A stretch of 63,249 nt of DNA, filler included, from Octopus bimaculoides (lineage: Eukaryota): NCBI RefSeq assembly GCF_001194135.2. It is 5 parts of 5 records of this genome, joined end to end, with 100 filler letters (N's around TTAATTAATTAA, not from the genome) between each part and the next. Parts side by side here need not be neighbours in the genome. Positions count along the whole stretch, not along the records: positions 48,851 to 62,147 come from NC_069008.1; 4 more parts are not named here. One strand, written 5' to 3'. This document shows positions 1-63,249 of the stretch, piece by piece. Under the pieces are notes generated by a model, which ran no database searches, was not told the DNA's origin, and saw only the letters and a list, made by a program, of their open reading frames with translations. The position numbers and the translations under genes were made by a program. Each line of letters begins with the position of its first letter. Within the stretch, counting starts at the first letter, position 1.

Positions 1-794
1 ATATATATGTATGTATGTATGTATGTATGAGTCGTAATTGAATTGAAAAATCGTTTGATCTTCTGAGACATTGTGCCGAAAGTAAATTACATTGTGGAAG
101 AATTAAGAATTATGACGGACATATAAAACACATTTTAACACGCATATTCTCTCGTCTGTTTTTTATTGAGTGGAATTAAGTCGGATACCAGTATTTGAAA
201 GTGTCCAATATAGAATACTATAATAAAAGAAATAAAGATAGCAATGTGTATGTGCGCTTTAAATGTGTATCATAAATAAAACACAATATAATTATAGGTG
301 TAGATATTTGTATTTCTGTGTAACGTAATATTTGCTTAGTATATATGTGTGTAAGTACAACTATACGGTCAGTTTTCTAGTTCGTTAGGTTTCCTTTTAG
401 CATTATTATTTTCAACCGAATTTTCCGTTTGTTACACGTCGTTGATATTTTGTGCTTAAGAATTACTCGTTAGGTTTTTCACTGTATAGAGCTGTTTGAA
501 ATATGCTTCACTGCATATTGTTTTAACTTTTACCGCCTTCTACATTGAAGTTTTACATTGCATTACTATTTCTTTATATATGCTGGTGACGTAATNNNNN
601 NNNNNNNNNNNNNNNNNNNNNNNNNNNNNNNNNNNNNNNNNNNNNNNNNNNNNNNNNNNNNNNNNNNNNNNNNNNNNNNNNNNNNNNNNNNNNNNNNNNN
701 NNNNNNNNNNNNNNNNNNNNNNNNNNNNNNNNNNNNNNNTATATATGTATACCCGCATATACACACATACATTATATACATGTATATATATAAG

Positions 795-842
<48 letters not shown>

Positions 843-1506
843 CATATATATGTACGTATATATGTATATATATTCTTTTGATGTATATCTCAATGAAATT
901 GCTTGTTTATACAAGAATAGATTTTCTTTCGTTTGAACTTTCTCTACTGTTACCAACACATCAGTATTTTTCCCTTTCGTTAATACATTTATTTGTTATT
1001 TCTCTATTTGCTTTCTCACGTTTGACTGTTTACGTTAGTTAAGTTATTCTATGTCGTGATTTTTCTAATATTTTTATTCTTTTTTATTTGCTTTATGGTT
1101 TGGAGGGAATAATTCGTTGTGTGGTCGTATAATTCACTTATATTTCCATCATGGCTTTATATCTTTCTCGTTTCTTGATTCCCACTTGGGGATGTTGCTT
1201 TCTTCTTTAAAAAAAATCTCATTTTATATTCCTGTGTATTCAGATAATAGTGAAACAGTGGCATAATATGCGATATTTATATGTGATAAATCTAGTCAGA
1301 TGCTTGTTTTTTTTAGGAATAGTTAGACATTATACTGGTTGTTGTTGCTGTTCTTGTTATGTTATCGTTTTTGCTTAGCTTTAGGTGTTTTCATCTGCAT
1401 TCTTTAGTCTCATTTGATATCTATTCATACAACACAATACACGCTCTCATACACACATACAGCACACAGATATACTGACACATTAACATGCGTGTTTTTT
1501 ATATCC

Positions 1507-1882
1507 TTTTCACTTGTTTCAGTCATTCAACTGCGGTCATGCTGGTGATGACCTGAAGGATTTGTTCGAATAAATCGCCCCAGTACTTTCTTCACTTTAA
1601 AGTCGCACAGTTATTGTATCGGATACTTTTGCTCTACAACCAGGTTACGTCGATGTAAACAAACAAACATCGATTGTCATGCGGTGGTGGGGTAAACAGA
1701 AATAGAAAGGTACACCTCTCACAAACACACATTTATATGCTACGGTCTTCCACACAGTTTCCGTCAACCAAATTCACTCAAAAGGCATTGGTCAACCAGC
1801 GGTTGAAGACACTTGCTCAAGTTGACACGTACTGGTACTGAACCCGAAATCACATAGTTACAGAAGCCTCTTAACCATAAAC
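1507..1882 (-). mobile_element. Old tRNA-derived SINE, family A
   Basis: Diverged match to the copies at 36528-36917 and 19443-19601 (tail, microsatellite spacer, head). Confidence 0.7.
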
Positions 1883-4345
1883 TATTTAAAGGACGTGGCG
1901 GTCTTCGCTGTTCAGCCAATACTAAAGATGCATATGGAGTAATTCGTAAGATGAATGTGGCAGCTGACAGATGCTAAGGGGTATTTGATATCAATCTGGG
2001 AGCCTTCGCTCGCTTGGTGTTCGACAACTAGTAGCCTCTCAGCCCTTCAGAGGCGTGTACTTTGTTTCTTTTCTAGATTGTAAATATGTCTCTCGTGTTA
2101 TATTTCGATTCCAGCCCTGTCATATCTCTACTCCAGTGTAGATTTGTTGCAGCCTTCCTGTATAAAATGGTTTCTATTATATTTTTATATCGGTGTTGTC
2201 AATAAAGACATAATAATAGTTATTTTCATTACTTTTATCATTGCTATTACTGCTTCGTCTTTAGTTCAATTAAGGTGTTAAACTATGTTGTGAATCAAAA
2301 AATAATATTAATTATTTTCATTGCTATTATTTTCGTTAGTATTAGGTTGTCAACATTTTTATTACATTCGTTTTTGCTTAGTCTCATGAATCTCGGCTAT
2401 GATTACCAGCTCTCAAATCACAACTCCTATCTTAGAATGGTACATTGTCTACTGGAGACATTGATGCATTGCGTCTTGGAAAACTACGAGATGGTCACGC
2501 CCGAATAATTTTGAACATATAGCCATTCATTCGACTAAATTTCAAACTGATTAAACGTGATATGAAGCTTTGTGAATAATTAAACATCTTAACAGTAAAC
2601 TTTACAGCAATAATGGAGATGTTAACATAGAGTTACCAGCTAATTGTGCTCAGCAGAAGCTCTATGACCGAATACCTATGTAGTTCGTTTCACAAACAGG
2701 AGGTTGTGGATTCAATCTCACTGCGTAACGTTATGAGGAAATCTAATTTTCTGTAGTCTAGGGACGATACATGCTTTGAGAGTGTATCTGAGTACATGAT
2801 AACAGTATAGAAGCCCGTCTGATGGATTGTTCCTATAATTCAAATGTAAAGCCTTGTCATATGCATTACGTCGTACTGATTCTGCCCGAGAATTAGGCTG
2901 AAGATTAACACGTGTGTGAAATCAGACATCTATTCCTTAATACAGGAGTGGGTTATTCAGTTGATAGAGCAGATATATATATCTTCATCGTCAAACGACA
3001 GATATCCATCATCATCATCACCAGTTTTCAATCTAGATAATGACGTGACAGAATCATTAGAATGTTGGACAGAATCCGTCTGTTTATCCTGTGAGGTCAA
3101 ATACCGCCAAAGTTAGCATTGCCTTCCACCCTTTCGGGTTTGATAAAATATCTTCCTGTCTAGGACGATGCGCAGGAGGCTGTTTTTCAACATCATACGT
3201 TTTACGGCTGTTCGGATTCTGTATGGATTCAGAAATTAACTGAAGCAGGAACTTTATTTCAACCACAATATTGTAACAAAAGGGGCAATTTTCATATTTT
3301 ATTATTTTATTTATGGTATTTAAAACAAAATGTGACATTTTTGGAGGGATTAGTAACCGAAAATATGCCACATTGTGCATGCGTCTTGTTTTTTGCCTTT
3401 ATATTCACACATTAAGTAACATAACTGTTTTTGTTTCTTGGAAATAATAAAGATCCTATTCTATAAAGATCTGGCACAATTCAAGTGTCTTAAATACTTT
3501 CGGTTACCCTGAAACTATTAGTTGGATGTACAACATTACTATTGTCGTTTTCTTGTTTGCACTTCATTATAGAATTGATTGTATTAACTGCCTCACAGAA
3601 ATCTTCTCTTTTGTCACATATCAAGCTTATGCAGTTGTATAGTATCTTTATATTTGATGCTATCAGCTATTAATGAAGATTCTATTTAAATAATTCACCT
3701 TTAATTATTGTTCCTTCGCATATTAGCTTTGAATAACTTAATTACTAGAAACACACGCAACTGTGACAATAAATAATACAATAACGTATATTAAGGGGTC
3801 TAATTGTATCCTGAAGATTACGATCAAGTAAAATAGACTGAACAACTGATGAACAACAAAATGTAATAGATTTTGTAACATAGACGTAAGACATGAAATT
3901 TATGGTAGAGGAATAATGGATTATATCGACTCCAGTTTTTGATTGGTACTCTATTTCATTGTCCCCTTCGGATGAAGAGCAATTTCACTTCGTAGGATTT
4001 GAAATCAGAATACATAACGCTGAAACATACCGGAAGTAATTTTGGCCGATGCTGTACTGATTCTCTTAGCCCATAGCTATTAAAAGTCCAGTTTCTGATA
4101 CAGGCATGAGGCCAGCAATTTCGGCAAATCGATCACATCATCTGGTACTTATAGTATCGATCCCAGGATGGTTGAAATGCTAAGTCGACCTTGGTGGAAT
4201 TTGAACTCAGAACTTAAAGACGAACGAAATGCCGATAAGGATTTGTCTCGGTGCGCTAACGATTCTGTCAGCTATCTACCTTAGCAACAACAACAACAAC
4301 AACAATAACAACAACATCAGCAACAAAAACAACAGCAACAAAACC

Positions 4346-5442
4346 AATACTGTGTCGATATATTAGAGAAAACCAGGATCAAGTATCCCCCAATCTGAGG
4401 TACATTGATCAACGCAAGCTCAAAGTTGAAAGCGTAAAGATAGATTCGGTCCTTGGGCTGTTCCACATGAGAAATATAACTGAAACTAGCAAGATTATTT
4501 GGGCTGCAGCTATGATTGCTACTGGCAGAGTTTGATAGAAAAGAAGAGAACGAACAGAACGTAAAGAACCATATTGGGGTAGACGAATTTCTTCGAAAAA
4601 AGTTAAAAAGATATTTAGGACAATAGATTGAGAAGTGGGGAATTGCAGAACGAAAGCATAGGAAAAACACAGATGAAGAGATAAAAGGTATGATGAAATA
4701 TTGAAAGAATTGAAACAAAGAGTAGTAGCAATGAAAGCAAAACTGGAAAGATACGACAAGAGAATAAAACAATTCAGGCAAAAGAGATTGTTTGAAGAAA
4801 ATCAGAAGAAACTGTTTCAGGAATTAGATGGGCATTTACACGTAACAAAGATAGATACCAGATGCAGAGAAAAGCAAGGCATTCTGGAGAGTGATCTGGG
4901 ACCAACTTGTAGAGCATAATGATGAAGCGGAGTGGCTGCATGAAATCCAAACTAGGTTAAGAAATATAGAAGGCCATGAAGACAAAAAATAACTACAGAA
5001 ATGATGAAAAAAATATTTAAGAAAATTTCTAAATTGGAAGAGCCCTGGAACGGATGGGGTACAAGTTTATTCGATGAAGAAGCTGAAAGGATAGTGCAAC
5101 AGCTAGATAAATGCTTGCAGGAAGTCGCAGTCCCCAGCTGGATGACAAAGGGAAGACATTCTTATGTGCCATGGATGCTGAAAAGGGCAATGTTGTAACA
5201 TGCCTTCCACTGTATGGAATAGCATGAAGTACTGGAGAACGGAATTGACAGCAGGGAATCAAATATTAGGAGAGGTGAAAATCAAGAGAAGTATTTTGCC
5301 GGGAGACAGTGTGTCCCCACTGATCTTCATGCTTGGAATGATCCCCTTGAGTAAAATACTACAGAAAACAAAGTTGGAGTATGATCTGGGAAGAGGTAAG
5401 GGAAAACTGAACCACTTGTTATTCATGGACGACCTGAAGCTA
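4346..5442 (+). mobile_element. Decayed R4/Dong-like non-LTR retrotransposon fragment (pre-RT and RT)
   Basis: Frameshifted translations: NITETSKIIWAAA, LKQRVVAMKAKLERYDKRIKQFRQKRLFEENQKKLFQELDG, KWKSPGTDGV, GDSVSPLIF, NHLLFMDDLKL. A large deletion removes RT motifs between KGQCCN and STVWNSMKYW. Confidence 0.8.
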
Positions 5443-6440
5443 ATTTCGGGCAATACTTATACACCTTGTAGCTCACTCCGTCGTTCGCTGGTGAACTTTT
5501 TGCTCTTGCTTTTCTTATGAACTCATCCATTTCTTTTTGTTTGATGTCACTCGAATGGAATGGTACCCTTAGTTCAGGTGATTTCTTCAGCCCGTGCATT
5601 TTTTGGAGTAATTTCTTTCTGTCAGAGTTGCTGTAGGTTCCTTTCAGATGGCGCTCGAGCTCCTCTTTCGTGCAATCCAATCTTCCGCTTTTACTTTCAG
5701 TAAATAAACGTTTCGCATATTGGTATGAGTTGTTTACAAAGCTAAAACAGTTCTTTTCTCTTTCCTTTCTTCTGCTCTTCCTTCTTTCTTTTCTTAATAG
5801 CTCTCCATGACTCTTTTTTTATCTCTTCATATAGATGCTTTAACCCTTCTCTTTTTCCCTCCTTTGCATCCCTCCCTTTTTTTTTTCTCTTCTCTTCTCG
5901 TATCTTTGCGATCCGTCTTTCTCTTCTCGATGGTCCGCCCTTTGGCGATGATTCTCTGTTGTTTCAAGTCCAAATCTTTCTTCTCCTTCCTGGTAGATCA
6001 TATTAGCCAAGCTCTCGAGCCTTTGTTCATCGTCCCCTTTTGTTCGTGGTCATTCTTGCTACCTCGTCGTCGAATTTTTTATAGCTCGCTGCATCATTTA
6101 CCTTCGGCCATTTAATCTTTGGCTTCTTCACGCCTATCATTTTTTTGGCTGTTCCGATTCAACTGTGGAATGACCACCACTATGGTTTCTTTCCAGGAGG
6201 TTCTGGCCACACGTCTGGTAGTTTTTCAACCCACGCTTTTGAATTACTTTCCTCTGACACACCTTCCCTTCATGAATTCTCAGTCCTATGTAACTAGCAA
6301 ACACCATTCCGCAGCAGCTTAATTCCTCATCTACCATTCCTTTACCGCTTCTTTTCTCCTTGTCCATTTCCGGTCCGGGTCCATTCCCTTTTTTCCGTTC
6401 CTGTTTGATCCTTTATTCTCCTCCCTTGCTCCGGGATCAT
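5441..6440 (-). mobile_element. Decayed Hero/NeSL-like non-LTR retrotransposon, 5' half only
   Basis: N-terminal zinc-finger-like CCG..FASYIGLRIHEGKVC, then KIKWPKVND..YKKFDDEV, RRERRIAKIR, SGRLDCTKEELERHLKGTYS, KARAKSSPANDGVSYKVYKYCPKL. These match my recollection of Hero ORFs. Confidence 0.75.
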
Positions 6441-9400
6441 AGGGGTAAAGAAAGAGAAACCGTGACGTTTTAATCGTTTTTATTATTTTAGAGTTATGTA
6501 TTTCACAGTGGCAAAATTTGTAAAAGTATTCAGTTGATTGTTAAGTTTTCAAAACAGTATCTGAATTTATATTAATTATTTGAAGTGTCTTCTTAGAAAC
6601 GTGTTTCGTGAAATGTATATATCTCTGCAACTACATAATATTTTTGATTGTTGCAGTAAAAAATGAAAAGTTTCCTAAAAGGTTCCAGCTGGGTAGCAGG
6701 TCCGTTGTATTCTCAGTCCAAGACAATTTTGATGCCCTATTATGGTAAAAATAATTTCCCAAACCACATGAAGGTATTTCATTTAGTGAACTTATACTGT
6801 TGAATATTAAATGAAGCTGCTCTGTATTTGTGCTGATTCAAGTTTATTTCTCATAATATTAAACGGTTCACTATTTACTCTGTTACACATCATGCATACA
6901 TTTAATTCTCTGGAAGGAAACTACTTATGCTTCAAGAAGACATAGTTATGAATCTTTCTTTTTATTTTTTTGGCAACGAAACCAACAAATTATGATAAAT
7001 GCACATAACAAATCAATGTTTCATTTAGTCGTAAAATTCATTTAAATTTTAGAAATTATACATCTAATAACCCCCATGAACTTAGAGGACAGTCTCATGA
7101 AGAAATTATTTCTCCGGAGAGAATGAATACAATAGCGAAAGTGCCTAAAGTACATAAAATTTAGCAAAATCAAAATTCTGTCTTTTCACCTCTGATCTTT
7201 ATACATGTATCACATACACCGTCAAATTAAAATCCTAATTACTATTCACAAACTAGTTAAAAGTTTTAAATAATTGCAGTATAATTACATGTGACGTCTG
7301 AGGGAAATGTTATCAATCAATGCAAAAGTCAATAATATTTCTACATTTCAACGCCAGCTTTAGGATAAATTGCCAAAACAAATCCATTTTATTTGAATGC
7401 CAACTCTGTTGAATTATGTAGCATTCAAACGGTGCAGGGCATAGGTTGGCAAAATTTTTGCAGTGTCAAGTTAGATTCTACTATTTATCGAGTTCAAATA
7501 CCCTTAAAGTTGATTTTGGATTTCAATCTTCAAGACGTAAAATCTAAAGAAAAAATAAATATAAACATATGAATGTGCATGACTTAGTATTTAGGATGTA
7601 TAGTTCAGGAGCGTTAAGTCGTTAGTTCATTACTAGGAGAGTGCGACACGCTGAGTCATTGAGCATGACATTTCATATCCCTCAAATAGTTCTTGCTGAA
7701 TATGGCAACAGGAAATTCCTTCTGCGACGGAATGGAGTCCCAAATTACTCAGAAGCATCCTAAATGGCTTGAAAATAAAGATTATTCCGGCTTCATGTAC
7801 CTATAGCATCAAAGGTTCCTACCGAAATATTGGTATCGATACAATCAATTATATTTCACACTACCACCACCACCACCACCACCATATAAAATGTAAAATA
7901 TAACGTTCAAATGCTATATATTTCAATTTGAGATATTGTTTGGCAACAACATTAAATAAAGGAAAGAAAACAAACGATAATATATTCCTTGACAAGCTAA
8001 ATGGATTGGGGTGGTTATAGTTATACTGAATAAAATTTCACACAAAGCTAATAAACAGCAACTGCATATTCAATGTTCATGAAGTATTTTTCTCTGTTAC
8101 AATTCTGGTAGTGCATGGAATTTAATTTCAGCAACTTAAGTAAAGTATGACATAACTAATTAAATGTTATATGTAACAAAGTAGATCAAGAGATAAATTT
8201 ATATTTTCAGGTTCGTTTTCTTCACGGGTCTTAATTTCGCTTCATGCAAATTTGCATTAAATTAAATACTGCATGCTAAGTCAATTGTTCTGAAAAGAAA
8301 TGCACCAAAAAAACTTGAAACAATTTTCGATAGTAGCAAAGTATCTGACTCTAATCGGCCATTCTTACCTCTGTGTTAGTAGTTGCATTATCCATAGCTG
8401 GTAGGAATGCGAAATATTAAGTCTAACATGATGAAATCGACGTTGGATGTTGTTGCAAAATATTTGTTTAGTTATATACAAATGTCATTATAACTGCATA
8501 ATATTCCTATAGAATAAATCATTATAAACAGTTCACTTGAGTACCCTAATATAGCGCGTACAGAAATTGTAAATAAAGAAACCCAGGAATGGTAAACATC
8601 TGCATGACATATAGCACCGGAATAAAACCTTATTTAATACAAAATATAAAGAACATATTGATGTGTAATCAATTGGAAAGCTTTATAAATACGCATATCA
8701 CGATATTATACAATGTACTGTAGCCGTGTACGACATAAGAAATGTTTTTCATATAATGGGAAAGAATCTATAAACACAAGATCGTTGATAATGGAATAAT
8801 TAAGACTTTAATCATGGCTTCTGCAAGGGCCTAGAGAATAGCAGAACTGAATGTTAGGAACATGCAAGAAGCAAATAGAGGTTTAGAAAATATTCGTTAT
8901 TATTGAATAACAATAATAAATAGAATTGCTGATCAGTATGTTGCATGCTGGAGAATTCATGTTATAAACAGAATTCTAAAGGTTTCACGTTTATCGTACA
9001 AAGGTATTTACACAGACGAATGGTAACAGTGTCTAAAAAGCATTAAATGTCGACGAGATTCCTTAACATATTGTCGCAGATTGCACGAATAAAATTCAAG
9101 TTTACAATATTTGCGAAGCATAGTTAATACACATTTAACTGTTTCCTTATAATATTTCACTAATTAGTTATATAATTACTTTTTTTTAATTTTTAGATAT
9201 AACTTAGTAATAGTCATCATATATTGATTTGTGAAAAATCAATATTGCTAATCACATACACGGTGTATTGCACAGAGACAACTTACAATAGGCCATCATC
9301 AAAGCAGTTACCAACTTAAATGAATGCGTTATAGTATTTCGGAAAGAGAGTGTTAAAATACTTTGCGGACGCGGTATTAAAAATGCCAACTAGAAATTCT

Positions 9401-10800
9401 AGAAAAAATATGCGAAGTGGGAAGAAAAATAACATTAAGTGTTAATCTTATTAAAATTTTCCAGCATGCACAGCAGACAATTGAATGTGTTCCGATCATT
9501 TAAGACACATATAACTGTTCATTATTTTGTTTTCTTTTTTGTTTTCTTTTTTTTTGTATAAACTGAAAGAAGTGCTGTACTCTTTGAAATTCACTGCTAC
9601 TTCCAAAACTGATGAGATTGATACAGTTAAAGCGTTGCCATGATTACAAATCTTAGATTGCAGTCACACGCATAAACACACTCACACTCACGCACAAAGA
9701 CACGCACACACATACACACGCGTACACACACACGTACACACACATGCTCATATACGCGTTCGCGCGCATATGATTAACACACACATATGGTGTTTATACA
9801 TATCTTGATTAAAAGTTTTGACATTATTCGACTCGTCGAATAGTAGGGGACCTCTCCTGTCACGATTTTGTAATAGATATTTTATTTCAATTACAGTTAT
9901 ATCTTAAGCAGTTATGTTTCAAAGTTGTCAAAACTGTGGTTGGTAGATGTGATGAGGTGTGGGATTTGAAAATGTTTTAAAGGGCATATGTATATGGAGT
10001 TAAAATGATTTGTAATCAATCTTGTTTGCATTGATTACAAATCAATATAGAGAAAATAATTTTGTTTCAATCTCTGTTTATATGACTCTTCAATAATTTA
10101 GGCAAAACATATTGAAGAAAAGTTCAACCTTACACTATGCTTGCACTTCAATATGGTTTTATTTAAAATATGAAGAAACAGTGTATCGAGTATTTATGCG
10201 ATTCCGTCTATGAACGCGTATGCTGATACCAAACACGTCTGTGCTATTTTTTAATTATCAATAAGTTATTATTATAAAGAATAAATATTTTTCTAGCTTG
10301 CAATAATTTTGTACTTTATTAGCGGTAATGGCGGAATTAATGATTGACAAATTTTGTATAGGAGTGATTTACTTCAGGAACTGGATGAATGCATATTTCT
10401 ATTTATCAACGGTGTGCGTTACCGAATCTATTGTCAATGTACTATTGTTCCAGGATACTTATCGACAACGTTTCCGAACTTCTTTCTTTAGATTTATCCA
10501 GAATGTTTCTATTTATTCTTTCCTCTGTTTTAAAGATTCTTCAATTCTTGTTATGAAATGTTACATTATTTTACAAATTATTTTACAAATATATGTTTTT
10601 GCATAGCATAATTAGCTGTAAGTTATTAATTTCATTTTGCTTAGGAAGATCAGTCAATAATAATAAATACCGAAACTAGTCGCGGGTAGATCTACAGAAA
10701 GCAAAGCATGTAGTTTAATTAGAGTATTCACTTCACACTGAGAAATTAAGCATGTGCTTTAAAAAAATTCAGAGGGTGATTACACCAATAACAAACACAC

Positions 10801-11190
10801 GTTCTTGTTGTTGGCACTCCGTCGCTCACGACGTCGAGTGTTACAGTTGATCCGATCAACGGAACAGCCTGCTTGTGAAATTAACGTGCAAGTGGCTGAG
10901 TACTCCACAGACACATGTACCCTTAACGTAGTTCTCGGGGATATTGAGCGTGACACAGAGTGACAAGGCTGACCCTTTAAATTACAGGCACAACAGCAAC
11001 AGGAAGTAAGAGTGAGAGAAAGTTGTGGTGAAAGCGTACAGCAGGGTTCGCCACCATCCTCTGCTGGAGCCTCGTGGAGCTTTTTAGGTGTTTTCGCTCA
11101 ATAAACACTCACAACGCCCCGTCTGGGAATCTAAACTGCGATCCTATGACCACGAGTCCGCTGCCCTAACCACTGGGCCATTGCGCCTCC
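10801..11190 (-). mobile_element. Full-length tRNA-derived SINE, family B
   Basis: Head ggaggcgcaatggcccagtggttagggcagcggactc with A box and degenerate B box. Body is shared with 30020-30280 and 2640-2915. Confidence 0.85.
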
Positions 11191-14100
11191 AACAAACACG
11201 CATTGGAACTATTTCACTACTTTAACTGGAATTAGTCAACTAGGTAACCATTAAACCAATTGACCAATCGATTGTTTGTTCGGTCAATCAATCATTTAGC
11301 AAGATTTCTCAGATTTCTTTCGTCACCATCCTCGGCCTCATGAAGGACATATCATCGCTGATAGATTAATTGATAGATAGAAGGTCCACGCGCTTAATCA
11401 AGGAATCGATTAGTCATTTGGTAAAAATAGTTTTAAATTACACTAATTATAATACATGAAGTGAAATAAGACCAGTGCCTGTTTTTCTTATCATAATGAC
11501 CTACTCAAGTGGCAATGAATTCTATTTCAGCTCCAGATGAAAAATCTTACAATCCAAAAACGTACACACGGTCCTTGAGTCACACGCGCGCGCACCCGCG
11601 TGCACACACACACACACACACACTCTCTCTCTCAAATACACGCGTGCGCACACACGTCAAACACGAGTAAATACCAGTACACACATATACACACATGCAC
11701 ACACATATTGCATGGTCATCTGTCTCTCATTCTGAGACAAGACATTCTCTATAATATTTAATGACAACCTTATCAACAGAGAACGTCCTATCTTAGTAAT
11801 GTCTTGTGACGCTGTGCTAACGTATTGTAATAGATTTTGATAATAGTTCTGCAAAATATAAATAAATTTCATAAATAACAAATTAAAATGTCAATGTTAG
11901 CGTTTTGAATTCAATGTTGAATTTTTTAGATTTCCTTTTTATTTTTCTTCTGTCTATGTAATTAAGCACAAACCAAAACTAAAAACAATCTATACTGAGA
12001 ATGTTTACAAAGAATATGGTTAAAAGAATCCATTAAGCAAGAAAATTAAAAGCATGCAAAAACAATAGCCAGCTCTGGGGATGGACTGATAAAAGAGAAT
12101 TGTTTCGATATTTTCATCAACCGCTATTCTATTGTGTTACAGACACACACACTTACATATAAACCCAAATAATACACATTGACTTACATAAGCAAACACA
12201 CATGCACATATAATACTAACATACACATATACACGCACACATTGGCGCACACATTGGCGTACGCACACACTGCCATTCTCACATTCATACACATACACGC
12301 TCTCACATACGCACGCATAGACATATACTTTGAATGAAAAGTGTAAACAAAATATTCTCATACACACACATCGCCATTTCTAATTTTCCAGTTTTGAAAG
12401 CAATAAGAAAAACAACAGCAATTTATTCGAGAAAAACTGGAGATTAAAATGAAAAACTATACAATGAATAACTAGATAAAACTTGTAAGTTTTGAGATTT
12501 TAAATTTTATAAAAATTTCAAAAAAAGAAAAAGGAAAGAATTTGATTTTTGAATTATATAATAAATTTTGTGTATGAACTGGAAACGAAATGAAGTGCGT
12601 TAGTTAGAAGTTGTTCAGTTCTGTTCTATGAAGAAATGGTTGTCTTCAGACCTTGACTTCACGGAAATGGTAATCTGTCTTAAAATGACACCTGTATAAT
12701 AATATTAAAAGTTTTGAATATCAATACCTGAAAAAGAAAGAAAATACAATGTCTGTCTGCGTGTTTCTCAAAATGGCGTATTGATACTTTATCTTTATAT
12801 AGAGCATATAAGGTCAGACCATCGAATAGCGGGCGATCACAGAGACATGAATGCTCTCTGTGACCTTACATGAAAGACTTGAGGATTATCTGAGATTTCA
12901 TTCTATGTAAACACTTCCTCATAGCAGAGATAAAGACAAACCTCATATTATGTCGTGAAGTATATATNNNNNNNNNNNNNNNNNNNNNNNNNNNNNNNNN
13001 NNNNNNNNNNNNNNNNNNNNNNNNNNNNNNNNNNNNNNNNNNNNNNNNNNNNNNNNNNNNNNNNNNNNNNNNNNNNNNNNNNNNNNNNNNNNNNNNNNNN
13101 NNNNNNNNNNNNNNNNNNNNNNNNNNNNNNNNNNNNNNNNNNNNNNNNNNNNNNNNNNNNNNNNNNNNNNNNNNNNNNNNNNNNNNNNNNNNNNNNNNNN
13201 NNNNNNNNNNNTATATATATATATATATATATATATATTAGGTGTATAGCCAAGTCCCTTAATGGCTGCTGCATACAGATGCACTAAATGGTTTTCAACG
13301 TTAAGAGTGTATTGTTAATAACACTACGTCCCCCCACCGCCTCAATTCACCACCTAGGTATCCCGACGACATCTGCAGTTTGTTGGCTACTCTAAAAGAA
13401 ATGTACAGTCTTCTGTTGACTTTCTTATCACATATGGCATTAACCTATACGAGCATGGACTAGGGAGGTCCTTTAAAAACCGTTGTTGGGCCCCTGATAG
13501 TAATGTGAGATTTTGCTGACGATAGTTACACACTGACCATAGAATGAGATATGTGACATATCCATTACTGCACCGGATGAAAGTTCATAATCTAAGTATT
13601 CTAGTAGATAGACAATGATAAAGATAATGATGATGATGATTAGGCTGATGGTGATGCTGTCCTTGCTGCTTCTGCAGGCGCTGCAACTGATGATAATGAG
13701 GCCACAAAAGAATATCAAGGGGTGCGTACAGAGTATTCAGTTGCATGGTATCGAAAACTGAACTGAAATGTTGGTGCTTAGACTTCACGTTGATGCTACA
13801 TTAACCAGGTTTCTCATGGATCACAAAGCATGTCATATAATAACCTCAAGAGTAAAGAGGAGATTTATGAACTCTTTCCAACTGTCTCAACTACTGATGC
13901 TCAAAAGTAGCGTAGGCTTTTAACTCACTCACTGCTATTGTGCTCAATAATTAACCATAGTGCTATCGTTGGCAGAGGCACAATATGAATTTGAGGAACT
14001 ACGAAAGTTACTGGGGGATACAAATGACTACTTAGCGCCTTGTATTGCACGGCATCTGATTTTCGGCCTCTTGATGAAATCATACATGTGTGTACGTATC

Positions 14101-15219
14101 TGTGCGGGCGCGTATGTCAGTGTATGGCTATGTCTATGTATATATAAATGTATATATAAATATATATNNNNNNNNNNNNNNNNNNNNNNNNNNNNNNNNN
14201 NNNNNNNNNNNNNNNNNNNNNNNNNNNNNNNNNNNNNNNNNNNNNNNNNNNNNNNNNNNNNNNNNNNNNNNNNNNNNNNNNNNNNNNNNNNNNNNNNNNN
14301 NNNNNNNNNNNNNNNNNNNNNNNNNNNNNNNNNNNNNNNNNNNNNNNNNNNNNNNNNNNNNATATATATATATATATACACGTATATATACTACCTGGTG
14401 GATTTGGTTAAAGGCTATTTCCTATGTATATTTTGAATAATAAAAAGAACTAAAAATAAAAAAAAACAAAGATTCTAAAAACCAAAAAAACGTAAGAACA
14501 ACCCAAAAACAATACGATGCCTAAGGATTTTGCGGGTCGATATTGTAAAACTAACTTCACGTGTGTACCCATAGCCCCATGTCGTCACGGAACCTTATTT
14601 GTGGTATAACCTCGCCTTAAAAGAAAAATATATGGTAGTGCGGTTGTTGTATTGGCGACACAAGAATGTTAATCCAAACTGTTCAAGATCAATCATAGGT
14701 TGGACGTTCATGCACTATGATTAGAATTGTGAATTTAAATTATTGAAAATGCGTTCCCGGATGGATATAATTGCGCAGAGTCCGTTTGTCTCAATATGGA
14801 AAAGCTGCTTGAATGTCGACGTTTGAAAACATTTGTAACTGAAGTTAAAAAAAAACATAATAATTAGAAAGAGCGTAAGCTATAGCTTTTTTTTTTAATG
14901 CACAAAAAATTAAAATTATTTTTTTTCTGTGCCTCTGATTAAAATTTTCGAAAAACAAACCCAGCCACATTACTTGGAAAGAAATAATCTTTATTGTGCT
15001 GGTTTTTCGTAAAATTTCGCGCAAGGGAAAAGCAACAACATCGCCCCTTCCCACTTTGAATGGGATATTCCTATCTTAAAAAGTAATAATTGATTATCTC
15101 GGTAACCATGGGAGTTGGAGGGCAATACAAATCTCCTGAGCATGAGCGGACCATGCTGCCGCTCTGTGCTGAATTCCACGCGATTCCACTGCACCGTTCT
15201 CGAGTGAATCTGCCGACAC

Positions 15220-15250
<31 letters not shown>

Positions 15251-17487
15251 GGCAAGCAATCAAGAACACTGCAATTTATAGTATACATATTACTCAAAGA
15301 AATTCCAACTCTGTTTTTCACGTTTTATTTATAAACTTATAATGTTCATATAAGATATAAAATAATATAGTAAAAAGAAATGAAATGAAGTGTTGTCTAT
15401 TCTTATTGAACAAATGAAATATTAGATGTCCATTCTTATTGAACTAGAATACTTTCTGCCATTTATGCAATCTTCAGGTTTCATATAGTGGTGTTGATAG
15501 TTGTATTCATTGGTTTCAACTATGGTTGACTGGTTGAATTTTGTCCTTTATATACATTCCTGTGGATAGAAGTAGTAATTGCTTGGCTATTTTTAGAAAT
15601 GATGCCAAACCATTTTTTAGTGGGTTTTTTTTTTAGATATGTTGACAGCAGTACTTCTTAGAGAATTTTATTTTTTAGGTATGGCGATAAGATTTTTAAA
15701 CCTTAAATAATTTTTATCATTGTTTATTAAGATTGGTTTGAATTTATCAATAAAGTCCTTTTCTCTTGATTGTCTTAGCCCGTTTGCCTTCGGACGCTTG
15801 CGTTTTGTTAGTTATTATCAGTGTATTTTGGCGATTTAAATGAAAGTTTTGACTGTTATTTCCAGCAGGTAAACATACTTAGTATAACCTTTGATTAATT
15901 TTAATCCTTTAGTTATATATATACAATGCTTCTAGACCATTGCGTGTGTGTTAAGGGGAGAGAGATAGAGAGAAAAACACGTGTGGTTTGTGAGCATGTT
16001 AGTGTGCATGTAATTTCGTAAATATTTGTGTGTGAAGGTATATAGTCATTACGTCCGGATGAAAATATAGAAGTACATGATAACCATTATGCAATATAGC
16101 AGTCTGATTTTTACATGATAAATTGCTGTTTTAATTATATATTACACGTTCATTAATCTCTGTCTCGTATTCGATGATATTTTGATATTAATTTAAGTCA
16201 TGACCAAGCAATGTTTTAATAAGTCACTTATAAGATTATTATCGAAACGTAATGCTCGTTTACGCTCGGAAATTTTTTTTACTAATATTCGCAAATTAAT
16301 AACGGGGTGGAGAAAACAAATGAGCCATATTTATGATGCAAAAATGAAATATTGTAATCATGATATATATATATAACTTCATCATGCAATTGTTTCTTAT
16401 TTTGTATGCTTTGCTATTTATATGAATAGATATACATTTCCAATCTTCACATAAAAATTACTGCAGCACGTATATCGATTTTTGAGGGCATGAAAGAGAC
16501 ACAGGCATATTAGATATAACCAAATTTCAGATGCGCATAAATAAGAAAACAACAAAACAAAACAAAAACGCTTTTAGCGACTTAAAGCATGTAATATTTA
16601 AAGCATGTAAGAGGTAGATTATAAAACATTACAAAACTACTTAAGTAGAAAGTTTGTATGTATAAGTAATAATGATAATGCTGAAATGTTATAATTATGG
16701 AGCTTTGTAGAAAAACCACTTGGTTAAAATTAGTTTATTAGAAGTGATTGTCCGGGATAAAATTAGCTTACGGGGCTCAAGTTTGCATATAAGATTCGGA
16801 GCTATATTGTAGACATTTTTTCCTGAAAAAAGTGCGTTTAATATGACATCAAATACGGTAAGAAGATAATTACATAATAAAATCTTTTGAAATGGAATCA
16901 TATTTTCATAACGGAGTTTTAGCTATTAACTCCGTTACTGGTTGAAAACATGAAGTTATATTTATTGATAATACATTTTTTCTAACTAAAGCAAACAGGA
17001 ACCTGACTGAATAACAAAACTTGACACACGATTAGTGAATCCTATTTCCACAAGATAACATTAAAACACTATCCATATAAACAATAAAGATTTTCAAAGG
17101 CCAAGATGAGAAATGGTACTTGTCATTTCCGCTTTTGGTGATGCAGTAACCAGAGTCTGACTCATTGAAAACCTGTGTGTAATCTAATGCACAACGAAGT
17201 TACTGTTCACCGGTATATTATCGTATATTATAGAGAGAAAGTGAAAAAAAGTCTTAGTTAACACCTCTCTATGCACCAATAAAAGTTAAGAACAGGCAAG
17301 TTATTGTGAAATGACATATGAATTAGTTCATATGTAGATTTGTGTTTCAGGAACACTTATAGCCATGTAAATAAAAGTGAATTAATGTATTACACACGTT
17401 CTCACTTGAACTCTGATATGGAGAAAAGAAATGGAGATTTATGAGCTAAGAGCTGAAAATCTTATTTCGAAGGTTTTACCGTATGTA

Positions 17488-17973
17488 TACGAGGATAGGC
17501 CGAGTGGTTCATGGCCTGATTATGAAAGAGTGATTGTAGAGTTGTGACATCTTACATGCATTAATTTCAACCATTCGTAATCATGTTTTATTTTAGGTAC
17601 ACTGGCATCTTCCTATTTAAAGAGTACTTCAAAAGTAAGTAGTACTGACTTCTTCAAAATCGATAAAATTTGGTATCGTGGTGTTATAAAGTACCTGCGC
17701 AAAAACGACTTCCTTTGTTTCAATGTTTGCTTTGCGTGACTCTGCCTTTGAACTGATTGATCAGCTCCTCTATTCTCCTGATCTAATCGCATCTGCTCCC
17801 CAAGAGAAGAAACACTTGGCTGGTATCCAGTACCGTAGTGCTGATGACGTCATATATGATGTCTAAGATGAAATATTCAAGCACTGCAACACTGATGGAA
17901 AAAGCGTGTGGACCGCAAGGGGACTATGTTCCCATGAGAATTTTATCCTATGACCTTTTAATCCAGCCCTCGT
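17488..17973 (+). mobile_element. Internally deleted mariner (Tc1/mariner) relic
   Basis: Begins TA|tacgagg. N-terminal KIWYRGVIKYL is joined to C-terminal FELID..YSPDL..KKHLAGIQYRSADDV and QALQH*WKKRVDRKGDYV. Degenerate right TIR cctatgacctttt...ccctcgt. Confidence 0.85.
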
Positions 17974-18789
17974 TGCGAGTGAAATATACTTAAAAAGGCT
18001 GCAAGCTAATTGTGAATTGGGTCTAATTTCTGGATTAAAGCCATAAAAAGATTTTTTTCCTCTGTCAACATAATACACGAGAATATACATACAAATAATT
18101 ATACATACCCGTACAAAGCAGATTCACATGTCTGCATTACAATATTTGCATGTATAGATTGAAGATAAGTTAGATGTATACTTTTTCATGACAACTACGT
18201 GTATATTATCAAAATACCTTAGCAGGAAATATGAAAATGGACAAAAGTTCCATATATATATATATATATATATATATTCGTTTGATTTTCTCAGAAGCTT
18301 AATCCTCCTAGCTTAAGTCTCTGGCACTTGCCAGATTCGAGCAGTATATGTACACGTATATGTATAGATATATATATAGATATAGATCTATATGCATACA
18401 TGTATATGTATACATATGTGTAGATGTATATATATATAGGTGTACATCTAATATGTACACATATATAAATGCATACAGATATCTATACATATATACACCC
18501 ATACACACACACATATATATGCACACAAACACACACATTCATTTGTTTTCTTATCCAAAACTACGTCAAAAGTATTGAATGGATCTTTAAGAAATCTGGA
18601 AATTATATTCTATGCATAATGGCCATAACCCCCATGAAAATTCATATATTTTTTCCTAAGCAAAGACGAATACAGTTGTACCATTGGTANNNNNNNNNNN
18701 NNNNNNNNNNNNNNNNNNNNNNNNNNNNNNNNNTTAATTAATTAANNNNNNNNNNNNNNNNNNNNNNNNNNNNNNNNNNNNNNNNNNNN

Positions 18790-18853
<64 letters not shown>

Positions 18854-19442
18854 CAGAGGCAAGGATAGAATGATCAAGTGATCTAGTAAAGAGATGGGGG
18901 AGGAGGAAGAAGAGAGAGAAATGGAAAGTAAGGTGAGATAAACATAGTGTGTGGGAAACAGGAATTAGGATGTAAAATACTGAGATTTTGGTTATAGAAT
19001 GAACGCCATAGTTACTAGGACCATTTCTTTATGATTAGTCAGTTCAAAATCACATTCCATGGCTTCTCAGAACACCCTGGTTTAAATACAAGGTGTATAT
19101 TTTCAGACATGCTAAAAATATGTTCATTGAACATATGAGACACAGGTGTGGTTGTGTGGTCAAGAAGTTTGCTTTCCAACCACATGGTTTTGGGTTCAGT
19201 CCCATAGAATGGCACTTTGGTCCAAGTGTTTTCTATTATAGCCCCAGGTGCTATGTGAGTGGATTAGAATAAGTACCAAGCATGAAAAATTAATAAGTGC
19301 TAGGATTGATTCTTCTGACTAAAATTCTTCCACAATGGCGAAACATGTACAGGGAAGGAAGAAAACAAATGGCATAAATTGCATGTTGTGTTCATCCTAT
19401 GTACACACAAACACACACACATACATATATATACATATATAC

Positions 19443-19601
19443 TACGGGCTTCTTTCAGTTTCCGTCTACCAAATCCACTCACAAGGCTTTGGTCGGCCCG
19501 AGGCTATAGTGGAAGACACTTGCCCAAGATGCCACGCAGTGGGACTGAACCCGGAACCATATGGTTGGTAAGCAAGCTACTTACCACACAGCCACTCCTG
19601 C
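19443..19601 (-). mobile_element. SINE family A head and core, young-looking
   Basis: Reverse complement of ggagtggctgtgtggtaagtagcttgcttacc...ggttccgggttcagtcccactgcgtggca...gaaagaagcccgt, with CpGs intact. Confidence 0.9.
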
Positions 19602-20083
19602 TGTATACACACAGACACACACACACACACACAGATTACTGAACCAGTAGTGAGAGTCTTCTTCTGGAAGTTTCTTATAGAGAAAAATTATAGAGAAAAG
19701 TATATTAAGATGGTTATTTACAATTGCAAAAGAATTCTATAAGAAGAAGGAAAAAGATGTATATTTATTATTTTGGAGTAAAGAAGAGAAATTCTTAGAA
19801 ATATGGCTGGTAGTTAGCTAAGGTAGGGTGTGTGGGAACAGAAGAAAAGTTGAAAGTGGGGGATGGTCAGTTGGATTGGAGAATCACGAGGATGGTTTTG
19901 GAGTTTAATTCAATTTATCAAAGTCATGGAAGAGGTACCCGAGGATTCTACCCCAAAGACACTCCCATGAATAATGGGAGGTGAAAATGGATGAATGGAT
20001 GGATGGTTGTCAAGGAGATAGTGAAAAATATTGGAGAAGGCAGAAATTGGGTTTTGGTTCTTGTTTAGCAGGTTTTTGTCTGT

Positions 20084-20190
20084 ATGTGTAGGTGTATCCT
20101 TTTGGGATCATGTGTAGGTGTACCCTTTTTGGATAATGTGTAGGTGTACCCTTTTTGGATAATGTGTAGGTGTACCCTTTTTGGATCATG
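20084..20190 (+). repeat. 26-bp minisatellite, 4 copies
   Basis: Unit ATGTGTAGGTGTACCCTTTTTGGAT(A/C) starts at 20084, 20110, 20136 and 20162. Confidence 0.95.
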
Positions 20191-20944
20191 TTTTGTGATA
20201 TAGATCTGTTGTGTGTGTGTATTTGTTTGTTTATGGCTGTTCCTGTACATGTGTGTGTGTGCTTGCATATCCATTTATTTGTGCACTTGTGTGTGTGTGT
20301 GTCTGTGTGTGCATACATATCTATTTATTTGTATGTGTGCTTGTGTGTATGTGTATTAAGTTATTTAAAAAAAAATTTCTGAAAATATGGGGGAAGTTTA
20401 ATATAGTGCGTTAAACAGGTTCAAATAAAGATTTAAATTTATAGTTTTTCAAGATATATATATATATATATTTTTTATATCTTCTTATATTTCTATTAAA
20501 CCAGAATATTTTGTATTAATTTGTTTAAGACATTAATTTCTTATACATTTATGTTTTGTGTTGTGTAAGTTCATGTGGAGAGTACGTGTGTGTGCACATG
20601 TGTGTGGATAGCTGTGCGTTTGCGTATATATATGTGTGAGTGTGGGTAGAAGTGTAAATGTGTGTGTGAGTGTGGTTGTGTACATGTTTATTTGCTCAGA
20701 TTTAAAGATTTTTAAAGAGTATAAGGTAATATTTAAACTAGCGATTCTAAATAAAGATTTTAATTCAAAGTTTCTTGAAATGTTTTGAATATGAACTGTA
20801 TAATTCTTTTTAATGCATAACAGCATATTTGATATTTATACCATTTAATACATTTTATTTAAAATTCAATATATTTCATTTTATACATTCATTTCATTTA
20901 ACAGGTTCTGATATGGCTTTATAGGCACATGCATATAAAGCCAC

Positions 20945-21097
20945 ATATGTGTGGCTGTGTGGCTAAAAAGCTTGCTTTGCAACAGAGTGGCTTCCAGTTC
21001 AGTTCCACTGCATGACACTTTGGCCAAGTGTCTCTTCTACAATAGCTCTGGGTTGACCAAAGCCTTGTCAATGGACATGGCAAATGAAAACTGAAAC
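20945..21097 (+). mobile_element. SINE family A head, diverged
   Basis: gtggctgtgtggctaaaaagcttgc...gaccaaagccttgt. Confidence 0.75.
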
Positions 21098-21522
21098 CAA
21101 CTTGTAGGTTATAAAATGAGAATCATCAACATGCAAGCAATGTTGTTTATTTTCAGTCTTTCATAAAAAAAAACATGTCTGGCCATAAAGACTGATTGCC
21201 TAACTTGGAAACAGGTGAGGGCTGACAGCAACAAGGGCATCTGGCAGGAAGAAATGTCTCAACAATGTTCATCATCTGACCTGAGCCAGTCAATGCCTTG
21301 TGAATGAATTTGGCTGATGGAAACTGTCTGGAAGCCCATTGTGTACACACACACACACACACAAACACGTTATTTTGAGTCAGAAGAATGAGAAAAGAGT
21401 GCTCAATACATGTTGTAGAGGATATGGGTTTCCTCTTTTATTAAAACTGAAACTGACAATTCATGACTCGTTTCATGCCACTGTGATCTGTATGTATTAT
21501 GCATGTGTGTTTGTGTGTGTGC

Positions 21523-21555
<33 letters not shown>

Positions 21556-22687
21556 NNNNNNNNNNNNNNNNNNNNNNNNNNNNNNNNNNNNNNNNNNNNN
21601 NNNNNNNNNNNNNNNNNNNNNNNNNNNNNNNNNNNNNNNNNNNNNNNNNNNNNNNNNNNNNNNNNNNNNNNNNNNNNNNNNNNNNNNNNNNNNNNNNNNN
21701 NNNNNNNNNNNNNNNNNNNNNNNNNNNNNNNNNNNNNNNNNNNNNNNNNNNNNNNNNNNNNNNNNNNNNNNNNNNNNNNNNNNNNNNNNNNNNNNNNNNN
21801 NNNNNNNNNNNNNNNNNNNNNNNNNNNNNNNNNNNNNNNNNNNNNNNNNNNNNNNNNNNNNNNNNNNNNNNNNNNNNNNNNNNNNNNNNNNNNNNNNNNN
21901 NNNNNNNNNNNNNNNNNNNNNNNNNNNNNNNNNNNNNNNNNNNNNNNNNNNNNNNNNNNNNNNNNNNNNNNNNNNNNNNNNNNNNNNNNNNNNNNNNNNN
22001 NNNNNNNNNAAAAAAAAGTATAACATGAGCAAATTTAAGGTAAAATGTCTTTAAGAGATAATTAATGAAATTAACAATTGCAAAAATAAATAAATAAAAT
22101 ATGAAATGCTTTAGATAAATAAATTATTAAAAAGAAAAAAAATGAAGAAAGCACATCACTTAAGGTCATGTTGTAAAGCTTTTAACACCTTCACATGTGA
22201 TATTTAACCCTTTCCCAGTCAAGCTGAGTCATGCCACATGTTCTTGAGAACATGGATTCCTCACCATTTCCATCATCGTGTTTAACATCCATATTATATG
22301 CTTGCATGGGTGGATGGAATTTGTTGAGACAGATTTTCTATGGCCGGATGCCCTTTCAGTCACCAGCCTTCACCTGTTTCCAAGCAAGGTAATATTTCTG
22401 CATGGCTAGACATGTTTTCCGTGGAAGACTGGAATCTAACAACATTGCTGGTATGATAGCTATCATGTGATGATGTCAAGACAAGATGTACCTTCTTCTT
22501 TATTCCTTAATTTCAAATTCAAACTGATAATCTTGCCAAGTATTATGTAGAAATGATAATCTCCCTTGTTAATACTGGCCACCAGGGGACACCATATCTT
22601 TTTGTTTAGTTGTGTACTAAACACCAGTTCCATAAACCAGTTAATAATGATTTAAGAACAGAACATCTATAGTCATTTGCTGTGCTA

Positions 22688-23045
22688 GAAATAGCAGCCA
22701 ACCAAATATTCCTCAAATACCATTCTATCATTATGAAATGGAAGGACACATTGGTTGATACAGTTCAAGATAAACTATGACCACATGGTTGGAAATAGCA
22801 GTTAAATCTCTTTCGGATACAAACTTATCACTAATGGAAGGACACATTAGTTAATATAGCTCAAGATATACTATGTTTGTAAGAAAAACAGAATGGCCAA
22901 GGTTGGGAAATAGTAGTCAAATCTCCCTCAAACACAAGCCTATCATCTTAATAATGGAAAAACACGTTAGTTAATTTAGTTCTAGATATATTATGCTTGT
23001 AAGTAAAAAGAGGATGGCCTTTTTTAAAGCATCTTTTGTTATAGG
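22688..23045 (+). repeat. Three tandem ~104-135-bp units derived from SINE family E
   Basis: gaaatag(c/t)ag...tggaa(gg/aa)acac.tt(g/a)gtt recurs at 22688, 22792 and 22907. Confidence 0.8.
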
Positions 23046-23614
23046 AAATGCAGAGAATAACTCATGCTGTTGCATTCACTGTGATGCCTGTGATGTTAAA
23101 TGTTAATCCATAGATTTGCAGTATGATTTCGTTAACAGCTGAGTCTTTCCTCAGATTAACTGGTGCTGCAACCAATTAATGCCATCAATTTATGGACCAA
23201 TCACAGGTATGTCTAATTTGTTAACACAGCACCAGCTTCCATGGCAACAAAAAGCAACAACAACAACAGCGGCTGTAATAGCAGCAGCCTTTGTCATCAC
23301 ATTTTCAACCAATCAATTTCTGTGCCATCTTCTTTAACACAACTGGCATCTATAGCTGAGCCTATATAACTCTTTTACTAGCTTCACTCATTAAATTGTG
23401 GCCATGTTGGAGCATCAACTTAAAGCATTTTAGTAGAAAAAATTGGAGGTACATGACTTTGTGAGTACAGTGTTGCACTCATGATCACAAAATTGTGGTT
23501 TCAATTCTTGGACTGGGCGATGCGTTGTATTCTTGAGCAAAACATTTCATTTCATGTTGCTCCAGTCTACTCAGCTGGTAAAAATGAATCCAAAGAGGAA
23601 TATATATATGTATG

Positions 23615-23699
<85 letters not shown>

Positions 23700-25320
23700 T
23701 GGTTGTCTACTCCTTAAACAGAGTTTGACCACCTCTTGCACCTACACCTTAGCCCTTTCATGGCGTCTGATGTGGCTTTTTAAACCAGACAGTGTTTTGA
23801 AAAAACACCCACACAGATTGCACCTCTGATTTGCACTACCAATACCTGCAAGTAAGTTCTGCTCATTGTGGATCCTAACATGTCTTTTATATATGCCAGA
23901 GAGAACAAGCAGCCAGCCTTCTGCTCCTTATGGAGTAATGTGGACTAACCAACTCAACCAACTAGTTCACTCAGTTGAAAATGAGTTCCAGCAATATTAG
24001 GGGAGTTAACTCTACAATAAACCTATGTCCTGCTCACATACACATGTACAACAAGATCTTAAACAAACAAACGCGGCCTCTATAACGGACTAAGTTAATA
24101 GTCACTGGAAAGGTCACAAGAAGCAACGAAAGAGCTTTGACAAACAAGAGCAATACAATTAACCAATTAACTAATCATAAATGAGTGGAACTGAACCAGT
24201 GTGTGTTAATTATATTGGCATAATGACCCTCCCTAGACACAACAATAATGTTGTAAACCCAGTCACTTGTATACCATGGAAACCAACCTAATCTAACCTA
24301 TGGAGACCAGACAGAGAGTGATGTGGGATCTAACCATCATGGCTAATTATCATAATAAATTATCATAAATTATCATAATAATATGTCATAATACTGTGGG
24401 GTAATGTCTCCCCAAAATGGCACTAAGGGTGCTTTGTATGACTGTAAGAGAAGTGGGGTTACTGCCATTGTCTAAGGATTTCTTCAAAAAGTGGTTTTAG
24501 TCAGGAAGTACCGGTGTTGTAAGGCAGGAAATTAAGATTGCTCTTACCTCAAGTCCAAGCAACAAACCCTCAAAGCATCAGATCACAGAAAAACCAGCAA
24601 CCCTCACAGATGTAATCATGTGTAAGCTCTCCCCAAACCACTGGCCAGTAAGGACTACTGCCCTACACTCGCTCCCAGTGCACGTCTTAACCTTATCGCA
24701 GACCCTGTAGGAAAGGGAGTGTTTGAACCCATTGCTTCTTGACTTGACAGCATTTCCTCCACCTTCTGGTCCCTCCAAGACATCACATCCCTTCCTTTCC
24801 AGTCACTCATCTTTCCTCCACAAGTACTTAGCTGGGACTGGAGTCTCTACATGGAAGAATAGGGTAGTTAGTTGATTAGCCATTTAACCTTGAAGAGAGC
24901 AGATGCTCAGCTATTTAACCAAGAGCCATTATGGTAGACAACTGCAGTAGTCCGTCATGATGCAAAAGCTACTTGTTCTCTCCATCATGTCATTTGTGGA
25001 AGTTTCCATTGGTGAAAGTGGGTGTTGTTGTAGTAGTTGACCATGTGATATTCTAGGTGGGGTTACTACTGTAACAACCAATAAGATGTAAAGGCTACTG
25101 GTTGTGAAACCAGGGAGTAGGGTTGGAGGTGAGGATATCGAGGGTGGAGATGGCATGCTGTGCAACTTTGGGGACATTTTGCATCATTGCTTGCTCATAA
25201 CAAAAAATATAACGACATAACTACAAAAATAAGTGTGTACAGTATGTCAGCTTCATGTTATATATCTTATAATTTTTTTTATAGATATATAAATATACAT
25301 AGACATACATGTTATAATTG

Positions 25321-25362
<42 letters not shown>

Positions 25363-25372
25363 NNNNNNNNNN

Positions 25373-25411
<39 letters not shown>

Positions 25412-25578
25412 TATCTTATATAGATAGCTATATATATAAGCTATAATTATTATATAATTATTTTATAATAGTATATGTGTGTATATGTATATATCTATAC
25501 ATACATATATATGTATCTATCTATCTATATATATATATATATATATGCTTGCATTTTGGAAATGAGATATTTTTCTCC

Positions 25579-25624
<46 letters not shown>

Positions 25625-26566
25625 NNNNNNNNNNNNNNNNNNNNNNNNNNNNNNNNNNNNNNNNNNNNNNNNNNNNNNNNNNNNNNNNNNNNNNNNNNNN
25701 NNNNNNNNNNNNNNNNNNNNNNNNNNNNNNNNNNNNNNNNNNNNNNNNNNNNNNNNNNNNNNNNNNNNNNNNNNNNNNNNNNNNNNNNNNNNNNNNNNNN
25801 NNNNNNNNNNNNNNNNNNNNNNNNNNNNNNNNNNNNNNNNNNNNNNNNNNNNNNNNNNNNNNNNNNNNNNNNNNNNNNNNNNNNNNNNNNNNNNNNNNNN
25901 NNNNNNNNNNNNNNNNNNNNNNNNNNNNNNNNNNNNNNNNNNNNNNNNNNNNNNNNNNNNNNNNNNNNNNNNNNNNNNNNNNNNNNNNNNNNNNNNNNNN
26001 NNNNNNNNNNNNNNNNNNNNNNNNNNNNNNNNNNNNNNNNNNNNNNNNNNNNNNNNNNNNNNNNNNNNNNNNNNNNNNNNNNNNNNNNNNNNNNNNNNNN
26101 NNNNNNNNNNNNNNNNNNNNNNNNNNNNNNNNNNNNNNNNNNNNNNNNNNNNNNNNNNNNNNNNNNNNNNNNNNNNNNNNNNNNNNNNNNNNNNNNNNNN
26201 NNNNNNNNNNNNNNNNNNNNNNNNNNNNNNNNNNNNNNNNNNNNNNNNNNNNNNNNNNNNNNNNNNNNNNNNNNNNNNNNNNNNNNNNNNNNNNNNNNNN
26301 NNNNNNNNNNNNNNNNNNNNNNNNNNNNNNNNNNNNNNNNNNNNNNNNNNNNNNNNNNNNNNNNNNNNNNNNNNNNNNNNNNNNNNNNNNNNNNNNNNNN
26401 NNNNNNNNNNNNNNNNNNNNNNNNNNNNNNNNNNNNNNNNNNNNNNNNNNNNNNNNNNNNNNNNNNNNNNNNNNNNNNNNNNNNNNNNNNNNNNNNNNNN
26501 NNNNNNNNNNNNNNNNNNNNNNNNNNNNNNNNNNNNNNNNNNNNNNNNNNNNNNNNNNNNNNNNNN

Positions 26567-26933
26567 ATAAAGGGTAAAAGCCCTCCCTTTGATCATGAAT
26601 GACCCATGGGATTGCACCTAGAAAGTTCCCCGTTTCCTTCCGAGGCACAAGTCCGGGCGAGGTTGTTTGTAGAAGACCAGCAGTCATCCATGCATGCCAA
26701 TCTCCCTTTTCTCCTCACCAGTGATGTTGTCCAAGGGAAAGGCAAAGGTTGATACGGCTTGGCACCAGTGACGTTGCAACTCATTTGTACAGCAGAGCGA
26801 ACTGAAGCAACGTGAAATGAAGTGAAGGCGCATGACTCAGTCGTTGGAGTGATGGGCTCATAATCAAGAGGTAGTGAGTTCGATTCTCAGACCAGGCTGG
26901 GTGTTGTGTTCTTGAGCAAGATACTTTATTTTA
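26567..26933. mobile_element. SINE family C copy with inverted 5' head
   Basis: Body on minus (26567-26824) is joined directly to the head on plus (26825-26933); compare the intact copy at 34023-34398. Confidence 0.85.
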
Positions 26934-27020
26934 TGTGTGTGTGTGCGTGTGTACATATAAATACTATATATATACATATATGCTCACACACACACATGCA
27001 TACATATATACATATGTACA

Positions 27021-27056
<36 letters not shown>

Positions 27057-27461
27057 GGTATGTATGTATATATATATATATATATATATATNNNNNNNNN
27101 NNNNNNNNNNNNNNNNNNNNNNNNNNNNNNNNNNNNNNNNNNNNNNNNNNNNNNNNNNNNNNNNNNNNNNNNNNNNNNNNNNNNNNNNNNNNNNNNNNNN
27201 NNNNNNNNNNNNNNNNNNNNNNNNNNNNNNNNNNNNNNNNNNNNNNNNNNNNNNNNNNNNNNNNNNNNNNNNNNNNNNNNNNNNNNNNNNNNNNNNNNNN
27301 NNNNNNNNNNNNNNNNNNNNNNNNNNNNNNNNNNNNNNNNNNNNNNNNNNNNNNNNNNNNNNNNNNNNNNNNNNNNNNNNNNNNNNNNNNNNNNNNNNNN
27401 NNNNNNNNNNNNNNNNNNNNNNNNNNNNNNNNNNNNNNNNNNNNNNNNNNNNNNNNNNNNN

Positions 27462-27493
<32 letters not shown>

Positions 27494-40050: not shown

Positions 40051-43000
40051 AAACAAACAAACAAACAAACAAACAGAATCAGAGTAATTACTGAAGTTGG
40101 GTACAAAATATAATCCTCTTCTAAATCATGTTTCTTAAGAGGTTTTTATTTTGCATTTATCTAATGGTTCATATCATAGCAAGAACAGCAGTACAATAAA
40201 TTCTGTTTTCATGAAATTTATCTAAAGCAAATCCTCCACATGAGAACGTTCAAATTTAGCTGTGCTCCTGCCACTTAAACTACTGTAAAATTATGCCTCT
40301 TCATCATATTTATTTACATTAGTATAAAAAAGTATTTCCAGAATTGTCTTTGTTACAGATCAGGACAGTTACATCATATTACTGACTTGACTGGTTTTAA
40401 CCTGGTAAAGTGTTCATTTGGATATCCATACGAGTTGCCGAAGCAACCATTATGTAGTCACTCAAAACAGCAGCCAGGTCACATCTATCTTAAATATATA
40501 AAAACGACACGTCTTAGTTTCAATACATTTGAAAAATAAAATGGGATTGGAACGTTTTTGATAAAAATTTCTGTCTAATCATCGTATATCCTAATGATGC
40601 CCACCCATCAACATTTCCTGTACACTTCCCCTCAAACCTTCATTATCTCTATGGGCAGAGACCTCAAAGTCTTACTCTGATGGGAGGATGTAAATTTGTT
40701 CTCAACAGCACAAAGACAATACATGAAAAATAATCGTGTATCTACCCTTCTTTAAACATGAACAACACGTAACTAGAAGCCCCCAAATTATAACAAATGC
40801 TTGAAGCTCACCATAACTTCTGGTGATCTCATATCAACATAGTACAGACTTTCCTCATCAGGACCAGAAAATACTTCAAATCTCAACGGTTAAACGATAT
40901 ACAAAGGCTCCAGTGAGATCCGTAATGTAATACTGCATCTACAGCTGGGTCGGTATGCTGCTATCACCACATACTCAGACAACCTAAACCACATTCTATA
41001 AAGAGCTACCAACTGATTATCACAAAGTTTCATTCCGACTTCTGGCTTACAGATGTGATGTCATCCTTCAGCTTCTACCCCTCCAAATGCTGTCACCATT
41101 CATACTCTCCGACTCTGGTCATCATCTTTAGTGTTCAAGAACCTCTATTGCCTTGTATTTTCTCTCTGGAACATTAGCCTTCTGTAGTTCGCTCCCCATA
41201 CATTCAACTGCAGCCTTTAGCTTAGTTATTGAAGAATATCAGTTCCCATCTATCATGTTGGTCTCAAAGGACTTGAAGAGATTATAGGCACAATCCTTTT
41301 CTCCAACCTGAATTCCACTAGATGAATCCTTCACAAATATGAGATTTTAAATTCGAAAGAATAAGGCAGTCATTTTCCTCATTATGAAAGATATGAGAAC
41401 CACTTGTTCAAACTCATAAGCCACCGGTTCAACCTTGTTAAAATTATATCTAGGAAGTTATGCTTGCTTTTAAGAACCATTATCTAGTTACATGTTCTAC
41501 AGCGAACGTTTTACAGAACTTTTTAAATTCAAAAGACAAATTGCGTTCCATTGTCAGACACTGTCACATCTAGGATGCCAAATCTCGCAAACAACTCGTG
41601 TAAAAAAATTGTCACAGTTGATGTAGTTGATTTTTTACACTTACAAATTCCTGGCCATTTAGAGAAACTATCAACTACTTCTAAGTAGTATGAAGCGTTT
41701 AAAGGACCAGCAAAATCGATGTGTAGTCTTGACCACGAAACATCTACTTTTGGCCAAGGTTCACTTTTAATCGTTGGTAATTTTGTTGCTAGAGCCTTTC
41801 ACTAAATTTTCGATTTCTTTATCCATTTTTGGGCAGTACACATAGCTATGCATTAAAGCTTTCATCCTCGAAATCCACGATGTCCAACATGGAATTCCCT
41901 CAACATTTTCTATTGTAGTGTTTCAGGTATTAATACTCTCTGTGTATATATCAGTACACCATCACAAATTGGGTACAGGTTCACACCTTGGTTTCGTTGC
42001 GCACCAATCCTGTTCCTATTTACTTTCCCTGACCACAGTGCTCTTTTCACTTCTGTTATGAATTTGTCTTTTCCCACATTTCATTTTATGTCTTCTAGAG
42101 TCACCAGTAATTCGCGTACCACATTCCACTTTTTATTTTTCCTTCTGCTCATAAAGCTGTGATTACCTTATCTTCAAATGACTCGCAGTATTTCGGTATC
42201 AGTCTGGACAGACTATCCACATGCCCTAGTTTGTTTGACGGTAAATATTCCATTTTGTAGTCATAATTCAATAATGTAGTCTATTTGCTGTGTGTGTGTG
42301 TGTTGGTATTCCTTGTTTAGAACCGTATGTTGACAGTAATGGGCGATGATTCATTCGTAGACAGAAACTTCTTCCATGAATAAATCTATGGAATTTTTCA
42401 CACCGAATATGATTGCTAACGCTTCCTTTTCTATCTGACAATAGATCTACCTTTCGCATCGTCATATTTGTGCAGAAGCACGGCTCCTACACCGTAATCA
42501 CTTGCATTTGTAGCTAACTTTGGATCAAAATGCGTCAACGATAAGTCCGATGTTAAAATGCTTTTTAACTTGTCAAATGCCTTCTGGCACTTACCAGTTT
42601 AACACTATTTTGTATTTTTCCTTAACAGATTATTGAGTGGGGTCCTTACATTATATATATTGGGAACATAAATTTGATAATTTACTAAACCCAAGAATGC
42701 TTGTAGTATAGTCACATTATTTGGCATGAGCATATTTTTTTTTTTATCGCAGTAGATCTGGAAGAACCCGGTTTCCGTCTGTAACTCGCATTTTACTTCC
42801 GTTAACTTGAAACCGTTTTCTCTAATCTTTTCGAATACCCTTTTAACGTGTTCTACATGTTCACGTAATTCGCTTTTCATTAGAATATCGTCTAAACAGG
42901 CGATAGCAAAATCACAGTCACCCAGCATTATATTCACTACTTGTTGAAATATGGAAGGAGCCACTTTTACACCGAAGGGAAGCTGCTTAAATTTGAATAA

Positions 43001-43796
43001 GCCACAGTGTGTATTAATGGTTAATAAATGTGAGCATTCTTCTACTTGGATTTTTAGATATGCCTCCAAGATGTCTAATTTTGAGAAGAATTTCCCTCCA
43101 TTCAATTTTGCGAACACTTCCTCGGGACTCGGCAATGGGTAGCTATGTGAATTTAAGCAATCATTCAACCCTGTTGAAAAATCTGCACAAACTCTTAACT
43201 TGTTATTTTTCTTTTTTTACGTAGACTGTAGATGCTGCCCAGTTTGAGTGGTCCATCTTATCGATTATTCCTAGGCTCTCGGGTCTTTCAAGTTCCTTGT
43301 TTATCTGGTCTATTGCTGCGAACGGTACATTCCGTTTTGGCTTAAATACAGGTGTTGTACTTTGTTTTACTGCAATTTTTGCCTTTGTTTTGGTGCAACA
43401 GTCCAGTTCCTCCGAGAAAACATCTGGAAATAAATGTTTTATTTTTTGTTTCAGTCCTTCAGCCTCATCGAACCTTCCACTGAACCGACTATGTCCTCAC
43501 ACAAAACATTCATACGTGTATTCCACTATTTGAATAGTTCCATCCACTCTGCCGTTTTAATTTGGTCACGAACTGTTACATTACACACAAATTCACCGAC
43601 AAAATACAATCTTTTACTCATAACACCATGTGTTACTTTTGAAGATTTACCGAATTTTGGCATACCGATATACTTCCAAGTTTATTCGTTCACAATGGTA
43701 ATATCACTTCCAGTGTCTAACTACATTTTTACTCTCATATTTTTAATTTTCACATTTATGAACTTTCTCTTCGTTACATTACCATTTTATTTCGAT

Positions 43797-43926
43797 ATCC
43801 AGCTGTAGAAACTCTGCCAAATTAGATTGGAGCCTGGTGTTGCCATCCGGTTTCACCAGTCCTCAGTCAGATCGTCCAACCCATGCTAGCATGGAAAGCG
43901 GACGTTAAACGATGATGATGATGATG
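43797..43926 (+). mobile_element. RTE-type LINE/SINE 3' end nested in the Gypsy relic
   Basis: atccagctgtagaaactctgcc...ccatgctagcatggaaagcggacgttaaac(gat)n tail, opposite in orientation to the host Gypsy. Confidence 0.8.
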
Positions 43927-44874
43927 TTTATTCTTTTTCCTTTGTTCCAACGTTTTACCATTTTTCTTTTACAGTGCACTTTTGTGTCCAATTTTTCAAC
44001 AATGGAAGCATTCTGCATGCTTAAATGGGCAGTTTTTTTCTCAGGTATGCAAAACATGGGGTTTTTTTTCCTGAGTTTTGTCCTGTTCATACTGTTAGTA
44101 CACACTCGATTTCTATTCTGCCTATTTCGCACTTGTTTCAGTTGGGAGCAATCTTTATGTTCAATTTCCTCTGTGTCGTGTCTTAAATTTGCTATTCTTT
44201 CGCACTCTGACACTTGTAAGTTTATAGCTTGGTTTTGTTCCAGCTTAGCGAGAATTCTAGTTCTTTCTTCTGCGACTTTGTCTGCAGTTAATCCCTGAGT
44301 AATTATCAGACACTTGAACATATCTGGCGTAATTCGTCCAGTTGAACTTTCCACATTTCATGTTAACCCTACCAGCATATGTGATGTGGTCCCCCTTGTT
44401 CTTTTCTAAGTTCAAGCATTTCCAACGTGTATTGAACAACGAGCTTTTCAGGGGTTTTTTCGGGAGTACGTAATTGCTGTAACGCTCATGATATCCTGCT
44501 GCCAGTTTTAAGATTACACGCGTCTTCACATCGTCGTCCTAATCTTTGCACTCTTTATTGAAGATTTGTTCATATCTTGTATAGTTAGCCTCGAAGGTAA
44601 TTCCTTTGTCTGGTTCGTACTTAAACTCTTATCGAATTCGCAACGTAATCTGGTGAGGACATTTTTTCAGCATTTCCTGATGACTTAGTATTCATTTATT
44701 GCGGAATTTGTTGTAATAATAATTGTTGCTTCTGCTGTTCTTGAAGTTGTAGCTGCTGTTGTTGTCCTTTCAGTTGCTATTGTTTTTCCAACTCAAGCAA
44801 ACCAGCCAACAAAGTTTCCATGATTTTACGATTTTTTTCTGTAAAATTCGCCCAAAAAAGTGAGTTTGTTAATT

Positions 44875-44885
44875 CTTCGTCGCCA
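44875..44885 (-). promoter_or_regulatory. Putative primer-binding site of the Gypsy relic (TGGCGACGAAG)
   Basis: TGG-initiated motif upstream of gag and a few nt after ...TTACA, which may be an LTR end. Confidence 0.6.
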
Positions 44886-46421
44886 CTATTGTAATCCTTA
44901 ATGTTGGATTGTTATAACGCTCACTTCGGTATAGTTGTTAAATGGTATGGAGTTCGAGAAGGAAATACATCAGTAACAGAAGAAGAAGAGAAAAAATCAA
45001 GAAGATGGAAAAACAATTGGAATTTTGTAACTTACTCAAAAAATAAGGAGACAGAGAAGAAAATTCTTAAATTCAAGCACATTATAAGAATTAAGTTACC
45101 AACAGATGTCTATTCTGAAAATGTGAAGGCCATTGTGGTCGATAGGGTCACATACGAGAAACTAAAAGACATGTGCGGAAACAAAATTGATCCGCCCGGA
45201 GTAGCGGTGATGTTCGACGAGCTGCCACCAGTGATCGAACTCAGGGATTTGGAACCGTTTATGAGGTATTAAAAAAAAAAAATTTAAAAAAATCTAAGAA
45301 AAAAAAGAACGAAAAAAAAGTGTTTTTTTGTTATAAATATAATTTTTAAAAAAAGAGAGAAAAGACAGATAATTAAGAATTTACACAGAAAAAGTGAACG
45401 ATGGTAAATTGTTTATATAAACGATTCAAATGGTACTACATGGTTATGGGGCCCATGCAGCCATTTCATTTCTTCATTATATAACATCTCATTGTCATTC
45501 GGTTTATGTTTTGTGTCCCCATTGTGGTGTTGTGTCTGTCTTTGTAGTGTCCCCATCTGTGTTGTGGCCGTAGTGCCAAATAAAGAAAACAGCAGTATAG
45601 TTGTTAACCAGTAAAGATAACTATCTATGACCTACTTCGTACTCTCTTTATACTGACCGACGTCACCTTATTTATAGCGACAAGCACATACCACTCGTCA
45701 CATAGGAGGAATGCATCATTATTACTATTATCTCCTCAACAATTTCGTAAATTATTTTTTATAAAATCCGATGCTGGAAAAAAAATAAAAGGTTGTCTTT
45801 CCCTAGATATAAAGTAGGTGAAAGCTATTACTATATTAGACTGTCAAACCGAAACAACTAACAAGAGGATGCGACTTGGTTTTTGTTATTGTCTACTTTT
45901 TCTTGCATTTTTGTGCCTGTTAGTACATTTAACATATATGTAAATACTGTGGCGAAAATGTTGATCTTACGATACACGAATTATTTGAAGCCATTTAACT
46001 GTCCTAAATACTAGCTGGAAAGGCTTCAGTCAAAAACAAGTTATGCCAAGTTAAAAGCAAAGAAAAACAAATGGATGGGTAGACAACGAGATGTTAGACC
46101 CGACCTTCCCTATTCAACACTGTCTTTAGTTTCTGTTGAGCTTCCCGTATGACTTTTACATTTCCCCTTAAGATAGAGACCGTAAAAACGTTCATCATAT
46201 TTAGTTATAACTCGAGTTAAAATAGAAGAAAAAGACGTTATGATTATAGTAATGTCTTAATACAAGCAATGGAAATTGATATCTACGTTGTCCGAAAATA
46301 TGGCCTTGTATCCGTATTAGCCAACTCACTGCCTTTCAGGCATTACTGCCTAACACAAAATGTCGTACATTTTAAAGGGGAAGATTAATCACTTCACTTA
46401 AAAATATTAGCTTAGCATCTC

Positions 46422-48334
46422 GGATAATCTCCATCTTATACGTTACACCTTAGAAGGGTTCGGTAACGATTCTGGCAGGAGTGGGGCTCTGGTCCATTTA
46501 GACCAATCCAAAGTATTCGATAGGGTTGACCATCGCTACCTGATGTCCGTTCTTGCGCAGTTCGGGCTGGGTCTTGGCTTCCTCAAGTGGATCATACAGT
46601 TATATAACATCGACTAGATCGTTCGGGTGAACGGCTTTCTTCCCAAACCGTTCTGTATCAGACGTTCGGTTCGCCAAGGATGTCCGCTCTTGCCGCTTTT
46701 GTATGTGATGGCTCTGGAGCCGTTACTGTGAAAGTTGAATGGCATCCCGAAGGAACCAGTTGATGGAGGATCGGTTTCAGCATACGAGGATATAACCAAC
46801 ATTGTGACCGAGATGGAACACCTACAGAGGGTAGGCGAAGCCATTAAGGTTTACGAGACGGTGGTAGGAGCAAAGATTAACCGGGAAAAATTGGTCGCCT
46901 TGCAACTCGGCACCTGGAGAGGCAAGTCGATGCCTTCGAATACCGTCGTGGAACGCTGGACGGAGGGCCCGGTGAAGTTGCTGGGAGTCTGGGTTGGCCC
47001 AGACTTCCAGGTAGAAAAGAACTGGGCAGGGGTATCGAGCAAAGTGACCATCATAGTCAAGACTTGGTCTTGGCGGTGGCTATCCTTGAAAGGGAGGGCG
47101 GAGGTGGCCAATGTGTTTATCGCATCGGTCATCATGTACCGCATAACCGTCGTTCCCCGTCCTGATTCGTGGTTGAACAAGTTGGAGAGACAAATCTTTC
47201 GCTCTTTGTGGAAGGGTTCGACTCCACTTGTGTGGCGTTCTATCTGCTGTCAGGAGCCGTTGAAGGGAGGACTTGGCTGTTGATGCGCAAGCACGCACTG
47301 TGGCACCTCTAGCTTCTCCAAGACGGTGAATGGGTGTGGCCTCCGCTGGCGAAACGGATGTTTCCTAGGTTCACTAGTTTCGGTGGACGAGAAAGCTGGT
47401 TTCGTCGAAGATTGAGGTTGGGTAAATAGTTTACGGAGTGCCGTAAGGCCCTCCTACTATTCCGTCGCTCGGGTAGTGCCAGCGATTTTGGTACTAACGC
47501 GTCTTTAGCAGGTTTGTAGAGATTGGATGCGATGATACCCTGGGGGAGACCCTGGGTATCGATAATAACCAGCTAGACACTGTTCCAAAGGATATTCGGG
47601 CCGAGGACATTGGATAACTTCCCAAAATCTCTGGTCTGGCAATTTTACCGAGGAGCCTTACCTGTTTGGGATAGGCTCAGACACAGCCAGCCCGGTCCAT
47701 CGGCCTGTTCAAGATGTGAGCAGGATAAGGAAACCGTGCTGCACGTTATTGTTCAGTGTTCGGAAATGTCAGAAGTGTGGACTTATGGGAACACCTGTTG
47801 TCGGATTCATGAAAAATATGGCTGTCGTCCGAGTATAGAAATTGACCCGCTGAATTTTCTCACAAAAGAAGGTAAAAATTGCTTTCTCGTAGCAGTAGTA
47901 GCAATTGCAAAAGAGGTGATATGGAAGTCGAGAATGAAAGGATTGGCGACAGGCAACTTCATCTCTGGTTTCGAGTTGGTGAGGTTCTTCACCTTTAACC
48001 TGAAAACTAAAGTGGGGCTGGAGAGAAGATGCCTGTCGGAGAGTATGTTCAAAAACAGATGGATGCGTGTAGCACGGATATTGTGTGTGAAAGACTCCTC
48101 ATGAACTTGTTATAAGTCTTAATGAACGGTGCCGATAGTATAACAGGGCTCGTGGGGTCGGAGCTTTAACCTGTTTTTACTACCTCATTGTGTTTGTAAT
48201 TTTGTCTTTTATGTTGTATTTCATTCGATTTCATTGTAACCGCAGTTAAAATTTAATTATACTCATCTGTGTGTCTGACCCCGATCAGACTGTACTGTCC
48301 CCTCTATGTTGACCCTTTATGGGCAATGAAGAAA
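46422..48334 (+). mobile_element. 5'-truncated L1/Tx1-like non-LTR retrotransposon (RT, C-terminal zinc knuckle, 3' UTR)
   Basis: DNLHLIRY, LDQSKVFDRVDH, RQGCPLLPLLYVMALEPL, VSAYEDIT, KLLGVW, CSRCEQDKETVLHVIVQC. ORF ends at 48104, followed by a T-rich 3' UTR and short A-rich end. Confidence 0.9.
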
Positions 48335-48750
48335 CGTATCTCATTTGGTGGTGTTATAGTACATTCACCGTCTTTCTCCGTTATCATCCCGAAATACTGC
48401 TGTATTTCTTCCTTTCGCAATTCTATTGTCTTTGGTCTGCCAACAGCGGCAGCAAAATTTAACTTTTTTGGTGTTCAGACTTTTTGGTTGTTCATACATT
48501 TTCGGTTGTGCAGGCACTTTTACACAAATTGTACAAGAGATAGGTAGGAGTGGCTGTGTGGTAAGAAGCTTGCTTCCGGTATTGGAGAGTTAGTCTTTCT
48601 TGCTATTGAACATTGTGGACGTGTGTTAACGCCTTCCAGAGATTGAAAATTTGTAAAGTCGACCGAGGTAGGTGGAATTGGTTTTTGAGCTGTGTGTAAT
48701 TTATTGTTTCAATTTTTTTCAGTAAATTTTGTATAGCTATGGGGCAGTTC

Positions 48751-48850
48751 NNNNNNNNNNNNNNNNNNNNNNNNNNNNNNNNNNNNNNNNNNNNTTAATT
48801 AATTAANNNNNNNNNNNNNNNNNNNNNNNNNNNNNNNNNNNNNNNNNNNN
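48751..48850. other. Assembly placeholder 44N-TTAATTAATTAA-44N (also 18690-18789, 38375-38474, 62148-62247)
   Basis: The identical 100-bp layout occurs four times, and the palindromic 12-mer gives stops in all six frames. Confidence 0.95.
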
Positions 48851-48903
<53 letters not shown>

Positions 48904-48987
48904 ATTATTGATAGACTGAATGATTGATTTGGTGATTGACAAACGCTTCCTATTCACCTTGTCATGACAATTCAACAACGCTAAAAT

Positions 48988-49189
48988 ATTCTTTTCTATT
49001 CTAGGCACAAGGCCCGAAATTTTGGGGAAGATCGACCCTAGTACGCCACTGGTACTTAATCTATCGACTCCGAAAGGATGAAGGACAAAGTCGACCTCGG
49101 CGGAATTTGAACTCAGGACATAAAGACAGACGAAATACCGCGAAGCATTTCGCCCGGCGCGCTACCGATTCTGCCAGCTCGCCGCCTTA
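48988..49189 (-). mobile_element. SINE family D
   Basis: gacctcggcggaatttgaactcag...ctgccagctcgccgcctt. Other copies at 52622-52812, 4098-4283 and about 29090-29240. Confidence 0.85.
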
Positions 49190-49289
49190 CAACGCTAATA
49201 TATAAGAATACACACACACACAAACACACACACCTGTTTGCAAACAGAAGTACAGTGAATAGAATTATAAATTTAATTGAGATTCGAAC

Positions 49290-49647
49290 CTTTGAATGGT
49301 GGGACCCAGTTTTTGACGTCCGAAGATGGTTTGACGTGGTAGTAAGTGTCATAGACGGTCCAGTCAGTGAAGGCCGATAGCTTGTTGGAGTATTTCTGCA
49401 AAGAACGACTAACTTTATCCAAAGAATCGCTTGTGTCTTCCATATGTCTGTAGGCGCTGATTAAGCCATGATAGTAAACTTGGGCGCTGATTTCACCGTT
49501 CTTGGGATCGAATACCAGGACTTTTATATCGATGCTTGTCAATGCTTTCTTCAAAGTAGCGATTTCTTTCTTCACAAATCGAATGACTTTGTTTTTCAGG
49601 TCGGGAAGGACTTCTTCAAGGTGTAAGTAACCGTAGGATTTCAGTAC
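49290..49647 (-). CDS. LLTP last visible exon, 358 bp (VLKSYGYLHL...NWVPPFK)
   Basis: Acceptor cctatag|, probable donor G|gttcga (weaker, phase 1). Read-through hits a stop 5 codons later. Confidence 0.85.
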
Positions 49648-50422
49648 CTATAGGAGATAGACATACACATGTATGATAGATATATATATACTGACTTAGC
49701 TTCTCATGTTATTCAAAGTTTCGTGCATGTGAAAGGACGTCCAGCTCATCAGACATTCAGAAACACACGTATACACACACACGCATATATATATAATATA
49801 TATACTCACATACATATTTCCCATATACACACACACATATAAATACATACACAGACACATGCATACATACATTGAGAGACAAACAGACAGGCCAGAAGTT
49901 GTCTACTTTCAAATGCATCCAATTATCCGTCGATACGTTATACATATTCAATGGTACCTAGTTACATCCAGGTAGACTGAGCTCGCTGGGTTTTGCTCAT
50001 CTTTGCTCAGTCATCGTTAGCGACAAGTTAGATATTCACCGGATCAATGAAAGAGCTTCCACGTGGCTTGATGGCCTGCTAGAAATAGCAGCAAAATTTC
50101 ACTCAAATCTCATCTTGCTTTTATAAATGAAGAAGGGCGCGAAACAATGTATGCTGTAGTTATTGGGACAGCCATGTTTGGAATGTCACTGATCATATGC
50201 CCGCCTGATTAAGACTGACTGAGGCTGAATAACATCAACAACAATAGCAGGACACATGGGGTCCTTGATAAAAGATGGCTTGATTACGGCTGGAACATCT
50301 GTGATGAGAGATTTGTTGGTACAGGACTGACCTGGGGTTAAGCAATGACATACAACAACGATGACAACAACAACGATGACAACAACAACGATGACAACAA
50401 CAACAGCATCTGAGTGTCTTAC

Positions 50423-50604
50423 GTGTTTGTAAATATCATTGGAGATGCTGAGCAGGAGATCGACCAATGGGTGGGAGAGAACAGCAATGTCACCATGTTC
50501 GGCTATAAATTCCTCTTTCATGTCGTTCACTGCTTCGTACATGCTGACCATGTAGTCAACGGCTTTAGCAATGAATGGATGTTTTTTAATCTGTTCTTGG
50601 AAGC
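50423..50604 (-). CDS. LLTP exon, 182 bp (RFQEQIKKHPFIAK...NDIYKH)
   Basis: Acceptor tttctcag|, donor CAC|gtaaga; phase 1 in, phase 0 out. Confidence 0.9.
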
Positions 50605-50912
50605 CTGAGAAAAAAAAGAGTCAAACAAGCAGAAAATTTAGTTTTGGATAACAAAGAAATTGTGATGGAAAGCAACGTAGAAAGGTTTCTCAATCGCGTG
50701 AAATTAAAGTTCGATTTATATAAAAAGGCACTTCTAAACTGTGTTTTTGAATAAATGAATGTTTTAGATCAGCTTGATTATGTGTGTGATATATTTGAAT
50801 GATAAAAAGACAATTTTCACTGCGGTTTGCCATGGAGAAAATAGTCATTTAATGGCGCCCATTGGCGGAACGATGTCGCCAGTTTATGAAGCTGAGTTCA
50901 ATGCCTACTTAC

Positions 50913-51054
50913 GTTTCATTACAGCTGGGAACTTGCTGATATAGGTGTTGATCTCTTGGTGGAGGGAGGTGAAGTGTTGGAATCCATTGTTAAATTGTTG
51001 TTCAACGTATAGGAACATCTCATCAATATGGTGAAACAGCTCATCCTTTGCAGC
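50913..51054 (-). CDS. LLTP exon, 142 bp (AAKDELFHHIDE...KFPAVMK); absent from the ORF track
   Basis: Translated by hand. Acceptor gttgcag|, donor C|gtaagt; phase 0 in, phase 1 out. Confidence 0.9.
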
Positions 51055-51547
51055 CTGCAACGAGAATAAAACTTACACTCTTAGTATTTTCATATTGGAA
51101 AGCGTGGGAGATGACAAGGGAGGTAATTAGGGAGGTGACAAGGGAGATAATTAGGGAGATGATGCTAAAAAGAACGAGTAAACTGACGACAACGACGACG
51201 AGGAGGATGACTCTTATCTGATGCTGGTTAACTGCAAAAAGGTGATGGCGTAGGGGTCAACATAGAAGGGCACGTTTGATGATATATTCCTAGATATACT
51301 ATGTCTGAATAAAAAATGAGATAGTCTTATCGGCTGTAGGATCCTTGATCATAGGTCTACTGGATCAGCACTGACCTGTGGCTAAACAACATTAACAACA
51401 ACAGCAAACGCAATAAACTGAGACAGAAAGTCGAATGCTTGGGATTTTTGGTGTTCTTCATTTTTGGAATTGTTTTCCTTTCTTTTTTCTTTAAATGTTT
51501 TTATGCCAAGAAAATTGTCACCATAGAAACCACATGTCCAAACTCAC

Positions 51548-51964
51548 CTGATAGCGGTTTTCGAAGTCGGAATAATATGAGTCAACCATTATTTTAGCTT
51601 CGTCAAGTTTGTCGGTCATGTAGGCGTTGAATTCTTGCATTCGTCTCTTCATGTGTACGAGACTGTTCTGGTAGCTGGTCCACATTGATTCCCAGGCTTC
51701 CATAACTGAATCACCCACGCTTTTCATGTAGAAGACATTCCTGCCATAGAATTCGGCAACTTTGGCGGCGTGTTTAGCGACGTCTTTGTAGATGTCGTTG
51801 TAAACGGAAGGGAGGTAGTTGGTAATTGGTACCAGATCTTCTTGGAAGACTCTCTTAATATCTTTCAGTTTTGACATGAATTCTTCAGAAACACTCTTTC
51901 CAATAGTTTCACCAAAGGTCTGGATCTTTTGTCCGTAAGTCTGGAAAACGGCAAAACCATAATC
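51548..51964 (-). CDS. LLTP exon, 417 bp, start of amphipathic helical region (DYGFAVFQ...FENRYQ)
   Basis: Acceptor ttcttcag|, donor CAG|gtgagt; phase 0/0. Confidence 0.92.
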
Positions 51965-52100
51965 CTGAAGAAAAAGAAAAAGGAGGAAAAACAATTGATT
52001 AGAATGTTGTGAAATCGATAATCGATTAGATGTTTAGTATAGTCGCAGTCATTAATCTCATGGGTTATTCTATACTTTTGTAAAGTACAAATTTCTTCTT

Positions 52101-52188
52101 ATACAAGAATGTTGTTGACAGTGACTTCAAAGTTTCGGCTAGCTACACCATCGAAACTTCGAAGTCATTGACAACAACATTCTTGTAT
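52101..52188. other. Inverted repeat/hairpin, 37-bp stem and 14-nt loop, in LLTP intron
   Basis: 34 of 37 stem positions are Watson-Crick complementary. Confidence 0.95.
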
Positions 52189-52275
52189 GAAAAGAATACA
52201 CCCCCCCCCCTACACACACATGTCACCTGTTAAACTGTCTGAATAAAAGACAAAAGAGTGAGTTTGGGAACTTAC

Positions 52276-52460
52276 AGTGATTTCCTTGAGCATCTGGGTG
52301 TTCCATAAAAGCTGGAAAAACAGAATACTTGAGGGTCTCATTTCTATGATCATTTTTCCGTCTCGATTCACCTTCTGCTGTCCCAAAGTCCTGTAGGCCT
52401 TCATCATAAGCTTTCTGTCCATGACTTCTCCATCGATGTGGAACACTTTTTCAGGGTTGG
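52276..52460 (-). CDS. LLTP exon, 185 bp (ANPEKVFHIDG...LLWNTQMLKEIT)
   Basis: Acceptor tttacag|, donor ACT|gtaagt; phase 1 in, phase 0 out. Confidence 0.9.
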
Positions 52461-52621
52461 CTGTAAACATAAACGAAACATTAAGGTACGTGCATGGGTA
52501 GTGTAATAAACGAAACAGCCCCTATAAATATTAACTGTTTTAGGGTTTAAATGATGTAGGGCTTAACTGATTTAAAGGTTAATTACTTAAGGGTTAACTT
52601 TTTTAAGGGTTAATTGATATA

Positions 52622-52812
52622 CCTTTCGGGGAAGGGGATAAATCGATTGCATCGACCCCCAGTGCTCAAATGGTACTTATTTTATTGACCCCCCGAAAAG
52701 AATGAATGGCAAAGTTGACCTCGGCGGAATTTGAACTCAGAGCATGAAGACGGACGAAATGCTGCTAAGCATTTTGCCCGGCGTGCTAACGTTTCTGCCA
52801 GCTCACCGCCTT
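52622..52812 (-). mobile_element. SINE family D in LLTP intron
   Basis: Close match to 48988-49189. Confidence 0.85.
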
Positions 52813-53069
52813 GTCTATGTGATCTCAAATTTTAAAGCAAACACATAATTTTCTTATGGTTTCTTAAACATTCACTTGAACAAAACTGTACAAATCCAAA
52901 TATATGGTACCCTAGGCATAACACCAACATGAACTTCTAACTTGTTGTCTCTTGAGGTCTCTGGGTGAGACTCGGATCCGACTTGTACAAATGCAAAACA
53001 AAAGTCAAACATAAAATAATAATAATAATAATAAGGTAAAAAAGGAAGCAACATTTAAAAGAAGGTTAC

Positions 53070-53235
53070 CTTGGTCGTAGTTTAGCTCGAGGTGCATATT
53101 TTTGGCGTTAGGGCTGATTGATGCTGTGGCCTGCATGTCCTTCATACCAGATTCTCGTTTGTTCAAAGACATTGAATACTGTTTGTTGGTGTCTAGGGAT
53201 CCAGTGATTTCAATATGCTTCTTGGGAGACACAAT
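53070..53235 (-). CDS. LLTP exon, 166 bp (IVSPKKHIEITGSL...LELNYDQ)
   Basis: Acceptor caccag|, donor G|gtaacc; phase 0 in, phase 1 out. Confidence 0.85.
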
Positions 53236-53802
53236 CTGGTGATTAGAATAAGGTTTAATTAATATAATGATCGTATATATAATTAACATATTATACATAC
53301 ATACATACGTACAATCGAATTACATAGTTTAATTAATGTAATCGCTGTTAAGTTTCATAATTACTGGAGGGGAGGAGTAAAGTGGTTCTTCTGTGAGGTT
53401 GTTCCATCTACTAGAAATAGCAGTCGAATTTCCAGAAATTACATCGTAATATATATATTCCAAAGCAAAAGTCGTTGTATTATGTAATCGTAGATGCCCA
53501 ATGACTAAATAGTTGGGATGGTCACAGAAGGAAGTTCTTTGATCAGGGATACGTTGGAATAAAATCGATTTGGGATTAAGCAACAATGAGAACCCCTTTG
53601 AACGATGTTGTTCTAAATAAAGATTTTAGAAAAAAATATTTGGTTTTCGTTACATTTCAAACACCATTTTAAAAATAAAATAGGAAAATATGGGGGCATG
53701 TTTTAAGTGCAAAGTAGCTCTGTCCCCTCATTTTCTGGATGTCTTATTTCCTTTAAGGGACTTTAAGATTACAAATGCATGCTTAGCGGGAAGTGTGCTT
53801 AC

Positions 53803-54126
53803 CTCAAAGATGGCTTCCCGTTGGATCTTGTTGATGTCCGTCCTGATGATGTATTTATCATAATGGCGTCTATGGCCGGCGTAGTTGAGTTCCACACCGG
53901 TGCTAATTCTTCCTGATTTGGCGGCTGCGTACGCCATCACAATGAAAGCGAGTTTCGTGTATGGTTGTTCGACAAGGAAGTCCAAAGTGTAGTTGCCTCT
54001 GTTGTCAGCCAGTTTCATGTCCACAGTCAATGCTTTGCGGGGATCTTGGTCAGCGCTGAACTGGAATCGGCTACTGAACATGGTGTCACCACGACGGCCA
54101 GTGAAGATTGTTTTAAAATGCATACC
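53803..54126 (-). CDS. LLTP exon, 324 bp (GMHFKTIFTG...QREAIFE)
   Basis: Acceptor ttttcag|, donor GAG|gtaagc; phase 0/0. Confidence 0.9.
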
Positions 54127-54700
54127 CTGAAAATGGATAAGATGAAGATATATANNNNNNNNNNNNNNNNNNNNNNNNNNNNNNNNNNNNNNNNNNNNNN
54201 NNNNNNNNNNNNNNNNNNNNNNNNNNNNNNNNNNNNNNNNNNNNNNNNNNNNNNNNNNNNNNNNNNNNNNNNNNNNNNNNNNNNNNNNNNNNNNNNNNNN
54301 NNNNNNNNNNNNNNNNNNNNNNNNNNNNNNNNNNNNNNNNNNNNNNNNNNNNNNNNNNNNNNNNNNNNNNNNNNNNNNNNNNNNNNNNNNNNNNNNNNNN
54401 NNNNNNNNNNNNNNNNNNNNNNNNNNNNNNNNNNNNNNNNNNNNNNNNNNNNNNNNNNNNNNNNNNNNNNNNNNNNNNNNNNNNNNNNNNNNNNNNNNNN
54501 NNNNNNNNNNNNNNNNNNNNNNNNNNNNNNNNNNNNNNNNNNNNNNNNNNNNNNNNNNNNNNNNNNNNNNNNNNNNNNNNNNNNNNNNNNNNNNNNNNNN
54601 NNNNNNNNNNNNNNNNNNNNNNNNNNNNNNNNNNNNNNNNNNNNNNNNNNNNNNNNNNNNNNNNNNNNNNNNNNNNATATATATATATATATATATATAC

Positions 54701-54850
54701 ACGGTGGGCTTCTTTTAGTTTCCATCTACCATATCCACTCGCAATGGTTATAGAAGAAAACAGTGGCCCAGGGTGCCGTGCAGTAGGACTGAACCCCGAA
54801 GCTTGTGGTTAGGAAGCAAACTTCTCCGCCGTACAGTCACGCTTGTGCCT
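54701..54850 (-). mobile_element. SINE family A head in LLTP intron
   Basis: Diverged match to 19443-19601. Confidence 0.8.
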
Positions 54851-55044
54851 TCTCGAATAATTGTTGCGCAAATGTAAATATAAAAGATGCGTGTAAATAA
54901 AATGTGCTGACTTCTCTAAGCATGAATGTAATGCGTTTACGTAATGCCTCCCGAATGTTGAGAACGACAAATGACGAGTCAATGGCTGAGACGTACAACA
55001 GTGAAAAAGACCAACTCAAAGACAAACAAAATAAGGTTACTCAC

Positions 55045-58000
55045 CTTTTTCTGGTTGGGGAATTTGACGATCGTGTTCATGGTGTAGATGTTTATGCTCT
55101 GAATAGAAATATCAGTTGTTATTTCAATCTTCTCGTTTCTGTTGTTGACGTCAGGTGTCAAGGTGAACATGGCAGTATGTTGATCACGATGATTTTGAAC
55201 ACTTCCGGTCAGCTGGATGGTACGACGGGGTAAGATCAAACTAAGGAGAGCTTCGTTTCCGCCTGAAGTTTTCATTTGAAGTTCTGCTCCTATTTTCTGA
55301 GTGTCTTTCTCTCCCCAACTGTATTCAGCCTTCATTGTGTACATATCAGAAGATTTCTGGAGATGGAAATTTCCAGTCAAGTCGCCATCATTGCCCATCA
55401 CTTTCAAAGTGATTTTTCTGGAAAAAGTAGATCTGCTGTCATTGTTAACGTATGCCATAGAAGTTTTAAACTGTTTATCCTTGTCGCTGCGGTCTCTTTG
55501 TAAATCGAGCTCAACATTGAAGCCGTTGCCGGTATGAACAAAGGTTGCACTGTACAACTGTTTAGGAAGGGTAACACTTGCTTTCAAATGCCTGTTGGCA
55601 TCACGTTCGGCAGAGATGGTTAAATCTTTCAAGTTTCTCAATGGGGTCCTCATCTGGAAGTTTCCACTTGTGAAACGACCATCATGAGAAGCCTTCGATG
55701 TGATGACGTATTTTTCGTTCTTGTAATCCATCTTAACATTGTAAGAATATTTCTGCTGGAAGCTTACTTCTACGTCATAGCCTGCAAGTCTGCTCATGGT
55801 GTTGGTTTCAATGTGTGCTTTGCTTTTGAAGGACGTTCTAGTCAGTTCGTGTTGATAAACCAGAGTAACGACACCTGTCGACTGAGATTTCAATGTCAAT
55901 GATGATTTGATCCGGTTCAGTTTCATTGGATCAACAGTGATCTTCATGTGAACGTCGCCGGTGTGAGTGTTATCAAGGTCAAAAGAAGCTGTCAGACCAC
56001 GTGACAGATTTACGTTGGTCTTTACCGAACTTTCCCTTCCATTTACGTTTACGATGAATGACTGGGTGAACTCGTTTGTATCAAAGTTTGTTTGAATGTC
56101 AACATTGGAGTTGATTGCTGTCTGACTTGATTTCAGCGATGATTTCATTTGCATCACGAACTGTCTCTGGTCCAGTTGAACATCAACATTGTTCTCCAAA
56201 AGGTAGTCTCCAAACGTGGCCTTCACGTGGCTTTTACCATTGGCCATGTTGCCGGTGTTTTCAACCAAGATTTCGAGGTCACTAGAATAAGGCCTGGTCA
56301 TACGGACGACCATTTGTTTGAAGTTATCGTTGATCATCTTCACTTTGTAAGTGTTTCCGTTGTTGGACAGCCGAGCGTTCATACTAAAGTCCTTGATGTG
56401 TTCATTGAATTTTGCCTTGATCTCACCTGCGTTATTGGGAGAAGAAAAACTGATCAAAAGGTCTTTAGTCTCTAAAGAGAAATTACACTGATACATGTCG
56501 TTGTTGTTCAGGAAAAGCACAGACAAAGAACGGTCCTGTAGCTGGAAGGTGAGTTTTTGTACACCCAGTTCAGGAGTGGACATATTGAAGCTCATATAAT
56601 CGAAATAATTCACGTTGGAAGCAGCAAATTGGTAACTGTTGTAACGGTAGACCAATTTTGTCTTGAAGCTCGAAGACTTAAATCCATCCATGATGTCTCC
56701 TGACAAACTGAAGAAGGGTGACTTGAAGCTGAGGGTGTATGTGTGAGTGTCAACATTTACTGAGGTTGCAAAAGAATATTCAGTCTTCTTGCGCAGTAAC
56801 TGAGTGTTCAGATGGAAATTTCTCAAATCGCCACCAAAGTCAAATTTCAGCTCGTTGTGTCCAAGTTCTGGTGTGGTCAGTTCAGCGTTGATTCCTTTCA
56901 TGTAGTTTTGATTGGAAAGAACCAGTTTGTATTGTTGTTTGTCGATGGTCACTCCGGCGAAGGCCTTGAATCTTTTTAGTTCTCCTTCAAAGTCCAGCTT
57001 AGCTTTGACTCCTGGGAAATAGACGTTGATGTCCAAAGTCTTGTAGTATGCCTTATTGGAGGCTGTCACTTCATAGATGTCCTTGTTGTGTTGTAGTTTG
57101 AGAACAACGTTGAACTTCTTCAATTTACCGGAAATGGTAAGAGTGAGGTCATCGTTGAAGGAAGGAGCTTTCAGGTCTCCCTTGATAACCATCTTACGTC
57201 CAAAGTTCTTGTAGGATCCTCCCAAAGTGACTCTTTTCTTGTTGTACACGAAGGTAGCATCGCCGGTGACGCCGTTTTTCTTGGCATCAATGCTGCTTTT
57301 AACAACGACCTCGTGTCTCGGAATTGACATAGTCACTCTCATCTGTTCGTAATAGTCTTTATTGGAATAAGTAATTTCATATTTTGTTTTTCTAATCAAA
57401 ACACTGAACATTCCGTTCAAGTTTTTGAGAGTGTTATCCATCTTGATATATGCTTCAAAGTTGAAAGGTGTTTTAAGGTCGAAGGTGATTTTTCTGTAGA
57501 ATTTTTCGTTGGAAACTTTCATCAGGAAAGCCTCTTCGTTGTGTTTAGCCTCAAGGATCAAGTTGAACATCTCCGGTTCTCCGTCTAGTGTAAAGTCCAG
57601 AAGGTCGTTGAATGAAGGGGTTCCCAAATTGGCCTTGATACGCCGGAAGTAGTCCTTGTTGGACAAAGTGAATTCGTATTTGCCGTTATCGTGAATCATC
57701 TCAGCTTGGTATCGGAACATTTTCAAATTTCCACTCAGTGTCATTAAGAATTGACAGTTGTGGAATGGAGACACGATTTTGAACATGATTTTCGACATAT
57801 GTTTGTAAATGGCATTGAATTTGTAATTGTCAGAACGTGTTTGTAGGAAAAGGTCAAGATCAGCAGAAATGTCCTCAGGGTCCAGGGTCAAATCCATATT
57901 GAATTTCACTCCTTTCGGAGCAACAAGTTGTAAGGTGATCTGCCTGCCATAGTTGTGGATCGACATGTCGCTTGTATATTGGTCTCTGTTTCCAATTTTG

Positions 58001-60189
58001 TGGGACAGAGTCATAATCATTTCATCGAAGTCGCCATTCCTAACAAATTGAGTTTCCCAATCATCGTAGTTTCTCAGACTGATCTTGGAGGAGATTTCTG
58101 TGTGTTTTGGTTGGTTCTTCATGTTGCTGCTGAACATAAATTCCTTGGCTGCCTTTATCTGGAGACTGGAGTCCATATTTTGATGCGTGACATCAAAAGA
58201 GAATTCGTTATACCTTCTATGAGATGTGGTAGCAACCATGTTTACTTTGAAATCGTTGACACTGTTCATGTTGTACAAACCCTTGAAAACGAACATTTTT
58301 CTATCGTTGAATTCAGTTTCAAAATTAACGGTCTCGTACTGTCTCCAGTTACCTTTCAGCGACAGAGTAATTTTTCCTTGTCTTATAGTATCAGAGTGAG
58401 TTTCGAGTTCAATACTGGCGTCGGTCCTGTCCTTTGATTGACTTGCTTTCAATTGGAGTTGCTCCAGATATGGCAACACTTTCACCGATGCCCTAGCCAT
58501 GGAATCTCGGCCCCCTGTTTGGTAAGAAACTTCCACGTTCATATTTGTAAGGGAAGGAAAATCAGGACTATCAACATTGAAAGAATATGTCTTCCTCTCT
58601 CCGTTAAGGAATACAGTTTGAGCTTTGATCTGCCTGCTGTCTGGAAGTCCTAAATGAACATTTATCTTATGACTGGAAGATTCTATCTTGTAGTTTCCAG
58701 ATAACAAAAGATTCTTACCACCAGATCCGATACGTATTTCACTATCGAAATAGCGGCCAGCTTCGAATTCAACGGCACCGTCCACCGAGGCATCGATGGA
58801 ACCTGACTTTATCTCGGCATGGGATGTTTTCCTTGCACCAGACATATTCAAGTTGAAGGAAGCTGTCATCGTCTTACCGTCTGGTCCTGTCATTTGTGCA
58901 TTCACATCGAAGTTGTCTTTCAGTCTTGCGTATTCAGCATTCATTTTCATTAATTCCCCGTTGTTGCTTGTAACTGTCACACTACCTTTCAGCCTCTTGG
59001 GTAACCCTTTCACTAGCACCGCTGATATCCCTCCGTTTTTGTAATAACGCAAAGTGCTGGTGTAGGCAAGATTAATCGAAGATTTAGCTTGGTTATGCTT
59101 CAGTGAATATGAACCACCGATGGAGTTGATTCTGTAATTTGGCAGATTAATTTCACAGTCACCGCTTGAAGTCATTTCTCGATCATCGCTCTGCAGGGCA
59201 ATCTTCATGTGACCTTTAGCATCAAACATATCAAAAGTCAAGCTTGCATCACTGTTCATCTGACTCCTGTCTACATTATGGGCCATATTCACATCAAGAT
59301 AGGTTTTCTTTTCTTGTTTCACCAAAAGCATGGCGGTCTTTTTGACGTCGTTGTTTTTCAAAGCAATTTTCACATCTGTCGTTACTCGGTTACGCAAATG
59401 CATGAAATTGTATTCAAATTCTTTGTCAAAAGAATTCAAAGTCATGTCTTGTTTCATCTCAATTCTGTTGTCATTGCTTCTCAAAATGCTGTGGGAAGAA
59501 TACGAACATTTCTTGTTGGTGGTAACACGTTCAATGGTTTCACTGTAACTTTGAAGACTCCTAAACGGTGTAGTGATGCTAAATTTGGAGGTTGATCTCC
59601 TGCCAACCACACCGACTAACGATGCAGTAGCACTTATTTTTCGGTCCTGTGCCCACTCTAACAAAAGATCTCCGTTGCCGGATATATCAGTTTTACTGGT
59701 GTCATACTGAACAGACGCAACAGCTTTGTAGTCAATGTTCTGCTCAAGTGAGAGAATCTGTTTGTCAACGTGAAGTTCGGCCATTGCTTTGTAATTACGA
59801 TCAGCCGTGTTGAGAGTGGTGGTCAGTTTAGCTTGTCTCTGGTTGGGTAAGCTGAGCTGGTTGTCAACCATCACAACTTTGGGACTGTTCCTGAAAGTTG
59901 TCTTCAGTTTTACCATGGTCTCCTTTTGCCATTGGGCGCATACTTCGTTCTCGTAAGTATCTGTGTTGAGTTGTACCAATTTCTCTTCGAATTCCACGAC
60001 TCTGTCGGGATAAGCAAGAGACACCTTCACATCGGTGTTCTGCAAACCCTTCACTTTGACGTTGCTGTAGAACAAACCAGTTTTCACCAAATAGCGAGGA
60101 GAGATTTGAAGCATGATGTTGTTCTCAATCTTTCTCATGGGGGAGGTTGCAGTATGGAAATGGTCGGCTTTCACGTGGAAGTTGACATT
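55045..60189 (-). CDS. LLTP giant exon, 5,145 bp / 1,715 codons, amphipathic beta-strand region (NVNFHVKADH...KFPNQKK)
   Basis: Lies inside the 1,781-aa ORF. Acceptor tttttttgtcttgaacag|AAT, donor AAG|gtgagt; phase 0 at both ends. Confidence 0.93.
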
Positions 60190-60493
60190 CTGTTCAAGAC
60201 AAAAAAAGAGAAAGAGAAATTTGAAGGTTAAGTCAAGATTTTCTTGTATACTGTTACTAGTCTCATTTCCCAAGTCGCGGCCATGTTGGAGCATAGCTTC
60301 TAAGGGACATTTTAAATAATTCATCTTCCAACAACTGTAACTCCATCATGACAGTCACTCAACTGTGACTGTAGCTGTTATTGGAATCACTCAGTTGTGA
60401 ACGGATTTAGAACTGGAATCACTCAGCTGTGACAACGTACCTAAATACTCTCTATGTATATTGGGCCACCCTTACGGCAACCAACATTTCACA

Positions 60494-60800
60494 TGGACCT
60501 GCTGGAAATAGCAGCTGCATTTCACTCTAATCACAGCCAATCTTCTAAAATAACGTAACGACAAAGCAAGACGCATTTGATAATGTAGCCCTAGATGCAC
60601 TATGCCTGAGTAAAAGATGACATGTTCACAGCTGGAACATCTTCGATTAAAGATCTGACTGGATCAGAACTGACCTAGGGCTAAACATTAAGAAGACAGG
60701 AGACATTCGATAAAAAAAAAATGGAATGATCATGGCTGGAGCGTCTTTGATCGTTGGCCTATCGGATCATGTCTGACCGAGGGCTCAGCAGCAACAACAA
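60494..60800 (+). mobile_element. SINE family E 3' portion with duplicated 3' end, in LLTP intron
   Basis: ctgctggaaatagcagc...ggatcagaactgacctagggctaaac. Related pieces at 50075, 50270, 51220-51405, 22688 and 2400-2530. Confidence 0.75.
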
Positions 60801-60890
60801 CAATGAAGAAGAACGCATTAAGTAATGTAGACCTAAATACAGCAGCAGCAGTAGCAGCAGCAGCGGCGGCGGCGATTGATGTTATCTTAC

Positions 60891-61107
60891 CTTTCCGGGA
60901 TGTTTCACTGACATAGCAAAGTTATATTCCCTTGCCACTGATTTGGTCTTGTAGTTGATCACAGAGTTCACTTTGAGGTTGTTCAGGGCCTTGTTTTTCG
61001 GGTTGCCATAAGTGAGATCGACGTTGGTGTCCAGGTGGTTGTTAGTTTTGGTCAGCTTGCTCTTCACGTTGAAATTTAGCCAGTTGCTCTTCTTGCTAAT
61101 CAAGTCA
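60891..61107 (-). CDS. LLTP exon, 217 bp (ADLISKKSNWLNF...KHPGK)
   Basis: Acceptor ttacag|, donor AAG|gtaaga; phase 2 in, phase 0 out. Confidence 0.9.
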
Positions 61108-61156
61108 CTGTAACGAATAATTCACATGCAAAGTAAGTGGAGGGAGCATAGTGAAA

Positions 61157-61390
61157 CATCATCATCGCTTTACTGTCCACGTTTCTATGCTGACATGGGT
61201 TCGACGGGAATTTTTCGAGACAGATTCTTCTTTTTTATGGCAAAGTGCCTTTCCTGTCACCAACCCTCATCATGTTTCCAAGCAAGGTAACATTTTCCCC
61301 ATGGTCAGACATGTTTTTCGCGGAAGATTGGAAAGAAACGACATCACCTGTACAACGGTGTTGTTTGTTTACAACTATCACGTGACGAAG
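61157..61390 (-). mobile_element. SINE family F (catcatcatc tail; core reminiscent of V-SINE-type domains)
   Basis: Matches 22252-22485 (tttccaagcaaggtaa...agacatgtttt) and the reverse complement of 21170-21270. Confidence 0.7.
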
Positions 61391-61625
61391 TGAATGAAAG
61401 TGATAGATGAAACCGATTTATTGAAGGGGTATTTCTCAACGATATAATATATTAAACCAGTGTAACTTAGATGGAACCATCCCTATAAGACGTTTATATA
61501 TCCTCGTATTGACGCTATATATATATGTGTGTGTGTGTGTGTACATACATGAATGGATGTATATTTATTTGTATGCATATGTATGTGTGTGTGTGTCTAT
61601 GGATCACTAGAGAGTGGTTACTTAC

Positions 61626-61860
61626 GCGGTGCCGGAGTAGGTAGCGGCGTTCTTGGTTCTTACGGTTCTTGTCTTGGCAGAGAGTGTGAGACGGTCCGAG
61701 TATTTGGCACCAAAGTTGTAAATGGCAATTATTCTGCTGCTGATTCCGAGAGGTTTGGAGTCTAAGTCGATGTTCAGCTTGCAACTACCCTGTGGTGACT
61801 TAAATATGATTCGAGCAGTGTCTCTGCTCTTGGCTTTACCAACATTCATAGAAGTAAGTG
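61626..61860 (-). CDS. LLTP exon, 235 bp (ALTSMNVGKAKSRD...TYSGT)
   Basis: Acceptor cttcag|, donor GC|gtaagt; phase 1 in, phase 2 out. Confidence 0.9.
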
Positions 61861-61977
61861 CTGAAGCGGGAAACGATATATATATATATATACATATATG
61901 ATTAATAAAAAAAAAAAAGAAAAAGCAAAAACACAATCAGAAAGAAAAGACAACAACGCGAGGACGTCATGACTTAC

Positions 61978-62147
61978 CATTCAGATAAATTGGTTTGGAG
62001 AACACTTTGTCAAGATTCATTTCCAGATTTCCCTTGCCTTTCCCATCATGGCTGATAGTGGATTCGAACACGACTACATCTTTACCGGATATCATAACCT
62101 TTATGTAAGGACTATATTTGAAACCAGATTTTTTGGGAACCTTTCCA
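61978..62147 (-). CDS. LLTP exon, 5' part lost in assembly gap (GKVPKKSGFKYSPYIKV...KPIYLN)
   Basis: Open frame from the gap edge to the donor AATG|gtaagt; phase 1 matches the next exon. Confidence 0.85.
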
Positions 62148-62273
62148 NNNNNNNNNNNNNNNNNNNNNNNNNNNNNNNNNNNNNNNNNNNNTTAATTAAT
62201 TAANNNNNNNNNNNNNNNNNNNNNNNNNNNNNNNNNNNNNNNNNNNNCACACACACATATATACACATATATA

Positions 62274-62439
62274 CAACGGTCTTCTTTCAGTTTCCGTCTA
62301 CCAAATCCACTCATAAGGCTTTGGTCGGCCCGAGGCTATAGTAGAAGACACTTGCCCAAGGTACCACACAGTGGGACTGAACCCGGAACAATGAGGTTCG
62401 TAAGCAAACTACTTATCACACAGCCACTCTTGCGCCTAT
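62274..62439 (-). mobile_element. SINE family A head and core
   Basis: Near-identical to 19443-19601. Confidence 0.9.
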
Positions 62440-62442
62440 ATA

Positions 62443-62473
<31 letters not shown>

Positions 62474-62668
62474 CTATCGATATATCTGTCTAATTTTCCT
62501 CTTATTGTCTATTATAATTTTTCAACTAATACCTAATTTACTCTTCTATCTGTATATGTGTGTGCGTGCGTAAGCGTGTGTGTGCGCGCAGGCGCGTGTA
62601 TATCTATGTATGTATGTATGCACGTATATCGATGTATATTATTTATAATTCACACACGCGCGCATGCA

Positions 62669-62709
<41 letters not shown>

Positions 62710-63112
62710 GCATAGATTCAAACGGAATACAATAATATATAAATAATAGGTAAATTTAGAACGTTCAGTGAAATATCCTTTGATCTATTTGTAATCTATT
62801 TAGAAGTGACCTAATTAAGCTATGACTACGAGAACACTCGCTCCTCATTGCAAATTCTTGGTCTGTATTTTACGAGAACATATTTCAGTCACTGAAGGAA
62901 TGGCAACGTTCATGTCTTTACAAATCTTCCAATATAGGGGAAGGAAGAGATGAGGTTATCATCAGAGCAGATACCTGGACATTTTTATATCTTTTTCTTT
63001 TACTTCCGTAGGTAAACATTTACGGAAAATAACACTTTACTCTAGTATATTGTCTACAAATTGTATTTGTCACTCTATAACCTGCATTTGTACTTAGAAT
63101 ACATATATACAC

Positions 63113-63195
<83 letters not shown>

Positions 63196-63249
63196 ACAAT
63201 TTGAAAAACCTACACGACTAGATGAAAAGTGCTTCATTTAATGTGACAT

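What the first reader, a model, noticed from the sequence alone, without database searches (positions are those of the whole stretch)
56263..57735. About ten tandem ~49-aa beta-meander repeats inside the giant exon
Seen in the translation, consensus roughly G-x-L-K-x-F-x7-H-x4-Y-x4-S-N-x2-Y-x9-T-P. Examples: SGNLKMFRYQAEMIHDNGKYEFTLSNKDYFRRIKANLGTP; DGEPEMFNLILEAKHNEEAFLMKVSNEKFYRKITFDLKTP; SGKLKKFNVVLKLQHNKDIYEVTASNKAYYKTLDINVYFP; EGELKRFKAFAGVTIDKQQYKLVLSNQNYMKGINAELTTP; KTKLVYRYNSYQFAASNVNYFDYMSFNMSTP. About 490 aa in total, with alternating hydrophobic residues. Established: apoB-100 wraps LDL with a continuous amphipathic beta-belt. Inference: a modular four-strand unit was amplified to lengthen the belt, so repeat number could set lipoprotein or yolk particle size. 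I do not recognise this repeat as a named family.
Basis: partly seen in the sequence, partly recalled or inferred. Interest (0 to 1): 0.72.

Follow-up and report, generated by a model that had tools for sequence, protein, structure and literature searches.

The report
Repeated beta-sheet module in octopus lipoprotein
A giant exon of an octopus apolipophorin/apoB-type lipoprotein gene holds a real tandem array of about twelve ancient 49-residue units. Each is predicted to be a four-strand lipid-facing beta-sheet, and copy number differs (3, about 11, about 27) between related genes, so the lipid-wrapping "belt" was apparently lengthened module by module.

Summary
On the minus strand, 56263-57735 is in frame inside a 5,145-nt exon (55045-60189). 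It encodes ten tandem units of 45-55 aa with the stated consensus. Seven units are highly significant in leave-one-out HMM tests and three are degenerate. Two more degenerate units lie upstream, so the array spans 56245-58020.

The gene is Octopus bimaculoides A0A0L8H8F7. It is colinear with a 3,794-aa Argonauta protein carrying Vitellogenin_N, the open beta-sheet domain, DUF1081, VWD and C8, which marks an APO-family large lipid transfer protein.

AlphaFold2 predicts exactly four amphipathic strands per unit, within a continuous beta-meander that also covers the N-terminal flank of the exon. Foldseek's best fold matches for that flank are the human apoB100 structures.

No Pfam family matches the unit. 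An exhaustive HMMER scan of 1.84 billion representatives found the array in only eight proteins, all octopod or from one unnamed ENA assembly. Copy number varies: 3 in short octopus paralogues, 9-13 in most, 27-29 in one.

Modular amplification of the belt is supported. Control of particle size by repeat number remains untested. This is a new variant of a known kind, of moderate interest.

The parts
55045..60189 (-). Giant coding exon (5,145 nt, 1,715 codons) of an APO-family LLTP gene; encodes amphipathic beta-meander ('belt')
   Evidence: 100% identical to UniRef A0A0L8H8F7_OCTBM. Splice signals are present at both ends. It is 55.6% identical over 1,728 aa to Argonauta P0009 residues 1226-2951. 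AF2 models of exon residues 1-760 (pLDDT 80) and 715-1320 (pLDDT 68) are all-beta, about 100 strands in total. Period-2 hydrophobic moment is 1.13-1.25 along the whole exon, against 0.805+-0.033 for shuffles.
56245..58020 (-). Full tandem array: 12 contiguous units of about 49 aa (exon residues 724-1315)
   Evidence: hhalign of the unit profile against the ortholog alignment tiles residues 724-1315 without gaps. Self-HH off-diagonals appear at multiples of 50 residues. AF2 gives four strands in each unit (in U3 a fifth short stretch at the unit boundary belongs to the next unit's first strand).
56263..57735 (-). The finding's interval: the ten units recognisable by eye (491 aa)
   Evidence: In-frame translation matches the quoted peptides. 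Supported by autocorrelation and leave-one-out HMM statistics.
57865..58020 (-). Unit U-1 (degenerate), MIMTLSHKIG...DPEDIS
   Evidence: Not in the training set. HMM i-E 1.2e-5; hhalign P 8.9e-5; four predicted strands.
57727..57864 (-). Unit U0 (degenerate), ADLDLFLQ...MTLSGN
   Evidence: Not in the training set. HMM i-E 1.5e-3; hhalign P 5.5e-4; four predicted strands.
57577..57726 (-). Unit U1 (well preserved)
   Evidence: Leave-one-out score 41.7 bits, z=11.2. Best matches are positional orthologs in P0009 and P0002.
57430..57576 (-). Unit U2 (well preserved)
   Evidence: Leave-one-out score 19.7 bits; 0 of 300 shuffles reach it.
57265..57429 (-). Unit U3 (well preserved)
   Evidence: Leave-one-out score 27.9 bits; 0 of 300 shuffles reach it.
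57124..57264 (-). Unit U4 (degenerate as a repeat, but conserved between genes; first of the three-unit core shared by all paralogues)
   Evidence: Leave-one-out score only 4.5 bits. Strongly conserved in P0009, P0002, P0010 and the short paralogues.
56980..57123 (-). Unit U5 (well preserved; core)
   Evidence: Leave-one-out score 31.7 bits. It is the best-conserved unit across all proteins.
56827..56979 (-). Unit U6 (well preserved; core)
   Evidence: Leave-one-out score 25.0 bits. Present in the short paralogues.
56683..56826 (-). Unit U7 (degenerate)
   Evidence: Leave-one-out score 6.2 bits; 1 of 300 shuffles reach it. Four predicted strands in register.
56542..56682 (-). Unit U8 (well preserved)
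   Evidence: Leave-one-out score 28.5 bits.
56398..56541 (-). Unit U9 (degenerate)
   Evidence: Leave-one-out score 4.8 bits; 1 of 300 shuffles reach it. Four predicted strands.
56245..56397 (-). Unit U10 (preserved)
   Evidence: Leave-one-out score 16.6 bits; 0 of 300 shuffles reach it.
60891..62146 (-). Upstream coding blocks of the same gene (62146-61625 and 61109-60891), matching P0009 residues 1020-1226
   Evidence: tblastn of P0009 and of the P0001 N-terminus. The gene runs off the piece's edge here.
49210..54129 (-). Downstream coding blocks of the same gene: 54129-53770, 53238-53065, 52461-52264, 51964-51560, 51042-50911, 50602-50411 and 49647-49210, matching P0009 residues 2952-3568
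   Evidence: tblastn of P0009. The last five blocks are absent from the public model P0001.

Best explanation
The segment is a tandem array of twelve units of about 49 residues (seven well preserved, five degenerate). It lies inside the giant exon of an Octopus bimaculoides APO-family large lipid transfer protein, an apolipophorin/apoB-type lipoprotein scaffold.

Each unit is predicted to fold as a four-strand antiparallel beta-meander: b1 (~10 aa), a two-residue turn at H-N, b2 (~10 aa), a turn at S-N-x-x-Y, b3 (~8 aa), a loop with T-P, b4 (~9 aa), then a G-x-L turn. One face is hydrophobic and the other polar. The conserved residues sit at the turns and keep the register.

The units join edge to edge with each other and with the non-repetitive flanks of the exon. 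Together they form one long amphipathic sheet of the kind that wraps the lipid core in human apoB100.

Inferred steps: the array arose by old tandem duplications inside the exon, so each unit adds about 2 nm of lipid-covering belt. Gain or loss of units gave paralogous genes with short (3 units), medium (9-13) and long (27-29) arrays.

Shown: the repeat, its extent, the host gene family, the predicted fold, amphipathicity and copy-number variation. Inferred: lipid contact, the duplication mechanism, and any effect on particle size.
For: Repeat statistics.

Independent confirmation in sequences not used for training: Argonauta P0002 units score 21-45 bits.

Host gene:
- 100% match to A0A0L8H8F7_OCTBM, with 'apolipophorins-like' paralogues.
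- The colinear Argonauta protein P0009 has Vitellogenin_N, Vit_open_b-sht, DUF1081, VWD and C8. It matches the piece from residue 1020 to 3568.
- DUF1081 is APO-family specific according to PMC1783640.

Fold:
- AF2 model of exon residues 715-1320 has 50 strands, four per unit (pLDDT 68).
- AF2 model of residues 1-760 has 54 strands (pLDDT 80).
- Beta hydrophobic moment is z=8.6 against within-strand shuffles.
- Foldseek: for the flank model the four apoB100 entries 9e9r, 9ea7, 9bdt and 9bde are the top hits (E 4e-8 to 7e-7, prob 1.00, TMq up to 0.42). For the array model they are hits 4, 6, 7 and 8, with the highest TMq values.

Not generic composition: the flanks are equally amphipathic, yet the unit HMM gives only insignificant matches there (i-E 0.12 and 0.39).

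Copy number: 3 in five short Octopus vulgaris/sinensis paralogues, 9-11 in the window gene and two Argonauta genes, 10-13 in ENA proteins P0010 and P0014, and 27-29 in P0011+P0012. The 3-unit form lies in one uninterrupted genomic reading frame.

Units 4-6 are the positional core shared by all genes.
Against: - There is no experimental evidence that this protein binds lipid or forms a particle, and no expression data.
- The AF2 confidence for the array is only moderate (pLDDT 68; the other four models 39-57), from an alignment of 5 sequences.
- TM-scores to apoB100 are low (0.25-0.42). The global curvature of a lipid-free model is meaningless, and Foldseek also matches other long beta-meanders (teneurin YD shell, LptD, OspA).
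- No sequence similarity to human apoB was found, either with the unit profile or with the whole exon.
- Five of the twelve units are so degenerate that their homology rests on position, length and weak profile scores.
- The direction of change (expansion or loss) in the short paralogues is not resolved.
Confidence: 0.75

Rival explanations
1. The array is real and belt-like, but the number of units does not set particle size. Paralogue differences would then be neutral length variation, sub-functionalisation unrelated to size, or decay in pseudogenes. Particle size would be set by lipid supply and by belt sliding, as proposed for apoB100.
For: - In apoB100 the belt is proposed to tighten or loosen and to slide past the N-terminal domain over a range of particle sizes (PMC11839476).
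- The longest array (P0011+P0012) is interrupted by a +1 frameshift, which could mark a pseudogene or a read error.
- Array length is unchanged among the three colinear octopod proteins (606, 607 and 616 aa).
Against: From my own knowledge, not checked here: truncation series of human apoB show that particle core size scales with apoB length. Length classes of 3, about 11 and about 27 units within intact reading frames of several genes look like retained variants.
Confidence: 0.35
2. The array is not part of the lipid-contacting belt. It would instead be a separate beta-rich domain projecting from the particle, comparable to the proline-containing beta-hairpin inserts 6 and 8 of apoB100. Such a domain could serve receptor binding, clotting, adhesion or immune recognition.
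For: [quoted passage not shown]
- The top Foldseek E-values for the array model go to the teneurin YD shell, not to apoB100.
- LLTPs with a VWD domain have non-transport roles in other animals (my own knowledge).
Against: - Strand length, turn spacing and period-2 amphipathicity in the array are indistinguishable from those of the flanks, whose best fold matches are apoB100.
- AF2 places no linker or helix between the array and the flanks.
- The apoB100 hits have the highest TMq and prob 1.00 for the array model too.
Confidence: 0.12
3. The periodicity is not due to duplication. It would be convergence, because any amphipathic beta-meander of fixed width shows a period of about 12 or 25 or 50 residues and a biased composition.
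For: Mean identity between units is only 20%. Three to five units are barely above shuffles. There is no DNA-level repeat.
Against: - Specific residues recur in register at turn positions (F, H-N, Y, S-N, Y, T-P).
- Leave-one-out scores reach 42 bits.
- The flanking 1,100 aa of the same exon have the same amphipathicity, but the unit HMM gives only insignificant matches there.
- In the ENA species the units are far more alike (local alignment scores up to 123 within one protein and 193-203 between paralogues), as expected for younger duplicates.
Confidence: 0.04

Closest known systems
Human apolipoprotein B100 beta-belt (cryo-EM entries 9e9r, 9ea7, 9bdt, 9bde; PMC11839476)
   Same: - Both are long continuous antiparallel amphipathic beta-sheets following an LLT module. 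Strands are about 9-11 residues here, against a mean of 11 in apoB100 (120 strands, 1,774 residues, about 61 nm).
- apoB100 is the best Foldseek fold match for the exon flank and among the best for the array.
- Both are encoded largely by one giant exon. For APOB exon 26 this is my own knowledge.
   Different: - No detectable sequence similarity.
- The apoB100 paper does not mention a sequence repeat, duplication or motif in the belt.
- apoB100 has nine interstrand inserts totalling 1,779 residues, about 60% amphipathic helix. The 1,320 modelled octopus residues contain no helix longer than 4 residues.
- apoB lacks the C-terminal VWD domain.
Insect apolipophorin-II/I and crustacean apolipocrustacein (APO family of LLTPs; PMC1783640)
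   Same: The domain order is the same: Vitellogenin_N / LLT module, DUF1081, a long central region and a C-terminal VWD. This is seen in the colinear Argonauta protein P0009 and in the Octopus paralogues named 'apolipophorins-like'.
   Different: The 49-aa unit was found only in eight proteins, from octopods and one unnamed ENA assembly, among 1.84 billion representatives. No arthropod or vertebrate APO protein was retrieved. Cephalopod genes occur as several paralogues with different array lengths.
Other repetitive beta-hairpin sheets: teneurin/Rhs YD-repeat shell, Borrelia OspA single-layer sheet, LptD
   Same: Local geometry is shared: successive antiparallel hairpins forming a long curved sheet. 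These are Foldseek hits with E 1e-5 to 1e-2.
   Different: There is no sequence relation. The TM-scores are lower than for apoB100. The YD shell and LptD close into a shell or barrel, and neither is part of an LLTP.

Membership tests
APO family of large lipid transfer proteins (apoB / apoLp-II/I / apoCr) | N-terminal LLT module (Pfam Vitellogenin_N PF01347 plus open beta-sheet PF09172) | tested here: inconclusive
   This part of the gene lies outside the piece, which starts at the equivalent of P0009 residue 1020. It is met in the colinear Argonauta protein P0009 (E 1.5e-90 and 4.5e-41) and in Octopus paralogues P0003-P0006.
APO family of large lipid transfer proteins (apoB / apoLp-II/I / apoCr) | DUF1081 (PF06448), reported as specific to APO-family members (PMC1783640) | tested here: inconclusive
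   Outside the piece. Met in P0009 residues 818-869 (34.1 bits against a cut-off of 25) and precomputed for P0003-P0006.
APO family of large lipid transfer proteins (apoB / apoLp-II/I / apoCr) | Long amphipathic beta-sheet region C-terminal to the LLT module | tested here: met
   AF2 predicts about 100 strands in exon residues 1-1320. Amphipathic moment is z=8.6, and the period-2 signal runs over the whole exon. The apoB100 structures are the top fold matches.
APO family of large lipid transfer proteins (apoB / apoLp-II/I / apoCr) | C-terminal von Willebrand type D domain (apoLp-II/I and apoCr, not apoB) | tested here: inconclusive
   The piece ends at the equivalent of P0009 residue 3568, and the VWD domain spans 3547-3688, so only its first ~20 residues could be present. 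Met in P0009, P0002 and P0004.
APO family of large lipid transfer proteins (apoB / apoLp-II/I / apoCr) | Dibasic RX(K/R)R furin-type cleavage site separating apoLp-II from apoLp-I | not tested
   The site would lie N-terminal to the piece. It was not searched for in the orthologs.
apoB100-type beta-belt (structural class) | Continuous sheet of ~11-residue antiparallel amphipathic strands | tested here: met
   Met by prediction only. Strands average 8.9 aa in the array and about 9-13 aa in the flank, and no domain break is seen.
apoB100-type beta-belt (structural class) | Long interstrand inserts rich in amphipathic helices | tested here: not met
   No helix longer than 4 residues and no long non-beta insert occurs in the 1,320 modelled residues. 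apoB100 has nine inserts of 30-700 residues.
apoB100-type beta-belt (structural class) | Detectable sequence homology to vertebrate apoB belt | tested here: not met
   phmmer of the exon against PDB sequences gave no hit at E<=1. The unit profile gave no apoB hit at E<=10.
Any catalogued repeat or domain family (Pfam-A, 2025 copy) | A match above the gathering threshold over the unit or array | tested here: not met
   The exon has no family above its cut-off; the best is AltA1 at 17 bits against a cut-off of 27.5. For 61 single units only scattered chance hits appear, none in more than 2 units. Other libraries (SMART, CDD, PROSITE) were not available.

The most novel reading that the evidence does not exclude
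Cephalopods may have built a family of apoB-like scaffold genes whose belts differ by whole four-strand modules (3, about 11 and about 27 units). Distinct lipoprotein or yolk particle size classes would then be hard-wired in separate paralogues. Vertebrates instead produce two sizes from one gene through apoB48/apoB100 mRNA editing. The still-recognisable unit would also be the first visible trace of how LLTP beta-belts in general grew, namely by tandem duplication of a 4-strand, ~2-nm module.
Probability: 0.15. Interest if true: 0.65.

Novelty: new variant of a known kind. Interest (0 to 1): 0.4.

Why it matters
The amphipathic beta-belt is the part of apoB-type proteins that holds a lipoprotein together. 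Its origin and the rules that set its length are not known, and the apoB100 structure paper read here reports no sequence repeat in the human belt.

This array offers a belt segment whose building block is still legible. The block is a four-strand unit of about 49 residues with conserved turn residues. It comes with natural 'length mutants' among paralogues.

That gives a concrete system for testing whether belt length determines particle size, and a profile for tracing belt evolution in molluscs. It does not change what is known about how such proteins work. The host family and the fold are known.

Tried and rejected
- Tandem Repeats Finder on the exon and on the two ENA loci found no period of about 147-150 nt. 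The duplications are therefore too old to date from DNA.
- A two-unit (~99 aa) super-repeat was suggested by the strongest autocorrelation lag. It is not borne out by the unit-against-unit profile matrix, where scores do not depend on lag parity.
- A word-indexed database search with the 61-unit profile returned nothing, not even the known positives, so it says nothing about distribution.
- The species behind ENA assembly ERZ21867824 could not be named. There are no named close relatives, the clusters are singletons, and no paper cites the accession.
- An AF2 run of 1,200 residues spanning the array and both flanks failed. It was replaced by a 760-residue run on the N-terminal flank. Exon residues 1321-1715 remain unmodelled and are judged only from their period-2 hydrophobicity.
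- Literature searches for a description of this repeat in cephalopod or other LLTPs found none.
- The apparent low-GC stretch next to the exon is an assembly gap of 522 N.
Full report
WHAT IS THERE

The piece (48851-62147) carries one long open stretch on the minus strand, 54979-60324.

The exon is 55045-60189 (1,715 codons). It has a polypyrimidine tract and AG acceptor, and an AAG|GTGAGT donor. The region is about 40% G+C. The neighbouring 'AT-rich' dip is an assembly gap of 522 N.

IS THE REPEAT REAL?

Yes.
- The 491 residues divide into ten head-to-tail units of 45-55 aa.
- BLOSUM62 autocorrelation peaks at lags 48/50, 99, 149/151, 199/201 and 249. Lag 99 reaches z=6.5, while the largest value in 1000 shuffles was 4.6.
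- When each unit is scored against an HMM built from the other nine, seven units score 17-42 bits, and 300 shuffles of the same unit never exceed 10.6 bits. Units 4, 7 and 9 are marginal.
- The same HMM finds two more unit-like stretches immediately upstream that were not in the training set (i-E 1.2e-5 and 1.5e-3).
- Profile-profile comparison against an alignment of the exon with its two Argonauta counterparts tiles exon residues 724-1315 with twelve contiguous units.
- Self-comparison of that alignment gives off-diagonals at shifts of 50, 100, 200 and 250 residues, with P down to 1e-18.
- Units are only 20% identical on average, 38% at most. No nucleotide-level tandem repeat survives, so the duplications are old.

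WHAT GENE IS IT?

The exon is 100% identical to UniRef A0A0L8H8F7_OCTBM, an uncharacterised protein of Octopus bimaculoides. The other hits are Octopus vulgaris and O. sinensis proteins named 'apolipophorins-like', carrying Vitellogenin_N, the open beta-sheet domain, DUF1081 and VWD, plus an Argonauta hians protein.

An exhaustive HMMER scan added a 3,794-aa Argonauta protein, P0009 (GAB1606238.1). It is 55% identical to the window over the array, with nearly the same length (607 against 606 aa).

P0009 has Vitellogenin_N (3-525), Vit_open_b-sht (558-762), DUF1081 (818-869), VWD (3547-3688) and C8 (3726-3785). tblastn shows that the piece is colinear with P0009 residues 1020-3568 in at least ten coding blocks.

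By the criteria of PMC1783640, the LLT module plus the APO-specific DUF1081 plus a C-terminal VWD mark an APO-family large lipid transfer protein, the family of apoB, insect apolipophorin-II/I and crustacean apolipocrustacein. For the window gene itself the diagnostic N-terminal domains lie outside the piece. Membership therefore rests on colinearity with P0009 and on the paralogues.

PREDICTED STRUCTURE

Array model. AlphaFold2 on exon residues 715-1320 (5-sequence alignment) gave an all-beta model of 50 strands, with mean pLDDT 68 and pTM 0.55. Laid over the unit boundaries, every one of the twelve units holds four strands in the same pattern:
- b1, about 10 aa, then a two-residue turn;
- b2, about 10 aa, then a four-residue turn at S-N-x-x-Y;
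- b3, 7-8 aa, then a loop with T-P;
- b4, 8-10 aa.
The conserved polar residues and the proline sit at turns. Within strands, hydrophobic and polar residues alternate. The mean beta hydrophobic moment is 1.67, against 0.87+-0.09 for within-strand shuffles (z=8.6).

Flank model. A second model, of exon residues 1-760 (10-sequence alignment), has higher confidence (pLDDT 80.4). It is again all-beta, with 54 strands of about 9-13 residues.

Fold searches. Foldseek against the PDB puts the four human apoB100 entries first for the flank model (E 4e-8 to 7e-7, prob 1.00, TMq 0.21-0.42). For the array model they are among the first eight hits and have the highest TMq values. The other hits are long beta-meanders of other kinds (teneurin YD shell, LptD, OspA). 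TM-scores are low, as expected for a lipid-free prediction of a sheet that in life follows a particle surface.

Whole exon. The period-2 hydrophobic signal is the same in the array and in both flanks (1.13-1.25 against 0.805+-0.033 for shuffles). The whole exon is therefore belt-like. Because the unit HMM gives only insignificant matches in the equally amphipathic flanks, the repeat signal is not a by-product of beta-strand composition.

Rough dimensions (inference). apoB100 has 120 strands over about 61 nm (PMC11839476), about 0.5 nm per strand. On that scale a unit is about 2 nm and the twelve-unit array about 24 nm. Exon residues 1-1320 hold about 100 strands, about 50 nm.

DISTRIBUTION AND COPY NUMBER

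A 617-column profile of the array, scored by HMMER against 1.84 billion representative proteins, found only eight proteins:
- the window protein;
- two Argonauta proteins;
- one representative of the short Octopus paralogues;
- four ORF products from one ENA assembly, ERZ21867824, organism not named. A fifth product, P0014, appeared.

No Pfam family matches the exon or the single units. No PDB sequence, apoB100 included, matches the unit profile.

Counts with the iterated unit HMM (i-E<1e-3):
- window gene: 11;
- Argonauta P0009 and P0002: 9-10;
- five short Octopus paralogues: 3 each;
- ENA P0010: 12-13;
- ENA P0014: 10-11, colinear with the window over 1,200 aa;
- ENA P0011+P0012: 27-29. These two lie 160 nt apart on one contig and are joined by a +1 frameshift through which units continue.

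The 3-unit form is not a gene-model artefact. In O. vulgaris the first 614 residues of P0007, which include its three units (residues 275-412), map to one uninterrupted block in a single open frame.

Units 4-6 are the positional core present in every gene. Most other ENA-species units resemble each other more than they resemble any octopod unit, which points to additional, younger duplications there. Within octopods the twelve units are one-to-one between genes, with almost no length change.

INTERPRETATION

The best-supported reading is a module of a known machine. The array is a stretch of the lipid-facing amphipathic beta-belt of an apolipophorin/apoB-type scaffold, and the four-strand building block remains visible there because it was duplicated in tandem.

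Duplication and loss of whole units changed belt length between paralogues. That each unit lies on lipid, and that it adds about 2 nm of belt, follows from analogy with apoB100 and from the predicted amphipathic sheet. It is not shown.

The apoB100 authors propose that the belt can slide past the N-terminal domain, so it need not be a strict ruler.

Less likely alternatives:
- the array is a projecting beta-domain like the proline-containing apoB100 inserts 6 and 8;
- the periodicity is convergent. The register-specific conserved residues and the flank control argue against this.

COMPARISON WITH WHAT IS KNOWN

The array works like the apoB100 belt, and the gene belongs, by colinearity, to the APO family.

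It differs from apoB100 in several ways:
- no detectable sequence similarity;
- no long helical inserts in the modelled 1,320 residues;
- a C-terminal VWD domain;
- a legible 49-residue repeat. The apoB100 structure paper read here contains no mention of repeats, duplication or motifs in the belt.

I found no paper describing this repeat.

VERDICT

The structural and evolutionary parts of the interpretation are supported, and the size-ruler idea is open. This is a new variant of a known kind. It is of moderate interest, mainly as a natural system for testing how belt length relates to lipoprotein size and how such belts evolved.

Noticed in passing
window 49210-53238 (minus strand): The public gene model (A0A0L8H8F7_OCTBM, P0001) stops after the block at 53238-53044 and ends in an implausible 'FFTLLLLLLFYV' tail. 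tblastn with the Argonauta protein finds five further colinear coding blocks (52461-52264, 51964-51560, 51042-50911, 50602-50411, 49647-49210). The model is therefore truncated, and the gene runs off both ends of the piece.
   Followed up: partly
window 54155-54676: A run of 522 N (assembly gap) lies in the intron just 3' of the giant exon. It explains the apparent 22% G+C dip and the spurious ORFs listed across 53728-54753.
   Followed up: yes
L002 10001-20144 (ENA ERZ21867824, contig ctg89107l): Two adjacent ORFs (P0011, 2,127 aa; P0012, 1,199 aa) are one giant coding stretch broken by a +1 frameshift near 16380. Joined, they hold 27-29 units plus a duplicated block of about 470-600 aa of non-repeat belt. 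This could be a pseudogene or a read error. The organism is unidentified (34% G+C).
   Followed up: partly
Octopus vulgaris OX597841.1 (L003) and O. sinensis contig of 15.1 Mb: Several 'apolipophorins-like' genes sit on the same contig in each species: P0003, P0005, P0007 and P0008 in one, P0004 and P0006 in the other. In L003 the end of one model lies about 300 bp from the start of the next. This indicates a tandem cluster of paralogues, some probably split or fused by annotation (P0008 starts with C-terminal sequence and continues with N-terminal sequence).
   Followed up: no
window 50345-50404: A 15-nt tandem repeat (ATGACAACAACAACG, 3.9 copies, 97% matches) lies directly beside the coding block 50411-50602. 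Whether it is coding, as a short low-complexity insertion, or intronic was not determined.
   Followed up: no
window 48851-48900: A (TA)n(TG)n microsatellite lies at the very start of the piece.
   Followed up: no
exon residues 1479-1532 (window 55594-55755, minus strand): One isolated, weak unit-like match lies downstream of the array (hhalign P 0.0014). The corresponding Argonauta P0002 stretch (1519-1560) passes the unit HMM. It may be a stray thirteenth unit or a chance match.
   Followed up: partly
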